Of a DNA stretch of 64,000 nucleotides, positions 1 through 64,000 are shown piece after piece (position 1 is the stretch's first letter; every line of letters starts with the position of its first letter). This DNA is from Escherichia phage vB_EcoM_G37-3. Location of the stretch: the sequence record MK327941.1. The stretch is one strand, 5' to 3'. The notes beneath the pieces were generated by a model. The model did no database searches. It was given only the letters and a program-made list of their open reading frames with translations, and was not told where the DNA came from. Both the position numbers and the translations under genes were made by a program.

Positions 1-657
1 CTTCGCCAAATTTAACCATTGTCAGGCCGTAACGACTACTAAACAGACGTTTCAACTGTCCAACGATTTTAGAATCAGTGGTTATAATTTCCAATTCTTC
101 TACTTCACGAAAGAATTTTCTATCAGAATCAATAAACCAGCTAGTTCCTTTATGGTCTCTATCTTCGGTTGCGCTCATTAGAGTATGGTCTTTACCATCA
201 ATTTCAATTACATCAATTTGCCCACATGGACTAACATTTTTAACAGTAAAAGGTCTATAATTTATTGCTCGTGCAATAACATAATTAAGGTTAGATACGT
301 TTTCAGCATAATGGCAGAAGTCGGTCATAGCATTCGCATCTTTCCAAGTATAAGTTTTACCAACTTCCCATTTCTGGGGAACTTCTTCAACTTCACGAAA
401 GAATTTTCTATCGAATGGACTAAAGAAATATGTTGCAGTCCAAATGTCTTTTCCTGTAGCAGTTTTCGCCGTATGATAAACACCGTCTAGCTCTATTGCA
501 TTAATCCAACCGTTACCCTCGATCTCGATGATGGTAAATGGCTTGTCACCAATAGCTGCACTAATATCGCTGTTAAGTGGAGAAAGAACACCTTCTCCGT
601 TAGTAATAAACTCAGTTTTAGCGTTTTCATCTTTCCAGGTGTAAGTTTTACCAATTT
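1..657 (-). CDS. Partial ORF (C-terminus beyond window edge), KTYK/FFREV paralog family with two internal repeat units
   Basis: ATG at 655-657 on minus strand (MKWEIGKTYTWKD...), open to window edge; motifs KWE-GKTYTWKD and DRKFFREVEE each occur twice in the translation. Confidence 0.5.
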
Positions 658-679
658 CCCATTTCATAATATATTCCCC

Positions 680-1180
680 TTAACCGATTTTATCAAGTTC
701 GTTTAATGCTTTCTCTGCTTCCTGTATAGCTTGCACTCTTTCCGGCATTTTGTCAAGAAAATCTTTCAACTCTTCAAAACTGGAGATATGACGCAAGGCA
801 TTAGCACCGATAGCCGCATGTGATTTGCATTCAAAGCGGATTTTATAATTATCCATAGCCAATTTGAGAAGGTCTATTAGATCATATTCATGACCAGGCA
901 ATAAAACTTCTTTGAAGCACGCTCGGTCGCCATCGGAAAACCATATATTATCACCAACATCGATAGAACTAATATAATCCCCTTCGTGATTATAGATTGA
1001 ACGTACATTACCCCAACGGTCTACCGTAGCGACAGTAAATGGTTTATCTAGATATGTAAACACACCATCAATATTAGGTTTTTGTTCGTAACGCCAACAA
1101 TCACGCAAAATGCGCTTTTCGTCCTCACCAACCAACTTATATGTCTTCCCTTCTTCCCATTTCATAATATCATCTCTCAT
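680..1180 (-). CDS. Hypothetical protein, KTYK/FFREV paralog family
   Basis: 166-aa ORF starting MKWEEGKTYKL; shares N-terminal and DR-x-FKEV motifs with neighbouring ORFs. Confidence 0.55.
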   Translation of the reverse strand: MRDDIMKWEEGKTYKLVGEDEKRILRDCWRYEQKPNIDGVFTYLDKPFTVATVDRWGNVRSIYNHEGDYISSIDVGDNIWFSDGDRACFKEVLLPGHEYDLIDLLKLAMDNYKIRFECKSHAAIGANALRHISSFEELKDFLDKMPERVQAIQEAEKALNELDKIG

Positions 1181-1704
1181 TTTTGATACGTGATTCTAAT
1201 TGGATCATACGGTCGCGCGTTTGCTTGTATTCTCGAATAGCACCGATCCGGCTAGGCATACCATCAAGCACGCTCTTAATCCCTTCTATGGTAGTGATTT
1301 TAGCAATGCTATTATGTAACCCCATCTTATCGATCAACTGAATGTCGTAGGCTTCCATAAGCAGACCCAGACGTTCTAAAGTTAGGTCTTCTTTTTTCTT
1401 CCGATTCTGGAATCTTAGGTTCAATAGTAACTTCGGTAAAGAAACGGCGCTCACCTGACCAAAACCACACACCGGAACAACCAATAGGGGATTCTTTTAG
1501 CGTCATAGAGTCGTAACCACTGCCGATAATAGTAATTTCTCTAACATCACCATCATCGTCAATGTCTTCTACCATAAAAGGGCGACCAGCCAACAAGTCA
1601 ACAATACATCTGTTAATAGACGACGAAAATTTAGTCAGTTCGGCTTTCGACGCTTCGCATTCAATCTTGTAAGTTTTACCAACTTCCCATTCCATAATAA
1701 TCAC
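1170..1704 (-). pseudogene. Frameshifted member of KTYK/FFREV paralog family (two overlapping ORFs 1327-1704 and 1170-1484)
   Basis: N-terminal part MEWEVGKTYKI in one frame, paralog-like C-terminal part (DGMPSRIGAIREYK) in another; frames switch at homopolymer run 1392-1397. Confidence 0.45.
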
Positions 1705-1705
1705 C

Positions 1706-2209
1706 TCAAATAATTTTCACTGGAATACTATTAACAATCTTGTATTGTACTTGATTGTCAGACCCCCGCCACGGCTTCTTCGTTGGCATATCTTTAATAT
1801 AACGACCATCGATGAACATGTCAACTGATTCTACAATTTTTCTTTGCTCATCATTCAATTGGTCAAGGGTATAACCGGACCATAGCCAAATATCTTTATT
1901 TGGCATCCATGATTTTACTTCATCGATGATCCGCTGTACACCCTTTAAATTGCGTTTATACAGTGGATCGCCACCTAAGAATGTTAGCCCCTGAATAAAA
2001 TCAGGTCTAAGCAGATCCAGAATCAATCCCATTGTATCATCGGTGAATGGTTCCCCGTTCTTAGGATTGAGTATGCTAGCATTAAAGCAACCATCACATG
2101 CGTGTGAACATCCGGTAACGTAAAGGGAGACTCTCACTCCCTCACCGTTAACCATATCACAATCTTTAATATCGGCATAGCGTAGTTTGCCGTATGTATC
2201 AGAACTCAT
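1706..2209 (-). CDS. nrdG: Anaerobic ribonucleotide reductase activating protein NrdG (radical SAM)
   Basis: Translation aligns closely with E. coli/T4 NrdG (VNGEGVRVSLYVTGCSHACDGCFN, GGDPL, IWLWSGY, WRGSDNQ); ATG at 2207-2209, track start 2215 is TTG. Confidence 0.9.
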   Translation of the reverse strand: MSSDTYGKLRYADIKDCDMVNGEGVRVSLYVTGCSHACDGCFNASILNPKNGEPFTDDTMGLILDLLRPDFIQGLTFLGGDPLYKRNLKGVQRIIDEVKSWMPNKDIWLWSGYTLDQLNDEQRKIVESVDMFIDGRYIKDMPTKKPWRGSDNQVQYKIVNSIPVKII

Positions 2210-2215
2210 ATTCAA

Positions 2216-2353
2216 TTACCCCGAACTCGTTTACAATCTGCGCTTTATAGTAACCACCGCGAGATGCCAATAGATAAGCTGGGCTTAGGTATTCGTATTC
2301 ACGGATTTCTACTTGTGCGTTTTCAGTTTCCCAAATCAGTAAAGTCCACATAT
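2216..2353 (-). CDS. Small ORF (about 45 aa) missed by the 60-aa ORF track
   Basis: ATG about 2351-2353 preceded by strong RBS AGGAGA and a PeSL-type promoter; MWTLLIWETENAQVEIREYEY... Confidence 0.3.
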
Positions 2354-2393
2354 TTGATTCTCCTGTAAAGTTGTATCTCGTCTTGATGAATAT

Positions 2394-2422
2394 AGTATAG
2401 GGGATCTCGCGATCCCCGTCAA
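2394..2422 (-). promoter_or_regulatory. Early sigma70-type promoter with spacer palindrome (PeSL-like)
   Basis: Minus strand: TTGACG, palindrome GGGGATCGCGAGATCCCC in spacer, -10 TATACT, then leader and AGGAGA RBS. Confidence 0.55.
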
Positions 2423-2431
2423 GCGTTTATT

Positions 2432-2974
2432 TTAATTTTTTCGAATGTATTCAGACCATTCCTTCCCTGTCAGTTCGGTCCCATTCTGGAAACTGAAATA
2501 TTCATACGGCATCGAGTCAAGATAAAACAGGATCATACATCGCGCCATATAATACCAATCACGATTAAAGTAAACTACGTTATCACCATTACCATCAGCA
2601 CCTTTATCATAACCATCGCGGGTACGGGCAACCCATTGAATAGTATCATTTTTCTCACGGATAATAACAGGTTCCCAATATCCAGCACATCCAGCATGAC
2701 CACACGAACAAGTAAGGAAATATTGACCTTTTGCTTTGTTGTCATCCCATTCACGATGGATTGGTTCGATCTCGTGAAACAATGCCAAGCAATCATGATT
2801 ATGCAACACTGGCTTACCATCAATCAATGCATGGAATGTATACAAACGACCAGTAGACAGATAGCTATCCTCACGCTCAACCAGTTCAATAGCAATCTTT
2901 TTAGCTCGTTCTTTGTGTCGTTGTGCTTTACGCTTACGGTTTAATGATTTCATATTCACCCCACACATTATCAA
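2432..2974 (-). CDS. Hypothetical protein (180 aa)
   Basis: Minus-strand ORF in gene chain, start overlaps stop of upstream gene (ATGA). Confidence 0.5.
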   Translation of the reverse strand: MIMCGVNMKSLNRKRKAQRHKERAKKIAIELVEREDSYLSTGRLYTFHALIDGKPVLHNHDCLALFHEIEPIHREWDDNKAKGQYFLTCSCGHAGCAGYWEPVIIREKNDTIQWVARTRDGYDKGADGNGDNVVYFNRDWYYMARCMILFYLDSMPYEYFSFQNGTELTGKEWSEYIRKN

Positions 2975-3510
2975 AGGTCGCGATATAGTACATTATGAAA
3001 ATGAGAACTTGCATTACCAATATTGTAGATAATAAATTCTTCATCCGGCGCTTGCGCTACAAATTGAGTATGAGCAACCGCCACAACCTTAAAAATACGA
3101 TCCGTGATCTTGTGTTTAATTTCTGCCCCTACTTCCATAGGAACATATTCATTTGTTTCTGTTTCAGTCGCAAAACAGCCATCTTCTTCATAAGCACGAA
3201 TAAATCGGTCGCAATCAGTACGCTTAACAAATTCAAGAGTATATAATTCTCGTGAATTGTCGGTATAGACCAATACAGAATTATTATGATAGCGAATCAC
3301 ATACAGGTTATTATCATCGTCAATTACGCAAAAGCTACGGATTCCTTCGCCTTGACTCCAGCAGATATTAACCACCGTTCCTCTAATAAAAAAACTTTCC
3401 TTTAAATTAAAACTAGCCAATGTGCTAGCGTGCATTTTAACAACAACACCATCACCAATTTCCAGTTTACGAAGTTTAACTTCTTTGCTCAGTACACAAA
3501 ACATCATCAT
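2971..3510 (-). CDS. Hypothetical protein (179 aa)
   Basis: ORF starting MMMFCVLSKE with RBS GAGGA upstream and PeSL-type promoter. Confidence 0.5.
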   Translation of the reverse strand: MMMFCVLSKEVKLRKLEIGDGVVVKMHASTLASFNLKESFFIRGTVVNICWSQGEGIRSFCVIDDDNNLYVIRYHNNSVLVYTDNSRELYTLEFVKRTDCDRFIRAYEEDGCFATETETNEYVPMEVGAEIKHKITDRIFKVVAVAHTQFVAQAPDEEFIIYNIGNASSHFHNVLYRDL

Positions 3511-3539
3511 GTTGTCCTCTCGTTGTTTTCGATGTGAGC

Positions 3540-3567
3540 ATTATACATTAGCTAATCATGTTGTCAA
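3540..3567 (-). promoter_or_regulatory. Early sigma70-type promoter
   Basis: Minus strand TTGACA, 16-nt spacer, TATAAT, followed by conserved leader and RBS. Confidence 0.55.
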
Positions 3568-3576
3568 CACCCCAAA

Positions 3577-3606
3577 ACGAAAAAGCCGACCCTTTCGGAT
3601 CGGCTG
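3577..3606 (-). terminator. Rho-independent terminator downstream of nrdD
   Basis: Minus strand hairpin AGCCGATCC-GAAA-GGGTCGGCT followed by T-rich run. Confidence 0.6.
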
Positions 3607-3610
3607 AAAT

Positions 3611-5473
3611 TTACATGTGCTTAACGCGGTTTACCATCTCGGAGTGTTTCCCGTGGTTGAATGGACGCAGATCAACAGATCCAAGATATCCACTAACGCG
3701 ACGGATAACATTCATCTTTTCCAGATTGTCATTACCGCAATCAGGACAAACAAAACCAGACTCGGTCGCTCTCATTTCCTTAGTGGATCCGCATACATGA
3801 CATACATCAGAAGGAGTATTAACACCGAAGTAGTGCAATTTATCCATTGCATAGTCTACTACAGTTTCAAGACCTTTCAGGTTGTTTTTCATGTCTGGGA
3901 ACTCAACATAAGAGATCATGCCACCGGACGCCAGCCAGTGATAATCTTTCTCAAAGTCGATTTTCTCAAATGGAGTGACTTTCCGGTCTACGTCAAGATG
4001 GAATGAGTTGGTGTACCAGTCTTTATCGGTAGCACCCTTAACAATACCAAATTGCTCTCGGTCCAGTCGATTAAATCGATAGCAAAGGCTCTCGGCTGGC
4101 GTACCGTAAAGACTAAACCCAAGTCCGGTTTCATCCTTCCATTTTTCAGTATAATGACGCAAGATCTTAAGAATATGTTTACCGTATCGCTGCGCATCTT
4201 CCGAATCAAACGGATGAACATCAAACAGGACGCTCAATACCTCATGTAAACCAATATATCCAAGAGAGATACTAGCGCGACCATCTTTCAGAACTTCCAA
4301 AATTTCATCGTTTTGATGAATACGGAAAAATGCACCTTCTGTATACAGTACAGGAGCAACATTGGCTTTAGCCCCTTTTAAAGCGTCTACGCGACTCATG
4401 AGCGCATCAAAGCAAATAGGCATACGATTAGCTAGCTCTTGTTCGAATAGCTCAATTCTGCGCATTACAGACGCTTTACCAGCACGACGCGCGGCAATAA
4501 GGGCAATACGCGGAAGATTTAGAGTCACAACACCTAAGTTATTACGTCCGTCTAATACTTCTTCGCCTTTCTCATTATGCCACACACCCAGGAAGCTACG
4601 ACAACCCATCGGGCTAACCGGAACACTAGATCCGGTGATACTACGGTTATTCTTCGCAGAGATATAATCAGGGTAAAGACGCTTACTCGAACATTCCAAT
4701 GCAAGTTGCTTAATGTCGTAGTTCGGATCTTCCGGTTTAAGGTTTAATCCTTCTTCTAAGAACATCACCAGCTTAGGAAACACCGGAGTGATACCATCTT
4801 TACCTAAACCTTTAGTTCGAACGTTCAGGATCGCTTTCTGAATCAGTTTTTCTTCCCAGCTAGTACCCATACCAAAGGTTAAAGTCACAAAAGGCGTTTG
4901 ACCGTTGGTGGAGAACAAAGTGTTGATTTCATATTCCAACGCTTGATACCCGTCTAAAGTTTCTTTTTCTGTCTTCTCTTGTGCATAGAGAGTATCAGCT
5001 TTGATTCCGTAGGTTTCGGCATCAGCAAGGTGTTTATGATATGTTTTCTCAACATACGGTGCTAACACCTGATCGATGTTTGCGATTGTGGTCCCGCCAT
5101 ATTGATGACTTGCCACCTGTGCGATAATTTGAGCGGTTACAGCACAAGCAACGCCGATTGATTTCGGACTTTCGATTTGTGCGCTACCCAATTTAAAACC
5201 ATTCTCTAACATGTCTTTTAGATTAACAAGACAGCAGTTAGTAAACGGCATAGCGGGTGCATAATCCATATCATGATAATGAATATCACCGTCTACATGC
5301 GCTTTATAGATGTGCTCAGGTAACACGGTTTTAGCAATCTGTTTAGACACAGCACCAGCAATCAGATCTCGACGTGTCGGGAATGTTCGCGCGTCTTTGT
5401 TCGCGTTCTCTTTGCTTACTTCGTTTTCTTTACCCGTTGCGATCTCTGTAATGTCTTTGATTAGTTTTTCCAT
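3611..5473 (-). CDS. nrdD: Anaerobic ribonucleoside-triphosphate reductase NrdD (glycyl radical enzyme), uninterrupted
   Basis: 620-aa ORF collinear with T4 NrdD (FPTRRDLIAGAVSK, PFTNCCLVNLKDMLENGFKLG, C-terminal Cys cluster CHVCGS...CPDCG). Confidence 0.95.
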   Translation of the reverse strand: MEKLIKDITEIATGKENEVSKENANKDARTFPTRRDLIAGAVSKQIAKTVLPEHIYKAHVDGDIHYHDMDYAPAMPFTNCCLVNLKDMLENGFKLGSAQIESPKSIGVACAVTAQIIAQVASHQYGGTTIANIDQVLAPYVEKTYHKHLADAETYGIKADTLYAQEKTEKETLDGYQALEYEINTLFSTNGQTPFVTLTFGMGTSWEEKLIQKAILNVRTKGLGKDGITPVFPKLVMFLEEGLNLKPEDPNYDIKQLALECSSKRLYPDYISAKNNRSITGSSVPVSPMGCRSFLGVWHNEKGEEVLDGRNNLGVVTLNLPRIALIAARRAGKASVMRRIELFEQELANRMPICFDALMSRVDALKGAKANVAPVLYTEGAFFRIHQNDEILEVLKDGRASISLGYIGLHEVLSVLFDVHPFDSEDAQRYGKHILKILRHYTEKWKDETGLGFSLYGTPAESLCYRFNRLDREQFGIVKGATDKDWYTNSFHLDVDRKVTPFEKIDFEKDYHWLASGGMISYVEFPDMKNNLKGLETVVDYAMDKLHYFGVNTPSDVCHVCGSTKEMRATESGFVCPDCGNDNLEKMNVIRRVSGYLGSVDLRPFNHGKHSEMVNRVKHM

Positions 5474-5486
5474 TGTATCACCTATG

Positions 5487-5512
5487 AAAAAGCGGGATTT
5501 TCTCCCGCTCGT
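5487..5512 (-). terminator. Rho-independent terminator
   Basis: Minus strand hairpin GCGGGAGAAAATCCCGC followed by TTTTT. Confidence 0.5.
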
Positions 5513-5518
5513 TGATAG

Positions 5519-6013
5519 TTATTTTACCAGTTCTGCTAATTCTTTTTCCGCCGATTCCAGTTCAGCCTTAAGCTGTTTAATCTCTTGTCGCTTCTTATTA
5601 GCGGCTTCCTGCTTACTATTTCGGATAACCTGATCTAGATACAACTCCCAATCCTGAATATTTTTGATAATGTAACCGTCAACATTAATTGGTCGGAGAT
5701 TCAGTAAAGCTTCCAGTTTAGTCGCAAAAACTTTAATTGCTGGTGTGAAGTATTCATATTCGTTATCTTCAAACCAATAACCTAGACTTGCATTATCAAT
5801 ACGAAGACGAAGTTCAAGATCAAGGTCTTTATCTTCGGTGTAAAGATCTTTCACCTGACCCAGCGAACTAACAACAACTTTAAAACGAATTTTATCTACA
5901 CCACCAAACACATCAGTAAGTATACCAGCAATTGAGCTATTAGCGCAAGATTGGTCGCTGAATGCGTCAAGGTTTTCTTTAGTTACAGTATACCAAACAT
6001 CTTGTACCCACAT
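5519..6013 (-). CDS. Hypothetical protein with C-terminal coiled coil (164 aa)
   Basis: ORF with ATG at 6011-6013, RBS GAGGAT. Confidence 0.5.
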   Translation of the reverse strand: MWVQDVWYTVTKENLDAFSDQSCANSSIAGILTDVFGGVDKIRFKVVVSSLGQVKDLYTEDKDLDLELRLRIDNASLGYWFEDNEYEYFTPAIKVFATKLEALLNLRPINVDGYIIKNIQDWELYLDQVIRNSKQEAANKKRQEIKQLKAELESAEKELAELVK

Positions 6014-6043
6014 AATATAATCCTCTCGTTGTTAAGTGGGAGT

Positions 6044-6071
6044 ATTATAGCATACTCCCTTCGCATGTCAA
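6044..6071 (-). promoter_or_regulatory. Early promoter with palindrome around -10 (PeSL-like)
   Basis: Minus strand TTGACA, spacer, TATAAT embedded in inverted repeat GGGAGTA...TACTCCC. Confidence 0.55.
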
Positions 6072-7246
6072 GCACTAACTTTTTTCTTTACTGCTTTCAC
6101 CTTCTGGCGAATTGCTCGAATCTCTTCGATCTCTTTTTCAGTATCTTTAACAATTTCTTTGCGATTCTGAATATCTTTATCGAGATTATCATCAAGTTTA
6201 GGCAGCATGTCAATCAAGAACTTTTTAAAGTCTTTCAGGTTTCGGATAACAGCACCTTCACCCATTACCGCCACGCCTACACCATCCGGCAGGTCGCCAA
6301 ACAGTTTAACCAGTTCAGACAGATGATCATGATCTTCTAGTGCTTCTTCCGGTTCAGATGGCAGTTCCACAAAGTAATAACGTTCATCATTGCTGATCAG
6401 GTGATACCAGCAAAGCCCAAAAGATTTAGGAGTATATTCTACACCACCAACTTCAACTGCGTCAACACTTCCGAAAGAATCTACTTTAGTTACCTTAAAT
6501 CCATGTTCCAGCGTTTTAATAATTTCAATAACATGACTGGATACGGTTTCAGTATTAAACCAATGAGGCAAATTATGTGGATTTGGCTTGTATCGTTCGC
6601 CTACTTTAAATCTCTGACCACGCTCTTGCATACGGACATATTCAACTCGCGTGATTTCCGCGAAGTATTCAAATTCGCCACCGTCAAACACAGAAGCCCA
6701 TTGATCACAAAAACGATCTGCCTTAACAGTTTCACCTTTCGCGGTGATCATGGTAGCTGATCCGTGCAATTCTTCTTCAACTAAAAAGCCATATTCGACA
6801 AAATCAACAAGTTTCATAGCTTCTTTGTGATCTGGATCATGCTCTCCCCAGAATCGCTTAAATTCTTGCAAACCTTCTGGGGTAAACGAATAACATTTAC
6901 CTTTTTCAAAGTAAGTCGGCATTGCATCCTCTTTCTTGTTCATCGCTTCGTATGCCTCTTTTGAGATGCGTTTAAAGTATTTACGCTCATTGTGCATAAT
7001 CATAGTAGCCCAATAATCAACAATATCATTAGCGGAATAAACTACATCTCCAGCTTCAATAGTAATAACATGACCGTGGTCATCTTTTTCTAATACTTTA
7101 AAGCCCTTTTCTACGATTTCAGCAACACGAATATGACCACGGCGCGAAGCATCGGTCAGAATAATTGAATAGCGAGAAAAGTCTAGAAACTCATCTTTAC
7201 CGCCTTCACGGAATGCATAGTAATGACCTTCAAAGAATTTAGCCAT
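6068..7246 (-). CDS. Hypothetical protein, KTYK/GFKV/ERKYF paralog family, three internal repeat units (392 aa)
   Basis: Repeated GFKV-x-VD-x-G and ERKYFKR motifs shared with ORFs 7303-7887 and 7884-8156. Confidence 0.55.
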   Translation of the reverse strand: MAKFFEGHYYAFREGGKDEFLDFSRYSIILTDASRRGHIRVAEIVEKGFKVLEKDDHGHVITIEAGDVVYSANDIVDYWATMIMHNERKYFKRISKEAYEAMNKKEDAMPTYFEKGKCYSFTPEGLQEFKRFWGEHDPDHKEAMKLVDFVEYGFLVEEELHGSATMITAKGETVKADRFCDQWASVFDGGEFEYFAEITRVEYVRMQERGQRFKVGERYKPNPHNLPHWFNTETVSSHVIEIIKTLEHGFKVTKVDSFGSVDAVEVGGVEYTPKSFGLCWYHLISNDERYYFVELPSEPEEALEDHDHLSELVKLFGDLPDGVGVAVMGEGAVIRNLKDFKKFLIDMLPKLDDNLDKDIQNRKEIVKDTEKEIEEIRAIRQKVKAVKKKVSA

Positions 7247-7276
7247 AATATAATCCTCTCGTTGTTTAGATGGGAG

Positions 7277-7305
7277 TATCTTACTACTCCCGTTTCATCA
7301 TGTCA
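7277..7305 (-). promoter_or_regulatory. Early promoter with palindrome around -10 (PeSL-like)
   Basis: Minus strand TTGACA, 17-nt spacer, TAAGAT within GGGAGTAG...ACTCCC inverted repeat. Confidence 0.55.
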
Positions 7306-7887
7306 AGCGTTAAATGACTTTTGGATCTCTTTCAGTTCAGCTACTTTATCGGCGCTATATTTTGCTTGATGTTCCATGCGCTTAAGCTCACCTTTGATAT
7401 AGGTTTCTAGCTTAGGTTTATTCTCAATCAGAAAATCTTTCAAGTCATCGGCATTTTTAAAGTATAGCTGATTATCAAAGCTAAAATCTTCCAGCGTCAA
7501 TGATACCAAAGAAGACTTCGCAAACAAGTTAATCAGATCTTCCAGAGATTCTTCTTTCTTAATTGGTTTCATTTCTTCAAACTGCTTTTTAGTGATGCGT
7601 TTAAAGTATTTTCGCTCGTTTGCAGCAATCAGAACAGATGCACCTTCATACTCATGAGTTTCTACCAGATACACACGCCCCATCGCATCAACAGTGAGAA
7701 CTTTAAAGCCGTTACAAAGCACGTCATACAAGAACTTATTATGTTGCGGACATCGTTTGATAAATTCTGCGACTGTTTCTGCACTACGGAAAGTATAGTA
7801 ACGACCTCGTTCAAAAACAGCGTCATTGGGTGACTTAACCGAATATACTTTGTATGTTTTCTGTACCATAATATAATCCTCTATCAT
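7303..7887 (-). CDS. Hypothetical protein, same paralog family (194 aa)
   Basis: Contains NERKYFKRITKKQFEEM and GFKVLTVD motifs; C-terminal LKDFL-x-KPKL motif as in ORF 680-1180. Confidence 0.55.
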   Translation of the reverse strand: MIEDYIMVQKTYKVYSVKSPNDAVFERGRYYTFRSAETVAEFIKRCPQHNKFLYDVLCNGFKVLTVDAMGRVYLVETHEYEGASVLIAANERKYFKRITKKQFEEMKPIKKEESLEDLINLFAKSSLVSLTLEDFSFDNQLYFKNADDLKDFLIENKPKLETYIKGELKRMEHQAKYSADKVAELKEIQKSFNA

Positions 7888-8156
7888 TTCACTAATTGAA
7901 CAGCACGGAACAGAATGCGGTCACACGGAAGCAGCATAAATTCCCAACGCGGATCAAAGTCTTTAGCGGTATATGTTTTCCCATCAACCGAGATTTCACT
8001 TACATAACCAATAGGTGACACTTTAAGAACAGTAAATCCATTCTTGATGACTTCGTAGGTATCTTTCAATCCTTCGTAGTCATCCTCTAGGAAGTCTTTA
8101 CGTGCTTGCTCAGATTTAAAAACATAGGCCACACCGGATTTAAACATCTTACGCAT
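7884..8156 (-). CDS. Hypothetical protein, short member of same paralog family (90 aa)
   Basis: GVAYVFKSEQARKDF and NGFTVLKV motifs. Confidence 0.5.
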   Translation of the reverse strand: MRKMFKSGVAYVFKSEQARKDFLEDDYEGLKDTYEVIKNGFTVLKVSPIGYVSEISVDGKTYTAKDFDPRWEFMLLPCDRILFRAVQLVK

Positions 8157-8187
8157 TGTTGATTCTCCTTCTTGATTAGATGGGAGT

Positions 8188-8216
8188 ATTTTACTACTCC
8201 CATTTCATGTTGTCAA
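8188..8216 (-). promoter_or_regulatory. Early promoter with palindrome around -10 (PeSL-like)
   Basis: Minus strand TTGACA, 17-nt spacer, TAAAAT within GGGAGTAG...ACTCCC inverted repeat. Confidence 0.55.
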
Positions 8217-8219
8217 CCA

Positions 8220-8708
8220 CTATCTTAATCTTTGTATGAATTGTTTCTTATACTTCTTCGTGATCTCTTCTCTTGTATCCGCGTCACAGTAATCGAAACC
8301 TTCTGCGTCCATAATAGCAACCATCTCCGCTCGTGTCAAGCGTGAAAATCGTTTTACTTTATCAACAGCATATTGAGGATGTAAATGATTGTTGGTGTAG
8401 TCTCCTTTGATGTAATTAACATAGTTTGTAGCCCAAACAACGAAATCAGCACCTAAAGCACCAACACCAAACCGTTTAAAGTCTCCGGTCAACGATCCTT
8501 CTAGGCGGTTGCAACACGAATGAAGCAATCCCCTTACGCGGCCTTGCCCTTTCCCATCTAGATCGTGGTCGTGGTCAAGATGGTTTTTGCTCATATCCTC
8601 AAAAAGTGGCAATTGACAAAGGGGGCAAATGCCCCCCTGTTTTTCGAATAGTTCTTGTTTGTACTCTTTAGCACTCTTAGCAGTCAGTAACATAAATTCA
8701 CCCTCCAA
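8220..8708 (-). CDS. 49: Endonuclease VII (Holliday junction resolvase), T4 gene 49 homolog
   Basis: Matches T4 gp49 zinc-binding core (CPLCQ...HLDHDH...GKVRGLLHSCCN). Confidence 0.85.
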   Translation of the reverse strand: MEGEFMLLTAKSAKEYKQELFEKQGGICPLCQLPLFEDMSKNHLDHDHDLDGKGQGRVRGLLHSCCNRLEGSLTGDFKRFGVGALGADFVVWATNYVNYIKGDYTNNHLHPQYAVDKVKRFSRLTRAEMVAIMDAEGFDYCDADTREEITKKYKKQFIQRLR

Positions 8709-8717
8709 AGAAGGTAT

Positions 8718-9011
8718 TTAACCATTAATCTTGTTTTTGACTACAAAGGATCGGAACTCATCAAAACCACCGATATAATCACCATCATAGAAAATCTGCG
8801 GCATGGTGGCAATAACTTCTACCCCTGCGCGATCCTGAATATCGGCAATGATAGAATCAATCTTTACCGGACGACCGTTTTCGTCCACACCATCATTAAC
8901 CGGAATGTAGATGTAAGGGATCTTACGCGCTTCACAAAGGCGCTTTGCATTCTGGCAATACTTACAGTTGTAACCTTCAAAACCAAAAATTTCTACCATG
9001 TTATACCTCAA
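8718..9011 (-). CDS. nrdC: Glutaredoxin/thioredoxin-like NrdC
   Basis: CKYCQNAKRL redox motif and MPQIFYDGDYIGGFDE resemble T4 NrdC. Confidence 0.75.
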   Translation of the reverse strand: MRYNMVEIFGFEGYNCKYCQNAKRLCEARKIPYIYIPVNDGVDENGRPVKIDSIIADIQDRAGVEVIATMPQIFYDGDYIGGFDEFRSFVVKNKING

Positions 9012-9820
9012 TCTACGTTAGTTACATAAACTTCTTGCGTATCAGAAGACTTACCACCTGAACGATCTAGGCAATAGGTCTTATTCAACAGGACGCAGTT
9101 TAAATCATTCCGCTTGATAAAGTCAAGGAGATGATCATTTACCTTTCCCTTATGATGCGTGACATTACTGATACCAAACTGAAAACCACGCGCCATAATC
9201 GATTCTACCCACTGATAGAATTTAATCTCTTCCTCGTCACTCCAGAACTTATTATATTCCGCAGAAGTGATAAGGTACGGCGGGTCCAAATAAACGAAAT
9301 CACCTGGCAAGATCTCGATCTCGTCATAGCGACCAGACGTAAAACTGATTCGACCGTCTTTGTTTTCTTCCTTAAAATTCAGGACACGCTCTACCGCGTT
9401 TTCGTTAAAAGTCCGGCGACCAAAATTAGCATTAAATTCTCCCTTCCTGTTATGGCGGTTAATGTTGCTAAAACTGTGCTGAATCAGAACAAACAGAGAT
9501 AGCGGATCTGGATTCTCATTATACTTCTTGCGGAATGCCATATAAGAATCTTTATCATCACGAGACAAACCATTCTCGGCAATAATCAGCTTGATCGTAG
9601 AAACCGGATCAGGACACTCGTCAATCGCTTTGTACGCGTCAATTAAGCGGTGATCATAGTCATTAGCCAGAACACCCCCTTCGACGTACAGAGACACGCT
9701 CAAGCCACCACAAAAGGCATCAACAAAGCGGTTATAGTGCTTAGGGAAATACTTACTAACACTTGGCAATAACTTTTCCTTATTGCCAGTATAGGGAATT
9801 AAACCTAATGCTTTCTTCAT
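9008..9820 (-). CDS. dam: DNA adenine methyltransferase (Dam-like, alpha class)
   Basis: N-terminal FVDAFCGGLSVSL (motif I) and FVYLDPPYLITSAEYNKFW (motif IV DPPY), collinear with T4 Dam. Confidence 0.85.
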   Translation of the reverse strand: MKKALGLIPYTGNKEKLLPSVSKYFPKHYNRFVDAFCGGLSVSLYVEGGVLANDYDHRLIDAYKAIDECPDPVSTIKLIIAENGLSRDDKDSYMAFRKKYNENPDPLSLFVLIQHSFSNINRHNRKGEFNANFGRRTFNENAVERVLNFKEENKDGRISFTSGRYDEIEILPGDFVYLDPPYLITSAEYNKFWSDEEEIKFYQWVESIMARGFQFGISNVTHHKGKVNDHLLDFIKRNDLNCVLLNKTYCLDRSGGKSSDTQEVYVTNVD

Positions 9821-10251
9821 TATCCCTTCCTCAAATAAGTTCGCTCAATCTCTACCAGTTCGAAAAATTCATCCCAATCACACGGAAAATTGCAGTTTCC
9901 AAAATGGTCTTCATTGTAAAGCTCTTTACCGGATGGCAACTTAATATCTGTTACAGTATACCAACCGCAACAATCACAATCACCCTCAACAACAGAAACT
10001 TTCGTCGGAATTTGCATCATTGCCAGATAGGTCGGCACGTCAGACTGTTCAAAGATCATGTAACCTTCATTGTCAAACGAAACAAAATTATCATCGCCCA
10101 AAAAAGGGATATAGTGGTCATAATCGGTTACAGGTTGACCGTGCAATTCCCATTCTACAATTTTAACATTACCACTAAACTTGATACCCATCATATCAAC
10201 CATAAAATGAGTATCGTCAATGTAAATCTTACTAGGAGTTGGATAAACCAT
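9820..10251 (-). CDS. Hypothetical protein (143 aa, Cys-rich segment GDCDCCGW)
   Basis: Minus-strand ORF in tightly packed early gene chain. Confidence 0.5.
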   Translation of the reverse strand: MVYPTPSKIYIDDTHFMVDMMGIKFSGNVKIVEWELHGQPVTDYDHYIPFLGDDNFVSFDNEGYMIFEQSDVPTYLAMMQIPTKVSVVEGDCDCCGWYTVTDIKLPSGKELYNEDHFGNCNFPCDWDEFFELVEIERTYLRKG

Positions 10252-10261
10252 TATATAATCC

Positions 10262-10558
10262 TCATATCTCAGAGAATAGAATCTCTGTTAGCTTCACTGA
10301 CTGCTCTCTGAATGTTAGCGTATACTCGAAAGGAAAGTCAACACCTAATTTCAGAAGAGAATAGCCTACCGCCTCTTTATGCTTATCTGTTAGGGCAATC
10401 CTAACCAATTCCAGTTGAATCTCTTTAGGCGGTGAATGGATAGTAACACGGGTATCATGCAATGTCCAGTCACCATTACGAATCAAGATTAACGGTTTAT
10501 CGTCATTGAAGATCACCGACCCCTTTCCGGTCGGTGAGTGTTTTATACTAATCATCAA
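10262..10558 (-). CDS. Hypothetical protein (98 aa)
   Basis: ORF in minus-strand gene chain. Confidence 0.45.
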   Translation of the reverse strand: MMISIKHSPTGKGSVIFNDDKPLILIRNGDWTLHDTRVTIHSPPKEIQLELVRIALTDKHKEAVGYSLLKLGVDFPFEYTLTFREQSVKLTEILFSEI

Positions 10559-10769
10559 ATTCTAAGAAATATTCTGGAACGATATAACCGTTAAAGTCAT
10601 TGCACTTATAAAAATGTGGTGCATTTAATGCTGGATGAGCGTTTGTAAAGAGTTTACCCTCTAGAAACAGAATGTAATTAATAGGTCTAATACCTACAGA
10701 ATCAGGGTCTAAACCTTTTTCTTTCAGTTCAGCCAGCGTTAAAACTCGTCCAGATCGTAACTTAGCCAT
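10548..10769 (-). CDS. Hypothetical protein (73 aa)
   Basis: ORF in minus-strand gene chain. Confidence 0.4.
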   Translation of the reverse strand: MAKLRSGRVLTLAELKEKGLDPDSVGIRPINYILFLEGKLFTNAHPALNAPHFYKCNDFNGYIVPEYFLEFDD

Positions 10770-11055
10770 GATTTACCCCTAATTCATCAAGATTATGTCG
10801 CAGCATTTCAGAGTATTTTTCTACTTCCTTGATCTTAGTGTGGATCTCCACGATCTCATCTTCACTATCAGAAAGTTTAATAGCAATCGCGAGCGTGCTT
10901 TTACCAGCTTTCATAGTCTCTTTCCGTTCAACCAATAGATCCGCGTGTTTCAATAGCAATTCTTCACGTCGAACATAAGCGACGGTCAAAGCCTCATCAG
11001 CGATTTCTAAAGCATTTTCAGCGACACCAACAACCATTTTACGAGTAGACAGCAT
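10762..11055 (-). CDS. Hypothetical coiled-coil protein (97 aa)
   Basis: ORF in minus-strand gene chain. Confidence 0.45.
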   Translation of the reverse strand: MLSTRKMVVGVAENALEIADEALTVAYVRREELLLKHADLLVERKETMKAGKSTLAIAIKLSDSEDEIVEIHTKIKEVEKYSEMLRHNLDELGVNHG

Positions 11056-11069
11056 AAATTCACCTCACA

Positions 11070-11378
11070 TTATTTCACGTTAACGCCGTCATAAATCCAG
11101 CCGACGCTATTTGGTTTAACAGTTTTACCATAGGATGCATACTTAATCAAGCATGGGTTAACATCATTATCAAATCTTCCTAAACGTACTCCCAAATCAG
11201 GAATATCCATGTATGCGGCTTTATATCCCCATGTGCCATATTCAGAATCAATCTCAACCGGACGGCCTTTAAAAGCATACACTACACCGTGACGGTCAAC
11301 GATAACATAACAATAACCAGCCGGAAGATACACAGTTTCGCCGTAAACTTTAACTGGAGTAGCAGAAGAGATAAACAT
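11070..11378 (-). CDS. Hypothetical protein (about 103 aa)
   Basis: Likely ATG at MFISSATPVKV preceded by RBS GAGGAT and PeSL-type promoter; track start 11414. Confidence 0.5.
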   Translation of the reverse strand: MFISSATPVKVYGETVYLPAGYCYVIVDRHGVVYAFKGRPVEIDSEYGTWGYKAAYMDIPDLGVRLGRFDNDVNPCLIKYASYGKTVKPNSVGWIYDGVNVK

Positions 11379-11413
11379 AATATAATCCTCACATCGTTCA
11401 TTTGATGCGGTCA

Positions 11414-11441
11414 TTATATGATAACCGCATTTTCATGTCAA
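11414..11441 (-). promoter_or_regulatory. Early promoter with palindrome around -10 (PeSL-like)
   Basis: Minus strand TTGACA, spacer, TATAAT embedded in GCGGTTATCATATAATGACCGC inverted repeat. Confidence 0.55.
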
Positions 11442-11447
11442 CAGTTT

Positions 11448-11756
11448 TTAAAAATCTTCTTCCGGTTTATATCGACCGTCATCAACTGGTTTTGGGCTGA
11501 ATCCGGTATGTTTGCGCGGCTTCGCTTCCGGTTTCCCCGCAATCATCAAACCAAAACATTTCAGCCCCTTATAACACATAACAATATCAACCACGGTCCA
11601 CGTTATAGGCCATACGATTGCAGCAATACAAAATGCTCCTGTATCGACCTCTTTGGTGTCCTTGTCGAATCTGGCGTACAAGCAGAATACTAGATACGAG
11701 ATCATTGCACCCGTAGTCCAGATATAAAGCACACTGACAATATCTTGTGTTGTCAC
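11448..11756 (-). CDS. Hypothetical membrane protein (two predicted TM helices)
   Basis: GTG start with RBS GGAGGA at 11761-11766; hydrophobic segments MISYLVFCLYA and IAAIVWPITWTVVDIVM. Confidence 0.45.
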   Translation of the reverse strand: MTTQDIVSVLYIWTTGAMISYLVFCLYARFDKDTKEVDTGAFCIAAIVWPITWTVVDIVMCYKGLKCFGLMIAGKPEAKPRKHTGFSPKPVDDGRYKPEEDF

Positions 11757-11766
11757 GTTATCCTCC

Positions 11767-12045
11767 TTACATGTCTTGCAGTGCATAAAAGCATTTTTCT
11801 TCATAGTCATAGAAAATGTCAAAGTATGCTTTTTCTACATACTCACCATTGATCCAAGCGGCAGTAACAATCAGAGTGGTCCAGTTCGATCCGCTCTCAA
11901 CGGTAAAGGTTTTAATACCCAGCTTCGCTGCCAAGTCGAACGCAAACCGGACGCAACCACGGCAGGAAGTGATATTTGAAGTTTTGATTTTAAAGCCACC
12001 GCGAGTTTTGGTAATTTCTACTTTAGCGAAAGACAGGTTGCTCAT
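11767..12045 (-). CDS. Hypothetical protein (92 aa)
   Basis: ATG 12043-12045 preceded by RBS AAGGAGAATCAA and PeSL-type promoter. Confidence 0.5.
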   Translation of the reverse strand: MSNLSFAKVEITKTRGGFKIKTSNITSCRGCVRFAFDLAAKLGIKTFTVESGSNWTTLIVTAAWINGEYVEKAYFDIFYDYEEKCFYALQDM

Positions 12046-12087
12046 TTTGATTCTCCTTAAGAAAGTGTGTTTCGTTTTGATGTGTGT

Positions 12088-12116
12088 AGTATAGGGGATA
12101 TGTGATCCCCTGTCAA
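12088..12116 (-). promoter_or_regulatory. Early promoter with spacer palindrome (PeSL-like)
   Basis: Minus strand TTGACA, spacer GGGGATCACATATCCCC (inverted repeat), TATACT. Confidence 0.6.
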
Positions 12117-12123
12117 CAACTTT

Positions 12124-12333
12124 TTATGATTTTAGTGAATTAACCACTACATCAAAATGATGTACAGAGTACACCTTATTAAACACATATTCATCGTGTT
12201 TAGGAATAGCCCCTAATCGCTCTATTTCGCTCGCTGACACGATAAACCGTTTATCCGGTGCATTTACCTTATATGCTTCAACAACGCACGGAAAACGCGT
12301 TTTAGCGAGTTCGGGATAGTTTTCTGACTCCAT
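12124..12333 (-). CDS. Hypothetical protein (start uncertain; track ORF 12124-12453 overlaps next ORF)
   Basis: ORF 12124-12453 overlaps 12353-12694 by 100 nt in another frame; internal ATG at 12331-12333 avoids overlap. Confidence 0.3.
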   Translation of the reverse strand: MESENYPELAKTRFPCVVEAYKVNAPDKRFIVSASEIERLGAIPKHDEYVFNKVYSVHHFDVVVNSLKS

Positions 12334-12352
12334 CAGGACAATGAATACCCTG

Positions 12353-12694
12353 TTACATTGATTGTAGAATCCTGTTTTTGATTTCATCAAGTTTTCTTCT
12401 ATGTTCAAGTCGTGCAATCTTCTTTTCATGATTTCGTTGGTTCTTGTCTTCACAGTTTACCCACTCAACAAGATCTTTACCTAACTCGAAAGCCCATTCT
12501 CGGTCTTGCTTTACGTTTTGTAGGTATGGACTTTCTGACACTCTACGAAGTGATGTTGTCGTAACAAGAATGATCCCAGGAATGGTCGGATGTTCCTTTC
12601 CATATACAATCGGACGGGAATCACTTTCGACACCTTGTAAGAAGGTGTATCCTGAATCATTCAGCAACAAATACATTTTCGGTTCGTTCATCAC
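12353..12694 (-). CDS. Hypothetical protein, small-protein family (LLLNDSGYTFLQGV...LVTT)
   Basis: Shares motif pattern with ORFs 12691-12948 and 13979-14200. Confidence 0.45.
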   Translation of the reverse strand: MMNEPKMYLLLNDSGYTFLQGVESDSRPIVYGKEHPTIPGIILVTTTSLRRVSESPYLQNVKQDREWAFELGKDLVEWVNCEDKNQRNHEKKIARLEHRRKLDEIKNRILQSM

Positions 12695-12948
12695 AGATTC
12701 CTCAACCAGTTATTAAAGCGAGCAAAGCATGATTCTTTTCGTGCTTTTTCTGCTTTACGGGCAAATCTATCCAAGAAACACCATTCATAATCATCATTGT
12801 AAATTCCCTCAAAGGAAGCTCCAGCTTTGCGTAATTCTTTGGTTGTTACCAAGAAACTATCATAGAAGGGAGTTCCTCTAACAATGATCGGAAGTTTAAC
12901 ACCTTTCAAGAAAGAATAATCGGCATCATTAATAATTTCAATTTTCAT
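12691..12948 (-). CDS. Hypothetical protein, same small-protein family
   Basis: EIINDADYSFLKGVKLPIIVRG...FLVTTKELRKAG aligns with neighbour. Confidence 0.45.
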   Translation of the reverse strand: MKIEIINDADYSFLKGVKLPIIVRGTPFYDSFLVTTKELRKAGASFEGIYNDDYEWCFLDRFARKAEKARKESCFARFNNWLRNL

Positions 12949-13193
12949 TTTACATTATCTCCATAGATCTTTCCAGCAATATCAATTTCACCAGCACGAA
13001 CATCTAGGATAAGATGCGGTAGGTGTATGCAGTTTTCCCACCCTACGCGCTTCATTTCTTCTACGGTAACGTAAGCCCACCCGTTAGCTGTAATAACGTC
13101 TACTTCAACCTTGAGAGGAAAGCAAGACTTTTCTATGTCTTCGAATCCGACAATATGTTTTGTTGTTGAATATGGAATATATCCTGTGATCAT
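12945..13193 (-). CDS. Hypothetical protein (82 aa)
   Basis: ORF in overlapping (ATGA-type) gene chain. Confidence 0.4.
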   Translation of the reverse strand: MITGYIPYSTTKHIVGFEDIEKSCFPLKVEVDVITANGWAYVTVEEMKRVGWENCIHLPHLILDVRAGEIDIAGKIYGDNVK

Positions 13194-13435
13194 TTTGTGA
13201 TCTCCTTATACTCAACACACCATAAGCGGGTAGCCCATGATAAACGCTCATACCGCTGGCAGAAATCGGACCATAGATATTGTGTACCGTCTTGCATGGT
13301 TGAAATATGCGTTTTCTCACCTACTTTCACGAAAGAAGTATTCGATTTTGTGATCTCGACCGGAGTATATCCGAAAGCTGTCGGTATTACTGATTCGTTG
13401 GTCTTCATTCTATATTCCTCACTCTTCTGTTTCAT
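13190..13435 (-). CDS. Hypothetical protein (81 aa)
   Basis: ORF in gene chain. Confidence 0.4.
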   Translation of the reverse strand: MKQKSEEYRMKTNESVIPTAFGYTPVEITKSNTSFVKVGEKTHISTMQDGTQYLWSDFCQRYERLSWATRLWCVEYKEITK

Positions 13436-13655
13436 TTCTTTTATATGGTACTATAACAGGATTAATACAGCAAGCACCAATTACGTTATGAGCACCACAA
13501 TTTAAGCATTTATAATCATGGAACTTATTAAGGAATCGCCCGAACTCATAACCGACTAACGCCGCGTGTACTTGAGTCTCGATCTCATCCATATCAGCCA
13601 ATGTTTTAACCTTCATAATATAATCCTCAAATACTGGTTTTGCGAAGATGGTCAT
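13419..13655 (-). CDS. Hypothetical Cys-rich small protein (CLNCG...CC)
   Basis: ORF in gene chain; putative zinc-binding cysteines. Confidence 0.4.
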   Translation of the reverse strand: MTIFAKPVFEDYIMKVKTLADMDEIETQVHAALVGYEFGRFLNKFHDYKCLNCGAHNVIGACCINPVIVPYKRNETEE

Positions 13656-13917
13656 TACATGCTTTTAATGCATCAGTCGAGGTGTCATAGCGAGTATTAT
13701 CATAGCACCAGTAACCATCTGTCAACTGATAAATTAATCCATCCTTTTTAGCGTCGATGAAAGACAATTCTTTGAAAGTTTCTACTTTCTTTGCTGATAC
13801 TCCACGGTCACGGCGTTTATAGAGTTTAGCTAAAACGCGTTCAGCTTGTTCCTCTTTATCGCCAGACAGATCCCAGATGACGTTTCTGATATGCTTGATT
13901 AATTGTTCAGTGGTCAT
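13627..13917 (-). CDS. Hypothetical protein (96 aa)
   Basis: ORF with RBS and PeSL-type promoter upstream. Confidence 0.45.
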   Translation of the reverse strand: MTTEQLIKHIRNVIWDLSGDKEEQAERVLAKLYKRRDRGVSAKKVETFKELSFIDAKKDGLIYQLTDGYWCYDNTRYDTSTDALKACNDHLRKTSI

Positions 13918-13948
13918 ATTTGATTCTCCTTAGTTGGTATGGTTATCA

Positions 13949-13975
13949 TTATACGGGGATTTCTCCCCGTGTCAA
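13949..13975 (-). promoter_or_regulatory. Early promoter with spacer palindrome (PeSL-like)
   Basis: Minus strand TTGACA, spacer CGGGGAGAAATCCCCG, TATAAT. Confidence 0.6.
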
Positions 13976-13978
13976 CAA

Positions 13979-14200
13979 TTAAATGATCTCTGCTTCACCG
14001 TTAAGGAAGAAAGACCATGTTTTGTTAGGATAACGAAGCGCCCATGATTCAGCAGTTTTAACACCAGCTTCGAACAATTGACGGCTGGTTACTTTAGCCA
14101 TACCATCTTCGATGGCAACGTTTTCAATAATCATCGGGTACTTAGCACCACGCATGAAACCGAAGCCAGCGGAAGATTTGATAATTTTAACAGTTGCCAT
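13979..14200 (-). CDS. Hypothetical protein, small-protein family (73 aa)
   Basis: ATG at MATVKIIKSSAGFGFMRG with RBS AGGAGAATCAAAA; track start 14254 lies inside promoter. Confidence 0.5.
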   Translation of the reverse strand: MATVKIIKSSAGFGFMRGAKYPMIIENVAIEDGMAKVTSRQLFEAGVKTAESWALRYPNKTWSFFLNGEAEII

Positions 14201-14239
14201 TTTTGATTCTCCTAGAAAGTGTCGTGTTTCGATGGGTGT

Positions 14240-14268
14240 ATTATGCAATAACACCGGATCGCTGTCAA
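14240..14268 (-). promoter_or_regulatory. Early sigma70-type promoter (PeSL-like cassette)
   Basis: Minus strand TTGACA, 17-nt spacer, CATAAT, conserved leader ACCCATCGAAACACGACAC. Confidence 0.5.
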
Positions 14269-14286
14269 CACTTTCTAAGAAAAATT

Positions 14287-14571
14287 TTAAATTAATCGAA
14301 TATAACCAAGAATTTCAGCGCCTTTAGCCAGTCCTAAAACTTCCCATTCAAGGTCGCCGTAGTCATAATTTGCAACCATCAACTGACCATTTTTCATGCA
14401 GCAATCATGAGAGAAAATTTTCCCCGTATAAACTACGATAGTAATAAACTTTCCTGATTCTGGCGGTGTGGAAGACAAAGCGACCATATGACCATTCAGC
14501 TTAGTCACCAGTGATGGAACAATAAAATTCGGGCTTACCTGAATACCGTTAAATTCGTTTGTGTCTTTCAT
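14287..14571 (-). CDS. Hypothetical protein (94 aa)
   Basis: ORF in gene chain. Confidence 0.45.
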   Translation of the reverse strand: MKDTNEFNGIQVSPNFIVPSLVTKLNGHMVALSSTPPESGKFITIVVYTGKIFSHDCCMKNGQLMVANYDYGDLEWEVLGLAKGAEILGYIRLI

Positions 14572-14918
14572 GCCAGACCTCGCAAAACACTAATAGCATA
14601 ATCATGCTGGTTATTCATAATATCAATTGCATTGTGATAACGAGCTAAACCATCAAGGATAAATTCTTGTTTATCCTGTTTCAGTTTTGTATCACGCGCA
14701 GCCATAAGAGCATCAAGAACAGGTCCAAAGTGATTATCTAATTCATCTTCGGTTGCAATGTTTCCTATTGCCTCGTCGATCCGTGATTCTAATGCTTGCT
14801 TTTCGTTGATCACTTGCTGGGTATATTCCAACACATCAAGAATATCGCGGGTAACGTCGCCATGATAAGGTATTCCCGCATGAAAATGATCAATTAATCG
14901 CTGAATATCAATGTTCAT
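14568..14918 (-). CDS. Hypothetical protein (116 aa)
   Basis: ORF in gene chain (ATGA overlap). Confidence 0.45.
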   Translation of the reverse strand: MNIDIQRLIDHFHAGIPYHGDVTRDILDVLEYTQQVINEKQALESRIDEAIGNIATEDELDNHFGPVLDALMAARDTKLKQDKQEFILDGLARYHNAIDIMNNQHDYAISVLRGLA

Positions 14919-15253
14919 TTGTAACCCTCCTCTGAAAGCACATCCCAGATCGTTGCGTCAAGATGCATTAAATTCCACATAATAGAGTCATAACTACCGA
15001 AGCCAGAAGTAAAAATTACATCACACTGGCGATATGTCTTATGAAAATCGGTGGCTGTCTCTGCATCAATCGGCATATCGTCACCGGAAAGCACCAGACA
15101 TTTAAGAATCATAACTCTGTTAGCCGTTGGCGCTTGCTTAGTCTTTTCAGCATATTTTTCGATGATCCGTTTTGCCTTTTCTTCTTTGATACGTCCAGAC
15201 CAAATCCGGTTTCGGTATTGATTCATAATAATTTCAATCACATCATTTTGCAT
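14915..15253 (-). CDS. Hypothetical protein (112 aa)
   Basis: ORF in gene chain. Confidence 0.45.
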   Translation of the reverse strand: MQNDVIEIIMNQYRNRIWSGRIKEEKAKRIIEKYAEKTKQAPTANRVMILKCLVLSGDDMPIDAETATDFHKTYRQCDVIFTSGFGSYDSIMWNLMHLDATIWDVLSEEGYK

Positions 15254-15452
15254 TCTTCACGGTCTCCATAATTGTTTTGTAAGCCAGCTTAAGATGATCA
15301 CCGAAAAACTTTGCAGTGTTACCCTTCGGATCGCGGAGCATGGTTTCTACGATCTCATCGGCAGTAACAATTTCTCCTTTCTTTGCTGCATGTTCTACCA
15401 TATACTTCAAAGTTTCTTCGGAAGCAAGTGCTGCGGCTACTGGATTAATCAT
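15243..15452 (-). CDS. Hypothetical protein (69 aa)
   Basis: ATG 15450-15452 with RBS and PeSL-type promoter. Confidence 0.45.
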   Translation of the reverse strand: MINPVAAALASEETLKYMVEHAAKKGEIVTADEIVETMLRDPKGNTAKFFGDHLKLAYKTIMETVKNAK

Positions 15453-15481
15453 TTTGGTTCTCCTTTGTTGTCGATGTGTGC

Positions 15482-15510
15482 ATTATGCTATACCCTATTC
15501 CTGTTGTCAA
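15482..15510 (-). promoter_or_regulatory. Early sigma70-type promoter (PeSL-like cassette)
   Basis: Minus strand TTGACA, 17-nt spacer, CATAAT, conserved leader. Confidence 0.5.
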
Positions 15511-15520
15511 CACCTAAAAA

Positions 15521-15550
15521 CGAAAAAGCCACCCTTTCGGATGGCTTTTT
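15521..15550 (-). terminator. Rho-independent terminator
   Basis: Minus strand hairpin GCCATCCGAAAGGGTGGC followed by TTTTTCGTTTTT. Confidence 0.6.
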
Positions 15551-15780
15551 GATTATATTTTATTCACGTCCATTTGTATAGTAGTGTTTGAATCGACCTT
15601 TGCTAAACTAGTTAAACATAGTAACCAATTCACCATCCCTTTCCAATGATAACCCTTCCTCGTCTTAGACGGGTCTTCCGATTCGGCAGTAATTGAACAC
15701 GCGAAAGTATGAGGAAGCCAAATAGTTGTGTTAATGCTAGTATTCTTTTACTTCTGGTATGCATCCCACGGTGACTAACA

Positions 15781-16180
15781 TTAAGCCAGTTGAGTGAGTT
15801 TATAAATTGTTTTAAAGCATAGAGCTTTGATATCGTCTAAAACACTCTGTAACGAGCTATCAACATCATTATAAATCTCACTAGCCATTTGCGTTAACTC
15901 TTGCAAATAGGCAATTTCGCTAATCTCCTTGCGGACGACCAACTTTGGCTGATAACGACCAGTGATCCCAATATTGGTTTCAGTGAAATTATCAACCAAT
16001 TCTTGCATTTCAAGATAGAACTCTTCTAGAGCCTTATGTTTTGCATAAGATCCAGGACCAGTTACCCCAAAATGCGCAGAATGCATATAAGTAACACTCA
16101 TCAGACATTCACCGATAAAGCGGTCAACTTTATTAGCCTTTCCCTCTTCGGACGTCTTTAGAAAATCACTGAATTTCATG
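15781..16180 (-). CDS. Hypothetical protein (about 133 aa)
   Basis: Probable ATG at MKFSDFLKTSEEGK with RBS GGAGAA; track start 16278. Confidence 0.45.
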
Positions 16181-16468
16181 TTCTCGATTCTCCATATTAT
16201 GCAACAGAACAAATTGTTGTGCGGCATATCCCCCCATAATAAAACACTGCCTAGAATCCATACATTTACTACGAGCATACATCTTCATAATATGGGCATG
16301 AAATTTCTGGCTGGTTTCAATGGAAGGAGATATTTTGTTTACATATACTATCATTGCGCCGTCGAAATAATCAGTAAAGTCACCAGTTGGATCATATTGA
16401 TCAGCACTGACACTTCCGACCGCAGTCAAGCATATTGCCGCTGTTAGAGTTTTACGAATAAATGACAT
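16166..16468 (-). CDS. Hypothetical secreted protein with N-terminal signal peptide
   Basis: MSFIRKTLTAAICLTAVGSVSA signal-like N-terminus; RBS GGGGGA; TATAAATA late-promoter motif upstream. Confidence 0.45.
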   Translation of the reverse strand: MSFIRKTLTAAICLTAVGSVSADQYDPTGDFTDYFDGAMIVYVNKISPSIETSQKFHAHIMKMYARSKCMDSRQCFIMGGYAAQQFVLLHNMENREHEIQ

Positions 16469-16476
16469 AAGTCATT

Positions 16477-16518
16477 CCCCCAGATTGAAAATATTCAGTT
16501 ATATTTATAATCTGGGGC
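16477..16518 (-). promoter_or_regulatory. T4 late-promoter motif TATAAATA inside an inverted repeat
   Basis: Minus-strand TATAAATA (plus 16502-16509) flanked by CCCCAGATT / AATCTGGGG arms. Confidence 0.45.
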
Positions 16519-16536
16519 TTTATTTATGATTAACTC

Positions 16537-17133
16537 TTATTTGGTAGTACCGTCAATAAAATGTTTACGGCACACAGAAACATATTTATCCTCTGCGCCG
16601 ACTTCTATTTGAGCACCATCGCGAATAACATTACCCTCTTTATCTACACGAAGGACCATTGTTGCTTTCTTGCCACAATGACAAATACCTTTCATTTCGA
16701 CCAGTTTATCAGCAAGTGCCATCAATGCCGCAGATCCTTCAAATAGATTGCCCTGAAAGTCAGTGCGAAGGCCATAGCACAGTACAGGGATATTTGCATC
16801 ATCGACAAGCGCACACAAGCCTAAAACATGCTCTTTAGTCATAAATTGGGCTTCGTCTACAAAAACTGCATCTGGACGCCATCGATCCGGTCTACGTTTA
16901 CCTAACGATTCACGATAAACCAAATCGAAAAGATCATCCGATTTAGTGAAGGTGATCGCTGGAGCACTTAGACCAATTCGGGAAACAACTTCACTTTCTG
17001 AATATCGATTATCAATCGCTGGCTTAAGAATTAATACTCGCATATCACGTTCGGTATAGTTATAAGCACTTTGTAACAGAGAAGTTGATTTGCCAGCGTT
17101 CATAGATGCATAGTAGAAATATAATTGCGCCAT
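16537..17133 (-). CDS. tk: Thymidine kinase
   Basis: ASMNAGKST P-loop, VDEAQF, C-terminal CHCGKKA zinc motif; collinear with T4 Tk. Confidence 0.9.
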   Translation of the reverse strand: MAQLYFYYASMNAGKSTSLLQSAYNYTERDMRVLILKPAIDNRYSESEVVSRIGLSAPAITFTKSDDLFDLVYRESLGKRRPDRWRPDAVFVDEAQFMTKEHVLGLCALVDDANIPVLCYGLRTDFQGNLFEGSAALMALADKLVEMKGICHCGKKATMVLRVDKEGNVIRDGAQIEVGAEDKYVSVCRKHFIDGTTK

Positions 17134-17426
17134 TAATTAATCTCCAAAAATCCAGCAAGACCTAAACCGATATAAGTCCAGATACCAATAAAAAAGATGT
17201 TAATGCTCATGACAAGGATAAACCCTTTTAGCGTTTTAGGATATCCGACCCAATATTCCCGACCATCTTCTAACCGGATCAACTTATTTCCTTGCGAGTC
17301 CATATCAACCACAACATGTTTATTTCGAGATTGCAATAGATATTGTTTTACAATCTCCACACCCGCCATAATAACAATAACGAAAATAAAAGTCCACACA
17401 ACAAGATTAATGATAGTCTCAAGCAT
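17133..17426 (-). CDS. Hypothetical membrane protein (two TM helices)
   Basis: Hydrophobic N- and C-terminal segments. Confidence 0.45.
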   Translation of the reverse strand: MLETIINLVVWTFIFVIVIMAGVEIVKQYLLQSRNKHVVVDMDSQGNKLIRLEDGREYWVGYPKTLKGFILVMSINIFFIGIWTYIGLGLAGFLEIN

Positions 17427-17661
17427 TTTCTATCACCTCCACCCAATCAGGTGTTTCCTGAAAGACTCCTTCACCTTCATGATGGTCGCAACCTTTATTG
17501 CTGCAATACATCCACCAATCCCACATTCCCCACGGTAAACGCTGCATATCGTCGTTACAGCAAGTGAATATAATAGGCCAACCACATCTAACACATCGGC
17601 AGTTTTCCTTCATGTGTGCGGTATTAGGCTTCTTCATAGATGACTCCAATATAATCGACAT
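17419..17661 (-). CDS. Hypothetical Cys-rich protein
   Basis: CRCVRCGW...CCND...CDHH cysteine/histidine cluster. Confidence 0.4.
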   Translation of the reverse strand: MSIILESSMKKPNTAHMKENCRCVRCGWPIIFTCCNDDMQRLPWGMWDWWMYCSNKGCDHHEGEGVFQETPDWVEVIENA

Positions 17662-17864
17662 TTACATTTAGGGCAATGCGGTTCTTTAATATAATACCCG
17701 TCTGTCTTTGGAACACTAACAGGAGCGGTTTTTATATTGTATTCAGTGAAACAACGAAAACAAGTTACGTTTTCTACAGACTGACGTTTCACCCAATCAC
17801 CGGAATATAGATCATTTTTATTTGTCATATTCAACCACCACAATGTTAATGTCTGGAGTAGCAA
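17634..17864 (-). CDS. Hypothetical zinc-ribbon protein
   Basis: CFRC...CPKCKC motif; start probably at internal MTNKND. Confidence 0.4.
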   Translation of the reverse strand: MLLQTLTLWWLNMTNKNDLYSGDWVKRQSVENVTCFRCFTEYNIKTAPVSVPKTDGYYIKEPHCPKCKCRLYWSHL

Positions 17865-18273
17865 TATTAATGATCTCTTCTACACATTCCCACTCAAGGC
17901 CACCGATACCGCAACCGATTTTAGGAATATAGAAAGGCTGTATAGCACCTTCAAAAACATCATTGATAGTCTCAAATCCTTTCAGGATAGCACCATATTC
18001 AGCATTTGGACCCGGTCGGAATTGGGTATAGAGATTCACCCCGCACCAGTTATAACCATTAACTTGATGCGTCCAGACACTAAACCCACCCAGCTTTTCT
18101 ACCTTACCGCGAGAAGTTTGCTTGTCAATCTCTAACGCTTGCGGGAACTCTTTCGCGATCTTTGCAGCAATACCAGCGCCCATAGTATGAAAACAATTAC
18201 AACCATGAATTAAATGACCGTTTCCTTGTTTAAACAGGGCGATGAGATCGCCCTTTACAGTATCAATAATCAT
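17818..18273 (-). CDS. Macro-domain-like protein (putative ADP-ribose binding/hydrolase)
   Basis: GDLIALF...GHLIHGCNCFHTMGAGIAAKI resembles the macro-domain N-x-x-N / GGG-V-A-x-AI signature; assignment by eye only. Confidence 0.45.
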   Translation of the reverse strand: MIIDTVKGDLIALFKQGNGHLIHGCNCFHTMGAGIAAKIAKEFPQALEIDKQTSRGKVEKLGGFSVWTHQVNGYNWCGVNLYTQFRPGPNAEYGAILKGFETINDVFEGAIQPFYIPKIGCGIGGLEWECVEEIINIATPDINIVVVEYDK

Positions 18274-18288
18274 AATATAAACCTCTCA

Positions 18289-18648
18289 TTAGTCACGGGA
18301 AGACAACCCAGCCATAAAACGGCTTAACAGTGTGTCGCGATAAGCAAAGCATAATTGCTTATCAGGGGCAGTATCACAAAGGTTGCGTTTTGTTTTAGCA
18401 AAGCTGGCAATACTCAGATCCCACGCTCGATTTTTTCGTTTTTCGTCTCGACCTTGTTTGTATGCTTCATCAAGTTCGAGCGCGATAAAATCACTACACA
18501 TGTTATCATCATCACAGAAAGTTTTAATGATCTTTTTGTTGATCTCAAATCCTTTGTATTCGAACTTTGGATAAGGGCGCTCATTACTAGCAAGCGCACC
18601 AGCAGAGAACATCATAGCAATCATAGCAATTATTGTCAACTTTTTCAT
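18289..18648 (-). CDS. Hypothetical periplasmic/secreted protein
   Basis: N-terminal MKKLTIIAMIAMMFSAGALA signal peptide. Confidence 0.45.
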   Translation of the reverse strand: MKKLTIIAMIAMMFSAGALASNERPYPKFEYKGFEINKKIIKTFCDDDNMCSDFIALELDEAYKQGRDEKRKNRAWDLSIASFAKTKRNLCDTAPDKQLCFAYRDTLLSRFMAGLSSRD

Positions 18649-18655
18649 ATATTCC

Positions 18656-19246
18656 TCAATAGCGTTTAGTCTTAAGAATGCCTTTACTCTTTAGATGGTT
18701 AGCCTTTTTTAGTACGTCATCAGCATAACCTAATCCGGCTTTATAGTTCCATCCAGCATTGTAAGAAGCTAGCGCGAGTCGGATATTACCGTTTCGAACA
18801 TCCAGCCAGTATGCTAACTCATCCATCGCGTAGAATGCAGAAACCTCGCGATTCATGATAAAGTTGATAGTCTGGCGATCACTCATTTTAACACCGCGCT
18901 TTGCATTTTTCGCTTTCACCGTTTTAAGGTAATTTTGAAATAATCCATAAGCATGATGATTTTTCTTTGGTGCTAAGTTTGCACCCGCGCTTGATTCTTG
19001 CCATGCGATACCCGCCAGGATGTGACCTAAACCCTTTCCGTTATAGCGAATATTCGGATGGTACTTTTTCAACTTACCGCTTTTCTCAAATTGCTCGCCG
19101 TATTGATAGGCGAAATGTAAATTATCTAGTTGGTGTGGTGTAAAGTTGTCTATCGGCGCTTTTTTGATCGGTGCGCTAGTCGATGCGTGTGTAGCACCAA
19201 CGGCTAGTGACAGACTCAATACTATCGCTTTTAGAACTTTTAACAT
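18656..19246 (-). CDS. Putative lytic transglycosylase-like protein with signal peptide
   Basis: Signal peptide then AWQESSAG...YGLFQ...SYNAGW motifs resembling the SLT/lysozyme-like fold. Confidence 0.55.
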   Translation of the reverse strand: MLKVLKAIVLSLSLAVGATHASTSAPIKKAPIDNFTPHQLDNLHFAYQYGEQFEKSGKLKKYHPNIRYNGKGLGHILAGIAWQESSAGANLAPKKNHHAYGLFQNYLKTVKAKNAKRGVKMSDRQTINFIMNREVSAFYAMDELAYWLDVRNGNIRLALASYNAGWNYKAGLGYADDVLKKANHLKSKGILKTKRY

Positions 19247-19281
19247 TAATTTCTCCTGTTTGGCTTAACTTTCTGATTCCA

Positions 19282-19308
19282 TAATATAGCCCTATCACCA
19301 GAAAGTCA
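19282..19308 (-). promoter_or_regulatory. Putative early sigma70 promoter for regB
   Basis: Minus strand TTGACT, 15-nt spacer, TATATT, RBS AGGAGA before ATG. Confidence 0.4.
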
Positions 19309-19332
19309 AGCATTATTTTTAACCAATTTCCA

Positions 19333-19755
19333 TTATTGGTCTACCTTCAAAACAACCGCCGACATTTTACCCGCCAGTCGTTTTGGATTCTCTATAATCA
19401 TTCGGCAGCATAGACCGTGATATGGCTTACCCTCTTCGATTAGATCTACTGTCATCCCGATCCACATGTTACCGTCAGTAATTTCTAATCGATTCGGTCG
19501 GTCTTCCATTTTCAGGAAGTCGAAGATCTCCGGCAAACGAGTTTCTATCTTATTGAATAGTTCCATTGTCTTATGTTCATCGATATGACGATCGGTTAGA
19601 CGGTCGATCATATGCGGACTAAAGCGAATGAAAATATACTCACCATAACCATCATTCAAGCACTTTTCTTTGATCTTCGCATTGGTTTTGCGCATTTCGG
19701 TTTCGAAGAATCTACGCAGCTTACTACGGCGAACATGTACGTTAATTGTTTCCAT
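19333..19755 (-). CDS. regB: Endoribonuclease RegB
   Basis: METINVHVRRSKLRRFFETEMRK...RLEITDGNMW...LCCRMIIENPKRLAGK matches T4 RegB; track ORF extends upstream to 19827. Confidence 0.8.
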   Translation of the reverse strand: METINVHVRRSKLRRFFETEMRKTNAKIKEKCLNDGYGEYIFIRFSPHMIDRLTDRHIDEHKTMELFNKIETRLPEIFDFLKMEDRPNRLEITDGNMWIGMTVDLIEEGKPYHGLCCRMIIENPKRLAGKMSAVVLKVDQ

Positions 19756-19759
19756 TTTA

Positions 19760-20095
19760 TTATCCTTTCTTAAACAAATTGCGAATCCAGTATACAAACG
19801 GGATTTCTTTAAACTTGAACTTGTCAATAGTTAATTCTTTAGTAGCAAGATGAATACCATAAGCATCATGTGTCACGATATGCCATTTTCTATAGTCCAA
19901 ATGTGAACAACCGTCTGGATCTAGGTTAATAAGAGTTTCTCGCTCACTAGGATTATTTTTCCACAATTTTGTAATAGGATCGCACATAATTCGACCTAGC
20001 GTACCATGAATAATCTCACAACGGTAAAGTTTTCCAGCAGTGAGATAGGCGCACCCGTCATAGTCTGTATAAACAAACACTTCTTTAACACTCAT
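19760..20095 (-). CDS. Hypothetical protein, GC(S/A)HLD small-protein family
   Basis: Probable start MSVKEVFVYTDYDGCAYL with RBS and PeSL-type promoter; motif DPDGCSHLD. Confidence 0.45.
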   Translation of the reverse strand: MSVKEVFVYTDYDGCAYLTAGKLYRCEIIHGTLGRIMCDPITKLWKNNPSERETLINLDPDGCSHLDYRKWHIVTHDAYGIHLATKELTIDKFKFKEIPFVYWIRNLFKKG

Positions 20096-20123
20096 TTTAA
20101 TACTCCTTTGTTTCGATGGGGGT

Positions 20124-20152
20124 ATATTACTACCCCCGTTTTGTTGTGTCAA
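20124..20152 (-). promoter_or_regulatory. Early promoter with palindrome around -10 (PeSL-like)
   Basis: Minus strand TTGACA, 17-nt spacer, TAATAT within GGGGGTAG...ACCCCC inverted repeat. Confidence 0.55.
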
Positions 20153-20413
20153 CTACTTTTTCAAGATTTTTTTAATTGCGTTCCAAAGACCTTTATTCTC
20201 AGGTTGTTTTGGTTCTTCGATCAGTGTCCAGGTTCGACCGTCTAAGTGTGCACAATTTTTAAGACAAATAAAAATCTGGTGTCCTTTATCATCACGGATA
20301 TAACCACTATTCGCAAATCTTTCATGTGGTGTATATTCATACAGTGTATTTGGTGTAATATACTTGCGGTTACTATAAGGTGTCATCACATACATCATGG
20401 TACTAACTCCCAT
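20153..20413 (-). CDS. Hypothetical protein, GC(S/A)HLD family
   Basis: Motif NCAHLDGRTW shared with neighbours. Confidence 0.4.
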   Translation of the reverse strand: MGVSTMMYVMTPYSNRKYITPNTLYEYTPHERFANSGYIRDDKGHQIFICLKNCAHLDGRTWTLIEEPKQPENKGLWNAIKKILKK

Positions 20414-20589
20414 TTATCACCGCGAAGATGAGAACATCCACCATCAAGAAGGATCGTAATACGAAACCCCGCATCATCTTCAATATACCCGATAGTCGGT
20501 GGATTTTCGTCGTCTCGTGTCGGGGTAAAATCATACATCTTTCCGGGCGTAATATCTTGTCCTTTATTACTATTGGTATAAACTTGCAT
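20395..20589 (-). CDS. Hypothetical protein, GC(S/A)HLD family
   Basis: Motif DGGCSHLRGDKW shared with neighbours. Confidence 0.4.
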   Translation of the reverse strand: MQVYTNSNKGQDITPGKMYDFTPTRDDENPPTIGYIEDDAGFRITILLDGGCSHLRGDKWELVP

Positions 20590-20610
20590 TTTCTTAATCT
20601 CCTATATTAA

Positions 20611-21309
20611 CTAACCACGGGTATAGTGTTCCAGAACAACGGTCAGATGAATATATTCTAATAAATCCTTCCAAAAGTCAACATCTGGTTCTTCCGGCAT
20701 ACCGTTTTTCTTTGCCTCTTCACGCGCGAGTTTAACACGCTCGTAGAGATCTTTCAATTCTTCCCGCACATTATCAAAGGTTCTTTCTCCTAACTTACAC
20801 GCTAAAATAGAAGAACGTCGCGCGAGCGGGAATTGTAGATCACCAGTTTGATAGATTTCAAGTAGCTGATAACCAACACGCAGAGCATGAGAAAGATCTT
20901 TCCAGTTACTGAAATACTTTTCAGATTTTGCTACCTGCTTTTTGAGATAACCAGACAAACCCCACATCCCAACATGATAGAATTTATCGCGATGTGTTCT
21001 GATGTATTCCCATTCTCTGGAGGATTCAATCAACATGTTACTAGGCGCGTGCACCATGTCAATAGCGCCGATATCGCCTTTACATGCCAGATTGATAAAC
21101 CGTTTTAGACTGAACATATTAACGTCAATATCGTCTTTGGTGTTCTTGATACCTTGACCGCTAGTGCTTTGGTCATAGTGTTCTTTCATCGATCCTAAGA
21201 TAATTTCTTTCGCAGTCGGAACAAAGATACCACGATAATCTTTATCTGAATTTTCAGTATCAAGGCCGTATAAGTGAGATCCGAAGACCATTTTAACCAT
21301 AGTATGCAT
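20611..21309 (-). CDS. Putative nucleotidyltransferase-fold protein
   Basis: N-terminal FGSHLYGLDTENSDKDYRGIF fits the G-S-x9-D-x-D nucleotidyltransferase signature. Confidence 0.45.
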   Translation of the reverse strand: MHTMVKMVFGSHLYGLDTENSDKDYRGIFVPTAKEIILGSMKEHYDQSTSGQGIKNTKDDIDVNMFSLKRFINLACKGDIGAIDMVHAPSNMLIESSREWEYIRTHRDKFYHVGMWGLSGYLKKQVAKSEKYFSNWKDLSHALRVGYQLLEIYQTGDLQFPLARRSSILACKLGERTFDNVREELKDLYERVKLAREEAKKNGMPEEPDVDFWKDLLEYIHLTVVLEHYTRG

Positions 21310-21327
21310 AATTAAACCCTCAGTTGA

Positions 21328-21921
21328 TTAAACGTATTCAGCGACAACATTGTGTTTAAAATTACCACTTCTTTTTGGATTTGGATTTTTCAATCGACTA
21401 TGTATTAAATTTTTGTTATATCCGGTTGCTTTAGACGCTTCTCCAATACTTTGATAAACAACACCATCAACACGAATCGGACGAGACTTATTAAACAGTT
21501 TATTCAATCCGGTATCATATGCATGGTTTTGGTTTTCTTGTCTTGTTGCGATCTCAAGATTCCAAACACAATTACAAGATTTTACCCCACTTTTATGATT
21601 AATTTCAAGCCCTTCACAATCACCTATAAAGTGTTCAGCGACTAGTCTATGAATATAGCGATATTTCTTAGTTTCCCCGTCATGCAAGCATACATTATAA
21701 TAACCATCACCAGCGCGTTTAGGTCGGAGTAGTTTACCTTTAACACGTTTTATAGTAGGGAACTCACCAAATTGATTTCGCTGGATAAAAGGAATCTCTC
21801 GGTCAAGTGAACGGATTCGACCATAGTTAGATACTTGATAAAACCCCCCATAGCCCTTAATCTGCTTCCATATCTCGGGGATTTCAACACCATCAATAAC
21901 AACAAGTTTAAGTTCTTCCAT
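21328..21921 (-). CDS. HNH homing endonuclease (Mob-like)
   Basis: YQVSNYGRIRS (NUMOD4-like) and HRLVAEHFIGDCEGLEINHKSGVKSCNCVWNLE (HNH) motifs. Confidence 0.75.
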   Translation of the reverse strand: MEELKLVVIDGVEIPEIWKQIKGYGGFYQVSNYGRIRSLDREIPFIQRNQFGEFPTIKRVKGKLLRPKRAGDGYYNVCLHDGETKKYRYIHRLVAEHFIGDCEGLEINHKSGVKSCNCVWNLEIATRQENQNHAYDTGLNKLFNKSRPIRVDGVVYQSIGEASKATGYNKNLIHSRLKNPNPKRSGNFKHNVVAEYV

Positions 21922-21933
21922 ATATCACCTCAT

Positions 21934-21962
21934 AAAAATAAAGCCAACCCTTTCGGATTGGC
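21934..21962 (-). terminator. Rho-independent terminator downstream of GrcA-like gene
   Basis: Minus strand hairpin AGCCAATCC-GAAA-GGGTTGGCT followed by T-rich tract. Confidence 0.55.
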
Positions 21963-21969
21963 TTGTGTA

Positions 21970-22386
21970 TTACATAGATTCCGTAAAGGTACGGGTGATA
22001 ATATCAAGTTGCTGTTCGCGTGTCAAGGCATTGAAGCGGGTAGCATAACCACTGATTCGAATTGTAAGCTGCGGGTACTTTTCAGGATTTTCTAACGCAT
22101 CAAGAAGAGTCTCCCGACGCAGTACGTTCGCGTTTAGGTGCATTCCCCCTTCGATAATCGGTTTACCCGCATCGATTTCGCAAATTCGAAAATTGGTCTT
22201 ATGCAGCGCCAGCGAATCGACGTCTTCTGCGGTGATCACATGGTCTTCTGCGAAAGTTTTACTAACAATTACTTTAGCGCCGATCAGTGCTTTCGGTTCG
22301 GATACCAGAATCATAGGCGCGAAGTGTCCACCAATAATAGTACCTTTATGCTCACCTTTCATGATTTGAATTGCTTTAAATTCCAT
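21970..22386 (-). CDS. grcA: Autonomous glycyl radical cofactor GrcA/YfiD-like protein
   Basis: C-terminus [57 protein letters not shown] is near-identical in pattern to E. coli GrcA glycyl radical motif (RVSGY). Confidence 0.8.
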
Positions 22387-22521
22387 AATTCACCTCTTAT
22401 AGATCAGGACGTTCGTCATTAATTTTACCAACCAAAACACCATAGAGTTTATCAGGTTGGATTTTACGATTCTTTTTAATTGTAGCACGAAATCGACGAG
22501 CTACGCTATCTTTATTTTTCA

Positions 22522-23013
22522 TTAGTTGATACCTAAGCCAATGAAAATAGGTTGGTCTTCTACACTACCCCTTCCAACACTAAATCGATTCAATTCTAAA
22601 AACTGCAATACGCTGTCAGTAAATCCGCGCATGGTAGTATCTAGGATAAAAATTGTTTTGTCAAGACTACGACCTCGCCATGTGATCGGATTCAGGAAAG
22701 TTCGGATCGACGTACAATCTACATTTGAAATATTTACATTTTCACCGCGACCGCGATCTCGGATCGTTTTGGCATGTTCCCGCGTCGTTGAAACGATAAA
22801 GACACTATAGCCTTTTCTCGTATAATGGTCATATAACTTGATTGTAGCGTCTGTATGCCCTGTCTGACGTCCTAAATTGATTGAGACAATGGAATCTAGG
22901 TCATCAGCAAAATTGCGTCGCTTACGACGTTCTATGATGCCATTTACGGCAGATACACACGCAGCATAAATCAAATCTTTACTTTCTAATTCTAAATCAA
23001 TGTCAATATTCAT
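22522..23013 (-). CDS. Hypothetical protein (163 aa)
   Basis: ORF with ATG and RBS; no recognised domain. Confidence 0.45.
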   Translation of the reverse strand: MNIDIDLELESKDLIYAACVSAVNGIIERRKRRNFADDLDSIVSINLGRQTGHTDATIKLYDHYTRKGYSVFIVSTTREHAKTIRDRGRGENVNISNVDCTSIRTFLNPITWRGRSLDKTIFILDTTMRGFTDSVLQFLELNRFSVGRGSVEDQPIFIGLGIN

Positions 23014-23021
23014 GGTAAAGT

Positions 23022-23056
23022 CTCCAGTGAACGGGGAGAGATCCTTAGATTGTCTC
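23022..23056. other. Stable GC-rich stem-loop downstream of endolysin gene
   Basis: Inverted repeat AACGGGGAGA...TCTCCCCGTT. Confidence 0.4.
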
Positions 23057-23075
23057 CCCGTTGATGGTTAATATT

Positions 23076-23465
23076 TTATTTTGGATCTGGGTATTTGCTG
23101 TGTGGTAGCTGAAAATGAACACCGTCTTTAAACGATACCCAATCCCCACCCCATTCAACAGGAACACCCAATTCTCGACCAGCTTGTTTAAATGCATCCG
23201 CGATCATGCGGTAGTATTTCATGTTCCATGTATCCTTATCTTTCGGATACGCTACAACATCAACCGCGAAACCGTGAAGATGACGAGATTTCATAGTCTT
23301 AGATTTACCTTCCGCAACATATTTCTTTTGCGTTTCTAGACTACGCACACCTTCCGTAATACCAAAATCGACCAGAGTCAGTTCTAACGCACGATGAACG
23401 ACTTTTACCAGATCAGGATGTACACCAACAAGCCGATCTTTGCTTCTTTGAGATAATTTAAACAT
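23076..23465 (-). CDS. M15-family L-alanyl-D-glutamate peptidase (T5 Lys-type endolysin)
   Basis: Aligns with phage T5 endolysin: KVVHRALELT, SRHLHGFAVDV, DAFKQAGRELG, GGDW, DGVHFQL (zinc-binding H/D residues). Confidence 0.75.
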   Translation of the reverse strand: MFKLSQRSKDRLVGVHPDLVKVVHRALELTLVDFGITEGVRSLETQKKYVAEGKSKTMKSRHLHGFAVDVVAYPKDKDTWNMKYYRMIADAFKQAGRELGVPVEWGGDWVSFKDGVHFQLPHSKYPDPK

Positions 23466-23493
23466 TATTCACCCCCTTTGTGAGTGATAATAT

Positions 23494-23685
23494 TTAGATT
23501 CCGGCGATCCTGCATATAGTTCTTGTATTAGCACCAATCAGGATCGCATTAACGACAACCATTCCCCAATCAACCCACTGATTATTATAAATGCTAAACC
23601 CGTTTGCAAGACCAAATACAAGCATTCCGGTACACATACTCAGAGCAATAATCAACATCACGGTAAAACCAAATGCAAATCTCAT
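23494..23685 (-). CDS. Small membrane protein (2 TM)
   Basis: Hydrophobic 63-aa ORF immediately upstream of endolysin. Confidence 0.4.
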   Translation of the reverse strand: MRFAFGFTVMLIIALSMCTGMLVFGLANGFSIYNNQWVDWGMVVVNAILIGANTRTICRIAGI

Positions 23686-23686
23686 A

Positions 23687-23953
23687 TTATTTTCCTTTTC
23701 TCTGTTTACGTTTATAAAAGTAATACATTACCTCATCGCGTCCGGTGATCCAACATGCTAGGGCGGTAAACAGGTTTACAATTCCCAACACACCTACTGA
23801 CGCGGCGCTGTCAACAGACATAGGAACAGTAAAGGCCATAGCTAACATAGCAACGCCACAAATGACATTAAGCACCATTATAATAAGACCGAAGAAAACC
23901 ATTGTCAATCCTCCGACACAAGAAAACCAACAATCACGCCAGTGATAAGACAT
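23687..23953 (-). CDS. Small membrane protein with basic C-terminal tail (holin-like features)
   Basis: Multiple hydrophobic helices then YKRKQRKGK tail. Confidence 0.4.
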   Translation of the reverse strand: MSYHWRDCWFSCVGGLTMVFFGLIIMVLNVICGVAMLAMAFTVPMSVDSAASVGVLGIVNLFTALACWITGRDEVMYYFYKRKQRKGK

Positions 23954-24096
23954 GATGCACCGCTAATCAGACAACCCGCGCCCATAGTTTCCCACCAGAT
24001 CAGAGAAGCGACAATAACACAGAATCCCCATACTACCGCAATCACAACATAGGCAAGGGTCGCCCAAAACATATATTTGTTCATAATAAATCCCAT
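23905..24096 (-). CDS. Small membrane protein
   Basis: Hydrophobic 63-aa ORF; start may be internal. Confidence 0.35.
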   Translation of the reverse strand: MGFIMNKYMFWATLAYVVIAVVWGFCVIVASLIWWETMGAGCLISGASCLITGVIVGFLVSED

Positions 24097-24269
24097 TCAC
24101 CAAACAAATAAGAAAAAAGCCATATCAACAGAAACGAGGCAATTGATCCGGCAAGCAAAATGATATTAGAGAATCCGCCGTCTATCCAGGCGACAAAACA
24201 GAATACGCCAGTATAGAAGCATAAACCCATTACAAAGCATACTATAAGCAACCATAGACAAAACTCCAT
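24081..24269 (-). CDS. Small membrane protein
   Basis: Hydrophobic 62-aa ORF with RBS GGAGGG. Confidence 0.35.
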   Translation of the reverse strand: MEFCLWLLIVCFVMGLCFYTGVFCFVAWIDGGFSNIILLAGSIASFLLIWLFSYLFGEWDLL

Positions 24270-24330
24270 AGAAAGCCCTCCAGCGAGATAAATTAGTGCG
24301 GGTAGTGGAATGTACTACCCGCTTTGTTAA

Positions 24331-24489
24331 TCAACGCAGAGCTTCTTCTAGCGCGATCCCAAACCATCCACAAACAACGCCCATACAGACAGCTACAAGA
24401 AGATTCATTCTCTCTTTAGGGATCATTGCAATCATAACAACAACCATACAGAAAGCCATTACCATTGAAGTTAACATTTGTTCAACCAT
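24331..24489 (-). CDS. Small membrane protein (about 52 aa) missed by ORF track
   Basis: ATG 24487-24489 with RBS AAGGTG; MVEQMLTSMVMAFCMVVVMIAMIPKE... Confidence 0.3.
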   Translation of the reverse strand: MVEQMLTSMVMAFCMVVVMIAMIPKERMNLLVAVCMGVVCGWFGIALEEALR

Positions 24490-24491
24490 TA

Positions 24492-24830
24492 TCACACCTT
24501 TAAAGTCATAGACGCATAAACATTAATGCCAGGCCAGTTAGGATCGCAATTATACTCAACATCCCACAAATAAAGCGGTTTAGATGTATCAGCCAAGTTT
24601 TTAAAATCTTCTACCCACATTTCAAGGCTATATGATGGATAAACTAGGCTATCATATCCGCCGTAACGTTGGCCTACTGGTCGGTCAGTAAAAACTACCT
24701 CAAGATCCGGTAATTCTTTTTCAAGGATAACCGCCAGCGCATAAATCAGACGGTCTTCCTTGTTACGCTGCCGAAGGACCGTTGTCAATTGGTTTTTCTG
24801 GTTCACTAGCAAGCACCTACACATTTTCAC
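24492..24830 (-). CDS. Hypothetical protein (112 aa)
   Basis: ORF in gene chain. Confidence 0.45.
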   Translation of the reverse strand: MKMCRCLLVNQKNQLTTVLRQRNKEDRLIYALAVILEKELPDLEVVFTDRPVGQRYGGYDSLVYPSYSLEMWVEDFKNLADTSKPLYLWDVEYNCDPNWPGINVYASMTLKV

Positions 24831-25083
24831 AGAATGAAATTTTCACAGACACAATTTTACCATAAGTGAAGAATGAATATACATTATCGAGATATTCAAC
24901 GTCACCTACAATCACATCAAACTGCGGATCAGCCACTGCCGCAACATATTCTACCAGTTCATCAAGAGAATGCAACTTAATTTCATCAATTCGGCTGTAT
25001 TTGGTTGCATCTTTGATTTTAAAACCACGTTCTTTCAGCTTATCAATCAGAATTTCACGCGGAGTTTCAAACAGTTTGCTCAT
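24817..25083 (-). CDS. Hypothetical protein (88 aa)
   Basis: ATG with RBS GAGGAT. Confidence 0.45.
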   Translation of the reverse strand: MSKLFETPREILIDKLKERGFKIKDATKYSRIDEIKLHSLDELVEYVAAVADPQFDVIVGDVEYLDNVYSFFTYGKIVSVKISFCENV

Positions 25084-25104
25084 AATATAATCCTCACATT
25101 AAAT

Positions 25105-25302
25105 CTAAAATTTGTTAACGACGAATTGCATAATTAGACTAATCACAAACATTGCAAACCAAGTATAAATGCAACAGATAAAAGCTACATACAATTCAAT
25201 CTGGTCAGAGAATACACCGGGTAAAAGCATTAGCAAAATAACAACAGTAAAGACGCTAGCGATACCCGCAACAAAACCAATATCATTTTTACTAATCGTC
25301 AT
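25105..25302 (-). CDS. Small membrane protein
   Basis: Hydrophobic ORF; ATG just inside TTG track start. Confidence 0.4.
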   Translation of the reverse strand: MTISKNDIGFVAGIASVFTVVILLMLLPGVFSDQIELYVAFICCIYTWFAMFVISLIMQFVVNKF

Positions 25303-25303
25303 C

Positions 25304-25447
25304 AAGTCACCGTTTTGTAAAGAAACACAATAAAATCCAAGACAAGAAAGACAGTGTAAATGATCATCGTCAAGACAGTAAACACTGTCAAATTTTCATC
25401 GTTAGTTAATTCATAGTCGCCCATCCATACAATCACAAGATATAGCA
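25304..25447 (-). CDS. Small membrane protein (about 48 aa), coordinates approximate
   Basis: MLYLVIVWMGDYELTNDENLTVFTVLTMIIYTVFLVLDFIVFLYKTVT; stop overlaps next start (TGATG). Confidence 0.25.
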
Positions 25448-25502
25448 TTGAAAGAATGGAAGCACCTACGAAGTTAAAAAAAACATATTCTTGAGCGTCA
25501 TA

Positions 25503-25685
25503 TTAACAACCATCGCGGCTTAAGTCAACAGCAATTGCATACAGCATAATGAATATGCTAGCAGATCCGAGAATCAATGCACCATCACATTTTGAAACTC
25601 GCTCATCAAAATGTAACATTATCCATCCGAGGATGTTAAAGGCGCAGACCGCGCCTATGTTCGCTAACCAATTAATCTTTTTCAT
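25503..25685 (-). CDS. Small membrane protein
   Basis: Hydrophobic 60-aa ORF. Confidence 0.4.
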   Translation of the reverse strand: MKKINWLANIGAVCAFNILGWIMLHFDERVSKCDGALILGSASIFIMLYAIAVDLSRDGC

Positions 25686-25693
25686 AATATACC

Positions 25694-26020
25694 TTAGAAA
25701 GAAACAGTTTTCAAGAAATCCAGATTTTTAGTACCGAAAACAGAAAAGTAGTGTTTTCCTTTTTCGGTTTTAGAGAAAGCGATTGTCTTCTCTACATGGT
25801 GACGGAAGCCAGACAGACGATCACCCAGGTCAAGGCGGCAAGCGTAAGTAGTGCCGTTTTCGAAAGTAACCTCGATTTGAGTTTTGTCATATTCGCTTTC
25901 ATAGGCTTTTGCTGCCGCGTCCTGTGCTTTACGCTCGAAGTCTTCGAAGTGGAATACTTCGTTTGCGTTAGCGAATACAGAAGATTCAGAGAAGATAACT
26001 TTAACAGATACTGGTTTCAT
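25694..26020 (-). CDS. Hypothetical protein (108 aa)
   Basis: ATG with RBS AAGGAGTATCAA and PeSL-type promoter. Confidence 0.5.
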   Translation of the reverse strand: MKPVSVKVIFSESSVFANANEVFHFEDFERKAQDAAAKAYESEYDKTQIEVTFENGTTYACRLDLGDRLSGFRHHVEKTIAFSKTEKGKHYFSVFGTKNLDFLKTVSF

Positions 26021-26052
26021 TTTGATACTCCTTAGTAGTTCGTGTTTCGTTT

Positions 26053-26081
26053 CGATGGGTGTATTATGCTATACACCCTCT
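26053..26081 (-). promoter_or_regulatory. Early sigma70-type promoter (PeSL-like cassette)
   Basis: Minus strand TTGACA, 17-nt spacer, CATAAT, conserved leader ACCCATCGAAACGAAACACGAAC. Confidence 0.5.
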
Positions 26082-26099
26082 CGCGTGTCAACAACTTTT

Positions 26100-26288
26100 T
26101 TAGTCTTTTTTCATAATTTCTAGAGCAGTTTCTACAGCACCTTTCCAACCTTCCCACATAATGGACATAGTAAGGAAGTTAAAGCACCCGCAGGAATCAA
26201 CCTTTTTAGAGATAAACCATTCTACAAACGCTTCGCTCATACCATGCTCTTTAGCGGATTCGCGTAATTGTTCAATTTGGTCTTCCAT
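26100..26288 (-). CDS. Hypothetical protein (62 aa)
   Basis: ORF in gene chain. Confidence 0.45.
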   Translation of the reverse strand: MEDQIEQLRESAKEHGMSEAFVEWFISKKVDSCGCFNFLTMSIMWEGWKGAVETALEIMKKD

Positions 26289-26310
26289 AGTATCACCTCA
26301 ACACTTAACG

Positions 26311-26505
26311 TTATTCAAACTCAAACGGTCTATTCAACCTATTGTAAAAGTACATATAACAAGCAAAATTATGCTTTGGCTGTACCGTATCAGATAGACA
26401 CGCTTTTACAGCCTCGCGGTCCGATGGGTCTACACCCTCAGCTTTAAGTAATGCTAAAATCTGGTTATAGCGTACTCTTAGTTGTACTAATGGTTTATCC
26501 CCCAT
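26311..26505 (-). CDS. Hypothetical protein (64 aa)
   Basis: ORF in gene chain. Confidence 0.4.
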   Translation of the reverse strand: MGDKPLVQLRVRYNQILALLKAEGVDPSDREAVKACLSDTVQPKHNFACYMYFYNRLNRPFEFE

Positions 26506-26514
26506 ATTACCCCC

Positions 26515-26742
26515 TTATAGTTGATCAGCAATGTATGCGGTGCATTTGCGGAGTTTAGCCATAGCACCACCTTTCATGTCGCTTGCGCCTACAATGTTCA
26601 TGATCTCTAAGCGATCAGCCGGATTCAGTCTAGTAGCCAAGATCTGGTTAGCCAGTTCCATTTTACCCATCTGCGGTTCCATCTCAAACATTTCACGCTC
26701 AAAGTCGATAATTTCTTTTGCTGCGTCTTTAAAGTTAATCAT
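26515..26742 (-). CDS. Hypothetical protein (75 aa)
   Basis: ATG with RBS GGAGGACCAAA and PeSL-type promoter. Confidence 0.45.
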   Translation of the reverse strand: MINFKDAAKEIIDFEREMFEMEPQMGKMELANQILATRLNPADRLEIMNIVGASDMKGGAMAKLRKCTAYIADQL

Positions 26743-26771
26743 TTTGGTCCTCCCGTTTCGTTGATGGTTGT

Positions 26772-26800
26772 ATTGTAGGGGAGTTATCCTCCCCTGTCAA
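26772..26800 (-). promoter_or_regulatory. Early promoter with spacer palindrome (PeSL-like)
   Basis: Minus strand TTGACA, spacer GGGGAGGATAACTCCCC, TACAAT. Confidence 0.6.
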
Positions 26801-26808
26801 CACTTTTA

Positions 26809-26994
26809 TCAGAAATATGCAATATAGTTTGCCAGTCCTACAGAGTCATCATTCGGCATTGCTTTTACCGCCAGTTCAAACCCTGCTTCAACTTTCTGTT
26901 TAGCGGATTCTTCGTTATAACCCCAGATGACCAGAATAGCTACTACGTTTTCTTTGCTTACTGCTTTCAGTGCTTTAGTGATGCGACGTGCCAT
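26809..26994 (-). CDS. Hypothetical protein (61 aa)
   Basis: ATG with RBS GGAGAATCAAATT and PeSL-type promoter. Confidence 0.45.
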   Translation of the reverse strand: MARRITKALKAVSKENVVAILVIWGYNEESAKQKVEAGFELAVKAMPNDDSVGLANYIAYF

Positions 26995-27040
26995 AATTTG
27001 ATTCTCCGTTTAAGAAAGTGTGTTTCGTTTCGATGGGTGT

Positions 27041-27069
27041 ATTATGCTATAGGCGTGATCTGGTGTCAA
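27041..27069 (-). promoter_or_regulatory. Early sigma70-type promoter (PeSL-like cassette)
   Basis: Minus strand TTGACA, 17-nt spacer, CATAAT, conserved leader. Confidence 0.5.
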
Positions 27070-27094
27070 CAACTTTTTTAAAAAATTTTAGGCA

Positions 27095-27125
27095 ATAAAA
27101 AAGCCACTCCGAAGAGTGGCTTATA
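27095..27125 (-). terminator. Rho-independent terminator
   Basis: Minus strand hairpin GCCACTC-TTCG-GAGTGGC followed by TTTTTT. Confidence 0.6.
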
Positions 27126-27271
27126 GGGAAGGTAGCGAATCTTCCTTATCTCCAACCTGCTAGCGGCCTAGCAAGTGAATGCTTTAGCGTACCGGATCAC
27201 CCCCATACGCTGTAATAAATGCGGCTAGGTGACGTCCAAATCATTCTAACCGCGCTGTCTTTAGTTCACTA

Positions 27272-27490
27272 TTATTTATATCGCTTTCTCTCGCGACGTT
27301 TTTGATCTTCTTCCTTGATAGAGTTAAACGCATCAAAAAGACACATGACACTAATAATAAACATAACCGTATTTTCTACGATATCCCACGGCTTCGCATC
27401 GGTACAGATTCCCCAAACTGTAAGAAATGCAAATAGTGCAGAAGAGATCACAAGCATGATACTTGCTAAGATATAAAAAGTCATTTTCAT
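27272..27490 (-). CDS. Small membrane protein
   Basis: Hydrophobic ORF with basic C-terminus KEEDQKRRERKRYK. Confidence 0.4.
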   Translation of the reverse strand: MKMTFYILASIMLVISSALFAFLTVWGICTDAKPWDIVENTVMFIISVMCLFDAFNSIKEEDQKRRERKRYK

Positions 27491-27681
27491 GGTTTTACCT
27501 CAATTCTTCGATATTCATCACACATCCACGCAGTAAGCAAGAATCCCAACACATAAGCAACAAAATACGTTAATGCTTCTTCTGGTTTCGTGCTATGTAT
27601 CATCAGTAAACCAGCGAGAACGGTCTTAACAATTGCATTTAAAATAATTAACCACGCAAATAATTTCATCGTTTGCCCCAT
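27487..27681 (-). CDS. Small membrane protein
   Basis: Hydrophobic 64-aa ORF. Confidence 0.4.
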   Translation of the reverse strand: MGQTMKLFAWLIILNAIVKTVLAGLLMIHSTKPEEALTYFVAYVLGFLLTAWMCDEYRRIEVKP

Positions 27682-27905
27682 TTCGGTCGAGTCTTTTCAA
27701 ACTTATACATTCCGTAACAATCTCGAATCATCCACGTAACAAGAGCACCAGTCAACACAGACAATACACAGAAGAAGTAAAACGGTCCGGTTGCATTATC
27801 AACATGAGCAAGCCAGGTAAAGAAAACACATGCAAGGAATGTAAAGAACATCATAAAACACAAGAAAGCAAAATATTTTATGCTACTCATAGCGCCACCA
27901 TACAA
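27666..27905 (-). CDS. Small membrane protein
   Basis: Hydrophobic 79-aa ORF. Confidence 0.4.
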   Translation of the reverse strand: MYGGAMSSIKYFAFLCFMMFFTFLACVFFTWLAHVDNATGPFYFFCVLSVLTGALVTWMIRDCYGMYKFEKTRPKWGKR

Positions 27906-27993
27906 CAGATCATAAGAAAACCCAACGCAATAAGAATTGCATCAAATTTAGTGAACTCAGATCCACCTATCAACATCATTCGTTCCTGTTCAT

Positions 27994-28236
27994 TCATAGA
28001 TCACAGAGCCATCTTAAAGCACCACATAAAGCGATCAAAAGACTAGGTATAAACGAGACTAAAACAAGACTACAAAAATCATCTAAGGTAACGCCGGAAT
28101 AGCTACCTACTGTAACAACACCGATCATCAGACACAGAAAGAAAACAAATGCAATCAGAAACAAAGTATTGCTAAACAGTTTAGTGATCATTAGACACCC
28201 CACGACGATCAATTTCAAAAACTTTTTTACCATCAA
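27994..28236 (-). CDS. Small membrane protein
   Basis: Hydrophobic 80-aa ORF. Confidence 0.4.
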   Translation of the reverse strand: MMVKKFLKLIVVGCLMITKLFSNTLFLIAFVFFLCLMIGVVTVGSYSGVTLDDFCSLVLVSFIPSLLIALCGALRWLCDL

Positions 28237-28384
28237 CGAAGCATGTCACAACTGCCTCGTTGACTTCCGCAAATTGTTGTGTTACCCACTTAAGGTCAGA
28301 GCGAAACAATGTTCTATTAATAACAAATGTTTTACCTTTCTTATCCATACCCATAAATTTTGCTTTAACCATATCCAATTCCAT
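28181..28384 (-). CDS. Hypothetical protein (67 aa), overlaps downstream ORF in another frame
   Basis: ORF with ATG; 56-nt overlap with 27994-28236. Confidence 0.35.
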   Translation of the reverse strand: MELDMVKAKFMGMDKKGKTFVINRTLFRSDLKWVTQQFAEVNEAVVTCFVDGKKVFEIDRRGVSNDH

Positions 28385-28552
28385 ATTATCACCTTATTTG
28401 CTAATCGCTAAACCCAATCCGAAGAGAGCACCCGATGCTACAGTATACCCGAAAGTTTCAAAGGAAGTAAAGATATCTAAGCCGCCAGCTAACAGAGTTG
28501 CTGTAAACAGAGTACCAGCTACGAACATAAAAGTTTTACCGATAAATTTCAT
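28385..28552 (-). CDS. Small membrane protein (about 55 aa) missed by ORF track
   Basis: ATG 28550-28552 with RBS AAGGAGAATCAAA and PeSL-type promoter; MKFIGKTFMFVAGTLFTATLLAGG... Confidence 0.35.
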
Positions 28553-28583
28553 TTTGATTCTCCTTTCGTTTGTTTGTGGGGGT

Positions 28584-28612
28584 ATCTTACTACCCCCGTT
28601 TCATGTTGTCAA
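28584..28612 (-). promoter_or_regulatory. Early promoter with palindrome around -10 (PeSL-like)
   Basis: Minus strand TTGACA, 17-nt spacer, TAAGAT within GGGGGTAG...ACCCCC inverted repeat. Confidence 0.55.
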
Positions 28613-28618
28613 CTATTT

Positions 28619-28991
28619 TTAAGAATATTTTACTTCGTCTACAATATCTTTCATGACATTGATTTCCATTCCGGTCAGAACACGTTGGAACATGTGCTGC
28701 ACATACGCTTTCAGGTATTCATTTGATGGCTTGCTATCGAAAGTCTTTTTAGTGTAGTAGTCATCACCGAAAGCTACTGTAATTACATTTTCGTCGTCGT
28801 TCCAAGCGATATAAGCAAATTTGCCGTTATCCCAGAAGCGAGCACTAATTGCTACTTTTGTTGAATCGAATCCTACTTCGCTGTGAGATTCAAGAACTAC
28901 TTGCGTGCCAGTTTCTTTATGAATGTAGTAGCGGGATACTAAGTCAAAGTTACGGGTGTAGTGACATTCAAATTTATCTTTAAACATCATC
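28619..28991 (-). CDS. Hypothetical protein (about 124 aa)
   Basis: Probable ATG at MMMFKDKFECHY with RBS AGGAGAATCAAA; track start 29062 lies in promoter. Confidence 0.45.
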
Positions 28992-29030
28992 ATTTTGATT
29001 CTCCTAAGTGTGTTTCGTTTCGATATGTGC

Positions 29031-29059
29031 ATTATGCTATAGTCGTTTATGGTTGTCAA
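29031..29059 (-). promoter_or_regulatory. Early sigma70-type promoter (PeSL-like cassette)
   Basis: Minus strand TTGACA, 17-nt spacer, CATAAT, conserved leader. Confidence 0.5.
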
Positions 29060-29062
29060 CAC

Positions 29063-29100
29063 CTAAAAACAAAAAACCCCGAAAATTTTTCGGGGTATAA
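29063..29100 (-). terminator. Rho-independent terminator downstream of 57B
   Basis: Minus strand hairpin CCCCGAAAAATTTTCGGGG followed by TTTTTTG. Confidence 0.6.
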
Positions 29101-29102
29101 AA

Positions 29103-29573
29103 TTACAGTTTGGTCGTCCACTCCAGGTCTAGATCTTCGACATACTCATGAGATCGGACAATCTCTAAATCGAACTCTAGGTCAGTGCCAAATTTACGCG
29201 CACCAACATCATAAGAAAGCGTGATATGCGGTACATATTCAGGATAATCCCACGTCGCACCTAAAGCAGTGCCGATATCGTGTCTGAATTGCATGTAGTC
29301 GCTTTCAAATGCCAACACAAGTGCATTAGTACCGGATTGAGTTTCAAACACTTTCAGATGACACAGAGAGCCTAAGAACTTCTCCCCTTCTTCTGGGATA
29401 AACGGAACATAGACACGAGAATATAAGATAGTGCTATGCAGTTTATCACGAGGAACGGCATTAGGCAGATCGTAGAACTCCTGCAATTTTTCAATGCGGT
29501 CTAGTGTATCCTCAGTGAATTTAACCGCCGCATATGTACCTTTAACGGATTCTCTAAACGGGGTCATAATCAA
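29103..29573 (-). CDS. 57B: 2H-phosphoesterase-fold protein, T4 57B/Acb1-like (anti-CBASS cyclic-nucleotide phosphodiesterase)
   Basis: Two H-x-T motifs (LHSTILYS, PHITLSY) typical of 2H phosphoesterases; position next to 57A and gene 1 as in T4. Confidence 0.65.
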   Translation of the reverse strand: MIMTPFRESVKGTYAAVKFTEDTLDRIEKLQEFYDLPNAVPRDKLHSTILYSRVYVPFIPEEGEKFLGSLCHLKVFETQSGTNALVLAFESDYMQFRHDIGTALGATWDYPEYVPHITLSYDVGARKFGTDLEFDLEIVRSHEYVEDLDLEWTTKL

Positions 29574-29836
29574 GCCTCCGTGATCAGTTCTACTTCCTCT
29601 TCTGCGTCTTCCGCTGCTTCGTCTTTAGGGAGAAGTGCTTTCACTTCTTCGACAATAGCATCAAGGGAAACAGTCCCGTTTTCGTCTGGCTGAATACCCA
29701 GAATGCGTACCAGTTCCATCAATACACGCTCACGATCTTTCAGTTGGCCTTCTAAGAATGCGGCCTTTTCTTGAGTGTCAAACAGACGTACTTTCAGGAC
29801 ATTAATCATTTGTTCATGCTGATTGGACATATTCAC
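29570..29836 (-). CDS. 57A: Tail fibre assembly chaperone gp57A-like
   Basis: Small acidic coiled-coil protein, syntenic with T4 57A. Confidence 0.6.
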   Translation of the reverse strand: MNMSNQHEQMINVLKVRLFDTQEKAAFLEGQLKDRERVLMELVRILGIQPDENGTVSLDAIVEEVKALLPKDEAAEDAEEEVELITEA

Positions 29837-29862
29837 ATCTCCTACTTGTTGATAACTTTTTA

Positions 29863-30519
29863 TTAAATGTTCGCGAGAATCGCGCTTTCAAATTCTTCTA
29901 ATGTACCATTATTTATGATAATGGTTTCACCGTCAATAGGCAAAATTCCTTTTTCGGTGGAGTGAGTCGATACAATACCAGTATCACGATGAATATGCAA
30001 CACCTTAGCACCCATAGCACGCATGAGAGCAATTTCAATAGGCTGACGCACATCAACCACTACAAAATACCCTTCTTCATTTTTGCGCTTCATAAACTCA
30101 TTCACGAAGAGATTACACCAATAAAGCGGATTGATCAAGTTAACCATTATATCAGTACCGAGAGTGGTTAACATGAGACGAATAGACCAGACGTTATTAT
30201 GTTTTTCGCCGATCTCATTAACGACCTTGTAAATCTCAGCCAGACGATCACAAGTAAAGGAACTACCGCCATACTTCGAATCTAGCATAAGCAGACACTG
30301 AATAAACCACTTATGCGCGGTATAGGTATCAATACCTAGATCGGCTTCTCTGTCACGCCCCAACCCGTCAAAGTCAAGATAAGTCAGACCTAAGTCTGGT
30401 TGACATTCGCACAATATTTCTTTGATCGGTGCTGCCAGTTGATAACTATGTCCATCAATGATTAACGCGGCAGTGTCTTTTCCTACTCGCTTTTTACCAC
30501 AAAGTGCAATCAATTTCAT
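29863..30519 (-). CDS. 1: Deoxynucleoside monophosphate kinase (gene 1)
   Basis: MKLIALCGKKRVGKDT P-loop and overall collinearity with T4 gp1. Confidence 0.85.
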   Translation of the reverse strand: MKLIALCGKKRVGKDTAALIIDGHSYQLAAPIKEILCECQPDLGLTYLDFDGLGRDREADLGIDTYTAHKWFIQCLLMLDSKYGGSSFTCDRLAEIYKVVNEIGEKHNNVWSIRLMLTTLGTDIMVNLINPLYWCNLFVNEFMKRKNEEGYFVVVDVRQPIEIALMRAMGAKVLHIHRDTGIVSTHSTEKGILPIDGETIIINNGTLEEFESAILANI

Positions 30520-30534
30520 TATATAAGCCTCTTA

Positions 30535-31125
30535 TTACTTTCTAAAAGCAGGGTGCATAGCTTTAATACCTTCCACCCTCTGACGATCCGCCGCCTGAAT
30601 TGCTGGGCGAGGAACGATCAGTTGACCATCACGTTCAATGCTCATTGTTTTAAAGGGAAGAATTGCAGTACACACCAGAGATTCATGCATATCATCGGTG
30701 TATGTTAACTCAAGTTCCCCCAATTGTGAACACCAACAACCATAAAAGTTAAAAGTGCACACAATGTTACGTCGTTCGTTGTCCATCATGTGAACTTGAA
30801 CGGCTTCCGGCATTGAATCCTTCCACGCAGTGGAGTTACCGTTATTGTAGTCTACTATAGAAAGCATCCATGTGTAAAGGTTTAGATAGCTTTCCAAATG
30901 CTCATCGACAATAAACCGGACTACCAACGGGTCAAACTCCACATGACTAGACGGATAATCAGCGACCGCCAAACCATATTGTCCAGCAACTTGCTTAGTC
31001 GGTGGAATGGTTATAGCCGGAAGTGTAACACCTTGAGCATTTAAAGTAAAGCCTTTTGTTAGTTGTCCATCTGGAATATTGATCTGCCAGTTGCTGGGGT
31101 TAGCATAGTTAAAGAGATTAGACAT
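30535..31125 (-). CDS. 3: Tail completion / sheath stabiliser protein gp3 (by synteny)
   Basis: ORF between gene 1 and gene 2 homologs; assignment mainly positional. Confidence 0.55.
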   Translation of the reverse strand: MSNLFNYANPSNWQINIPDGQLTKGFTLNAQGVTLPAITIPPTKQVAGQYGLAVADYPSSHVEFDPLVVRFIVDEHLESYLNLYTWMLSIVDYNNGNSTAWKDSMPEAVQVHMMDNERRNIVCTFNFYGCWCSQLGELELTYTDDMHESLVCTAILPFKTMSIERDGQLIVPRPAIQAADRQRVEGIKAMHPAFRK

Positions 31126-31315
31126 TACTGATTCCTCAAATGAAAATATTTATTAACAATTGTCGCTTTGCGACGTGCCGGAGGCATTGACTACTTTTTA
31201 ACCGAAACAAATTTTCTATTATTCTAAAGATCTTTCTTCGTTTTGGTTATGTTTTAACCAATAACTATATTTTTATACAGTAATAAATAAAACGGGTACT
31301 ATACGAGGACTTCTT

Positions 31316-31570
31316 ATGACAGAAGACATTTTGTTAAAACTCTATGATCGTCTGGATAACGAATTAGCAACATTGCGGGGTGAAGTTCTCTATTTGTCTA
31401 AATGCAATACAGATCTGCTTAAGCAGATTGCAGAAAGGGATGATCAAATAAAATCCCTTTCAGGTGCATTACGTGATCGCGACAAGGCATTAGAGATTTT
31501 ACAGCGTGTTACCAATAAGGAAGAATTAAAAGACTTCTTACATGGTTATGCTCATGCTATCGATCTATAA
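31316..31570 (+). CDS. Hypothetical coiled-coil protein (84 aa), plus-strand gene inside minus-strand block
   Basis: ATG with RBS GAGGA; ends at bidirectional hairpin. Confidence 0.4.
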   Translation: MTEDILLKLYDRLDNELATLRGEVLYLSKCNTDLLKQIAERDDQIKSLSGALRDRDKALEILQRVTNKEELKDFLHGYAHAIDL

Positions 31571-31574
31571 TAAA

Positions 31575-31600
31575 AAAGCCCGTCATTGACGGGCTTAATC
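31575..31600. terminator. Bidirectional hairpin terminator
   Basis: AGCCCGTCA-TTGACGGGCT hairpin; T-run on minus strand side. Confidence 0.5.
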
Positions 31601-32743
31601 TTAACTATTGATCATATCAATGACGTTTTGTAGCTCTGATATGGATAGCGTTTCTGTATATCCATCGGGCATATCTTCTTTACTAACATAGAAACCTTTA
31701 TACTTTTTCTTTATTGCACATTCCATAGAAAGAGCATCATCACCGTTATCGTATTTTTTATAAAATGTCAACTCATGACGAAATATAGATTTTGAAGATT
31801 GGTTTTGTATTCTTTTTATTAATCTGTTGTTGGTTATACCAAATTTTATAGCAACCGCAACATCTTCTTTGTATAAAGTTTGTACATAAATGTATGCAGG
31901 TTTATTCCTCTTAAATCCATGATTGCTACACATAGGGCAACCGCTATTTTTTGATACGTAGTCTCCTAAGTTTGGCGTAAATTCATGTCCGCTACTACAA
32001 CGCATTACCAATTTTGTTTTTAGCATTCCTCTATACTCACCGCCAACAAAATCAACAAATGTATCACCTTTATCAATCGCCTTATCTGTTATTTCCTTTA
32101 CTACTTGCTCAGTTGACTTCTTGTTTTTACCTGAACATAGTTTACATCTAGATCCATTAACTAAAAACGAGTGACCGGATGCAGTATATTCATGTCCATT
32201 AGGGCATTTAACTAAGATATTTCTTTCATAAAAATCTTTATAATCAGACACATAGTCAATGACTTCGTGGTCTTTTTGGTTATTCCTCATCTCTGTTAGC
32301 AACTCTTCGCTATTCCAGCGTTTACCCTTAACGCAGAGACAACCATGACCTTGATAAAGATATATAAATTTCTTAGTAAAGTTTTTGTTGCAATCAGGAC
32401 AATGCATTAGTAATTCTGTCATTTGACCTGTATATCCTTTAGGAATATCGATCAATGTGTATTTTCCGCATATTGTCTTTAATGCATCATCTATTCTTTC
32501 TTTGGTCCAGCGTAAGCGACCAGTGCATTCATGACATTTTACACCCAGTCTAAGAGTATCTAAACTAAATATAGTTGACGTATGTCCTTTATCACATTTT
32601 AACTTAAATCTAGTATCCTTTGCGTTGGTGTATTCTCCGACTAGACCATACCATTCATAACCACATGGGATATGTTCTTTTACCTTCTCTAGATATACAC
32701 CGAACGGTCTAGGAACTGAATTAGGTTTTCTTTCTTTAGTCAT
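31601..32743 (-). CDS. Multi zinc-ribbon protein with C-terminal GIY-YIG-like (T5orf172-type) domain; putative homing-endonuclease-like selfish gene
   Basis: At least six C-x2-C ... GH pairs; C-terminal AYIYVQ...IKFGITNN...GYTETLSIS resembles the T5orf172 motif pattern; inserted between gene 3 and gene 2. Confidence 0.55.
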   Translation of the reverse strand: MTKERKPNSVPRPFGVYLEKVKEHIPCGYEWYGLVGEYTNAKDTRFKLKCDKGHTSTIFSLDTLRLGVKCHECTGRLRWTKERIDDALKTICGKYTLIDIPKGYTGQMTELLMHCPDCNKNFTKKFIYLYQGHGCLCVKGKRWNSEELLTEMRNNQKDHEVIDYVSDYKDFYERNILVKCPNGHEYTASGHSFLVNGSRCKLCSGKNKKSTEQVVKEITDKAIDKGDTFVDFVGGEYRGMLKTKLVMRCSSGHEFTPNLGDYVSKNSGCPMCSNHGFKRNKPAYIYVQTLYKEDVAVAIKFGITNNRLIKRIQNQSSKSIFRHELTFYKKYDNGDDALSMECAIKKKYKGFYVSKEDMPDGYTETLSISELQNVIDMINS

Positions 32744-32761
32744 ATTTTTATATCCTGTAAA

Positions 32762-32785
32762 TTAAAGCGCCGTCACCAGCGGCGC
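32762..32785. other. Hairpin between gene 2 and inserted gene
   Basis: Inverted repeat AGCGCCG-TCACCAG-CGGCGCT. Confidence 0.4.
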
Positions 32786-32799
32786 TATTTTTATAATCA

Positions 32800-33621
32800 T
32801 TAAAACAATTTCCACACCTTACGAGCATCATATTTCTTGTCTTTGCTCATAAACTGGTAGGTCGGAAGATACACAACCGTGCTCCAATCTTTTGGTGCGA
32901 TCTCAATCAGTTTTGTTTGGATGTGTCCAGGCAAATATGCTTTGATCATGTGGTCTGCGCCTCTCATACCTTTAACATCACTCCATTTAATTTTTAAACG
33001 AGTTTTATTACTAAGAGTAGGTGTACTCGCGTATTGTCGCAACAACGCTTCTAAGAACTGCTGGCGAGCTTTAGGTGGCGCATAGTGCAAGTTCAAACCT
33101 AGCATAATCTCGTTTCCCGCTTTAGATGTACCAAATCCTAGACAGATAATCAAGGGGTATCGGTCAAAGAATGGCAAAGAATCCCGATATTTTGGGTTAT
33201 ACGCATAAGTATAGATCCGTCCCACTTGTGGTTTTACTACCTGATGACCTTTTACACCATCCTTGATGGTCTTCATAAACCACTCCTGTGATTTTTCTTT
33301 AGGACGACTCTTTGATACAGCACGCATAGACGCACGAAAATCATTAATCATCATCATTGCGCGTTGCTGCTTATTGAGACCCTTTGCGCCTTTCCCTTTT
33401 AGTTTTTCAACTTCTATTGCTGTTTTAATTTCGCTGGCATAACGAGACATACTTTTAGTGAAAGTCGCATAGGCTATTCCCTTAGAATCTGCAAATGCTT
33501 TAGCTGTCATTCCTTTGGCTTTTGCTTTCGCAAATTCTACACCCAATTCGACCCACTGTTTAGACTTTCGTTTTTTGGGAGACGGCTTTTCGTCTTCTGT
33601 GATTATTTCAAATACGCTCAT
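32800..33621 (-). CDS. 2: DNA end protector protein gp2
   Basis: 273-aa basic protein, syntenic with T4 gp2 (between genes 3 and 4). Confidence 0.7.
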   Translation of the reverse strand: MSVFEIITEDEKPSPKKRKSKQWVELGVEFAKAKAKGMTAKAFADSKGIAYATFTKSMSRYASEIKTAIEVEKLKGKGAKGLNKQQRAMMMINDFRASMRAVSKSRPKEKSQEWFMKTIKDGVKGHQVVKPQVGRIYTYAYNPKYRDSLPFFDRYPLIICLGFGTSKAGNEIMLGLNLHYAPPKARQQFLEALLRQYASTPTLSNKTRLKIKWSDVKGMRGADHMIKAYLPGHIQTKLIEIAPKDWSTVVYLPTYQFMSKDKKYDARKVWKLF

Positions 33622-33632
33622 AATATTATCCT

Positions 33633-34106
33633 CTATTTGTTAAGCCCTTTAAAGCCAAACACTTTCTTTAATGCATGTTCGGTGATGATCTTAAACTCCA
33701 TGTTATGCTTTTGGCATAATTTCACGGCAGCTAACCATTTTTCAGTATTTTTTGTGTATGTCCATACTTCATGCATATATCGTTGCTTTGTCTTCGCGGT
33801 CATTCTTTTTGGCTTTTCCGGTGGCCTTGTCTCTTTAGCTGGTTTAACTTCCCATAAATGCTCCTTGCCATCATCAAACTTAACGTAAAAATCCATAAAG
33901 TATCTGTGTCTTTTCCCGTCTGTTGATGACTCATAAGGAATTACTACGGTCTCAGATCCCCATTTTGAAACTCTAGGATTGCGGTCTAGCCACTGCATGA
34001 TCCATCTTTCCCAGCTTGAACGGTATGTGATCTTACGTATATCCCCTTTATACTTTTCCTTATTCTCAGGAACATACTTGCCCTTATAAGTGTTAGATCC
34101 TCCCAT
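33633..34106 (-). CDS. 4: Head completion protein gp4
   Basis: Aligns with T4 gp4 (GKYVP, YRSSWERW, VVIPY, DGKRHRYFMDFY, FKIITEH). Confidence 0.8.
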   Translation of the reverse strand: MGGSNTYKGKYVPENKEKYKGDIRKITYRSSWERWIMQWLDRNPRVSKWGSETVVIPYESSTDGKRHRYFMDFYVKFDDGKEHLWEVKPAKETRPPEKPKRMTAKTKQRYMHEVWTYTKNTEKWLAAVKLCQKHNMEFKIITEHALKKVFGFKGLNK

Positions 34107-34110
34107 TTTA

Positions 34111-34157
34111 GCACCCTTTATTATAAATACATAATACTATTTATCAATTGAGGGTGC
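34111..34157 (+). promoter_or_regulatory. T4-type late promoter TATAAATA (34122-34129) flanked by inverted repeat, upstream of gene 53
   Basis: Exact TATAAATA; arms TAGCACCCT / AGGGTGCTA. Confidence 0.6.
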
Positions 34158-34161
34158 TAAA

Positions 34162-34716
34162 ATGCTCTTTTCTTTCTTCCCTGCCATTGAATACAACGGC
34201 AAGATGATTACTGACATTGTGCGCAATTACCGCGCCTATTTCAACGCAATAATTTCTGATTATAACATACAAACATATTACATTCAAGGTAGTCCACGAC
34301 CGGAACAAGTTGCATATGAAGTATACGGAAACCAACAACTTTATTGGATCTTGCTGATGCTTAATGACGTATACGATCCGTTCCATGACTGGATCACCGA
34401 TCAAGAGACAGCATATGAATCAGCCGAACAGCGATATGCAAATGTAGGAGGAAATCAAGTATTATACCACGTTGATATTGACGGAAACAAGTATTGGAAT
34501 CTTACCGAATATCCGAAAGGATCAAGCAATTGGTATGATAAAGGGGATATTCATCATCGTCATTTGCAGTTTCAAGGTGCACTATCGGCAGTAGACACAC
34601 TGGAAGATGCGATCCTCCGTAATGAGGAACGACGCAAGATCAAGATCATAGATCCTACACAAATTAAACAATTTATTAACGCATTCATTCGAGAAATGGA
34701 AAAGGCTGATGTGTAA
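34162..34716 (+). CDS. 53: Baseplate wedge protein gp53
   Basis: Aligns with T4 gp53 (YYIQGSPRPE, QLYWILLMLND, WYDKGD, GALSAVDT). Confidence 0.8.
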   Translation: MLFSFFPAIEYNGKMITDIVRNYRAYFNAIISDYNIQTYYIQGSPRPEQVAYEVYGNQQLYWILLMLNDVYDPFHDWITDQETAYESAEQRYANVGGNQVLYHVDIDGNKYWNLTEYPKGSSNWYDKGDIHHRHLQFQGALSAVDTLEDAILRNEERRKIKIIDPTQIKQFINAFIREMEKADV

Positions 34717-34727
34717 GGTGATTAATT

Positions 34728-36527
34728 ATGCTAATGTTTAATAACTCCGTTAAATGGTTTACCGGAATTGTAGAAAACAGGGAAGACCCATTAATGCTGG
34801 GTCGTGTTCAGGTTAGGATTCATGGTATACATCCCTCGCTATCCGCACACGGTGACATTCAAGGTCTTCCAACCGAAGATCTATTATGGATTACGCCAGT
34901 ACAAGATATTACAAGCGCGGCGATCTCCGGTATAGGTCAAAGCCCTACTGGTATTGTTGAAGGTTCAATGGTATTTGGTTTGGCTTTAGATGAACGTTAT
35001 TTAAACTGCGTTATTCTTGGTACTATTGCCGGACAATATACAGAGAAACCACTCACTACAGAGGGTTTTTGTGACCCTTCTGGTGCATATCCTCGTTATA
35101 TTGGTAATGATGTTAATATTCTTGCTCGTGGCGGTATTAACCCAGAAACCGGACAAACAACAAAACCTGATAGTGTCTATATTCGAGATGAAAACACTGG
35201 AGTTGCAGTAAATCCAGACGACGAGCCATTAGACCAAATTCCGGTTGATGATAATCCTGATTTTACAATAGAAAAAATGCTGCGGGGCGATGAGGGATAT
35301 CGCGAGAAATGGTATCTTGATTCAGAAGGATATCCGACAATAGGCATCGGGCATTTGATCATTTATAAGAAAACCAGTGATCTTGGTATTATCAATAATG
35401 AACTTTCTAAGCTGGTAGGGCGTGAAGTTACAAACGGAAGACTTACCGCCGAAGAAGTTAGTAAAGTATTTGCCGACGATATAGAAAAGACTCGTCGTGA
35501 TATGCGCAAACATCCACGAATTGCACCTGTCTATAATAAATGTAATGCCTCTCGTCGCATGGCATTAGAAAATATGGCGTTTCAAATGGGTGTTGGTGGA
35601 TTGGGTAAATTTAAGAATAGTCTTGCTGCGATGTTAGCGGAAGAATGGAAACAAGCCTATGATGGATTACGTCAATCGGTATGGGCTAACCAAACTCCAG
35701 GACGCTCCAGCCGTGTTTCTAAAATTATTTTAACTGGTAACTTAGAATCATATGGCGTAATTGCTCCAAAGAAAGAGGAATCAATTTCTGATGATCCGCG
35801 AGAACGTTTGAGAAATGCCCGTATTGCTGCCTATAAGACGCAGAGAGCAGAAGAAGACCCAGAAGCACCGTTTACCCCACAAGACACACGAATCATGTTT
35901 AAAGAGCCTAAGAGTTCGTATTCTGCAAGGTATCCATATAACCATGTGTACGAGTCAGAGAGCGGTCATATTATCGAGATTGATGATACTCCTTCTCATG
36001 AGCGATATCATCGTAAACATCCTTCTGGTACATTTGAAGAAACCAGACCGGACGGAACGAGGGTAGAAAAGATTGAAGGCGATGATTATCTGATCGTTAA
36101 ACAAGGCCGGAAAGTAAACGTCAAGGGTAATTTGCAAGTTGTTGTTGAAGGTGACGCGCAAGTTTATTATATGGGTAATGTGATGCAAACCGTTGATGGT
36201 AACGTCACTGAATTTATTCGTGGCAATGTTAATCAGACCGTTGAAGGTACTGCTAACATGCATGTTGTTGGTGATGTTATCGCACAGCTTGACGCTAATT
36301 TGACGGCTAACGTCAAGGGTAATGCTGAATTAATGATCGAGGGTAACACTACCGAAACAATTAAAGGTAACTATGATTTAACCGTTGAGGGTAATTTTAA
36401 TATGACAGTCAATGGCACTAAATCAGATCAGGTTAATGGTGACTGGTCCCGTAATTGTGGTGCAAGCGTTAAAGATATTGCATCTGGTACAGTTAAAATT
36501 GATGGTAGCCGTATTGATCTTGGGTGA
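34728..36527 (+). CDS. 5: Baseplate hub + tail lysozyme gp5 (cell-puncturing device)
   Basis: OB-fold N-terminus, lysozyme domain GYPTIGIGHLI..., C-terminal beta-helix VxGxxxxx repeats. Confidence 0.95.
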   Translation: MLMFNNSVKWFTGIVENREDPLMLGRVQVRIHGIHPSLSAHGDIQGLPTEDLLWITPVQDITSAAISGIGQSPTGIVEGSMVFGLALDERYLNCVILGTIAGQYTEKPLTTEGFCDPSGAYPRYIGNDVNILARGGINPETGQTTKPDSVYIRDENTGVAVNPDDEPLDQIPVDDNPDFTIEKMLRGDEGYREKWYLDSEGYPTIGIGHLIIYKKTSDLGIINNELSKLVGREVTNGRLTAEEVSKVFADDIEKTRRDMRKHPRIAPVYNKCNASRRMALENMAFQMGVGGLGKFKNSLAAMLAEEWKQAYDGLRQSVWANQTPGRSSRVSKIILTGNLESYGVIAPKKEESISDDPRERLRNARIAAYKTQRAEEDPEAPFTPQDTRIMFKEPKSSYSARYPYNHVYESESGHIIEIDDTPSHERYHRKHPSGTFEETRPDGTRVEKIEGDDYLIVKQGRKVNVKGNLQVVVEGDAQVYYMGNVMQTVDGNVTEFIRGNVNQTVEGTANMHVVGDVIAQLDANLTANVKGNAELMIEGNTTETIKGNYDLTVEGNFNMTVNGTKSDQVNGDWSRNCGASVKDIASGTVKIDGSRIDLG

Positions 36528-36535
36528 GGTAACTA

Positions 36536-37105
36536 ATGGTTGAAATTCTTCCGATGAGTTCAAAATTGGAGGATATCAGCGAGCGAGAAATCTTTGAGGT
36601 GGTGTTCTCTTATAAAGCAACGCCACCGGATGCAAATACCACATACACGATTAAAGAGTTTAAGATCAGCGAGTATCGCCCTAATAAGGGCGTTACCGTT
36701 GAAGAAACTAAAATATCTGGTGAGTATCGGGATAGTTTTTCGCTTGGCGCGGATTCTCTTAAATATATAACGAAAGATAGAATTAAAAAATCTGCCGGAA
36801 GTTTTGATGATTTACCAGATCCAACTACCGCAGATCTATATTATTTTAACGCTCCTACACGTCTACAGGAGGTTTATACTTATAAAGTAACCCTAACCTA
36901 TATCCAATCTGTTTCAGAGTCTTCTGGTGGTTCTGGTGAAGGAAATAGTGGTGGTTCCAGTAGCCGAGAGGGTGCTGGTGAAACTAATCCGCCTCCGGTA
37001 GTAACCGAGCACACAATAGAGAAAGTTTATACTCAAACCGTTTTTGGAAATTGGGATGTGTGGAGTAAACAGTTAAGAGATTATGTTAGAAGAAGTGAGG
37101 GATAA
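36536..37105 (+). CDS. Hypothetical protein (gene 5.1 position)
   Basis: 189-aa ORF with Gly/Ser-rich linker; positional analog of T4 5.1. Confidence 0.45.
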   Translation: MVEILPMSSKLEDISEREIFEVVFSYKATPPDANTTYTIKEFKISEYRPNKGVTVEETKISGEYRDSFSLGADSLKYITKDRIKKSAGSFDDLPDPTTADLYYFNAPTRLQEVYTYKVTLTYIQSVSESSGGSGEGNSGGSSSREGAGETNPPPVVTEHTIEKVYTQTVFGNWDVWSKQLRDYVRRSEG

Positions 37106-37106
37106 T

Positions 37107-37646
37107 ATGATTGAAGTAATTCATTACACCAAAGAAGATGAAATTTTATATAATAGACTACATGAACTATTTTATGAAGTTGACGGAAAGGTTTATAGAA
37201 GGTTCTCTCGTGGACGTTCTAAAGCCGGAAGTCTAGTTGGTGGATTGAAGATAAATCCATGTGGATATAGATATTGGAGACTTGCTGTTGATGGTAAAGA
37301 GTTTCAGAGGTCTCATGTTGTTTATCATATGCATCACGGACACACTCCAAAAAAACCACTACAAATAGATCATATTAACACAAACTCCCTTGACGACCGA
37401 GTTAGCAATTTAAGACCAGTAACAGTTACTCAACAAATGTACAACCAAAATAAACAATCCGATTGCACATCTTCATATATTGGTGTTAATTGGAATAAAA
37501 ATTCCAAAAAATGGGAAGCTAGAATTAGAGCTAATGGAAAACGAATCCGTTTAGGTCTATTTGATAATGAAATTGACGCTGCGATTGCCTATAACACCGC
37601 TGCATTATCTAGAGATTCAAAAGTTAACAAATTAAACGATGTATGA
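37107..37646 (+). CDS. HNH homing endonuclease with AP2-like DNA-binding domain
   Basis: HVVYHMHHGHTPKKPLQIDHINTNSLDDRVSNLR (HNH) and YIGVNWNKNSKKWEARIRANGKRIRLGLF (AP2-like); ATG at 37107 with RBS GAGGGA. Confidence 0.75.
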   Translation: MIEVIHYTKEDEILYNRLHELFYEVDGKVYRRFSRGRSKAGSLVGGLKINPCGYRYWRLAVDGKEFQRSHVVYHMHHGHTPKKPLQIDHINTNSLDDRVSNLRPVTVTQQMYNQNKQSDCTSSYIGVNWNKNSKKWEARIRANGKRIRLGLFDNEIDAAIAYNTAALSRDSKVNKLNDV

Positions 37647-37661
37647 GGATGGGGGTGTTTA

Positions 37662-37955
37662 ATGGCTGGATTATCCTACGATAAAGCTAAAACTACAGGG
37701 CACGGAAACTACCCACCTACTGTAATTAATGCAACTCAATCGAAGGTATTTGTTGAGGGTATCCCTGTATTAGTAGAAGGAGACCCAATTACACCACACA
37801 CAAAAACAACAAAGCCTTATGATACACACGGGGGAACTACGGTCGCCAGTACCCCGAAAGTCTTTGTTACCGGAAAGAAAGCAATTCAAATGGCAGATCG
37901 TATTAGCTGTGGCGATACCGTCGCTATGGCATCACCGAAGGTTTATATCAAATGA
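37662..37955 (+). CDS. 5.4: PAAR-repeat spike tip protein gp5.4
   Basis: 97-aa protein directly upstream of gene 6, as T4 gp5.4. Confidence 0.75.
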
Positions 37956-39601
37956 CAAAGCAAAAGATTACACAAATTCCTGATATTTTTAATGCTGCTA
38001 CATTCGATGAAATTAAAAGCGCATTAACAGACTGGATGAGAAACCAGGAAGAATTTAAAGATTTTGATTTTAATGGTGCTGGTATTAACGTATTGATGGA
38101 CTTGCTCGCATATAATACCCTTTATATTCAGCAATTCGCCAACGCCGCGCTATATGAATCTTTTATCAGAACGGCAATTAAGCGTAGTTCAGTTGTTCAA
38201 GCCGCGCAAGATTTAGGATATTTGCCAGCAAGTAAAACTAGTGCATCAACTACAATTATGTTGCATGTATCACATCCACGAAATCCGGCAAGTATTCGAA
38301 TCCCACGAGGAACTAAATTTATTGCAAGTGTGGACCGCCAGACGTCTTATCCGTTTGTTACTACAGAAGACGTTGTGAGCGTTTTAGGTTCAAATGGTTT
38401 ATATACTCCTATGCTTAAAGTCGCACAAGGTCGTATTGTTCGTACAGAAATGTTATTTGATCCGAAGAAACAAATTCTGATCCGCGATCCTGATATTGAC
38501 CGCGCTCAGGTTAAATTGTGGGTGGATGGGGCTGAATGGAAAGACTGGACGCGAGAAAGTATTGTTAATGCAACTGGCGCCAGTAATATTTTCTATATGC
38601 GTGAAACCGTAGACGGTCATACAGAAATCTTCTTTGGTGAAGGTGAATCAACTTTATCTGCTGCTGGCGGTGCACTGGAAGCAAATTATATTGGTGGACT
38701 TAAGCCGTCAACTGGTGCTAATATTGTTATTGAATATATTAGCACTAAAGGCGCGGAAGCAAACGGATCTGTCAATTTCACATACGCGGATACCCTTGCA
38801 TCTATCTCTATTGTTAAAATTATTGAGAATCCGACAAATGATCGTGATTATGTCGGTGCAGATGGTGGTGGTGATCCTGAATCAATCGAACGTATTCGTG
38901 AACTTGCTCCGGTAATGCGTGAATCTCAGCGTCGTTGTGTTACTGCTTCCGACTATGAGGCTTTTGTATCTAGCCGTTTTGGTAGTATTGTTCAGGCGGT
39001 ACAATGTTTCACCGATCGAGAAAAACCAGGTTATGCTTTTGTTGCTGTTAAGCCTAAATCTGGTTTGCGATTGACAACTATTCAAAAAGAAGATATGCGG
39101 GATTATCTGGCAAAATATAACCTTGCCCCTATCACACCGAGCATCATTGACCCTAACTATCTGTATATTAAACAGAATATTAAAGTTTCCTATTCAATCA
39201 ATGACTTATCAGAATCAGAGCAGTGGTTGCGCGGTGCGGTTATTGATCAGATTGATGCATATTATACCGACGAAGTGGAAATTTTTAACCAGACCTTTAG
39301 TAAGTCTAAAATGCTTGCGCGTATTGACAAAGCTGATGTATCTGTGATAGGTTCTAGTGCAGAAATAGAGATGGTTCGAGAGATCGACAACTTCTATAAA
39401 GCACCTATGGCGGGAATCAAGTTTTTAAACCAGTATAAGAGCGGAATCAAGTCTAGTTCGTTCAACTTCGAAAAGGACGGTAAACAATACCCGATCCATT
39501 ATGTAAGTACAGAAATGAACAAAGAATCCGGTTTAGCTAAATTGCTGGTTGGACCTTTCCCTGTTGATTCTACAATCGCTTTACCGCACTTCCGGCACTG
39601 A
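37952..39601 (+). CDS. 6: Baseplate wedge protein gp6, N-terminal frame (interrupted by frameshift)
   Basis: 549-aa ORF at gene 6 position; terminates prematurely at 39599-39601. Confidence 0.75.
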
Positions 39602-39854
39602 TTTTGATAAAGAGGTTATTGACGGTGCGGACCTATACTTTGAGGTTGGAGAGGTTCAGCATTATGACGACCTTATTTCATGGGATCTGGGTAAACTGAA
39701 TATCAATAGCGATCGCTTTACTGGTTCATATATTGAGTTGACAGCTAAACCGATTGCTGATAACATCTTTACTAAAGACGGTTCTTTGATCGTGTTTGAA
39801 AACGATCTCCGTCCTCAGTACACAACTATTAGTCTGGAGGCAATTGCTCAATGA
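39537..39854 (+). CDS. 6: gp6 C-terminal segment in +1 frame (ends with ATGA overlap onto gene 7)
   Basis: Open frame from 39537; stop TGA overlaps gene 7 ATG at 39851. Confidence 0.55.
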   Translation, partial: LNCWLDLSLLILQSLYRTSGTDFDKEVIDGADLYFEVGEVQHYDDLISWDLGKLNINSDRFTGSYIELTAKPIADNIFTKDGSLIVFENDLRPQYTTISLEAIAQ

Positions 39855-42800
39855 TTAAAGCGCCTAGTGTAACTAGCTTGACAATAGAAAAATTGTCTGC
39901 TAATCAGGCGTATATCACATGGGATGACGTAGGCGAAAACTTCTTTTATTTTGTGGAGTTAGCCGAAACCAGAACACGAGACGGGGAGATCATCCCCGTC
40001 GATGAGTTAAGCTGGGTAAACCTGGGATATACTGCCGAACAAAACTGGTTTGAGGATAAAAACCTTTTTCCAGAATATTATTACAAGTTTCGTGTAGCAG
40101 TAGCCGCAGAAGGATTTGAACAAAGTAAATGGGTTGAGACAGAAGAGTTTCAGACATTTAAAACAAACGCATATAATTTTTCTATGATGCGAGAGTTCAA
40201 CCTTGCAAACGAGTTTATAAAGGAAAAATTTACATACGATAATCGAGAGTATGTCAAGTTTAATACCGACCTTATTCAAGCATCATTGATGAAGGAAGAT
40301 TTTGTCTTTAGTCCTGAATATGCAAACATGACAAATATCTCAAACTACATTGTAGTTGATGAGAACTTTCATGAAATACAGGACCACATAGAAAAAGTTT
40401 GTACTGATATAAACCACACTATGTTAGCGGAAATGAACGGTGTTTTGTACCTTTTCGAACGGTTCCAGCCGATCGTGAAAGTGTCAAATGATAAAGGCCA
40501 ATCATGGAAGGCATACAAGGCTTTTAATGACCGTGTAGGCAATCCGGTTTCCCGTACATGCGTTTATCAGTCTAAAACCACTACTTACGTTTTAGGATAT
40601 GACCGAATCTTTTACGGACGACAAGCGAGCGATACTCGATGGAGCGCGGACGATGTTCGATTTAGTGATGATACGATCACTTTTGCAAAGGTCGGTGACG
40701 AAAACGATTTAGGCTTTGACGTTGAGGTCTTTGGTGTATTTTCCAGATTAACAGGTGATACCACAAAATACGCCGAAGCTATGGCGTGTAGTGATGACTA
40801 TTTGTGGGTTGGTGCTAAAGATGTTATTCGCCGGATTCGTCTTAAGAATACTCCTGTTGATACCGTACAGGGTTCGCCTACGTTTGGAGAAAAAATATTC
40901 GATCCTGATGTTATCCGAGTAACAGGAAATGATAAAGCTGTCATTCAGAAAATGGATGTGGTCGACGGTAAATTGCTTGTATTTGTTACGGGTGAAGTTA
41001 AACAGCGTTATCAAGATCCAACTAAACCAGAAAACGTTGTTCCGTCAGATGATGCGGGTGTATACTTAATAGGGAGTGATGGTCTGTCTTTTCAGAGAGT
41101 ATTTGGCAACACTCCGCAGGAAAGGGAATATATTCAGCATGGGTTCAGTAATATGTCAACCAATGGTGATGAGGTGTTCATAAGCCATTATAATCATCAC
41201 TTCGAAAGCATTTTACCTGATCCAGAAACTGCCGAGAAATATGAATTGGGAGAAGCTGTAAAATATTCTCATGAGCCAACTTATCTAACTGATAAGAAAA
41301 TACATCAAACTACTTTCAGAGCAAGTTATGATGATTTGCGTATTTGGGAGTTAGGACCGCAAGCGTATTATAATGAGGCCGATTATACATGGATGCGTCG
41401 AAACGGTGTCCGTGTGTGGATCACAAATGATAATCGCCCGTTGGTTGTTTATCCAGAGGTTATCTATACTCAAGAAGTTGATACATCTGGCATTCTTGAC
41501 CAAAATAGGATCAACCGAGAAGTTTATGATAAAGGGACCGTGACCTGTTATCTTAACAATGTTAAATTTGAAGGATTCAAACAATATGCATCCGGTGTAA
41601 TGTTCCATAAAAACACAGGAGAGATCATAGGATTCTATCAATTTAATTATCGTGTTCGTGATCAGGTTGGTGTATATTGGAAACCTACAAATGTAGCATT
41701 TGTTGCTGAATTGCAAAATCAGGTTCGAGAGGTTCCCTGGGTTCCGGTTCACTACGATCGAGAGCAAGATCCAGATTTGCGGCCTTTACTGAATAAGATG
41801 ACCCCTGATAGCTTTTTACTTGAGAACGAAAATTTCAGAAAATTCTCTGAATATTATCTGCAATTCTTAAGCGATGGTTCAGGAACATATTATAATAAAC
41901 TAAAAAATCTGATTAAAAACAAATATCCACGCGAGAAAGATGCATATGAGTATCTTTGGTCAGAGATGAACAAACGAAACATCTATGCAGATAAAAACAA
42001 GCGAGATGCGGTAGTAAGATTCTTTGAATCCCGCAAATCAGATTTTTATTCCACTAAGGGCGTGGAGGCTTCTTATAAGTTCTTGTTTAAGTTACTTTAT
42101 AATGAAGATGTGGAAATTGAGGTTGAATCACAAGCCGGACTAGAGTATGATATTGTTGTTAGTTCAACGAACATTGACGAGGATATCGTAGGTCGCACGA
42201 TTTATACTCCAACCGGACGGGCTAACGTGACGTATCTTGAAAGGGAATATGAAGGTGGTCGCCTACGCTGGCGAGTAACCATTCATAACCTGATCGGGCG
42301 GTTCGAAGAAGGTCAAGTGATCAAATCAGAGAAAACAGCGTTTGAAGGGATGATCCTTGTTGGTGTACGTGGTAAAGAGTTGTTGAGTAGTTCAATCGAC
42401 TATATCAACCGCTCACGAAGCCAATACACCATGAAGATTAAAAGTGCATTGCCAGTTTCGCGCTATGCAAATGATGTAATGCGATTCGTTCATCCTGTCG
42501 GCTTTGGGTTTATCGGTGTTACCCTGCTTACGATGTTCATTAACAGCGGGTTGAGCATGAAGCACACCGAGACGATAATTCAATCTCTGAAAAATTATAA
42601 GTTTGACAGCGGATTGCCTAGCGTGTATCCTGATCGGGTGGCAGACCTTGACGTTGACGGAAACATTAAGAAAGACCCGCTTACCGGAAAAGCATTATAT
42701 TTGACTTCACCTTTAATCGGTGATGAATTTCCGGTTCCTCCTGAATATGATCAGGAGAACAGCGAATTGTTCCACGGACTTAAAGCAAGCGAACGAAGAT

Positions 42801-42937
42801 TTGCAATGAGTCCACTGTTTGACCAGTCGGCGGTAACATTCTCTATGTTCCGTGAGCTTGTGGATAAACGGTTGAAGGATAATATAGGGAATCCACGCGA
42901 TCCGAAGAATCCGACACAGAGGAAAATTAATGGCTAA
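39851..42937 (+). CDS. 7: Baseplate wedge protein gp7
   Basis: 1028 aa, collinear with T4 gp7 (IKAPSVTSL, YLFERFQPIVKVSNDKGQSWKA, NPRDPKNPTQ). Confidence 0.92.
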   Translation: MIKAPSVTSLTIEKLSANQAYITWDDVGENFFYFVELAETRTRDGEIIPVDELSWVNLGYTAEQNWFEDKNLFPEYYYKFRVAVAAEGFEQSKWVETEEFQTFKTNAYNFSMMREFNLANEFIKEKFTYDNREYVKFNTDLIQASLMKEDFVFSPEYANMTNISNYIVVDENFHEIQDHIEKVCTDINHTMLAEMNGVLYLFERFQPIVKVSNDKGQSWKAYKAFNDRVGNPVSRTCVYQSKTTTYVLGYDRIFYGRQASDTRWSADDVRFSDDTITFAKVGDENDLGFDVEVFGVFSRLTGDTTKYAEAMACSDDYLWVGAKDVIRRIRLKNTPVDTVQGSPTFGEKIFDPDVIRVTGNDKAVIQKMDVVDGKLLVFVTGEVKQRYQDPTKPENVVPSDDAGVYLIGSDGLSFQRVFGNTPQEREYIQHGFSNMSTNGDEVFISHYNHHFESILPDPETAEKYELGEAVKYSHEPTYLTDKKIHQTTFRASYDDLRIWELGPQAYYNEADYTWMRRNGVRVWITNDNRPLVVYPEVIYTQEVDTSGILDQNRINREVYDKGTVTCYLNNVKFEGFKQYASGVMFHKNTGEIIGFYQFNYRVRDQVGVYWKPTNVAFVAELQNQVREVPWVPVHYDREQDPDLRPLLNKMTPDSFLLENENFRKFSEYYLQFLSDGSGTYYNKLKNLIKNKYPREKDAYEYLWSEMNKRNIYADKNKRDAVVRFFESRKSDFYSTKGVEASYKFLFKLLYNEDVEIEVESQAGLEYDIVVSSTNIDEDIVGRTIYTPTGRANVTYLEREYEGGRLRWRVTIHNLIGRFEEGQVIKSEKTAFEGMILVGVRGKELLSSSIDYINRSRSQYTMKIKSALPVSRYANDVMRFVHPVGFGFIGVTLLTMFINSGLSMKHTETIIQSLKNYKFDSGLPSVYPDRVADLDVDGNIKKDPLTGKALYLTSPLIGDEFPVPPEYDQENSELFHGLKASERRFAMSPLFDQSAVTFSMFRELVDKRLKDNIGNPRDPKNPTQRKING

Positions 42938-43925
42938 TGAAAATAGTGTGATCTATCGCTCAATCATTACTAGTAAATTCAGAACGGAAAAACTTCTGAA
43001 TTTCTATAATTCTGTAGGCGATGGGGCAAATCAAATTACAATTTATGGAACGTTTGGACGTTCGGAGCCGTGGTCAGAAAACGAAAAAGAGGTGGGCTTT
43101 GCCCCACCTTATCCGACCGATTCAACGGCTGGTGTTGTTGACATGTGGACCCATATGATGGGGGCGGTTAAGATTAACAAATCACTTCTTGATGCGGTTA
43201 TCCCTCGTAAAGATTGGGGTGATACCGGACAGGATAACCCGCGCACATTCTTTATCAATGACATTGTTGTTGTCAACTCAGCACCATATAACCGAACTGA
43301 TGTTGGTAGCGGCTGGATGGTGTATCGCGTAACCGATGTTCCTGATCGCGGTTACTGCTCGATTTCAAGCATTGACGCTAAAGTAGAGTGTTTGAAGTTG
43401 GGCGGAAAGTGGACACCCACTCATGAATCAATTGCGCCACCTGTAGGAAAGGGCGATTCTATTGATATGGGTGATGGGTATCGTTGGGAATATCTGTACA
43501 CAATTCCACCTGATGCGGCGATCAACCGTTGCACCAATGAACATATTGTTGTACCGTTCCCCGATGAACTGCGACAAGATCCGGCGCGTTGGGGTTATGA
43601 CAATGTGATCACCTGGTATAATGACTATAATCTGCTTTATCGGCTGAAAGTAGTAACTTTGCGTTTTCAGGCTTATATGGACTCTGCGCAATTCCCAACT
43701 ACCGCGTTAGTGGGTAATACTGGTTTCCGTCAGTTAAGCATTATCCTTAACCCATTGGAAAAGAAAGCACGCCCTAGCGATCCAGACGTTAAAGCGGTTG
43801 AAGATAAGTACCGACCGCAAGACTTAGAGCCACACTCAGGCGAAATGATCTACATGGAAAACCGACAACCTATCGTTCGGTCATTAGATCAAACAGAACT
43901 TGTTTCTGTATTGTTTGAGTTCTAA
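42930..43925 (+). CDS. 8: Baseplate wedge protein gp8
   Basis: VIYRSIITSKFRTEKLLNFYNS, FGRSEPW matches T4 gp8. Confidence 0.9.
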   Translation: MANENSVIYRSIITSKFRTEKLLNFYNSVGDGANQITIYGTFGRSEPWSENEKEVGFAPPYPTDSTAGVVDMWTHMMGAVKINKSLLDAVIPRKDWGDTGQDNPRTFFINDIVVVNSAPYNRTDVGSGWMVYRVTDVPDRGYCSISSIDAKVECLKLGGKWTPTHESIAPPVGKGDSIDMGDGYRWEYLYTIPPDAAINRCTNEHIVVPFPDELRQDPARWGYDNVITWYNDYNLLYRLKVVTLRFQAYMDSAQFPTTALVGNTGFRQLSIILNPLEKKARPSDPDVKAVEDKYRPQDLEPHSGEMIYMENRQPIVRSLDQTELVSVLFEF

Positions 43926-43941
43926 GTGTATGATTTAAAAA

Positions 43942-43966
43942 GCCAATTCTAGAGAGTTGGCTTTTT
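43942..43966 (+). terminator. Rho-independent terminator after gene 8
   Basis: Hairpin AGCCAA-TTCTAGAGAG-TTGGCT followed by TTTTT. Confidence 0.6.
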
Positions 43967-43969
43967 CTA

Positions 43970-43997
43970 TTTTGGGTGTTGACAATCTTGTCTGATA
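43970..43997 (+). promoter_or_regulatory. Sigma70-type promoter driving inserted cassette
   Basis: TTGACA (43970-43975), 16-nt spacer, TATAAT (43992-43997); RBS GGAGGA before ATG 44036. Confidence 0.65.
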
Positions 43998-44035
43998 AGG
44001 TATAATGCTCACATCTAAACAACGGAGGATAAATT

Positions 44036-44293
44036 ATGGCACGTCGTAAATTTACAGATAATTGTGAAGCAATTCAGGTATCCCCTTGCGGTTGGGATGT
44101 GATCGCGAACGGTGAAAAGATCGGAGAGATCATCGATCATACTCATTCATCACTAGCCGATTACACCGATGAACTATGGGAGGGTATCAACTTCATGAAT
44201 GACACTAAACGATTCAAGACTATCGACGAAGCTATCTATTTTGTGTATAATCCAACTTTCGGTATGTGGGGAACTAGAAAATGGCACGCGTAA
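44036..44293 (+). CDS. Hypothetical protein (85 aa), cassette gene 1
   Basis: ATG with RBS GGAGGA; no recognised domain. Confidence 0.5.
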   Translation: MARRKFTDNCEAIQVSPCGWDVIANGEKIGEIIDHTHSSLADYTDELWEGINFMNDTKRFKTIDEAIYFVYNPTFGMWGTRKWHA

Positions 44294-44613
44294 ACATTAA
44301 ACTACACTACACAATGGGTAAAGCTAAGTTCCCAATGCAAAAGCATTACTATGGTCTACGTGCACAAGATCCAAAACTCTATGGTACTCATTGGTTTTGT
44401 AAACATGATAACCAATGGCACACATACGAAGAAATGCACGAGATGATGAAACAGGGTATTGAATTGAGTTATTCTAATTATGACCATCGTATAACTTGCA
44501 TTCGAAAATTGAAACGATGGATTCGTAAGAATCCGCAATTTAAAAACTTTGTGTTCTTTATGTCTCATGTTTATTTGGGACATAGCGTTACCGTCACAGC
44601 AAAGGTTAAATAA
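44281..44613 (+). CDS. Hypothetical protein (110 aa, His/Trp-rich), cassette gene 2
   Basis: ORF overlapping upstream stop; no recognised domain. Confidence 0.5.
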   Translation: MARVNIKLHYTMGKAKFPMQKHYYGLRAQDPKLYGTHWFCKHDNQWHTYEEMHEMMKQGIELSYSNYDHRITCIRKLKRWIRKNPQFKNFVFFMSHVYLGHSVTVTAKVK

Positions 44614-45452
44614 TGGCACGACTTTCTAAACAAGAACAAAAATTACACGATCGGGTGATGGAGTTGATTAATTCAGATCGCCCATTGACATATGAAGAAA
44701 AAGAATTTTGCTATAATAACTATCATGGCGATGGTCTAGGCGGTTCAGGTGCATTCTTTACCCCAGAAGGGCTTGCATGGGATTTTACCATCGATGCACA
44801 TTGCACAGGAAAAGTATTAGATCTTTGTGCTGGGATCGGTCGCTTATCTTTTTGTATGTTACATCGTTGTAAGCCAGAAAAGATCGTATGCGTCGAACTC
44901 AATCCAGAATTTGCGCGGATTGGCAAGCGACTATTACCGGAGGCAGAATGGATCACCAGCGATGTATTCGAATTTGAGTCAAACGAAAAATTCGATGTGG
45001 TGATCAGCAATCCACCCTTCGGGAAAATCAATACAACCGACACAAAGGATGTATTTGAGTACACTGGTGGCGAATTTGAATTTAAGGTTATGACATTAGG
45101 CCAGAAGTTTGCCGATGTAGGTTATTTTATTGTTCCTTCTGGTTCCGCTGGTTTTGCCTATTCCGGCAGACCTTATTATGACGGGACCATGAAGTCTAAT
45201 AAATATCTAAAATGGAGCAAACAAACTGGTTTGGTGACTTATGCCGGATGTGGGATCGATACATCAATCTATCGTGATGAATGGCATAGTACCAACGTTT
45301 TAACAGAAGTGGTTGAGGTTCGGTATTACGAGAAAGAAGCCGTAGAAGCGCCTAAATCACGTCCTAACGAACAAATAGAAGAAAGTAAGGAGATTACCTT
45401 ACCGAAACAGGAAAGCGAGTCTGGGACGCTCTCAGATTTGTTTGACATTTAA
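44613..45452 (+). CDS. Putative gamma-class amino-methyltransferase (N6-adenine-type, NPPF motif), cassette gene 3
   Basis: FFTPEGLAWDF (motif X), VLDLCAGIGRLS (motif I), DVVISNPPFGK (motif IV) in order X-I-IV. Confidence 0.65.
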   Translation: MARLSKQEQKLHDRVMELINSDRPLTYEEKEFCYNNYHGDGLGGSGAFFTPEGLAWDFTIDAHCTGKVLDLCAGIGRLSFCMLHRCKPEKIVCVELNPEFARIGKRLLPEAEWITSDVFEFESNEKFDVVISNPPFGKINTTDTKDVFEYTGGEFEFKVMTLGQKFADVGYFIVPSGSAGFAYSGRPYYDGTMKSNKYLKWSKQTGLVTYAGCGIDTSIYRDEWHSTNVLTEVVEVRYYEKEAVEAPKSRPNEQIEESKEITLPKQESESGTLSDLFDI

Positions 45453-45454
45453 TT

Positions 45455-45482
45455 ATAAGCCGTCCTTGTGGACGGCTTTTTT
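45455..45482 (+). terminator. Rho-independent terminator after cassette
   Basis: Hairpin AGCCGTCC-TTGT-GGACGGCT followed by TTTTTT. Confidence 0.65.
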
Positions 45483-45492
45483 GTATGTGTTT

Positions 45493-45500
45493 TATAAATA
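45493..45500 (+). promoter_or_regulatory. T4-type late promoter TATAAATA upstream of gene 9
   Basis: Exact TATAAATA about 27 nt before gene 9 ATG. Confidence 0.6.
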
Positions 45501-45527
45501 ATACATCATAACATGAGGAATTAAACA

Positions 45528-46382
45528 ATGGCACAAGTTCCAAAGAAAAGAATAGACACAGGTACTGTCGGCAATCCATCGACTGGCGATATCTTATATG
45601 ATGGCGGTAATAAAATTAACGATAACTTTGATTCAATATATGACGCATTTGCTGATCAACGTCTAAAAGAGATTGATCATGGTGCTGGTCGAATGGTTAT
45701 TCATGCCACGGGATACTATCAGAAACACCCACGACAAAGCTATGCAGGGTCGGCGGTAGAGATTGGTAGCTTACATGATATTGACACAACTCAAGGCGCA
45801 TTAATAGCAATTCTTCCTAAAGCTAAAGTCGGTGAGGGTGTTGTGTTCATAAATAGTAACGGTAGCTTTTCGGCAACAACACCACTAAACATTAGAACTC
45901 AAGCAGGAGATTCTATTAGCGGGTATTCCGGTGACGCGGTAATAACTCAACCTTTCTCAAAAGTCACCGTCTGGTGTACTGCCGTCGAAGGTAGTAGAGT
46001 TACCTGGCGGCTAGGCATCGAAAGTATGTTTACCGACACAACCACACCACTAGATAGGACAGTTAATGTAACTGGAGTTGCAACCAACGTTGCTATTGCA
46101 GCAAAAACAGAATATGTATCAATTAAACTATTAACAACCGCTAGCAATACGACGGGTTCAAAAATGCGCTCAAGCGAAACTCTATTGATGATTGATGCCA
46201 GAGCCGGAAAAGTTTACGCGACAGAATATGCGGTTTTACAGAAAACAGAAGACGAATTATACACGGTTCGTTATTTCATTGGTTCCGGCGATAAAGTATA
46301 TGCAGAGTATAAGGCTACTGGCGAAAATATTCGTTTAGCAGTTAAAGCCACAGACACTATTAAAATCGGGGTTGCTACATGA
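45528..46382 (+). CDS. 9: Baseplate wedge / long tail fibre socket protein gp9
   Basis: KKRIDTGTVGNPSTGDILYDGGNKINDNFDSIYDAF matches T4 gp9. Confidence 0.9.
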   Translation: MAQVPKKRIDTGTVGNPSTGDILYDGGNKINDNFDSIYDAFADQRLKEIDHGAGRMVIHATGYYQKHPRQSYAGSAVEIGSLHDIDTTQGALIAILPKAKVGEGVVFINSNGSFSATTPLNIRTQAGDSISGYSGDAVITQPFSKVTVWCTAVEGSRVTWRLGIESMFTDTTTPLDRTVNVTGVATNVAIAAKTEYVSIKLLTTASNTTGSKMRSSETLLMIDARAGKVYATEYAVLQKTEDELYTVRYFIGSGDKVYAEYKATGENIRLAVKATDTIKIGVAT

Positions 46383-48181
46383 AACAATTAATTAATATCG
46401 GTAACGTTGTAGATGACGGTACTGGTGATTATCTAAGAAAAGGCGGTCAAAAGATCAACGACAACTTTTCTGAACTTTATACTAAGCTGGGGGATGGAGA
46501 TACCCCCCACGCATCCGGTGCATGGAAAACGCATACAGATCCATTATTAAAGCCTAATTTTGGTGATGCGTGGGCTATCAATACAACAAACAACGCGGTG
46601 TCGGTAGAGCTTCCTAAAGGTGGCGTTGGTGATTATAACAAGACAATTAAACTTCGTGATGTTTGGCGCTCGTGGGCGTCTCATAACGTAACACTTAAGC
46701 CAGCACAAGGTGATACCATTAAGGGATCTCCAATCGACCGTGAGTTGTATAAAGATTTTATGGATGTTGAATTGGTTTATTGTGCGCCTGGACGCTGGGA
46801 ATATATCGAAAATAAGCGAGTTGACACGATCACCACGTCTGACCTAAGCACAGTAGCTAAGGAAGTTTATATTGCCACAGAAGGGCAAACAGATTTCCCT
46901 AATGTATTTGGTTCTAACACATATAACACTCGAAATGTTGAAGTATATTATCGAGGAAACCTTTTATATTATGGCAAGTCTTTTAGTAATGACTCTAACT
47001 ACGGTTCAATCGGTGAGGATGGATCACTTGTTGAACTTGATGGCAAAAGCATAAAACTTCGTTTTCCTTGTTCGGCTGGGGACACCGTTCAAATTATTAC
47101 ATATATGGACGGAATTGCATCATTCCGGTCTAGTTATATCACACACACAATTAGAGTGTATGATACCGGAATGACAGCACTAGAAACTATTCCGGGTGAA
47201 GTGTGGGTAGGTGATTTATCGACGAAAAAAGAATTTACCAATGCTGATTTGGGAGTTAGTAAACGTGATATAATTAACCCAAATTCATTTGAGTTATTAA
47301 TAAATGGTACTCAAATGATTAAAGCTGGTGATGCTGATCTTCCTTCGTTTGTTTGTGAAGGTGCTGACGGAGAAACCGAAGAGAGTTGCGCACTTGCTGG
47401 CGGTCAGTGGGTACAGTCTGGAGAAGATTATTCACTGGTATTTGATGAGAATAGCATTGTAACAGGGATTAAATTAGCTAAAGCGTTGGACAATAGAGAT
47501 ACTATCACAATTCGTTGGTTTAATAACGATATCGGAACTCTATTAGAATGGGATGGTGTCGGCGGAATTAAAGAAAAAGCAGACAAGATTTATCTCAATA
47601 ACGAAGACGAAGTTAATTTAACAAAACAAATTGAATATACCGACTTCCAGAATCCCAGCCAGAAAAACACTCGTCCGGCAGAAGAGTATTCAGGTCGAAT
47701 TATGGATATATATGCACTGTTTGATATTTTCCATCCGATCGGCACGATATACGAAAACGCACATAACCCAGCTAACCCAGCGACCTATATGGGTATTGGT
47801 ATCTGGGTTCGGTATGCGGAAGGAGAATTTCTTGCTGGTTGGTCTTCCGATGCCAGCGACCAGAATTTTGCATTAAACAATAACGATCTTGATATTCATG
47901 GACAACCTACACACACCGCTGGTGGTACTGGTGGTGAAGTTGCCTATCAAATCAAGAAAGATATGATTCCTGAATTACAATCCAGCGATCGTGTTTTGGT
48001 GAAAGACGATACAGGGTCAATTATCATTGGTGGTTGTCAAGTTGATCCCGATGCGGCAGGTCCAGCGTTTACGAAATATAGAGAGGATATCGTAAAAGTT
48101 AATTCTGGAAATGCTGATCCATCAATGATGGGCATTCTTCCTCCATATCGCACCGTTCATCGCTGGTTAAGGGTAGGTTAA
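46379..48181 (+). CDS. 10: Baseplate wedge protein gp10
   Basis: MKQLINIGNVVDDGTGDYLRKGGQKINDNF matches T4 gp10. Confidence 0.9.
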   Translation: MKQLINIGNVVDDGTGDYLRKGGQKINDNFSELYTKLGDGDTPHASGAWKTHTDPLLKPNFGDAWAINTTNNAVSVELPKGGVGDYNKTIKLRDVWRSWASHNVTLKPAQGDTIKGSPIDRELYKDFMDVELVYCAPGRWEYIENKRVDTITTSDLSTVAKEVYIATEGQTDFPNVFGSNTYNTRNVEVYYRGNLLYYGKSFSNDSNYGSIGEDGSLVELDGKSIKLRFPCSAGDTVQIITYMDGIASFRSSYITHTIRVYDTGMTALETIPGEVWVGDLSTKKEFTNADLGVSKRDIINPNSFELLINGTQMIKAGDADLPSFVCEGADGETEESCALAGGQWVQSGEDYSLVFDENSIVTGIKLAKALDNRDTITIRWFNNDIGTLLEWDGVGGIKEKADKIYLNNEDEVNLTKQIEYTDFQNPSQKNTRPAEEYSGRIMDIYALFDIFHPIGTIYENAHNPANPATYMGIGIWVRYAEGEFLAGWSSDASDQNFALNNNDLDIHGQPTHTAGGTGGEVAYQIKKDMIPELQSSDRVLVKDDTGSIIIGGCQVDPDAAGPAFTKYREDIVKVNSGNADPSMMGILPPYRTVHRWLRVG

Positions 48182-48182
48182 T

Positions 48183-48827
48183 ATGATTTCTAAAACACGT
48201 TCTAAAGCAAGCGTATTTTCTAGCGACGCAGCATTCATTTCATACGATCCGGGGTCGAAAGACCCCATTATTGGTGACATTCGCCCAATTGGTGGATTAA
48301 ACGTAGACCAATCTCGCAAAGGTTCTTTTATTAACAACGTACAATCAGCCATTGATGATTTGTATAGCATTTCTATGCTTAATGTCGGTGATGTATTGGT
48401 AACTACAAATTCAACTCCACCGGAAGCGGCTGGACAAATAGAAACTCTTTCTTTCACTGGAACGGTAACAAATAAACACGATCCAGCCGCGACAAAAGTT
48501 GTAATTGAAGTTTTGGGTTATCCATTTGTTGTTAATGTTGGAACATCGAATGTTGCATTATGCGAAATGGTCACAACAAAATTTACTGAATTGAAAGACA
48601 AAAGTATCTTATTCTCTAAAGTTGAGAGGAAAGGTACTGGCAACGATAAAATAGAGATTCAGTATATTGATTCAAACGCACACGAAGCAACGGTCGTAGA
48701 AAAATATGGTATTAGCGTTCGTGGGGAAATAAATTCCCCTGCTCGTTATGGTTATGGTGCATGGTCCAGATTGGGAACGGAAGAAAAATTTGATTCAACA
48801 CTATTTTATTTTAAGCGTATTGCGTAA
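48183..48827 (+). CDS. 11: Baseplate wedge protein gp11
   Basis: C-terminus GYGAWSRLGTEEKFDSTLFYFKRIA matches T4 gp11. Confidence 0.88.
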   Translation: MISKTRSKASVFSSDAAFISYDPGSKDPIIGDIRPIGGLNVDQSRKGSFINNVQSAIDDLYSISMLNVGDVLVTTNSTPPEAAGQIETLSFTGTVTNKHDPAATKVVIEVLGYPFVVNVGTSNVALCEMVTTKFTELKDKSILFSKVERKGTGNDKIEIQYIDSNAHEATVVEKYGISVRGEINSPARYGYGAWSRLGTEEKFDSTLFYFKRIA

Positions 48828-48838
48828 GGTGTAAAATT

Positions 48839-50242
48839 ATGAATAACACTATTAATCACGTAAAAGACGATGCACAGTATGTTAAGTTTGACCCTACCGG
48901 AAATTGGCCTAGCAATATAAAAAACGTACAAGCGGCATTAGCCGCTATTCAGGGATTTGCGATTGCAGGTCTTCCAACGGCAACCGAAGAAACAGCGGGT
49001 ATTGCTGAAATTGCTACTCAACAAGAAGTAGATGATGGGTTGGATGGAACGAAAATTGTTACCCCAAAAACATTGGCTGTTAAGCTGTCAAGACCGGACG
49101 CAACAAAACTTGTCAAAGGGATCACTCGCTATGCTAATAACGATGAAGCTATGGGCGATACTCCAAATATTGCAATTGGTCCTGATACATTAACCCATGT
49201 ATTCGAGAACAAGAAAGCAACGGAAACCGTACAGGGTACAATTAAAATCTGTTCTATGGATGCGGCAAAAATAGGTAGCGATGACACTATGGCAGTAACG
49301 CCTAAAAAGATGCACGCTGCTATTGCTCAGATTGTTCCAGGGTTGATTCCAGAACAAAACACGGCGACCGAGTCCCGTGAGGGTTTAGTTAGACTGGCGA
49401 CAAGCCAACAAACGCTTGCTGGTACTATCAGAGAAGGATTTGCCGTTAGTCCATATGCATTTTCCAACGCAAGAGCCAATGAAAATCAGGCGGGTACTGT
49501 TAAAATTGCCTCATCCCAACAAATGATTGACGGCAATGACAACACAGTAGTAGTATCAGCACAAAAATTTGCGAACACTAAAGCAACCACTGGACAATTC
49601 GGTGTTGTTAAGCTAACAGATAACCCAGGATCAGGCGAGGCAAACACAGCACTGTCGGCAAACGCTCGTGTATTGCCTCTAAGTGGTGGTGTCGTTACTG
49701 GTGATGTGTATCGTCATAGCGGAGGCGACGGAAACCAGTTTATCATTAAAAATGAACTGGATGGTCTTTGTATGCCTATTGGTGGCATCATTCTTACAGC
49801 ATTTAACAGTTTCGACCACGCACAATTCAAAATCTGTAACGGTCAATGGTTAAATAAACACCAATATCCAGTATTATTTTCACGAATCGGTTTCACTTAT
49901 GGCGGAGATGGTGGAGACAACTTTGCTCTACCCGATATGCGAGGGCTTGTTGCTAGAGGATGCGACCACGGTCGAGGACTAGACCCAGGTCGTGGATTTG
50001 GTACTTATCAAGACGACACCATGCAACATATGACAGGTAACTTCCCTGTAGCTAACCGTTGGCGCGGTTGGACTGGTGGTGCATTTGCCATCACAGGCGG
50101 TCAATGGAGCACGAACTATAAAAACGGTGGTGGCGATGATTGGGGTAGTATTGTTAACTTTGACAGCGCAAGACAGGTTAGAACGTCTGGCGAAACTCGC
50201 GTTAAAAGCCTTGCATTAAACTACATGATAAGGGTACAATAA
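48839..50242 (+). CDS. 12: Short tail fibre protein gp12
   Basis: YVKFDPTGNWPSNIKNVQAALAAI and repeated GT-x-KIA / GVVKLT motifs as in T4 gp12. Confidence 0.88.
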   Translation: MNNTINHVKDDAQYVKFDPTGNWPSNIKNVQAALAAIQGFAIAGLPTATEETAGIAEIATQQEVDDGLDGTKIVTPKTLAVKLSRPDATKLVKGITRYANNDEAMGDTPNIAIGPDTLTHVFENKKATETVQGTIKICSMDAAKIGSDDTMAVTPKKMHAAIAQIVPGLIPEQNTATESREGLVRLATSQQTLAGTIREGFAVSPYAFSNARANENQAGTVKIASSQQMIDGNDNTVVVSAQKFANTKATTGQFGVVKLTDNPGSGEANTALSANARVLPLSGGVVTGDVYRHSGGDGNQFIIKNELDGLCMPIGGIILTAFNSFDHAQFKICNGQWLNKHQYPVLFSRIGFTYGGDGGDNFALPDMRGLVARGCDHGRGLDPGRGFGTYQDDTMQHMTGNFPVANRWRGWTGGAFAITGGQWSTNYKNGGGDDWGSIVNFDSARQVRTSGETRVKSLALNYMIRVQ

Positions 50243-52011
50243 TGATCGAACAGTTAAACATTCGAAAGATCCCTAACGTCGATGGTGTCCCTGGAGAGGG
50301 ACAGCATTCTATTAGCTGGATTAAAAATGGTGAATGTCTAAGCGCAGCAACCACAGAAACAGGACACGAGGGGACGCTTAACCGCGCCCCTTATGCGATT
50401 CAAGAAAATATTGTTCGTCTGGATGAAAATTCTAAGACAACGGTAACAAAAGTTAACGAAGTTGTTACAGCAGTTAATGATATTAAAACTACTTTAGGCG
50501 CGGTTGCTGATGGTAGTATTATTGATATTGTCAATCAAACTATTGCAAAGGTTGAGTCTGTAGAAGAAAATTTAGGAGAAACTTCAAGGACATTACAAAC
50601 CACAGTAGATGAACTGGCGGAGACAGGAAAGAAAATTGGTGTTCGTCCGGCAGCAGATCCGAGTACACGAACAATATATGATGATATTTCTTTCATCAAA
50701 CAAGAATTGGGCGCTTTCCCTAACTTCAATATCAACGGTTCTCCAGATCCGGGTAGTTCCGGTTCCGGTATCAAATATCGAGTTATCCAGAATACGGAAG
50801 CATTAAACAACCACGGTCAGCGAATCCGCCAACTAGAAAACGACTGGCAAGATTCTGACGTTGGAGAGCTAACAAAACAAGTTAACAAAATGCGAAGCGA
50901 GCTAGGCGATACATCACTAGCAACACAGGACAATGTTTATCTTCGTCTTCGCACAAATACTCGCAATATCGCTAGTATATCAAACGAAGTTCAGGAAGTA
51001 AAGAAAGCGATTCTATTTGAATCAATTCCTGATATCGGGACTAAAGTAACTAAGCTACAATCTGATTATACACAGCTTAATGATGAAGTCAACGGCGTTG
51101 ACGCTGGTATCCGTCCTCGTTTAACTCTTCTGGAAAATAATATTGGCAATCCTCAAGCCGCTGGAAGTATTGATTATCGATTGACTAATCAAGAACGGGA
51201 ATGTGTAGATCTTAAATCTGTTGTCGGTGTTAGTGGTGCTGATGGCCTACGTGGTGAGGTTGCACGAATATCTAACACAGTTGGTACTGATAGTGAGCGT
51301 CATACTATCGCAGGTCGTCTAAAAATTGTAGAAAACACACAGGGACGACTAGAAGCTAGCGTACAGGATATCGAGCAAATGATCGGCGATCGAGATTCCG
51401 GTCTAACCGCCGGGGTTATTAAGCTGTCAAGCGACATGTACGGTAATCCAGAAGGAAGCACGCAGCTTGAACAAGATGGGATCGTGAAAACTGTTAAGGA
51501 ATTGAGCACATCCAATGCAAGTAAGGTAACAGACGTTCCTGATGATGGTTTCCATTATCTACGTAAGCACGGGGAATGGGTTCAGGTCGCATGGGCGGCT
51601 GGTGCATTTAAAAACACCGCTCAGATTGATATTACTCTCGACGGACAAGATCAATACAAAGGAATCCCGCTAAACGATATGACCGAAGAAGTTCCTGCGC
51701 GTGGAATGGTTAAGAGCGAATCTATTGTTACGGTTAACGACAAAGGCTTATTCCGTTGTGTTTTCCGTTGTTCTGTACATGCTGCACATAACGCTACTTT
51801 CGTAGTCGGTATTGCTAAAAATGGTCAGATTGTACATGAGGTACGAAATGGTCAGTATGGAACTGATGATTTAATTAGCTATTCTACCAGTGCTTTCCTA
51901 AATATTGAAAAGGGCGACCGGATCGATATTCGCATTAAGGGCGTATCCGAAGAAACATTAGCGCAACAGCTACAAATTAAAGAGTTCCTCTTTGGAATTT
52001 CTCCGGTATAA
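50242..52011 (+). CDS. wac: Fibritin (whisker antigen control) Wac
   Basis: N-terminus VDGVPGEGQHSISWIKNGE matches T4 fibritin; coiled-coil body. Confidence 0.85.
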   Translation: MIEQLNIRKIPNVDGVPGEGQHSISWIKNGECLSAATTETGHEGTLNRAPYAIQENIVRLDENSKTTVTKVNEVVTAVNDIKTTLGAVADGSIIDIVNQTIAKVESVEENLGETSRTLQTTVDELAETGKKIGVRPAADPSTRTIYDDISFIKQELGAFPNFNINGSPDPGSSGSGIKYRVIQNTEALNNHGQRIRQLENDWQDSDVGELTKQVNKMRSELGDTSLATQDNVYLRLRTNTRNIASISNEVQEVKKAILFESIPDIGTKVTKLQSDYTQLNDEVNGVDAGIRPRLTLLENNIGNPQAAGSIDYRLTNQERECVDLKSVVGVSGADGLRGEVARISNTVGTDSERHTIAGRLKIVENTQGRLEASVQDIEQMIGDRDSGLTAGVIKLSSDMYGNPEGSTQLEQDGIVKTVKELSTSNASKVTDVPDDGFHYLRKHGEWVQVAWAAGAFKNTAQIDITLDGQDQYKGIPLNDMTEEVPARGMVKSESIVTVNDKGLFRCVFRCSVHAAHNATFVVGIAKNGQIVHEVRNGQYGTDDLISYSTSAFLNIEKGDRIDIRIKGVSEETLAQQLQIKEFLFGISPV

Positions 52012-52018
52012 GAAATTA

Positions 52019-52041
52019 AAGGGGCGTTAAGCCCCTTTTCC
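52019..52041 (+). terminator. Rho-independent terminator after wac
   Basis: Hairpin AGGGGC-GTTA-AGCCCCT followed by TTTT. Confidence 0.6.
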
Positions 52042-52057
52042 GTTTATAGGTGATATT

Positions 52058-52990
52058 ATGTCAGGATATGTAACCAATAACCCAAGAGAATTAAAAGACG
52101 CTATTCTGCGTCGTTTAGGCGCACCAGTAATTAACGTAGAAGTCACAGAAGACCAGATTTACGATTGTATTCAGAGAGCACTAGAACTCTATGGGGAATA
52201 TCATTTCGATGGTGTGAATAAAGGATATAAAGTATTTCGTGTTAGTGCAGAGCAAGCGCAACACGGGGTATTTGATTTAAGCGATTCTGGAGTATTCGCA
52301 GTAACTAAAATAATTCGAACAAACGTAGGTAGCGCGGCTACGATGGATGGTACTGCCGTTTATCCGTGGTTTACTGACTTTCTGTTGGGTTTAGCGGGTG
52401 TAAATGGCGGTTTAGGATCTGGCTGTAGTAAATTTTATGGTCCAAATGCAATGGGCGGTGATCTGGGATATTTCGAACAGCTTATGAGCTATCGCGCAAC
52501 TATGCAAAATATGCTCAATCCGCTTCCAGATTATTGGTATAATAGCGCAAACGGACAACTTAAGATTACAGGAAACTTCCGAGAAGGTGATCTCATTGTT
52601 GTTGAATTATATGTTAAAAGCTATATAGACGTTCCTGATATGATCGGTGCGGTTGCTGGTTATGCTCATGCGGGAGGATGTTCTACCGCTGGCGGGATTA
52701 GCGCCGTTTATGATAACCCAACTGCTGGTTTAAGCGGGATTGTTGCTGGCATGGGACCGATCCGTGATAACAAGCAGGGCGCATATAATAACCGTTGGGT
52801 TAAAGACATGGCAACCGCTTTCACTAAGGAGGTGTGGGGGTCCATCATGGCTAAACATCAAGGTCTGCAATTACCCGGAGGTGTCACTGTTGATGGTATC
52901 CGAATCATTGAAGAAGCACGCGCCGACATTGAGAAATTGCGACAAGAACTACTTGACTTAGATCCACCATTTGGTATACTAATGATTTGA
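52058..52990 (+). CDS. 13: Neck protein gp13
   Basis: 310-aa ORF at gene 13 position after wac. Confidence 0.8.
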
Positions 52991-53007
52991 TTTATTGGGG
53001 GAGTATT

Positions 53008-53652
53008 ATGAAAAGACGAAACACATTTTTACGATTGTATGTTACCGAATTTTTATCATCCTCCGGCAAAAAGATATATGGAGGGAAACGACACTCTCCA
53101 TATAAAAATTTCGAATCAGACCCGTATGTCGGGTCTGGAGTGATTATAAAACGAGCAATAGAAAAATATGGAAAGGATTGTGTAATTTCCATATCTTGGT
53201 CAAAACCATTTGAAACACCAGAATTATTGAAAGAGGCCGAAGAATTATTAATAGACGAACTCAAAGACAAATATTCCTATTTTTGCGCTAATTTGGTTAA
53301 AGGTGGACAAGGTGGTTCATATTATGACAAAGACAAAAATCCACGCGTAGGAAAAAAGAGAACTAAAGAAAGTCGAAATAAAATGTCAGAGGCAGCAAAA
53401 AATAGAAAATGGACAGAAGAAGGGTTGAAACGTAGAATCGAAGCAACAATTAAAATGAAAAAAACAGCAAAAGTCCCAGATTTTTCTGGCGACAAAAATC
53501 CAGCCGCAAAGAAAATACAGGTAGGAGATCTTATTTTTAATACTGGAAAAGAATGCGCGAAATATTTTAATATATGTCAAGCAACGGTCATAGATAGGTG
53601 CAAAAATCAACGTCCTAAATGGAAAGAATGGAGATATTATGATTCAATATAA
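53008..53652 (+). CDS. GIY-YIG homing endonuclease (Seg-like)
   Basis: [24 protein letters not shown] (GIY-x10-YIG) and C-terminal basic DNA-binding region; ATG at 53008 with RBS GGGGGA. Confidence 0.7.
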
Positions 53653-54385
53653 TTCTAACTTATTCGCAAGACTAGAAAATGGTAGCGGATATGATAAAAC
53701 ATACGCGACGGAGATTTTAAATCCGTGGGTGAATTTTAATTCACATACAAACACCCAGACGTTAGCCGACGTTATGGTCGCCGAAGCTATTCAGATGCGA
53801 GGTGTAGAATTATATTACATCCCTCGTGAATTTGTCAAACCAGATATGATATTTGGTGAGGATGTTCAAAGCAAATTTACTAAAGCATGGAAATTTGCGG
53901 CTTATATTAACTCATTTGATGGGTATGAAGGAGCGGGTAACTTCTTCTCTAGTTTCGGTTATCAAGCCAATGATGAACTAACTTTTACGGTTAACCCCAA
54001 CCTATTCAAGCATCAAGTAGATGATCAAGAGCCAAAATCAGGTGACTTGATTTATATTCCAATGAGTAATGATTTATTTGAAATCTCATATGTAGAGCCA
54101 TATCAGCCGTTTTTTCAGGCTGGCAAAAATGCCATGCGTAAAATTATTGCAGAGAAATTCGTGTATAGCGGCGAGGAATTGCGACCAGAATTACAACGCA
54201 ATGAGGGAATTAATGTTGATGAGTTTGCGGATCTGGACCTTGCACCGATCACTAATCTGGACGGATTAACAGATATCAACTTAGAACAGTACAAAGAAGA
54301 TAAGCAATTCAGAAGCGAAGGACAAGATTTTATTGACCCGTTTGATCCTATTAATGGCAAGGGTTCACCTTTTGCTAATTTTTGA
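53639..54385 (+). CDS. 14: Neck protein gp14
   Basis: 248-aa ORF at gene 14 position. Confidence 0.8.
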
Positions 54386-54411
54386 TAAATACTCATAAAC
54401 AAGGGGGTCAA

Positions 54412-55245
54412 ATGTTCGGTTGGCACTATAATTCGTCAATTAGACGGTATATTGTATTGCTGGGTAATTTATTCTCCGGCGTACAAATTAAAAGGGTGCG
54501 TAGTGACGGTGAGCGTTTTATTAAAGTTCCTATCACCTACGCAAAGAAAGAAAAATTCATGATGAGTCTGGACAAATATAACAATATCTCAAGCGAGGAA
54601 GACGTAGCAAAGGTAGAAACTATTTTACCGCGTATGTGTCTTTCTTTGATTGATATGACATACGCCCAGAACTTTAAAACAAATATTGCAAATAAGACAG
54701 TACCAAAATATACGGCTGATGGAATCAGGAGTGTGACACAATATAATCCTGTACCATATAAGTTTACTTTCGAGTTGGGGATTTATACACGTAACGAAGA
54801 TGATATGTTTCAGATAATTGAACAGATTCTCCCTTACTTCCAGCCTCATTTTAACTGTAAGATTAAAGAACTACACGGCAATGATGTATGGATTGATCGA
54901 GATATTCAGGTCACAATTAGTTCTATTACTCCAGATGAACAGGTAGGCGAAGATAAGTTTTCTCGTCGTCGTCTTGAGTGGACCATCATGTTTGAGTTCA
55001 TCGGGTTTATCTATCCTCCAGCTACCGACGTTAAGGGGGAAATCAGAACGATTTATCTCGATTTTCATGCTAATTCTCGTGAATTAAATCCTAGCGGTAA
55101 TTTTGAATCTGTGGATCATGAGGTCGTTAAACGTGATGTTGAGCAAGAAGAATGGGATGGAACAATCAAAGAATCATATTCTAGTGATATTCCAATACCA
55201 GTTGCACCAACTCCACCGGGTCCACGTATTGTAAGAGAATTTTAA
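54412..55245 (+). CDS. 15: Tail sheath stabiliser / tail terminator gp15
   Basis: MFGWHYNSSIRRYIVLLGNLFSGVQIKR matches T4 gp15 N-terminus; ATG at 54412 with RBS AAGGGGG. Confidence 0.85.
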   Translation: MFGWHYNSSIRRYIVLLGNLFSGVQIKRVRSDGERFIKVPITYAKKEKFMMSLDKYNNISSEEDVAKVETILPRMCLSLIDMTYAQNFKTNIANKTVPKYTADGIRSVTQYNPVPYKFTFELGIYTRNEDDMFQIIEQILPYFQPHFNCKIKELHGNDVWIDRDIQVTISSITPDEQVGEDKFSRRRLEWTIMFEFIGFIYPPATDVKGEIRTIYLDFHANSRELNPSGNFESVDHEVVKRDVEQEEWDGTIKESYSSDIPIPVAPTPPGPRIVREF

Positions 55246-55258
55246 GAGGTAATTTATT

Positions 55259-57576
<2,318 letters not shown>

Positions 57577-57610
57577 ATACGATAATGCATAAAAAGATGA
57601 GGAAATTCTA

Positions 57611-59608
57611 ATGACTCTATTATCACCGGGTTTCGAAACGAAAGAAACTACTCTCTCCACTACCATTGTGCAATCTGCGACTGGTCGCGCGGCACTGGTG
57701 GGTAAATTCCAATGGGGTCCAGCTTTCCAGATTGTTCAAGTAACTAATGAAGTTGAATTAGTTAATAAATTTGGTCAGCCGGATAATAACACCGCAGACT
57801 ATTTCATGAGCGGGGCTAACTTCCTCCAGTATGGCAATGACCTGCGTGTTGTTCGTGTACTCAATAAAGAAAAAGCAAAAAACGCAACTGTCCTAGCTGG
57901 TAACGTAGAGTTTGAAATCACAAACGAAGGTTCTAACTACAAAGTAGGCGATTCAATTAAAGTAAAATACAATCGTCAGGATGTTGAAACCGCTGGCAAA
58001 GTAACCAAAGTAGATACCGAAGGTAAAATTAAAGGTATTTTCATCCCAACCGGGAAAATCATTTCTCTGGCTAAATCCATTGGTGTTTACCCTAATCTGG
58101 ATGGGTTTACCGTAGAAATCACTTCCGGCACTGGTAACTCAACTGCGGCAATTACCATTTCCAAAATTGTAACCGATTCCGGTCTTCTCTTAACGGATCT
58201 GGAAACTTCCCGTGCCAATATCACAAATCAAACTTTCTTGACTAAACTCAAGAAATATGATATGCCAGCGGTAAGTGCAATCTATGCGGGTGAGATCGGG
58301 GACTCTCTGGAAGTCGAGATCCTAGCACGTAGTGCGTTTAAGAACACCGCACCGGATCTGACAATGTATCCTTACGGCGGTACTCGCACCGCAGCACGCA
58401 ACCTGATTCCATATGCACCGCAGAATGATAATCAATATGCGTTTATTGTTCGTCGTGATGGTGTTGTGGTAGAATCCTATGTACTGTCTACTCTGAAAGG
58501 GGATAAAGACGTATACGGCAATTCTATCTATATGGACGACTTCTTTGCTCGTGGTTCTAGCCAGTACATCTATGCAACCGCTCAGGGCTGGGTAGATGGT
58601 TTCAGTGGTATTATCTCTCTTGCTGGTGGTGTGTCTGCTAACGAAGCAACGATCGGTGGAGTTGGTGCTGATCCGTTCATCGGTGCGATGATGCAAGGTT
58701 GGGATCTGTTTGCTGAACGAGAATCTATTCACGTAAACCTGTTGATTGCTGGTGCATGTGCTGGCGAAGGCGATGCGTTCTCTACCGTACAGAAACATGC
58801 TGTTTCCATCGGTGATGAGCGTCAGGATTGCTTAGTAATGGTTTCTCCGCCGCGTAGCACTGTTGTTAATATTCCGGTGACTACTGCAATTGATAACCTG
58901 ATTGCATGGCGCGAAGGTTCAGGAAACTATAATGAAAACAACATGAACATTAATACCACTTACGCGGTTATTGATGGTAACTACAAATATCAGTATGACA
59001 AATACAACGACGTAAACCGTTGGGTTCCGTTGGCTGCTGATATTGCTGGTTTGTGCGCTCGTACTGATGCTGTATCCCAGCCGTGGATGAGTCCGGCAGG
59101 TTATAACCGTGGTCAGATCATGAACGTGGTTAAACTGGCAATTGAGCCTCGTAAGGCGCACCGCGATCGTCTGTATCAGGCCGCAATTAACCCGGTAATC
59201 GGTGCTGGCGGTGAAGGGTTTATCCTAATGGGTGATAAAACCGCTACGACTGTTCCTAGCCCGTTTGACCGCATTAACGTTCGTCGTCTGTTTAACATGC
59301 TGAAAAAGAATATCGGCGATTCAAGCAAATACAAACTGTTTGAAAACAACGATAACTTTACTCGCGCTTCCTTCCGTATGGAGGTTTCGCAATATCTCAG
59401 CACGATTCGCTCTCTGGGTGGCATTTATGACTTCCGAGTACAATGCGACACCACGAATAACACGCCGGATGTAATTGATCGTAACGAATTTGTTGCTAGT
59501 ATGTTCATCAAACCAGCAAAATCGATCAACTATATCATGCTCAATTTCACTGCTGTTGCAACTGGTTCTGATTTTGACGAAATTATCGGTCCAGCTAACC
59601 AGGCATAA
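57611..59608 (+). CDS. 18: Tail sheath protein gp18
   Basis: MTLLSPGFETKETT... and extensive identity blocks with T4 gp18. Confidence 0.95.
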   Translation: MTLLSPGFETKETTLSTTIVQSATGRAALVGKFQWGPAFQIVQVTNEVELVNKFGQPDNNTADYFMSGANFLQYGNDLRVVRVLNKEKAKNATVLAGNVEFEITNEGSNYKVGDSIKVKYNRQDVETAGKVTKVDTEGKIKGIFIPTGKIISLAKSIGVYPNLDGFTVEITSGTGNSTAAITISKIVTDSGLLLTDLETSRANITNQTFLTKLKKYDMPAVSAIYAGEIGDSLEVEILARSAFKNTAPDLTMYPYGGTRTAARNLIPYAPQNDNQYAFIVRRDGVVVESYVLSTLKGDKDVYGNSIYMDDFFARGSSQYIYATAQGWVDGFSGIISLAGGVSANEATIGGVGADPFIGAMMQGWDLFAERESIHVNLLIAGACAGEGDAFSTVQKHAVSIGDERQDCLVMVSPPRSTVVNIPVTTAIDNLIAWREGSGNYNENNMNINTTYAVIDGNYKYQYDKYNDVNRWVPLAADIAGLCARTDAVSQPWMSPAGYNRGQIMNVVKLAIEPRKAHRDRLYQAAINPVIGAGGEGFILMGDKTATTVPSPFDRINVRRLFNMLKKNIGDSSKYKLFENNDNFTRASFRMEVSQYLSTIRSLGGIYDFRVQCDTTNNTPDVIDRNEFVASMFIKPAKSINYIMLNFTAVATGSDFDEIIGPANQA

Positions 59609-59641
59609 TCAGTAAATTAGCATAGATTAAAAGTTAAATCA

Positions 59642-59661
59642 AGCGGGGAGAAAATCCCCGC
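59642..59661 (+). other. Conserved stem-loop between genes 18 and 19
   Basis: AGCGGGGAG-AAAA-TCCCCGCT hairpin. Confidence 0.5.
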
Positions 59662-59681
59662 TCTATTAAGGAATATCAATT

Positions 59682-60176
59682 ATGGCACTCGATTTGAATG
59701 ATATTACACGCGGTTTCGAGTCTGGCGATTTTGCTCGTCCTAACCTGTTTGAAGTTGAGATACCGTATCTGGGGCAAAACTTTAAGCTGATGTGTAAGGC
59801 TGCGACTGTCCCGGCTGCTACCGTAGAAAAAATTGCTGTAGGCTATCAAAACCGTAAAATTAACATCGCTGGCGACCGTGTATACGACGACTGGACCATC
59901 ACTGTATTCAACGATGACGCACACAAGATCCGTGATGCTATCGTTGCATGGAGCGATCAGACACACGGCACTGGTTCGGCGATCACTGGTGCAACTCCTG
60001 CACAATATAAGAAACAAGCTATTGTTCGTCAACTTAACCGTAACACCGAATCAACTAGCGAAAAAACATTGTACGGTATTTTCCCAACCAACGTTGGTGA
60101 AGTAACCCTCGATTGGGAACAAAACAACGAAGTTGAAACGTTTGAAGTTACTTTTGCTATCGATTGGGTAGAATAA
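59682..60176 (+). CDS. 19: Tail tube protein gp19
   Basis: 164-aa ORF between sheath and portal genes, size and position as T4 gp19. Confidence 0.88.
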   Translation: MALDLNDITRGFESGDFARPNLFEVEIPYLGQNFKLMCKAATVPAATVEKIAVGYQNRKINIAGDRVYDDWTITVFNDDAHKIRDAIVAWSDQTHGTGSAITGATPAQYKKQAIVRQLNRNTESTSEKTLYGIFPTNVGEVTLDWEQNNEVETFEVTFAIDWVE

Positions 60177-60188
60177 ATATATTATCAT

Positions 60189-60207
60189 GCGGGGAGAAGT
60201 TCCCCGC
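60189..60207 (+). other. Conserved stem-loop between genes 19 and 20
   Basis: GCGGGGAGAAGTTCCCCGC hairpin, near-identical to hairpin at 59642-59661. Confidence 0.5.
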
Positions 60208-60234
60208 CTAATTTCTCCCAATTCGAGGTGAATA

Positions 60235-61800
60235 ATGTTTAGTAGATTAAAAATGCTTGCGCGTTGGGCTGATTTTGACAACGACAAATACGAAGAACAA
60301 ATTAAAGATAAAGCAGAGTCTATCGCCGCACCTAAAAACAATGATGGTGCTACGGAAGTAGAAATTAATGATAATTCACCTGCTAGCTCGTGGAACTCTC
60401 TTACCCAGCAATTTTACAGCACCGACCAGAAAATCAGCACAACTAAGCAATTAGTTAACACATATCGCGGTTTGATGAATAACCATGAAGTCGAAAACGC
60501 TGTACAAAATATCGTTAACGATGCGATTGTATTTGAAGAAGGTCATGAAGTTGTTTCATTAAATCTTGAGGCGACTGGCTTTAGTGAATCTGTAAAAGAG
60601 CGCATTCATGAAGAATTTAAAGATCTTTTAAACACTATCCAGTTTGATAGACGCGGTCAGGATATGTTCCGTCGCTGGTATGTCGATTCTCGTATTTTCT
60701 TCCATAAAATCATCGGCAAAAATCCAAAAGATGGTATCATAGAATTACGCCAGCTTGACCCACGTAATCTTGAATACGTTCGAGAGATCATTACAGAAGA
60801 CACACCGGAAGGTAAAATTTATAAAGCAACGAAAGAATATTTCATTTACACTGTAGGCAATAGCTCTTATTGCGCAGGTGGTCAAGTATTCTCTCCTAAT
60901 AGTCGCGTTAAAATCCCGCGTAGTGCTATTACATACGCTCACAGCGGCTTGATGGATTGCGATGATAAATATATCATTGGTTATTTGCATCGGGCTGTTA
61001 AGCCAGCAAACCAGCTTAAATTGTTGGAAGACGCAATGGTCGTTTATCGTATCACGCGTGCACCGGAACGCCGAGTGTTCTTTATTGATACCGGAAACAT
61101 GAACAACCGCAAGGCTGCACAGCACATGAACTCAGTGGCACAGTCTTTTAAAAACCGCGTTGTTTATGATGCATCGACTGGTAAACTTAAAAACCAGCAA
61201 GCAAATCTATCAATGACAGAGGACTACTGGTTACAGCGTCGAGATGGTAAAGCAATCACCGACGTTACTACTTTACCAGGTGCATCCGGTATGAGTGATA
61301 TCGATGATATTCGCTACTTTAACCGTAAATTGTATGAAGCGTTGCGTGTGCCATTGTCACGTAGCAATCTCTCCGATGCAAATATGGTGATCGGTGGTGA
61401 CGGTTCAGAAATTACTCGCGATGAGTTGGAATTTTCGAAATTCATTAGAACTCTGCAATCACAGTTTTCGGAAGTATTGCGCGATCCGCTTAAATATAAT
61501 CTGATTCTCAAAAATGTAATTACGGAAGACGATTGGGATCGTGAAATAAATAATATCAAGGTGGTTTTCCATCGGGACTCTTACTATACAGAAGTTAAAG
61601 ACGCGGAAATTTTAGAGCGTCGAATCGGTCTAATCGAACGTATTACACCTTACATTGGTAAATATTTCTCTAACCAGACAGTGATGCGTGACATTCTGAA
61701 ATATACCGATGACCAGATGGACACCGAGAAGAAACAGATCGAAGAAGAAGCGAACGATCCGCGCTTTAAACAAACTCCCGATGAAATAGAGGATTTTTAA
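60235..61800 (+). CDS. 20: Portal vertex protein gp20
   Basis: Identity blocks with T4 gp20 (RRWYVDSRIFFHKII, GYLHRAVKPANQLKLLEDA, MTEDYWLQRRDGKA). Confidence 0.92.
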   Translation: MFSRLKMLARWADFDNDKYEEQIKDKAESIAAPKNNDGATEVEINDNSPASSWNSLTQQFYSTDQKISTTKQLVNTYRGLMNNHEVENAVQNIVNDAIVFEEGHEVVSLNLEATGFSESVKERIHEEFKDLLNTIQFDRRGQDMFRRWYVDSRIFFHKIIGKNPKDGIIELRQLDPRNLEYVREIITEDTPEGKIYKATKEYFIYTVGNSSYCAGGQVFSPNSRVKIPRSAITYAHSGLMDCDDKYIIGYLHRAVKPANQLKLLEDAMVVYRITRAPERRVFFIDTGNMNNRKAAQHMNSVAQSFKNRVVYDASTGKLKNQQANLSMTEDYWLQRRDGKAITDVTTLPGASGMSDIDDIRYFNRKLYEALRVPLSRSNLSDANMVIGGDGSEITRDELEFSKFIRTLQSQFSEVLRDPLKYNLILKNVITEDDWDREINNIKVVFHRDSYYTEVKDAEILERRIGLIERITPYIGKYFSNQTVMRDILKYTDDQMDTEKKQIEEEANDPRFKQTPDEIEDF

Positions 61801-62043
61801 ATGAAACAATTTATCGAAGCAATTGAAACTCGCGATCTAACGCTGATCGAAAAAGAATTTGATAAGATCATGGAGGCTAAAAAAGCCCAGATCATCGAAT
61901 CCCAGCGTGTCGAAATCGCATCCAGTATCATGATCGAAGGTGAAGAAGAAAAAGACCGCGATGATGAAAAAGATATGGATGATGAGGACGACGAAGACGA
62001 AGATCGCAAAGACGATAAAAAAGACAAAGAAGACGACGAATAA
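61801..62043 (+). CDS. 67: Prohead core protein gp67
   Basis: 80-aa protein with highly acidic C-terminus, position as T4 gp67. Confidence 0.7.
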   Translation: MKQFIEAIETRDLTLIEKEFDKIMEAKKAQIIESQRVEIASSIMIEGEEEKDRDDEKDMDDEDDEDEDRKDDKKDKEDDE

Positions 62044-62055
62044 TAGGAAGCCAAC

Positions 62056-62463
62056 ATGATTAAAGATTTTACTCCTAAAGCTGACTTAGAAACTTTTCTG
62101 CCGGAAGCACAGGAAAAATTGGACATGTTGGCTATGTTTGAGTCAGAAGAACTATTGAAAATCGTTGAAGGTATCTCCGAGGATGAGCCGGAACTGGCGG
62201 TAGCAATGCTGTCTATCATCGACGGAATTACTGTAAATGAAGCAATGGTTAAACATGTAAACGCACGCGGGGAAGTTGCACGTAAGAAAGATCGCAAAAC
62301 CCGTGAGCGTAATGCTTACATGACTACTGGCCTAAGCAAAGCTAAACGCCGTCAAATTGCCCGTCGTGCTGCAAAAACCAAACGCGCAAATCCATCTATC
62401 GAACGTCATGCGGAACGTAAGCGCAAAAAAGCAATGCGTAAACGTAAGGCGTTAGGATTATAA
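62056..62463 (+). CDS. 68: Prohead core protein gp68
   Basis: 135-aa protein with basic C-terminus between gp67 and gp21. Confidence 0.65.
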   Translation: MIKDFTPKADLETFLPEAQEKLDMLAMFESEELLKIVEGISEDEPELAVAMLSIIDGITVNEAMVKHVNARGEVARKKDRKTRERNAYMTTGLSKAKRRQIARRAAKTKRANPSIERHAERKRKKAMRKRKALGL

Positions 62464-62474
62464 CAGGAAACAAC

Positions 62475-63170
62475 ATGGAAAAGAACGAATTACTGATCGA
62501 ACAATGGGGCGTTCCTGGTGCTCGCGGTAGTTCGTCATTGCTTGAATCATTTGATGATAAGGCTACAGGAAATCTCTATATTCAAGGGATTTTCCTGCAA
62601 GCCGAAACGGTAAACCGCAATAAACGCTGGTATCCTCGCAGTGTTCTAGAAAATGCGGTTACTAAATACATACATGAACAAGTTGAGACACATCAAGCTC
62701 TAGGCGAACTTAATCACCCAGCAAGAGCAATGCCAGATCCATCTAATGCTTGCATCATAATTGAAAAATTATGGTGGGAAGGTAATAACGTGATGGGTAA
62801 AGCCCGTGTTATTGAAGGGGATAAAGGCGCAGGTGATAAACTTGCGGCACTGATTCGCGCTGGCTGGATTCCTGGCGTTTCCTCCCGTGGGTTGGGTCGG
62901 TTGAAAGACTCTGGTCGCGGATACAATATTGTACAGGAAGGTTTTGTGTTGACGGTTGGTGTTGATGTTGTATGGGGTCCGAGCGCACCAGATGCGTGGG
63001 TAACTCCGGTGGTTGAGTCAACGGATAGCGATTCTAGCGCGTCAGACGCACCAGAAATCGATAAAACCGAAAAAGTGACTAACCCTACAGCCTCACAACA
63101 AAACATCGTAGAATTGAATAATAGCGCGTTTATGGCGCTCGCAGAAGCGTTATCTAAACGCTATAAATAA
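62475..63170 (+). CDS. 21: Prohead core scaffold protease gp21
   Basis: 231-aa ORF at gene 21 position; assignment by position and memory of T4 gp21 pattern. Confidence 0.85.
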   Translation: MEKNELLIEQWGVPGARGSSSLLESFDDKATGNLYIQGIFLQAETVNRNKRWYPRSVLENAVTKYIHEQVETHQALGELNHPARAMPDPSNACIIIEKLWWEGNNVMGKARVIEGDKGAGDKLAALIRAGWIPGVSSRGLGRLKDSGRGYNIVQEGFVLTVGVDVVWGPSAPDAWVTPVVESTDSDSSASDAPEIDKTEKVTNPTASQQNIVELNNSAFMALAEALSKRYK

Positions 63171-63201
63171 TAACGTCGTTATCAACAAGAAGGTTATAAC
63201 C

Positions 63202-63996
63202 ATGCTTAAAGAAATGCTGCTCGAAGAAGCAAAACAGATCACCGTAGACGTTGCTCTCGATGACCTGTTTGAATCCGTCGAACTGTCGCCGGAAGTAAAA
63301 GAAAATTTTGGTACTATCTACGCTCAGGCGGTAAAAGCTAATGCTGTTGCTCTGGCAGAAAGCCACATTGAAAAAATCGCCGCTAAAGCCGATGAACTGG
63401 TAGAATCAAAGGTCGAAGAAGCACGCACCGAGATTGAAACCAAACTGTACGAAGATGCAGATAAATTCCTGAATCACTTAGGCGCTAAATGGCTGGCAGA
63501 AAATAAAGAAGCCGTTACCCGTAATATTAAAGCGGATCTGTGCGAATCCCTGATTGGTTCTCTGAAAGATGTTTTCGTTACTCACAATGTTGTAGTACCG
63601 GAAGAATCTGTAGACGTTGTTGCTGAACTTGACGAAGCACTCAAAGAAGAAAAAGAAAAAACCTCTGAACTCTTTGATGCCAAACTGCAACTTGAAAGCG
63701 AAATTCGTGGCATGAAGCGCGAACAAGCGATCAATGAAAGCACTCGTGATCTTTCCGATACTCAGAAAGAAAAAGTAACCGCGCTGATTGAAGGTCTGGA
63801 ATATAGCGAAACTTTCGATAAGAAATTAACTGCAATTGTCGAAATGGTTGCTAAGAAAGAAGACAAACCAGCGAAGATTGAAGAATCACTAAATACTGAT
63901 GCCGACAAGCTGAATGTTATTGCAGAAGCTGTCGAAGAATCAGAGAAAAAGGCAACTGTAGATTCCGGCGTATCCCGCTACCTGAATTTCATCTAA
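63202..63996 (+). CDS. 22: Prohead core scaffold protein gp22
   Basis: 264-aa acidic coiled-coil protein following gp21. Confidence 0.8.
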   Translation: MLKEMLLEEAKQITVDVALDDLFESVELSPEVKENFGTIYAQAVKANAVALAESHIEKIAAKADELVESKVEEARTEIETKLYEDADKFLNHLGAKWLAENKEAVTRNIKADLCESLIGSLKDVFVTHNVVVPEESVDVVAELDEALKEEKEKTSELFDAKLQLESEIRGMKREQAINESTRDLSDTQKEKVTALIEGLEYSETFDKKLTAIVEMVAKKEDKPAKIEESLNTDADKLNVIAEAVEESEKKATVDSGVSRYLNFI

Positions 63997-64000
63997 TGTA

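What the first reader, a model, noticed from the sequence alone, without database searches (positions are those of the whole stretch)
18289..19246. Two signal-peptide proteins including a lytic-transglycosylase-like enzyme upstream of regB
ORF 18656-19246 has a cleavable signal peptide plus SLT-like motifs (ESSAG, GLFQ, SYNAGW). ORF 18289-18648 also has a signal peptide. An exported muralytic enzyme expressed early could remodel peptidoglycan, for example for superinfection exclusion or injection-associated functions, separately from the endolysin.
Basis: inference. Interest (0 to 1): 0.35.

Follow-up and report, generated by a model that had tools for sequence, protein, structure and literature searches.

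The report
Exported transglycosylase and partner (vs.1, vs)
These are the RB49-type copies of the phage T4 genes vs.1 and vs: vs.1 is a cell-wall-cutting enzyme sent outside the cytoplasm and already noted in the literature, and the only real surprise is that its neighbour, labelled a cytoplasmic "valyl-tRNA synthetase modifier", also looks like an exported protein.

Summary
Both ORFs are real genes on the minus strand of a Krischvirus (RB49-like) genome, lying downstream of regB in the direction of transcription.

- **ORF 18289-18648** is the T4 vs ortholog ("valyl-tRNA synthetase modifier"). It is an exported-looking four-helix protein with four invariant cysteines.
- **Prior knowledge.** The SLT similarity of vs.1, including RB49, was published in 2003 and 2006, so the main finding is already known. 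The function has never been tested.
- **T4 data.** Both genes give early RNA and MS-detected protein. Both are non-essential. Transposon insertions in both are depleted relative to neighbouring genes, and vs insertions strongly so in minimal medium.
- **Not the endolysin.** A gene e homolog lies at 35268-35753.
- **What may be new.** Every Vs ortholog examined carries a signal peptide, and one has a canonical lipobox. vs is usually translationally coupled to vs.1. This conflicts with a cytoplasmic ValRS-binding role.

The superinfection-exclusion idea remains untested.

The parts
18656..19246 (-). vs.1 ortholog, 196 aa: exported single-domain family-1 lytic transglycosylase (SLT/GH23 fold)
19184..19246 (-). 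Predicted Sec signal peptide of Vs.1 (aa 1-21, MLKVLKAIVLSLSLAVGATHA|STS)
   Evidence: n/h/c-region heuristic. pLDDT below 50 for residues 14-30. All orthologs have an equivalent but sequence-divergent N-terminus. The cleavage site is inferred, not scored by SignalP.
18995..18997 (-). Codon of the predicted catalytic glutamate E84 (motif I, WQ-E-S)
   Evidence: Invariant in 24/24 sequences. Aligns with the ...AWNES... motif of EtgA.
18746..19021 (-). SLT core (aa 76-167) holding motifs I-III (ESSAG, GLFQN, SYNAGW); motif IV Tyr174 lies at 18725-18727
   Evidence: Pfam envelope. Conserved columns. Coordinates.
18289..18648 (-). vs ortholog, 119 aa ('valyl-tRNA synthetase modifier' family, phrog_1256 / PF26829): predicted exported four-helix protein with four invariant Cys (C45, C51, C91, C100)
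   Evidence: phrog_1256 E 2e-33. PF26829 on all homologs. Alignments. AF2 shows four helices over residues 34-115 with block pLDDT 79-92.
18589..18648 (-). Predicted Sec signal peptide of Vs (aa 1-20, MKKLTIIAMIAMMFSAGALA|SNE)
   Evidence: Heuristic. Present in 43/43 distinct orthologs and in 12 of 13 distant representatives (the 13th, P0073, is a truncated 85-aa ORF that starts inside the mature region). One of these has a canonical lipobox, LSGC.
18649..18658 (-). vs.1/vs junction: the vs Shine-Dalgarno GAGG (18654-18657) overlaps the vs.1 stop codon (18656-18658), with a 7-nt gap between the genes, which suggests translational coupling
   Evidence: In 44 of the 53 vs-containing loci the vs start lies within -8 to +7 nt of the vs.1 stop.
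19281..19309 (-). Sigma-70-type promoter-like site (TTGACT-17-TATTAT) in the 86-nt regB/vs.1 spacer
   Evidence: Consensus scan, 10/12 matches. Annotated as a promoter in phage GEC-3S. Not in the RB49 early-promoter list of Nolan 2006.
19333..19755 (-). regB (endoribonuclease), the upstream gene of the conserved regB-vs.1-vs triad
   Evidence: Pfam REGB_T4 E 2e-48. GEC-3S annotation. ATG start confirmed.

Best explanation
The two ORFs are the Krischvirus orthologs of T4 vs.1 and vs.

Shown:
- Vs.1 has the fold and every conserved catalytic motif of a family-1 (Slt70, MltE, EtgA-type) lytic transglycosylase.
- Both proteins have N-termini with the anatomy of cleavable Sec signal peptides.
- The two genes are juxtaposed so that the ribosome-binding site of vs overlaps the stop codon of vs.1.
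- In T4 both genes give early RNA and detectable protein, and both are dispensable in rich medium.

Inferred mechanism:
1. Host RNA polymerase transcribes regB-vs.1-vs early in infection.
2. Both products are exported by Sec and cleaved, after about A21 in Vs.1 and A20 in Vs.
3. In the periplasm the roughly 19.8-kDa basic mature Vs.1 uses E84 as its single acid/base. It cleaves MurNAc-GlcNAc bonds and leaves 1,6-anhydro-MurNAc ends.
4. This is limited, non-lytic remodelling of the sacculus, like the host's own transglycosylases. It is not the holin-gated lysis carried out by the separate gene e lysozyme.
5. Mature Vs (about 11.6 kDa, four helices, two CxnC pairs probably forming disulfides) acts in the same compartment. 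Most likely it is a partner or modulator of Vs.1.

My best guess for the benefit is conditioning of the cell wall that raises phage yield or lysis efficiency, most visibly in slow-growing cells in minimal medium.

Likelihoods: about 0.85 for an exported SLT-fold enzyme, about 0.8 for Vs being exported, about 0.35 for a Vs/Vs.1 functional pair, and at most 0.35 for the specific physiological role.
For: Identity and synteny.

Motifs: E84, G101, F103, Q104, N105, S161, Y162, G165 and Y174 are invariant.

Export:
- The heuristic passes for only 6/168 ORFs, including the positive control rI.
- Signal-like N-termini occur in all orthologs.
- Lipobox variants occur in both families.

Coupling: of the 53 loci in which vs was detected, 44 have the vs start within -8 to +7 nt of the vs.1 stop. 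The ribosome-binding site overlaps the stop codon here.

Expression in T4: early RNA, with both proteins seen by MS.

Fitness in T4:
- Both genes are non-essential.
- In liquid LB, mean insertion counts are 26.6 for vs and 22.6 for vs.1, against 179-652 for regB, tk.4 and vs.3.
- In LB versus M9, vs has log2FC -2.19 (q = 0) and vs.1 has -0.87 (p 0.0055, q 0.16).

Not the endolysin: an e homolog lies at 35268-35753.
Against: - No enzymatic, localisation or interaction data exist for any member of either family.
- SignalP could not be run. The Vs.1 h-region is rich in Ala, Ser and Gly, so membrane tethering is not excluded.
- Vs is annotated from 1970s biochemistry and genetics as a factor that binds cytoplasmic valyl-tRNA synthetase (cited). 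That is the opposite compartment.
- The four Cys of Vs could bind a metal instead of forming disulfides.
- vs.1 occurs without a detectable vs in Aeromonas T4-like phages, Ackermannviridae and Felix-O1-like phages. In RB43-like phages the two genes are 0.5-1.2 kb apart.
- Gene order in T4-like phages is conserved in general, so adjacency is weak evidence.
- The low transposon counts for vs.1 could partly reflect polarity on vs.
Confidence: 0.6

Rival explanations
1. Vs.1 is a lysis enzyme: a signal-peptide or SAR-type second endolysin. It would be exported ahead of time and activated when the holin depolarises the membrane, contributing to end-of-cycle lysis rather than to early wall remodelling.
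For: - Nolan 2006 suggested 'some role in cell lysis'.
- In IMG/VR loci L067 and L069 the Vs.1-type gene directly precedes an Rz-like i-spanin/o-spanin pair.
- In Felix-O1-like phages it is annotated 'putative lysin' and lies near spanin genes.
- T4-related Campylobacter Fletchervirus phages use a signal-peptide SLT endolysin (PMC7692668).
- The h-region is Ala/Ser/Gly-rich.
Against: - The window has its own T4 e-type lysozyme.
- T4 vs.1 RNA is early and the gene is dispensable.
- The uncharged stretch is only 12-13 residues and has a small-residue -3/-1 site. That is typical of cleaved signal peptides, not of SAR anchors.
- The gene sits in an early cluster next to regB, not in a lysis cassette.
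Confidence: 0.15
2. The annotation is right and the resemblance is misleading. Vs is the cytoplasmic tau factor that binds host valyl-tRNA synthetase. Its hydrophobic N-terminus is not used for export, or only part of the pool is exported, and Vs has no functional link with Vs.1. The two genes are merely neighbours in a conserved early cluster.
For: - Classical work is cited for binding and modification of ValRS (Muller and Marchin 1975 and 1977, cited).
- The T4 vs knock-out has a nutrient-dependent phenotype, which fits a translation-related role.
- vs.1 exists without vs in several lineages.
Against: - A signal-peptide-like N-terminus is kept in 43/43 distinct orthologs and in 12 of 13 distant representatives despite 20-30% identity (the 13th, P0073, is a truncated ORF lacking the N-terminus). 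One ortholog has a canonical lipobox, which only makes sense for an exported protein.
- There are four invariant Cys.
- Full-length N-terminally tagged Vs was insoluble in the E. coli cytoplasm.
- I could not verify how the vs mutation was assigned to this ORF, because the primary papers are not held.
Confidence: 0.3
3. Vs.1 contributes to superinfection exclusion or to resistance to lysis from without. It would alter the sacculus so that the tail lysozyme of later-arriving phages is ineffective.
For: - It is an early-expressed periplasmic muralytic enzyme.
- T4 already places Imm, Sp and rI in the envelope early in infection (my own knowledge; Spackle paper PMC7650644, listed).
- Depletion of insertion mutants in liquid competition, where superinfection is frequent, is compatible with this idea.
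Against: - There is no direct evidence.
- Known exclusion functions are attributed to imm and sp.
- sp insertions show no depletion in the same data set (183.8 versus 210.7), so that assay does not obviously report on exclusion.
- Cutting glycan strands would be expected to weaken the wall against lysis from without, not strengthen it (inference).
Confidence: 0.08

Closest known systems
Phage T4 Vs.1 (P13311, Y06E_BPT4) and RB49 vs.1
   Same: Orthologs. The position between regB and vs is the same. Identity is 48% to T4 and 98% to RB49. The signal-peptide-like N-terminus and the SLT motifs are the same. The SLT match was published for six T4-like genomes, including RB49.
   Different: Nothing substantive. 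Here an 86-nt spacer with a promoter-like site separates the gene from regB, against 7 nt in T4. No member has a tested function.
Specialised single-domain lytic transglycosylases of secretion systems (EtgA of the EPEC type III system; family-1 SLT)
   Different: No envelope-spanning machine or partner rod protein is known for Vs.1. Similarity is marginal at the sequence level. The subfamily is essentially phage-only: only 4 hits among bacterial genome contigs, and 2 of those are phage-sized contigs.
Signal-peptide SLT endolysin of Campylobacter Fletchervirus phages (F352 Lys) and other SP or SAR endolysins
   Same: A phage-encoded SLT domain behind an N-terminal Sec signal. Vs.1-type genes sit next to spanin genes in some non-T4 lineages.
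   Different: In T4-type phages lysis is carried out by the cytoplasmic gene e lysozyme with a holin. Vs.1 is transcribed early, is dispensable and lies outside any lysis cassette.
Phage T4 Vs, 'valyl-tRNA synthetase modifier' (P13310; phrog_1256 / PF26829)
   Same: The window's 119-aa protein is its ortholog (phrog E 2e-33; same position). The T4 protein also starts with a signal-like MTKILVLCIGLISFSASASA|D and has the four Cys.
   Different: Only 26% identity to T4. The annotated cytoplasmic function does not fit the conserved export signals. This was not resolved here.
Phage T4 Spackle (gp61.3), a periplasmic inhibitor of the gp5 tail lysozyme
   Same: This is an analogy only. Spackle is a small, early, Sec-exported helical phage protein that acts on a lysozyme-fold enzyme in the periplasm (PMC7650644, listed; details from my own knowledge).

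Membership tests
Family-1 lytic transglycosylase / Pfam SLT (PF01464), GH23 fold | Profile score above the curated cut-off | tested here: met
   25.7 bits against 21.3, E 9e-6, residues 76-167
Family-1 lytic transglycosylase / Pfam SLT (PF01464), GH23 fold | Single catalytic Glu in an E-S motif (motif I) | tested here: met
   E84-S85; E84 is invariant in 24/24 sequences and aligns with the ...WNES... motif of EtgA
Family-1 lytic transglycosylase / Pfam SLT (PF01464), GH23 fold | Motif II G-[LM]-x-Q, motif III [AS]-Y-N-A-G and a downstream conserved Tyr | tested here: met
   G101, F103 and Q104 are invariant. S161, Y162 and G165 are invariant, and N163 and A164 at least 90% conserved. Y174 is invariant. 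Calling Y174 'motif IV' is my inference.
Family-1 lytic transglycosylase / Pfam SLT (PF01464), GH23 fold | Lysozyme-like alpha-helical fold | tested here: met
Family-1 lytic transglycosylase / Pfam SLT (PF01464), GH23 fold | Non-hydrolytic cleavage giving 1,6-anhydro-MurNAc products | not testable with these tools
   Needs purified protein, sacculi and LC-MS
Sec-exported protein with a cleavable signal peptide (both ORFs) | Basic n-region, 7-15 residue hydrophobic h-region, small residues at -3 and -1 | tested here: met
   Heuristic only, with rI recovered as a positive control. Conserved in all orthologs. SignalP was not available.
Sec-exported protein with a cleavable signal peptide (both ORFs) | Actual export and cleavage | not testable with these tools
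   Needs PhoA or Bla fusions, or N-terminal mapping
SAR (signal-anchor-release) endolysin | N-terminal weakly hydrophobic transmembrane domain long enough to span the membrane, with no cleavage site | tested here: not met
   The uncharged stretch is only 12-13 residues and is followed by VGA|T or THA|S sites
Phage endolysin (the enzyme responsible for lysis) | It is the phage's lysis muralytic enzyme: late or lysis-cassette context, and needed for lysis | tested here: not met
   A separate e homolog is present in the window. T4 vs.1 gives early RNA and is non-essential, with 46/52 TA sites hit.
T4 Vs family (phrog_1256 / PF26829) | Profile match and conserved position after vs.1 | tested here: met
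   E 1.8e-33 over the full length. PF26829 on the homologs. Synteny.
T4 Vs family (phrog_1256 / PF26829) | Binds and modifies host valyl-tRNA synthetase | not testable with these tools
   Known only from citations. It conflicts with the predicted export.
Periplasmic lysozyme/transglycosylase inhibitors (Spackle, PliG, Ivy, MliC), considered for Vs | Fold or sequence similarity to a known inhibitor | tested here: not met

The most novel reading that the evidence does not exclude
Vs is not, or not only, a cytoplasmic valyl-tRNA synthetase modifier. It would be a Sec-exported, disulfide-stabilised periplasmic four-helix protein made by coupled translation with the Vs.1 lytic transglycosylase, and the two would form a dedicated phage module that remodels the cell wall. 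The minimal-medium requirement for T4 vs would then reflect envelope physiology rather than translation. The 50-year-old functional label on this ORF would be wrong or incomplete.
Probability: 0.3. Interest if true: 0.6.

Novelty: already known. Interest (0 to 1): 0.33.

Why it matters
Its SLT similarity has been in the literature since 2003 and 2006, and some GenBank records already call it a lytic transglycosylase. On that level it matters little.

Two points are still worth a specialist's attention.
- **Untested function.** Vs.1 occurs in more than 2,000 sequenced phage genomes across Straboviridae, Ackermannviridae and Felix-O1-like phages. It has never been assayed, although T4 transposon data now hint at a fitness role.
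- **A conflicting annotation.** The neighbouring gene vs carries universally conserved export signals. These contradict its textbook annotation.

A few simple experiments would settle it: localisation, epistasis of the vs and vs.1 deletions in minimal medium, and ValRS binding by mature Vs. They would either correct a long-standing annotation or reveal an unusual dual-compartment protein.

Tried and rejected
- **Single-sequence search of PDB sequences with Vs.1** gave only chance hits. The profile search gave a marginal EtgA match.
- **NCBIfam** has no model for either protein. The local Pfam copy lacks PF26829, so Vs had no Pfam hit.
- **The Vs model** matched only generic helical bundles, so the Spackle-like or inhibitor-fold idea is not supported.
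- **The search for related loci with Vs alignments** failed twice: once because the alignment was too divergent, once because there was no tblastn confirmation. I therefore could not ask whether vs ever occurs without vs.1.
No complex prediction was possible, and model coordinates are not exposed, so Cys-Cys distances were not measured.
- **Papers not held:** Miller 2003 and Muller and Marchin 1975.
- **The SignalP table of Nolan 2006** covers only novel ORFs, not vs or vs.1. Its RB49 early-promoter list has no site in front of vs.1.
- **RegB-site idea.** GGAG in the vs.1 Shine-Dalgarno sequence is not conserved, for example not in T4. I rejected it as a family feature.
- **Bacterial origin or relatives of the Vs.1 subfamily.** There were only 4 hits in 185,579 species genomes, and two of those are phage-sized contigs.

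Full report
**What the window is**

The region is 99-99.8% identical to Krischvirus (RB49-like) coliphages such as vB_EcoM_G5211, kaaroe, RB49, GEC-3S and Phi1. All genes in this stretch are on the minus strand. The gene order is tk (16537-17133), three small ORFs, a macro-domain gene (17818-18273), ORF 18289-18648, ORF 18656-19246 and regB (19333-19755). This is the T4 order tk, tk.1-3, tk.4, vs, vs.1, regB. The two ORFs of the finding are therefore the orthologs of T4 vs and vs.1. In the direction of transcription they lie downstream of regB, not upstream.

**Checking the observation**

Both ORFs are at the stated coordinates, and each has an ATG start with a good ribosome-binding site. The three quoted motifs are present: ESSAG at 18983-18997, GLFQN at 18932-18946 and SYNAGW at 18749-18766. 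They are not chance strings. In an alignment of 24 homologs from Straboviridae, Ackermannviridae, Ounavirinae and metagenomes, E84, G101, F103, Q104, N105, S161, Y162, G165 and Y174 are invariant. Pfam SLT scores 25.7 bits, above the curated 21.3.

SignalP was unavailable, so I used a simple n/h/c-region test.
- Vs.1 reads MLKVLK / AIVLSLSLAVGA / THA|STS.
- Vs reads MKK / LTIIAMIAMMFSAGALA|SNE.
- Only 6 of 168 ATG-ORFs of at least 60 aa in the window pass. These include the known periplasmic rI ortholog. The other three are short ORFs (63-79 aa); two have 22-residue uncharged segments and look like membrane proteins.
- The N-termini keep this anatomy in every ortholog while their sequences drift.
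- In the AlphaFold models these segments have low confidence, in contrast to well-predicted bodies.

**What Vs.1 is**

Foldseek gives the same families with weak E-values. At the sequence-profile level the nearest solved protein is EtgA, the small Sec-exported transglycosylase of the EPEC type III system. There the ES, G-x-x-Q and AYNAG motifs are aligned (E 0.011). Vs.1 therefore meets every testable criterion of a family-1 lytic transglycosylase. Only the chemistry, anhydro-MurNAc products, cannot be tested here.

Vs.1 is not the lysis enzyme of this phage.
- A T4 gene e homolog lies at 35268-35753.
- In T4, vs.1 RNA is early and the protein is detected by mass spectrometry (PMC9697503 supplements).
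- T4 vs.1 tolerates transposon insertions at 46 of 52 TA sites (HIDEN-SEQ).

The subfamily is very common in phages: tblastn finds it in 2,033 phage records. It is essentially absent from bacterial genomes, with 4 hits of which two are phage-sized contigs.

**What Vs is**

The 119-aa protein matches phrog_1256, 'valyl tRNA synthetase modifier', with E 2e-33. All homologs carry PF26829. The family is tiny, with 20 representatives at 50% identity among 1.84 billion proteins. It is also fast-evolving, at 26% identity to T4 Vs.

Four cysteines are invariant: C45, C51, C91 and C100. They form two CxnC pairs at helix-loop-helix junctions. This is compatible with two disulfide staples, although a metal site is not excluded.

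All 43 distinct orthologs from IMG/VR loci have a signal-peptide-like N-terminus, and so do 12 of 13 distant representatives (the 13th, P0073, is a truncated 85-aa ORF that starts inside the mature region). P0074 has a canonical lipobox (LSGC), and P0079 has LLAC. T4 Vs itself begins MTKILVLCIGLISFSASASA|D. These are hallmarks of an exported protein.

**Linkage of the two genes**

I examined 85 loci containing a vs.1-type gene: 79 from IMG/VR plus GEC-3S, T4 and four other annotated phages. vs was detected in 53 of them. In 44 of those 53, covering most Straboviridae lineages sampled, the vs start lies within -8 to +7 nt of the vs.1 stop. In this window the vs GAGG overlaps the vs.1 stop codon. 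The pair persists in Acinetobacter phages where no regB was detected.

The linkage is not universal.
- In RB43/KP15-like phages, non-exported genes separate the two by 0.5-1.2 kb.
- Aeromonas T4-likes, Ceceduovirus, Ackermannviridae and Felix-O1-like phages have vs.1 without a detectable vs.

Outside the T4 group the Vs.1-type gene is sometimes in a lysis context. It lies directly upstream of Rz-like spanins in L067 and L069 and near spanins in a Felix-O1-like phage.

**Functional data from T4**

These come from the HIDEN-SEQ preprint (10.1101/2025.11.20.689424).
- vs is the strongest conditionally required gene in M9-glucose: log2FC -2.19, q = 0. A clean deletion impairs plaque formation in M9.
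- vs.1 moves in the same direction: log2FC -0.87, p 0.0055, q 0.16.
- In liquid LB both genes have mean insertion counts of 23-27, against 179-652 for regB, tk.4 and vs.3.

This is what one would expect if both genes contribute to one fitness-relevant process. Polarity of vs.1 insertions on vs, and site-specific insertion bias, are alternatives.

Separately, full-length N-terminally His-tagged T4 Vs went into inclusion bodies (PMC8076793). That is unsurprising for a precursor with a blocked signal peptide and unformed disulfides.

**Expression signals here**

A TTGACT-17-TATTAT site lies at 19309-19281 in the 86-nt regB/vs.1 spacer. It is annotated as a promoter in GEC-3S but is absent from the RB49 early-promoter list of Nolan 2006. 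In T4 the spacer is only 7 nt, so vs.1 is read through from regB. Either way, early transcription by host polymerase is the likely mode.

**Best explanation**

Both proteins are made early, exported by Sec and cleaved. Vs.1 then acts as a soluble periplasmic lytic transglycosylase, with E84 as catalytic acid/base, doing limited non-lytic remodelling of the sacculus. Vs acts in the same compartment, probably with or on Vs.1.
- Shown: identity, motifs, fold, signal-like N-termini, gene coupling and the T4 expression and fitness data.
- Inferred: export, cleavage sites, chemistry, partnership and physiological role.

All are laid out with their tests in the structured fields.

**Comparison with what is known, and novelty**

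The SLT similarity of vs.1 was reported for T4 and confirmed for six T4-like genomes including RB49. The authors commented that it suggests 'some role in cell lysis' (PMC1524935). Some GenBank records already name it 'lytic transglycosylase domain-containing protein'. The core of the finding is therefore already known, though untested experimentally.

What I did not find in any paper I could search or read is the observation that Vs, the supposed cytoplasmic ValRS modifier, carries conserved export signals and is coupled to an exported muralytic enzyme. I could not read the 1970s primary papers or the 2003 T4 genome review. I therefore cannot say how firmly the vs mutation was tied to this ORF, or whether the signal peptide was noted there. 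From my own memory, unchecked, the purified tau factor was about 10 kDa. That is closer to the processed 11.0-kDa T4 Vs than to the 13.1-kDa precursor.

**Verdict**

The feature is ordinary and already described as a gene family. It comes with one genuinely odd and testable side issue, the exported 'tRNA synthetase modifier'. Interest is 0.33.

Noticed in passing
window 17818-18273 (-): Macro-domain protein (Pfam Macro E 1e-6; phrog_335), the ortholog of T4 tk.4. A 2025 preprint names T4 Tk.4 AdfM, an anti-DarTG2 factor.
   Followed up: partly
window 18611-18639 (-): The strongest sigma-70-like match in the 5-kb scan (TTGACA-17-TATGAT with an upstream TG, 11/12) lies inside the first codons of vs. 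It could be an internal promoter for tk.4 and the genes downstream, or it could be chance.
   Followed up: no
window 19253-19257 (-): The Shine-Dalgarno sequence of vs.1 is AGGAG and so contains GGAG, the RegB cleavage motif, immediately after the regB gene. The motif is not conserved in front of vs.1 in T4 or in most other loci.
   Followed up: partly
window 16166-16468 (-): The 100-aa ORF at the position of rI in GEC-3S also passes the signal-peptide heuristic (MSFIRK-TLTAAICLTAVGSVSA). It served as a positive control.
   Followed up: partly
L067:3001-4183 and L069:2929-4227: In two large IMG/VR phage contigs a Vs.1-type (phrog_600) gene directly precedes and overlaps an Rz-like i-spanin/o-spanin pair (phrog_739, phrog_812). 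This is a lysis-cassette context not seen in T4-type phages.
   Followed up: partly
P0074, P0079 (Vs family); L064:3010-3507, L042:2947-3501 (Vs.1 family): Some orthologs of both proteins have lipobox-like N-termini (LSGC and LLAC; FSAC and VSSC). This suggests lipoprotein variants of both partners.
   Followed up: no
window 19333-19827 (-): The mechanical ORF call for regB starts at a TTG (19827) and is over-extended. The ATG at 19755 gives the 140-aa RegB annotated in GEC-3S. The extension overlaps the 3' end of ORF 19760-20152.
   Followed up: yes
L086, L087 (genome contigs): Two 'bacterial' assemblies, a metagenome bin and Flagellimonas marina, contain contigs of 167 and 178 kb that encode Vs.1-type proteins. 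These are probably T4-like phage genomes inside bacterial assemblies.
   Followed up: no
window 23494-23685, 27272-27490, 27994-28233 (-): Three small ORFs (63-79 aa) with strongly hydrophobic N-terminal segments were flagged by the same heuristic. Two have 22-residue uncharged stretches; all three are likely small membrane proteins of the early region.
   Followed up: no

What the first reader, a model, noticed from the sequence alone, without database searches (positions are those of the whole stretch)
19760..20589. Three tandem paralogs sharing a GC(S/A)HLD motif
ORFs 19760-20095, 20153-20413 and 20395-20589 each contain a conserved segment (DPDGCSHLD, NCAHLDGRTW, DGGCSHLRGDKW) and similar preceding segments (YTDYDGCAYL, YTPHERFANSGYI, FTPTRDDENPPTIGYI). 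They form a local small-protein family just upstream of regB, with a PeSL-like promoter.
Basis: seen in the sequence. Interest (0 to 1): 0.35.

Follow-up and report, generated by a model that had tools for sequence, protein, structure and literature searches.

The report
Three tandem small beta-barrel phage genes
Three neighbouring small genes next to regB in this RB49-like coliphage are true, selected paralogs of a widespread but uncharacterised phage family of about 60-residue SH3-like beta-barrel proteins; this is real but fairly ordinary, and the conserved Cys-x-His is probably not a zinc site.

Summary
On the minus strand, ORF1 (19760-20095, 111 aa), ORF2 (20153-20398, 81 aa; the 20413 start is less likely) and ORF3 (20395-20589, 64 aa) are paralogs. 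Pairwise BLASTP E-values run from 1e-12 to 2e-3. A profile built without Krischvirus sequences scores them at 7e-15 to 1e-24.

The window is a Krischvirus (RB49-like). The genes correspond to RB49p095-097, annotated as hypothetical, and all 58 Krischvirus records carry the array. dN/dS of 0.09-0.21 indicates purifying selection.

The family is not local. An exhaustive search found 356 clusters, mostly 58-75 aa, in unrelated phages (Drexlerviridae, 136-141 kb Vibrio phages, a Maribacter phage). It has no Pfam or NCBIfam model, only PHROG 6261 and 15978. Its hallmark is Y-x-T-x-G-K-x-Y, I-x-D-D-x-G, C-x-H-L, W.

AlphaFold models give an SH3-like barrel, with C-x-H in the 3-10 helix before the last strand. 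Cys and His are replaced independently by Ser and Tyr/Phe, so an obligate zinc site is unlikely.

The PeSL claim is confirmed, but that cassette lies between ORF2 and ORF1. T4 vs.3-5 are unrelated, and homology to Gp54 of Bas11 is not demonstrable.

Function is unknown. My best guess is a protein-binding early accessory module for host takeover or counter-defence.

The parts
20395..20589 (-). ORF3, 64 aa (equivalent to RB49p097). Minimal, acidic member of the family (pI 4.4, net charge -5): one SH3-like beta-barrel domain with TPGKMY, IEDDAG, CSHL and W60.
   Evidence: ORF. Family HMM E 3e-20. AF2 pLDDT 84 with a five-strand plus 3-10 helix topology. dN/dS 0.21. pI. A GGAG lies 9 nt upstream of the ATG.
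20153..20398 (-). ORF2, 81 aa (equivalent to RB49p096; the alternative 86-aa start at 20413 is less likely). It is the family domain (TPNTLY, IRDDKG, CAHL, W) plus a basic amphipathic C-terminal helix, KGLWNAIKKILKK.
   Evidence: phrog_15978 at 9e-61. Family HMM E 1e-24. Two allele classes in Krischvirus at 70-75% aa identity, one reading CAYLD; dN/dS 0.20. The tail has pI 10.3.
20395..20398 (-). ATGA overlap between the ORF3 stop (TGA) and the ORF2 start (ATG). This arrangement is typical of translational coupling.
   Evidence: Read directly from the sequence. GEC-3S, Brandy, SFHK24, W115 and PHB13 annotate the same 4-nt overlap.
20096..20152 (-). PeSL cassette (early promoter plus stem-loop) between ORF2 and ORF1. 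The -35 TTGACA is at 20152-20147 and the -10 TAATAT at 20129-20124. The hairpin GGGGGTA-gtaata-TACCCCC spans 20137-20118. The Shine-Dalgarno GGAG is at 20106-20103.
   Evidence: Promoter scan. Fold of -15.3 kcal/mol, z -3.35. Near-identical cassettes at 28584-28612, 7278-7306 and 8188-8216, with a compensatory stem change from GGGGG/CCCCC to GGGAG/CTCCC. GEC-3S annotates a promoter at this position. Definition in PMC2839356.
19760..20095 (-). ORF1, 111 aa (equivalent to RB49p095). This is the most divergent paralog. Its family domain (residues 5-76) keeps YLTAGKLY, CSHL and W71, lacks I-x-D-D-x-G, and has extra invariant Cys and His. A 35-aa tail ends in a basic amphipathic helix, IPFVYWIRNLFKKG. 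The stop codon lies inside the regB Shine-Dalgarno sequence (AAAGGATAATAAAATG).
   Evidence: phrog_6261 at 1e-37. Family HMM E 7e-15. AF2 core pLDDT about 90, tail below 55, helix at residues 99-109. dN/dS 0.09. Present in all 58 Krischvirus records at 95-100% identity.
19333..19755 (-). regB endoribonuclease. This is the downstream context gene, co-oriented and 4 nt after the ORF1 stop.
   Evidence: PF10715 at 1e-48. RB49 annotation. The GGAU Shine-Dalgarno of RB49 regB is noted in PMC3014915.
20611..21309 (-). nrdC.11-like nucleotidyltransferase (RlaP family). This is the upstream context gene. ORF3 starts 21 bp after its stop, so ORF3 and ORF2 are probably co-transcribed with it.
   Evidence: PF10127 at 3e-14 and phrog_388 at 2e-79. 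Sequence.

Best explanation
Shown:
- The three minus-strand ORFs are real protein-coding genes under purifying selection.
- They are ancient tandem duplicates of one small domain and are present in every sequenced Krischvirus.
- The domain belongs to a widespread, uncharacterised family seen only in phage or viral records and metagenomic contigs here. Members are mostly free-standing proteins of 58-75 aa. The hallmark is Y-[IL]-T-x-G-K-x-Y, I-x-D-D-x-G, C-x-H-L, W-x-[VI]-[VI].
- The predicted fold is a five-stranded SH3-like beta-barrel. C-x-H-L forms the 3-10 helix before the last strand, and T-x-G-K-x-Y sits at the end of the long first loop.
- The three copies have diverged. ORF3 is the bare acidic domain. 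ORF2 and ORF1 add basic amphipathic C-terminal helices. ORF1 has also lost the D-D-x-G hairpin motif.
- ORF1 and regB sit behind a PeSL early promoter. ORF3 and ORF2 are coupled to each other through the ATGA overlap and follow nrdC.11.

Inferred:
- The proteins are made early in infection.
- They act as small protein-binding modules, using the surface formed by the first loop and the 3-10 helix (the ligand face of SH3 domains) to bind a host or phage macromolecule. In other words they are non-essential host-takeover or counter-defence accessory proteins.
- The three variants recognise different partners or cell locations, or act together as an oligomer. Other phages fuse 2-3 copies of the domain into one polypeptide, which fits the last option.
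- C-x-H is a structural or contact motif rather than an obligate metal site.
For: Paralogy and family membership:
- Pairwise and profile statistics.
- Exhaustive search: 356 representatives at E<=1e-3, mostly 58-75 aa.
- Column conservation in 163 domains: T 97%, K 92%, Y 100%, D 93%, C 90%, H 91%, W 98%.

Real genes:
- dN/dS of 0.09, 0.20 and 0.21, against 0.06 for regB and 0.04 for nrdC.11.
- Shine-Dalgarno sequences and the ATGA overlap.
- All 58 Krischvirus records carry ORF1 and the ORF3/ORF2 pair.

Fold:
- AF2 pLDDT 84 for ORF3 and about 90 for the ORF1 core.

Accessory character:
- The family occurs amid clusters of small hypothetical genes in Krischvirus, Drexlerviridae, 136-141 kb Vibrio phages, 42-43 kb enterobacterial phages (Shigella phiSD1, Salmonella SGP009) and a Maribacter phage. 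No neighbour is conserved across unrelated phages.
- Nothing was found in 185,579 species genomes with two pattern scans.
- ORF3 is frameshifted in phage FL04.
- ORF2 has two deeply diverged alleles, with between-class dS 0.89 against about 0.13 within each allele class and 0.12-0.15 mean dS in the neighbouring genes.
- It sits next to a PeSL, the cassette associated with shuffling of non-essential ORFans.

Recurrent multiplicity:
- Adjacent family pairs in Bas10 and W011D, and two copies 500 bp apart in L020.
- Two or three domains in one protein in P0022, P0027 and P0031.

Against nucleic-acid binding: the domain is acidic, with median pI 4.85 and median net charge -4.
Against: - No member of the family has an experimentally known function. 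No Pfam, NCBIfam or PDB sequence relative exists.
- The binding-module and counter-defence reading rests only on fold class, gene size, genomic setting and evolutionary behaviour.
- I could not read model coordinates, so the clustering of conserved residues on one face is inferred from SH3 topology rather than measured.
- Purifying selection and fixation of all three genes across the genus argue that they are not freely dispensable.
- Early expression is inferred from a consensus promoter and was not measured.
Confidence: 0.55

Rival explanations
1. The conserved Cys-x-His is a metal (zinc) site. It could form within one domain together with additional Cys or His, or between two subunits as a C2H2 clasp. 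The proteins would then be small zinc-dependent factors.
For: - Cys and His are each about 90% conserved across the family.
- A third of members carry another Cys in the first loop, in the D-Y-D-G-C motif. ORF1 is one of them.
- ORF1 has 4 Cys and 5 His that are invariant across nine Krischvirus genomes.
Against: - Only two potential ligands per domain are conserved, and 48 of 163 domains contain a single Cys.
- Cys and His are lost independently, and to non-ligand residues: S-H in 14, C-Y in 6, C-F in 5 and C-W in 1 domain.
- The second ORF2 allele class in Krischvirus reads CAYLD and is under purifying selection.
- C-to-S and H-to-Y/F changes are what one expects of a small buried residue and an aromatic contact residue in the SH3 3-10 helix.
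- A dimer clasp is not excluded.
Confidence: 0.15
2. The proteins are small nucleic-acid-binding barrels, like Sso7d/Cren7, KOW or Hfq-type folds. For example they could be RNA-binding helpers of the adjacent RegB endoribonuclease.
For: - ORF1 ends 4 nt before regB, inside its Shine-Dalgarno sequence, and shares its promoter.
- ORF1 and ORF2 have basic tails.
- Some GenBank records label ORF1 'putative endoribonuclease'.
Against: - The domain is acidic: median pI 4.85, net charge -4, and ORF3 has pI 4.4.
- The family occurs in loci from Drexlerviridae, phiSD1 and Vibrio phages where no regB is annotated nearby.
- No neighbour is conserved across unrelated phages.
- The 'endoribonuclease' labels look like carry-over from the neighbouring gene. 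There is no similarity to RegB or to any nuclease family.
Confidence: 0.1
3. The family is a distant homolog of Gp54 of phage Bas11 (Pfam PF25180), the small beta-barrel that triggers the CapRelSJ46 defence protein.
For: - A local motif match, G-x-x-I-x-I-x-L...[C/A]-x-H...W-x-V, spans 24 columns with hhalign E 0.003.
- Both are proteins of about 65 aa with unknown function, located in accessory regions. Bas10 carries both kinds.
Against: - hhalign probability is only 11%, and HMM E is 1.9.
- No PF25180 hit at E<=1 for the window proteins.
- Gp54 is described as a six-stranded barrel without the 3-10 helix (PMC11578894), whereas the models here have five strands plus a 3-10 helix.
- The N-terminal halves do not align.
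Confidence: 0.1
4. The resemblance is chance or low-complexity similarity between spurious ORFs.
For: The ORFs are short, and ORF1 against ORF2 alone gives only E 2e-3.
Against: - Independent profile E-values of 7e-15 to 1e-24.
- dN/dS of 0.09-0.21.
- Shine-Dalgarno sequences.
- Conservation in 58 genomes.
- Confident fold predictions.
Confidence: 0.01

Closest known systems
PHROG families phrog_6261 and phrog_15978 (unknown function); RB49p095, RB49p096 and RB49p097 hypothetical proteins
   Same: These are the same genes. ORF1 and ORF3 fall in phrog_6261 and ORF2 in phrog_15978, with cross-hits between the two families. The RB49 annotation lists the same three ORFs between regB and nrdC.11.
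   Different: Nothing differs in sequence. The catalogues give no function, split the paralogs over two families, and do not describe the motif, the fold or the wider distribution.
SH3 and SH3-like small beta-barrel domains (for example the Nck2, p40phox and Grb2 SH3 domains, or the RecD SH3-like domain)
Gp54 of phage Bas11 (PDB 9axb; Pfam PF25180), a trigger of the CapRelSJ46 toxin-antitoxin defence
   Different: Homology is not demonstrable: hhalign probability 11% and HMM E 1.9. Gp54 is six-stranded, whereas the models here have five strands plus a 3-10 helix. Bas10 encodes both Gp57 (its Gp54 homolog) and a true member of the present family, bas10_0081, as separate genes.
PeSL cassettes of RB49 and phi1 (Arbiol et al. 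2010, PMC2839356)
   Same: The ORF2/ORF1 intergenic element has the upstream stop codon, a consensus sigma-70 promoter, a polyG/polyC stem-loop overlapping the -10 box, then a Shine-Dalgarno sequence and ATG. It recurs in the window with compensatory stem changes.
   Different: No difference was found. Promoter and terminator activity of this particular copy was not measured.
T4 vs.3, vs.4 and vs.5 (the three small genes between regB and vs.6 in T4)
   Same: They occupy the same genomic position and number three small early ORFs.
   Different: There is no sequence relationship. The family HMM finds nothing and hhalign probabilities are 0.1-1.8%.

Membership tests
Phage small-barrel family (phrog_6261/15978; hallmark YxTxGKxY, IxDDxG, CxHL, W) | Significant match to a family profile built without the query's close relatives | tested here: met
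Phage small-barrel family (phrog_6261/15978; hallmark YxTxGKxY, IxDDxG, CxHL, W) | T-x-G-K-x-Y motif (T 97%, K 92%, Y 100% in the family) | tested here: met
   ORF1 has TAGKLY and ORF3 has TPGKMY. ORF2 has TPNTLY (G to N, K to T) in this window and TPNKLY in the other allele class. T and Y are kept in all three.
Phage small-barrel family (phrog_6261/15978; hallmark YxTxGKxY, IxDDxG, CxHL, W) | I-x-D-D-x-G hairpin motif (I 91%, D 93%, G 88%) | tested here: inconclusive
   Present in ORF2 (IRDDKG) and ORF3 (IEDDAG). Absent in ORF1, which has LWKNNPSERE with an insertion at that point.
Phage small-barrel family (phrog_6261/15978; hallmark YxTxGKxY, IxDDxG, CxHL, W) | C-x-H-L followed by an invariant Trp 5-6 residues later | tested here: met
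   CSHLDYRKW, CAHLDGRTW and CSHLRGDKW.
Phage small-barrel family (phrog_6261/15978; hallmark YxTxGKxY, IxDDxG, CxHL, W) | Small SH3-like beta-barrel fold | tested here: met
   AF2 for ORF3 gives pLDDT 84. The ORF1 core has pLDDT about 90. BFVD models of family members superpose with TM 0.7-0.95. These are predictions only.
Canonical SH3 domain | Sequence match to SH3 profiles, or the ALYDY / WW / P-x-x-Y ligand-binding residues | tested here: not met
   No Pfam SH3 family at E<=1. Identity to the SH3 hits is 4-15%.
Canonical SH3 domain | Structural similarity | tested here: inconclusive
Gp54(Bas11) family, Pfam PF25180 | Profile match to PF25180 or to an alignment of Gp54 homologs | tested here: not met
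   No PF25180 hit. hhalign probability is 11%, E 0.0026, over 24 columns. HMM E is 1.9.
Gp54(Bas11) family, Pfam PF25180 | Six-stranded barrel in which an extra strand replaces the 3-10 helix (PMC11578894) | tested here: not met
   The models show five strands plus a 3-10 helix at C-x-H-L.
Structural zinc-binding domain | Three or four conserved Cys/His ligands that are kept or lost together | tested here: not met
   One Cys and one His are conserved. They are replaced independently by S, Y, F or W. 48 of 163 domains have a single Cys. ORF2 allele B reads CAYLD.
Structural zinc-binding domain | Bound metal | not testable with these tools
   This needs purified protein (ICP-MS or a PAR assay) or a structure.
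PeSL cassette (Arbiol et al. 2010) | Consensus sigma-70 -35/-10 boxes in an intergenic region between a stop codon and a Shine-Dalgarno/ATG | tested here: met
   TAG, then TTGACA-17-TAATAT, then AAGGAG-N8-ATG.
PeSL cassette (Arbiol et al. 2010) | Stable polyG/polyC stem-loop overlapping or adjoining the promoter | tested here: met
   GGGGGTA/TACCCCC, -15.3 kcal/mol, z -3.35; the -10 box lies in the loop and 3' arm.
PeSL cassette (Arbiol et al. 2010) | Repeated through the hyperplastic regions of the genome | tested here: met
   26 TTGACA-N15-19-TANNNT sites against 5.4 expected, 22 of them on the minus strand. Three further cassettes align over 76 nt with compensatory stem changes.
PeSL cassette (Arbiol et al. 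2010) | Promoter and terminator activity | not testable with these tools
   This needs reporter assays or 5'-end mapping.
T4 vs.3 / vs.4 / vs.5 | Sequence homology to the T4 proteins at the same position | tested here: not met
   No HMM hit at E<=10. hhalign probabilities are 0.2%, 1.8% and 0.1%.

The most novel reading that the evidence does not exclude
The family is a previously unrecognised class of phage counter-defence or host-takeover proteins. A roughly 60-residue barrel would use its conserved T/K/Y/C/H pocket to bind a host protein or small signalling molecule. Krischviruses would keep three specialised versions, two of them sent to the membrane by C-terminal amphipathic helices. The family might also be distantly related to Gp54 of Bas11 and, like it, be visible to bacterial immune sensors.
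Probability: 0.15. Interest if true: 0.6.

Novelty: new member of a known kind. Interest (0 to 1): 0.25.

Why it matters
As a gene-level finding it matters little. The three ORFs are already annotated as hypothetical proteins in 58 Krischvirus genomes and are clustered by PHROGs.

The useful by-product is a description of a family that would merit a domain-of-unknown-function entry. It has at least 356 clusters at 50% identity, was found only in phage or viral records and metagenomic contigs, and has no Pfam or NCBIfam model. It has a sharp motif and a confident SH3-like fold. It also shows a recurrent tendency to occur as adjacent paralogs or as 2-3 fused repeats.

Small, early, mobile phage genes of this type have repeatedly turned out to be inhibitors of host functions or of defence systems. 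The family is therefore a reasonable candidate for functional screens. A ready-made three-paralog test case exists in a tractable coliphage (RB49 or phi1).

Tried and rejected
- **Pfam, NCBIfam and PDB sequence searches.** These covered the three proteins, distant members and fusion proteins, and gave nothing meaningful. Hits to Pro_isomerase at E 0.16, to FosA at 19 bits against a cut-off of 275, to RpoN and to DPP4 are noise.
- **Homology to Gp54 of Bas11.** Tested with a single sequence and with a 13-sequence profile: probability 11%. Rejected as not demonstrable.
- **Homology to T4 vs.3-5.** Rejected.
- **Guilt by association.** All-against-all comparison of ORFs within 4 kb of family members in 16 loci found no shared neighbour outside closely related phages. 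One metagenomic copy sits next to a T7 Gp5.9-like gene. That is a single instance and I gave it no weight.
- **Domain fusions.** Partners are other uncharacterised phage modules. One weak Tad2-like match (E 8e-4, below the cut-off) is not interpretable.
- **Bacterial and archaeal genomes.** Two pattern-based scans of 185,579 species genomes found no relatives. Sensitivity is limited by the exact-pattern step. One earlier attempt failed for lack of a sufficiently conserved stretch.
- **The 83-aa ORF3/ORF2 hybrid (P0005).** It looked like a recombinational fusion of two paralogs, but it lies 44 bp from the end of a metagenomic contig and may be an assembly artefact.
- **Large proteins with many partial matches.** P0023, P0025, P0067 and P0082 match only 20-30 profile columns repeatedly. 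I did not examine them and treated them as probable repeat noise.
Full report
**What the window is.** The region is 97-98% identical to Krischvirus genomes: pEJ01, MIZ4, RB49, Phi1, JSE and GEC-3S. All genes here run on the minus strand. In order of transcription they are:
- vs.6 (21970-22386)
- an HNH homing endonuclease (21328-21921)
- an nrdC.11-like nucleotidyltransferase (20611-21309)
- ORF3 (20395-20589)
- ORF2 (20153-20398 or 20413)
- ORF1 (19760-20095)
- regB (19333-19755)
- vs.1 (18656-19246)

In RB49 the three ORFs are RB49p097, p096 and p095, all annotated as hypothetical.

**Check of the observation.** The quoted peptide segments are present.
- Pairwise BLASTP gives ORF2-ORF3 E 1e-12 (25 of 63 identical), ORF1-ORF3 3e-5 and ORF1-ORF2 2e-3.
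- All three match phrog_6261, and ORF2 also matches phrog_15978.
- For a test independent of these sequences, I built an HMM from 92 family members that are each less than 45% identical to any window protein. It scores ORF2 at 1e-24, ORF3 at 3e-20 and ORF1 at 7e-15, against a search space of 1354 ORFs.
- No other ORF in the 64 kb window matches.

The paralogy is therefore real. Three details need correcting.
- ORF2 most likely starts at 20398. That ATG overlaps the ORF3 stop as ATGA and has a GGGAG eight bases upstream. Most GenBank records use this 81-aa form.
- The ORF1 segment YTDYDGCAYL aligns with the N-termini of the other two proteins, not with their middle segments.
- ORF1 lacks the I-x-D-D-x-G motif.

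**Are they genes?** Across nine Krischvirus genomes dN/dS is 0.09 for ORF1, 0.20 for ORF2 and 0.21 for ORF3. The neighbours give 0.06 (regB) and 0.04 (nrdC.11). Each ORF has a Shine-Dalgarno sequence.
- All 58 Krischvirus records in the phage collection hold ORF1 at 95-100% identity.
- All 58 also hold ORF3 plus a second, weaker match, which is ORF2.
- The triplication therefore predates the radiation of the genus. The paralogs are only 30-40% identical to each other.

Two signs of plasticity stand out.
- ORF2 exists in two allele classes that are 70-75% identical. Between-class dS is 0.89, against about 0.13 within each class and 0.12-0.15 mean dS in the neighbouring genes.
- ORF3 is frameshifted in phage FL04.

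**The family.** A word-indexed search found almost only Krischvirus proteins. An exhaustive HMMER search of 1.84 billion cluster representatives found 356 at E<=1e-3 and 20 at E<=1e-10.

In 163 aligned domains the conserved positions are:
- Y-[IL]-T-x-G-K-x-Y, with T 97%, K 92% and Y 100%
- I-x-D-D-x-G, with I 91%, D 93% and G 88%
- C-x-H-L, with C 90%, H 91% and L 85%
- a Trp at 98%

There is no Pfam or NCBIfam model and no sequence relative in the PDB.

A tblastn search with the family consensus finds 140 phage records. They include Krischvirus, Vibrio phages of 136-141 kb, T1-like Drexlerviridae of E. coli and Klebsiella, 42-43 kb enterobacterial phages (Shigella phiSD1, Salmonella SGP009) and a Maribacter phage. 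Twelve more loci came from IMG/VR. Two pattern scans of 185,579 bacterial and archaeal species genomes found none.

In every locus examined the gene lies among small hypothetical genes. No neighbour is shared across unrelated phages.

Multiplicity recurs.
- Bas10 and W011D have a family member directly followed by a larger protein whose N-terminus is a divergent copy.
- One IMG/VR contig has two copies 500 bp apart.
- P0022, P0027 and P0031 contain two or three domains in one chain.

**Fold.** AlphaFold2 gives ORF3 a mean pLDDT of 84 with a shallow alignment. With 76 sequences, the ORF1 core reaches about 90.
- The topology is five strands. There is a long loop after strand 1, a tight hairpin at D-D-x-G, and a 3-10 helix formed by C-x-H-L before the last strand, which carries the Trp. 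This is the SH3 arrangement.
- BFVD returns only uncharacterised phage proteins, several of them family members.
- The ORF1 tail (residues 78-111) is predicted with low confidence, apart from a terminal helix at residues 99-109.

**The Cys/His question.** One Cys and one His per domain are conserved, and they are replaced independently:
- 132 domains have C and H
- 14 have S and H
- 6 have C and Y, 5 have C and F, and 1 has C and W
- 48 of the 163 domains contain a single Cys

Within Krischvirus, the second ORF2 allele class reads CAYLD and is under purifying selection. Ser in place of Cys, and Tyr or Phe in place of His, suit a small buried residue and an aromatic contact residue. They do not suit metal ligands. 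An obligate zinc site is therefore unlikely. An inter-subunit clasp, or a lineage-specific site in the Cys/His-rich ORF1, cannot be excluded without protein work.

**Differentiation of the three copies.** The family domain is generally acidic, with median pI 4.85 and median net charge -4.
- ORF3 is typical, with pI 4.4.
- ORF2 and ORF1 have near-neutral cores and basic C-terminal tails, KGLWNAIKKILKK and IPFVYWIRNLFKKG.
- From my own knowledge, these tails resemble the amphipathic membrane-targeting helices of MinD and FtsA. That resemblance is a lead, not a result.

**Expression signals.** The 57-bp gap between ORF2 and ORF1 contains, in order: the ORF2 stop, TTGACA-17-TAATAT, the hairpin GGGGGTA/TACCCCC (-15.3 kcal/mol, z -3.35), AAGGAG and the ATG.
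- This matches the published PeSL definition. That definition includes the common subclass in which the stem-loop overlaps the -10 box (PMC2839356).
- Cassettes at 28584-28612, 7278-7306 and 8188-8216 align with it over 76 nt. They show a compensatory stem change from GGGGG/CCCCC to GGGAG/CTCCC.
- GEC-3S annotates a promoter at this position.
- The cassette can drive ORF1 and regB. According to the paper, its hairpin may attenuate read-through from upstream.
- ORF3 starts 21 bp after nrdC.11, and ORF2 is coupled to ORF3, so these two belong to the upstream transcription unit.
- The ORF1 stop lies inside the regB Shine-Dalgarno sequence (AAAGGATAATAAAATG). This is the GGAU variant reported for RB49 (PMC3014915).

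**Comparison with known things.**
- T4 has three small genes at the same position, vs.3, vs.4 and vs.5. They are unrelated.
- The only experimentally studied look-alike is Gp54 of Bas11 (PDB 9axb, PF25180). It is a phage barrel of about 65 aa with unknown native function that activates CapRelSJ46 (PMC11578894).
  - It shares a local pattern, G-x-x-I-x-I-x-L...[C/A]-x-H...W-x-V.
  - However, profile-profile probability is 11%, HMM E is 1.9 and its topology is six-stranded.
  - Bas10 carries both its Gp54 homolog and a true family member as separate genes.
  - I treat this as a fold-level analogy only.

**Most likely function.**
- Shown: early-type promoter context, small size, acidic SH3-like barrel, detection only in phage or viral sequences, mobility among unrelated phages, no fixed neighbours, recurrent duplication or fusion, allelic dimorphism, and occasional loss.
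- Inferred: these are non-essential early accessory proteins that bind a host or phage macromolecule through the face formed by the first loop and the 3-10 helix. The three copies would be specialised, or would act together.
- I put about 0.9 on the identity and family statements, and about 0.35 on the host-takeover or counter-defence binding-module mechanism. The overall figure given is 0.55.
- Rivals: a metal site (0.15), nucleic-acid binding or a RegB helper (0.1), distant Gp54 homology (0.1) and chance (0.01).

**Verdict.** This is a correct observation of an ordinary kind. The genes are already annotated, and they belong to a catalogued but uncharacterised phage family. I rate the interest as low to moderate (0.25). 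The most useful output is the family definition, together with the evidence against a zinc site.

Noticed in passing
window 21328-21921 (-): An HNH homing endonuclease (NUMOD4 + HNH_3 + I-TevI-like DNA-binding domains) sits between the vs.6 terminator (21941-21964) and nrdC.11. RB49, Phi1 and GEC-3S have no gene in this gap, and their match stops at 97% of the query. pEJ01, MIZ4 and FL20 cover the query fully. JSE has a differently sized homing endonuclease at the same spot.
   Followed up: partly
window 20153-20398 (-); loci L011-L014: ORF2 is dimorphic within Krischvirus. The two allele classes are 70-75% identical in protein, with between-class dS 0.89. The neighbouring genes (ORF1, regB, nrdC.11) are 95-100% identical and ORF3 92-95%. 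This suggests allele replacement or very old balanced variation confined to one 250-bp gene.
   Followed up: partly
L015 (phage FL04) 1301-1481: ORF3 is frameshifted in FL04. Only the C-terminal half is still in frame, and the record annotates a 41-aa remnant. ORF3 is therefore dispensable for propagation, at least in the laboratory.
   Followed up: partly
window 7278-7306, 8188-8216, 28584-28612 and other minus-strand sites: There are 26 TTGACA-N15-19-TANNNT sites in the window against 5.4 expected, 22 of them on the minus strand. Several form near-identical PeSL cassettes with compensatory changes in the G/C stem.
   Followed up: partly
window 19753-19770 (-): The ORF1 stop codon (TAA at 19760-19762) lies inside the regB ribosome-binding site (AAAGGATAATAAAATG). 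The regB Shine-Dalgarno is the GGAU variant reported for RB49. Termination of ORF1 translation could influence regB initiation or RegB self-cleavage.
   Followed up: no
window 19760-19864 and 20153-20212 (-): ORF1 and ORF2, but not ORF3, end in basic amphipathic helices (IPFVYWIRNLFKKG and KGLWNAIKKILKK). Similar tails occur in P0024 and P0028. They resemble bacterial membrane-targeting sequences, which is a resemblance from memory and was not tested.
   Followed up: no
L003 2495-3159 (Bas10 / IsaakIselin) and L008 2477-3423 (W011D): T1-like Drexlerviridae carry a divergent family member (S-I-H-I in place of C-x-H-L). It is directly followed by a larger protein whose N-terminal 70 residues are another divergent copy (E 1e-4 to 2e-6). 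Adjacent paralogs of this domain have therefore arisen in an unrelated phage lineage as well.
   Followed up: partly
L031 45-296 (ENA metagenome scaffold): P0005 is an 83-aa hybrid: the N-terminal half of ORF3 joined to the C-terminal half of ORF2 (allele B), with the junction in the shared GYI-x-DD segment. It could be a recombinational deletion between the paralogs. However, it lies 44 bp from a contig end, so it may be an assembly artefact.
   Followed up: partly
GenBank records MT478991.1, MW748999.1, MK573636.1 and others: There is annotation drift. ORF1 is labelled 'putative endoribonuclease' in some records, apparently borrowed from regB. The nrdC.11 nucleotidyltransferase is labelled 'glutaredoxin' or 'thioredoxin' in others.
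   Followed up: no
P0016 (ENA, 111 aa): This protein starts with the first 28 residues of ORF1 and continues as an MraZ-like sequence (PF02381). It is almost certainly a chimeric metagenomic assembly.
   Followed up: no
L018 222-942 (Logan contig): A family member fused to a C-terminal region with a weak Tad2-like match lies directly downstream of a T7 Gp5.9-like gene (Gp5.9 is a RecBCD inhibitor). This is the only hint of an anti-defence neighbourhood, and it is a single instance.
   Followed up: no

Follow-up and report, generated by a model that had tools for sequence, protein, structure and literature searches.

A Krischvirus homologue of T4 vs.6/Y06I and its 3' tail linked to a neighbouring gene for a probable HNH homing endonuclease

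Why would a phage that encodes the class III ribonucleotide reductase NrdD and its activase NrdG also carry a small glycyl-radical protein of the GrcA type, and why should the gene for that protein lie beside an HNH endonuclease gene? An earlier note on a 64,000-nt stretch of phage DNA (the window, which we assign to Krischvirus, the RB49-like T-even phages) proposed that the protein could repair oxygen-damaged phage NrdD or host PflB, and that the locus may be a mobile unit. The genes concerned are the following.

21970-22386, minus strand: grcA (homologue of T4 vs.6/Y06I), autonomous glycyl radical cofactor, from Pfam, PDB, T4 Vs.6 and phrog_1209 matches
22048-22050, minus strand: GGT codon of the radical glycine Gly113, read from the sequence
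21328-21921, minus strand: free-standing I-HmuI-like homing endonuclease gene (HEG), from Pfam and PDB 1U3E
20611-21309, minus strand: nrdC.11-like nucleotidyltransferase gene, from Pfam RlaP and T4 NrdC.11 (32% identity, E 1e-50)
3611-5473, minus strand: class III ribonucleotide reductase NrdD, Pfam NRDD 8e-175, context only
1706-2215, minus strand: NrdG activase, TIGR02491 at 166 bits against a cut-off of 126 bits, context only

We consider it likely that T4 vs.6/Y06I has its Krischvirus homologue in grcA, and that the HNH ORF encodes a free-standing homing endonuclease and is accompanied by a co-converted grcA tail. The first part rests on several matches, none of which, like those of the HNH ORF, NrdD and NrdG, is due to chance. 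The ORF encodes 138 amino acids and, as had been read from the letters, its C-terminus nearly matches that of E. coli GrcA/YfiD; the C-terminal glycyl-radical domain is the sole domain recognisable by Pfam in this stand-alone protein (Gly_radical, E=2.7e-15, residues 78-119 only). It matches GrcA in PDB 6owr (E=5e-28), T4 Vs.6 (Y06I; 53% identity, E 2e-42, residues 4-138 against 2-120) and, over its full length, the phage family phrog_1209 (1e-46), and its residues 77-138 align with PflB 698-759 with 48 of 62 identical (~77%, E 1.5e-26). The loop Arg, Ser, Gly and Tyr are retained, and the radical glycine is kept as Gly113 in R110-I-S-G-Y114, aligned with PflB G734 and GrcA G102. The design is thus that of T4 Vs.6 and E. 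coli GrcA: small, stand-alone, with about 60 C-terminal residues homologous to PflB and the motif R-x-S-G-Y. Against E. coli GrcA the phage protein aligns to residues 29-127, and it is 18 residues longer than T4 Vs.6, with the insertion in the N-terminal half. Like vs.6, grcA lies in an early, non-essential T-even region; its neighbours are nrdC.11 and endolysin, whereas those in T4 are vs.5 and vs.7. Within the genus Krischvirus grcA is a fixed gene, and homologues are found in ~1,580 phage records, many of them annotated as such; T-even, T5-like and jumbo phages commonly carry it, often with annotation. A phage-encoded GrcA spare part is not new, T4 Y06I having been characterised in 2001. 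Recent capture of the gene from host pflB, grcA or tdcE was considered and rejected, the nucleotide identity to E. coli pflB being 69% for the window allele and 76% for the allele resident in the genus.

Of the two targets proposed for repair, host PflB is the better supported, through the T4 homologue Y06I/Vs.6 (as treated in PMC8683613) and annotation in relatives. The T4 protein is activated by the PFL activase and rescues O2-cleaved PFL (Wagner et al. 2001, as cited in PMC8683613), and its function and that of GrcA have been published (PMC8683613, PMC12338860); radical installation by PflA and rescue of O2-cleaved PFL have been established for no members but E. coli YfiD and T4 Y06I (PMC8683613). 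The ~60 C-terminal residues of the window GrcA copy the glycyl-radical domain of host PflB. By homology with these two proteins, host PflA would put a radical on Gly113, and the activated protein would dock onto a PflB whose radical domain O2 had removed and pass the radical to PflB Cys419. The outcome would be restored production of acetyl-CoA and formate in microaerobic infected cells.

Repair of the phage's own NrdD was not borne out. The window encodes both NrdD and NrdG, GrcA and NrdD both match Pfam Gly_radical, NrdD reads R-V-S-G-Y, and it has been speculated that glycyl radical enzymes besides PFL may have spare parts too (PMC8683613), so that an NrdG-activated GrcA replacing the radical loop of NrdD after oxygen cleavage is conceivable; we nevertheless judge it very improbable. 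The two proteins have in common only R[IV]SGY and show no similarity beyond this pentapeptide in BLASTP (E 0.1-2) or in an alignment, whereas the GrcA tail is ~77% identical to PflB. GrcA has a single Cys in all and no counterpart of the Cys4 Zn-ribbon found ahead of the radical loop in NrdD, and T4 Y06I works with PFL and PFL-AE (as cited in PMC8683613). Nor do grcA and nrdD form an operon, and they are 16 kb apart; the nrdD and nrdG genes together lie ~16-20 kb from grcA. A motif scan of all window ORFs identified NrdG alone as a CxxxCxxC radical-SAM ORF, with no PflA-like or second radical-SAM activase besides it in the window. A link of GrcA to NrdD and NrdG would be metabolic rather than one of repair. 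Because class III ribonucleotide reductase takes its reducing power from formate (PMC4493059), active PFL would feed phage dNTP synthesis, and the likely path from GrcA through PFL and formate to NrdD offers a rationale for the co-occurrence of these genes in phages of facultative anaerobes.

The second question concerns the neighbour. The HNH ORF was found as the earlier note had placed it, directly downstream of grcA. It lies on the same strand, after a 48-nt spacer, and encodes 197 amino acids. It combines NUMOD4 (aa 16-80, 4e-17), HNH_3 (aa 88-131, 2.5e-10) and an HTH-like segment (aa 145-178), a domain order like that of I-HmuI of Bacillus phage SPO1, which it matches at 7e-12 (PDB 1U3E); unlike I-HmuI it is not intron-encoded. 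A weak Pfam match to I-TevI-type DNA binding (20.3 bits) falls under the cut-off of 27. The reading frame is uninterrupted, with a dN/dS of 0.06-0.17 that points to purifying selection, and it has no paralogue elsewhere in the window. T4 MobD also neighbours nrdC.11; kinship with it was rejected for want of significant similarity. Of 58 Krischvirus records, only 8 hold a copy with at least 90% identity; one ENA metagenome contig holds another, and the site is always the junction of grcA and nrdC.11. Empty sites have an 86-nt spacer between these two genes. The insertion is precise and ORF-sized: its right junction is the TAA stop codon of the HNH gene, and at the left the likeness to the empty site fades past TTTTATGA(G)GT, about at the Shine-Dalgarno sequence. 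Since some relatives have the gene and others lack it, it is mobile. The carriers form no clade by their flanks, and HEG-free kaaroe and HNH-carrying MIZ4 are equally close to the window, in comparisons of 5-9 genomes.

What the HNH gene appears to have brought with it can be read from grcA itself, which is a mosaic of three segments.

22210-22386, minus strand: grcA codons 1-59, the resident, genus-conserved 5' segment, with 0 differences in 177 nt from HEG-free kaaroe
22135-22209, minus strand: grcA codons 60-84, a hypervariable linker, whose window/FL04 allele has ~50% nucleotide identity to all others
21973-22134, minus strand: grcA codons 85-138, the glycyl-radical domain tail, an HNH-linked allele class by nucleotide identity among alleles

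Codons 1-59 are 95-100% identical among nine Krischvirus alleles. The tail is 88-96% identical in nucleotides among HNH carriers and 64-74% identical to all others, while the tails of three HEG-free phages sampled are alike (95-98%); the MIZ4-type linker is found in HNH-carrying records only. Between the window and kaaroe, 80 of 240 nt (33%) differ in codons 60-138 and 62 of 4,189 elsewhere (p = 4e-68 for the excess), the breakpoint is sharp, and the tail has diverged from the resident allele by dS 1.19 and dN 0.20. The linked tail is present in 8/8 records with this HNH gene (type 1) and in 0/50 other Krischvirus records, five of which carry a different HNH gene (two JSE records, 011D4, Whisky and phiS). 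The divergent tract flanks the HEG on one side only; on the other, downstream of the insertion, nrdC.11 is conserved and keeps 98-99% nucleotide identity to HEG-free relatives up to the junction.

It appears, then, that the arriving HNH gene overwrote the end of grcA. The pattern is typical of intronless homing with co-conversion, the framework for free-standing HEGs (PMC2988022), and so the mobile unit is, judging from the sequence comparisons, the HEG with the grcA tail and not the entire gene. Of the proposal that the locus is mobile, the part concerning the HNH gene stood; grcA as a whole stays in place, and only its 3' 55-80 codons travel. The architecture resembles that of T4 mobA-E (intronless homing, co-conversion and marker exclusion) in having an intergenic HNH ORF between conserved genes, patchy presence and a flanking gene-conversion tract. 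Spread would most likely have been by such homing, with the endonuclease activity assumed from the domains. During co-infection, HNH would nick or cleave HEG-less genomes, and repair from a HEG-carrying genome would copy the HEG together with a co-conversion tract of variable length, replacing the last 55-80 grcA codons with a deeply diverged allele.

This is not the only HNH gene at the junction. A second NUMOD4-HNH ORF, of an unrelated lineage and 28% identical to the first, occupies it in JSE, 011D4, Whisky and phiS, and each carrier has its own replaced grcA tail, with breakpoints that vary among codons ~60, ~69 and ~85. One junction is therefore found in three states (empty, HNH type 1 and HNH type 2), each occupied state with its own deeply diverged radical domain and different breakpoints, which makes it a clean system for mapping HEG targets, co-conversion tracts and competition.

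The site into which these genes were placed has signals of its own.

21998-22026, minus strand: predicted sigma-70/early-type promoter, TTGACA-17-TATTAT with TG (11/12 match), within the HNH-linked grcA tail and directed toward the HNH gene
21941-21964, minus strand: predicted stem-loop (10 bp) and subsequent T-run of the intrinsic-terminator type, within the 48-nt spacer, part of a resident, putatively PeSL-like (promoter-early stem-loop) cassette
21925-21931, minus strand: Shine-Dalgarno sequence GAGGTGA of the HNH gene, read from the sequence, with the left junction about here

The stem-loop is invariant in 4 HNH carriers and is also present at empty sites (fold z = -3.7); in phage G2494 it is annotated as a terminator. 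At empty sites it is combined with TTGGCT-17-TATGAT (9/12 with TG), and that -10 element is lost in the window. The HEG would have been inserted as a bare ORF into this promoter/stem-loop cassette between grcA and nrdC.11. The junction may be PeSL-like: the stem-loop overlaps the -35 element and is followed by TATGAT, SD and ATG, so that, as in the PeSLs of RB49/phi1, a stem-loop and a predicted sigma-70-like early promoter with SD and ATG would stand between small early genes at an indel-polymorphic site. PeSLs have been shown experimentally to mediate ORF insertion and deletion in RB49/phi1 (PMC2839356, also the source of their definition). Ordinary homologous recombination at such cassettes, the shuffling known from RB49/phi1, could explain both the presence of the HNH gene and the mosaic tail with no endonuclease as initiator, and the leader GGCTTTATTTTTATGAGGTGATAT, common to two different HEG ORFs, fits cassette swapping. 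We regard this as unlikely. It predicts intergenic crossovers and not the replacement of a 165-240-nt tract within the upstream gene, and replaced tails are confined to HEG haplotypes (13/13 records, with 3/3 HEG-free alleles inspected being resident). Purifying selection acts on the two inserted ORFs, each of them an endonuclease gene, and a second HEG site, after endolysin, has the same architecture and the same one-sided tract.

Homing with co-conversion, as the preferred reading, would also have brought regulatory sequence to the site. The 11/12 promoter is predicted in all 5 HNH-linked alleles compared, the others reaching 8-9/12 at best, and promoters of its class number 24 in the window against 2.3 expected, a 10-fold excess. 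It has no AT-rich upstream region, and a terminator hairpin lies between it and the HEG. This embedded early-type promoter would probably drive the HEG and also nrdC.11, which the insertion displaced. The arrangement differs from PeSLs in that the strong predicted promoter of the HNH haplotype is inside the upstream coding sequence and not in an AT-rich spacer, and in that the polymorphism of the site reaches into the gene. Unlike T4 mobA-E and I-HmuI, the converted tract of the window carries a predicted promoter, and it alters an auxiliary metabolic gene in the very part that encodes the active-site loop. RNA structure may add a further layer: in a single-sequence fold the last grcA codons pair with the HNH start codon, and one idea, which rests on folding models, is that such a structure hides the start codon or SD. 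The consensus fold at the HNH start takes another register and shows no covariation.

A tentative suggestion concerns the radical-loop DNA. In HEG-linked tails nearly every codon of R-V-S-G-Y-A-V-R is recoded, with a serine codon-family switch and amino-acid changes at positions invariant elsewhere. It is possible, although we think it somewhat doubtful, that two or more rival HNH endonucleases recognise the DNA encoding the ultra-conserved radical loop of grcA and that the HEG-linked tails are immunity alleles, the tail of the window lineage having also gained a HEG promoter. Were this so, a selfish element would be remodelling the active-site region of an auxiliary metabolic gene of the phage and using that region for part of its regulation.

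The tail of the window protein is unusually divergent. Its last 29 residues hold 8 changes, compared with 1 in 60 between T4 and E. coli. In the loop R110-I-S-G113-Y-A-T, both Val of RVSGYAV are replaced, by Ile (1% of 115 homologues) and by Thr (0%); together with Q to M, V to A and R to L, these are residues that 0-3% of the 115 closest homologues have at near-invariant tail positions, and activation or docking of GrcA could therefore be altered. The HNH-linked allele might be read as a compromised or altered hitch-hiker, with PflA activation or PflB docking weakened by substitutions that the selfish element brought along or imposed. Two of the changes fall in the heptamer RVSGYAV recognised by the activase, a peptide of this sequence being a PFL-AE substrate (PMC10665898), and the NCBIfam equivalog TIGR04365 (spare_glycyl), built for bacterial GrcA, scores the phage protein at 117.2 bits, under its cut-off of 170, with the N-terminal 36 residues unmatched. 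Against this, the substitutions are conservative (V to I, V to T, V to A), the loop Gly, Ser, Tyr and Arg are retained, the tail is under purifying selection (dN/dS about 0.17) and the allele persists with few changes in five diverged genomes; we find weakened function improbable. The natural RISGYAT and RVSGYAV variants offer a probe of what PflA and PflB tolerate.

A donor of the HNH gene and its linked tail was sought in IMG/VR, with the protein and a 32-nt DNA pattern as queries, and in metagenome contigs, with the protein, and none was found in either; HNH relatives were 37-41% identical. A set of 5.8 billion proteins contains a related 134-aa GrcA lineage (P0001, P0003, P0005) with a similar amino-acid tail, and as its nucleotide identity is ~70% at best, no tail donor was identified there. 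As for the provenance of the isolates, MIZ2, MIZ3 and MIZ6, with empty sites, and MIZ4 and MIZ5, with occupied ones, belong to one collection.

What is modestly new in this locus is that the junction between grcA and nrdC.11 is a hot spot for several homing-endonuclease genes (HEGs), and that every endonuclease there goes with its own rewritten version of the glycyl-radical domain, one version having a predicted promoter embedded in it. The window belongs to the Krischvirus group of RB49-like T-even coliphages, and 58 phage records match the 3-kb region around grcA and its HNH gene at 90–99% identity, the best being Escherichia phage FL04 (98%). The earlier note had observed a grcA ORF, an adjoining HNH gene, and NrdD and NrdG in the same window; this was correct in every particular, with domain matches and coordinates confirmed. 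The genes concerned are:

23076–23465, minus strand: endolysin, first in the gene order
22522–23013, minus strand: phrog_1488 ORF, between the endolysin and a 41-aa ORF
between the phrog_1488 ORF and grcA, minus strand: 41-aa ORF
21970–22386, minus strand: grcA, 138-aa product
21328–21921, minus strand: HNH gene, between grcA and the nrdC.11-like gene
20611–21309, minus strand: nrdC.11-like nucleotidyltransferase, last in the gene order
3611–5473: NrdD, confirmed, ~16–20 kb from the grcA locus
1706–2215: NrdG, confirmed, ~16–20 kb from the grcA locus

The nrdC.11 homologue is shorter than its T4 counterpart (232 vs 336 aa), lacking ~100 residues from the middle of the latter.

By homology, grcA is of a known kind with an experimentally studied phage homologue. 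Its product matches Pfam Gly_radical (2.7e-15), the solution structure of E. coli GrcA (6OWR, 5e-28) and the final 62 residues of PflB (1.5e-26; 48/62 identical), spans the whole of the phage family phrog_1209, and scores 117 bits against the NCBIfam GrcA equivalog, under the 170-bit cut-off. T4 Vs.6, also called Y06I, is 53% identical to it across the entire length (E 2e-42). By tblastn, ~1,580 phage records, from T-even genera and from T5-like and jumbo phages, hold a homologue; in many, close relatives of the window among them, it already bears the name "autonomous glycyl radical cofactor" or "pyruvate formate-lyase". Given this and the Vs.6 homology, both the gene and what it probably does are already known. 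In the account of Wagner et al. 2001 given in PMC8683613, Y06I and E. coli YfiD are the two "spare part" proteins that experiments have validated: each receives its radical from the PFL activase and, once activated, returns O2-cleaved PFL to activity; the spare-part role of GrcA also has in-vivo support (PMC12338860).

The interpretation in the earlier note is partly supported: a GrcA-type gene stands, and NrdD as the protein to be repaired does not. Alignment and BLASTP (E 0.1–2) show nothing in common between GrcA and the phage NrdD beyond R[IV]SGY, and GrcA lacks every cysteine of the Zn-ribbon located ahead of the radical loop in NrdD. The NrdD loop itself (window 3611–3700, residues ~591–598) reads RRVSGYLG, its core pentapeptide close to that of GrcA in proteins otherwise unrelated in sequence. 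A metabolic connection through formate would be more plausible: formate, the PFL product, provides the reducing equivalents for class III RNRs in the majority of systems characterised, and for T4 NrdD the literature discusses a formate site (PMC4493059). Among the ORFs of the window only NrdG has a radical-SAM CxxxCxxC motif, so GrcA is presumably activated by host PflA, as was shown for Y06I.

E. coli GrcA and T4 Vs.6 differ at 1 of 60 C-terminal residues. At seven near-invariant positions the window tail carries residues that occur in 0–3% of the 115 closest homologues; two of the seven fall in the heptamer RVSGYAV, a PFL-AE peptide substrate (PMC10665898); the window reads RISGYAT. Since these substitutions are conservative and purifying selection acts on the tail, we expect function to be retained, which is the point of greatest uncertainty about the protein.

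The HNH product combines NUMOD4, HNH_3 and a weak I-TevI-type DNA-binding domain, and matches the I-HmuI structure (1U3E) at 7e-12. Judged from such features, it is an uncharacterised but apparently typical free-standing, mobile homing endonuclease. T4 MobD, whose gene also adjoins nrdC.11, was considered as kin and is not related. Window-type HNH genes (at least 90% identity) occur in only 8 phage records (FL04, AV108, MIZ4, MIZ5, LF73P4, FL20, pEJ01, JK32) and one ENA metagenome contig, always between grcA and nrdC.11; in the majority of other Krischviruses an 86-nt spacer separates the two genes instead. The inserted stretch has the size of the ORF: aligned with the empty site, carriers cease to match immediately ahead of the HNH start codon and match again from its TAA. 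Purifying selection acts on the ORF (dN/dS 0.06–0.17), which diverges more between carriers (dS 0.14–0.41) than do their flanks (2–5%), in which carriers form no clade; HEG-free kaaroe is as near the window as MIZ4 or FL04.

The earlier note had suggested that the locus may be a mobile unit. This fits the HNH gene, but of grcA only the 3' tail tracks it. Over 6 kb, window and kaaroe are 96–100% identical, and grcA codons 1–59 differ at 0 of 177 nt; codons 60–138 differ at 80 of 240 nt (25 synonymous and 25 non-synonymous codon changes), against 62 of the other 4,189 aligned nt (Fisher p = 4e-68). All 8 HNH records have the window-type tail (83–99% nt identity), as do 0 of the 50 remaining Krischvirus records (67–73%), which include carriers of a second HNH type (JSE, 011D4, Whisky, phiS). 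The linked tail is an old, constrained allele, with dS 1.19 and dN 0.20 over codons 85–138, values that speak against its origin by in-situ decay. No donor lineage of the HNH gene and linked tail was found in IMG/VR, in metagenome contigs or among 5.8 billion proteins. An unsampled Krischvirus relative (Logan assemblies SRR8048111, SRR8048121, SRR8048118) encodes a 134-aa GrcA in the order endolysin-ORF-grcA, with a tail resembling the window's HNH-linked tail in amino acids at only ~70% nt identity; 2 of its 3 contigs stop directly after grcA.

Sampling the extremes of the "HNH-less" records brought to light the second type, another NUMOD4-HNH (175–176 aa, 28% identical to the window HNH) that occupies the grcA–nrdC.11 junction in JSE and phiS and, by tblastn, in 011D4 and Whisky. 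A third HNH gene, AP2-type, lies in FL04 and JK32 at another junction, which follows the endolysin and has the design of the grcA site: the gene upstream is divergent in its final ~25 codons, and a stem-loop and then the HEG come next. Positions, in the relatives' own numbering, are:

JSE 983–1513 and phiS 1260–1787: second-type HNH, grcA/nrdC.11 junction
FL04 4063–4638 and JK32 4070–4645: 191-aa HNH_3+AP2 endonuclease, in pEJ01 too judged by length

This second hot spot corresponds to window 23014–23122, between the endolysin and ORF 22522–23013; it is empty in the window, kaaroe and MIZ4, and in FL04/JK32 the stem-loop (AAGCCAGCTTAATCGCTGGCTT) and the strongly divergent endolysin codons lie 5' of the ORF.

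grcA tails by haplotype (nt identity of codons 85–138 to the resident tail of HEG-free phages; breakpoint)
Window/FL04: 64–74% (whole class linked to window-type HNH); about codon 60
MIZ4-type: 64–74% (whole class linked to window-type HNH); about codon 69
phiS: 62%; about codon 69
JSE: 72%; about codon 85
kaaroe, G2494, RB49 (HEG-free): one common tail, 95–98% among themselves; none

In each HEG-linked allele nearly all codons of R-V-S-G-Y-A-V-R are recoded, serine passing from TCT to AGT/AGC. Replaced tails with varying breakpoints are the signature expected if intronless homing with co-conversion tracts of variable length replaced the grcA tail to varying extents, and if endonucleases competed at the junction (framework in PMC2988022). 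Modular shuffling mediated by promoter-early stem-loop (PeSL) cassettes could instead move ORFs here without endonuclease action, and the 24-nt leader GGCTTTATTTTTATGAGGTGATAT, identical before the different HNH ORFs of JSE and the window, fits such exchange. Shuffling of this kind leaves unexplained why replaced tracts within grcA are confined to haplotypes that bear an endonuclease.

Two regulatory features flank or enter the tail:

21964–21941: 10-bp GC-rich hairpin with T-run, grcA-HNH spacer, in filled and empty sites
22026–21998: predicted promoter TTGACA-17-TATTAT with TG, in the HNH-linked grcA tail, 11/12 match

Where the site is empty, and likewise in JSE and phiS, the 3' arm of the hairpin overlaps a TTGGCT -35 with TATGAT 17 nt on, a cassette like the PeSLs of RB49/phi1 (PMC2839356); the window haplotype has lost the TATGAT. 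The embedded promoter is present in all five linked alleles compared and in no other, its TATTAT created by a rare V-to-I substitution (2% of homologues). We infer that it would act as a promoter; it has no AT-rich upstream element, and the hairpin stands between it and the HEG. Promoters matching at 11/12 or better number 24 in the window vs 2.3 expected from shuffling, 23 on the minus strand, and promoters of this class are the genuine early ones of the phage; the clustering fits the PeSL-rich hyperplastic regions of RB49/phi1. Nearly all of the near-consensus sigma-70 promoters on the minus strand precede small early ORFs below 29.1 kb, with three beyond 50 kb. Upstream of the endolysin, about eight small minus-strand ORFs (48–88 aa; 23494–25685) encode strongly hydrophobic, membrane-like sequences.
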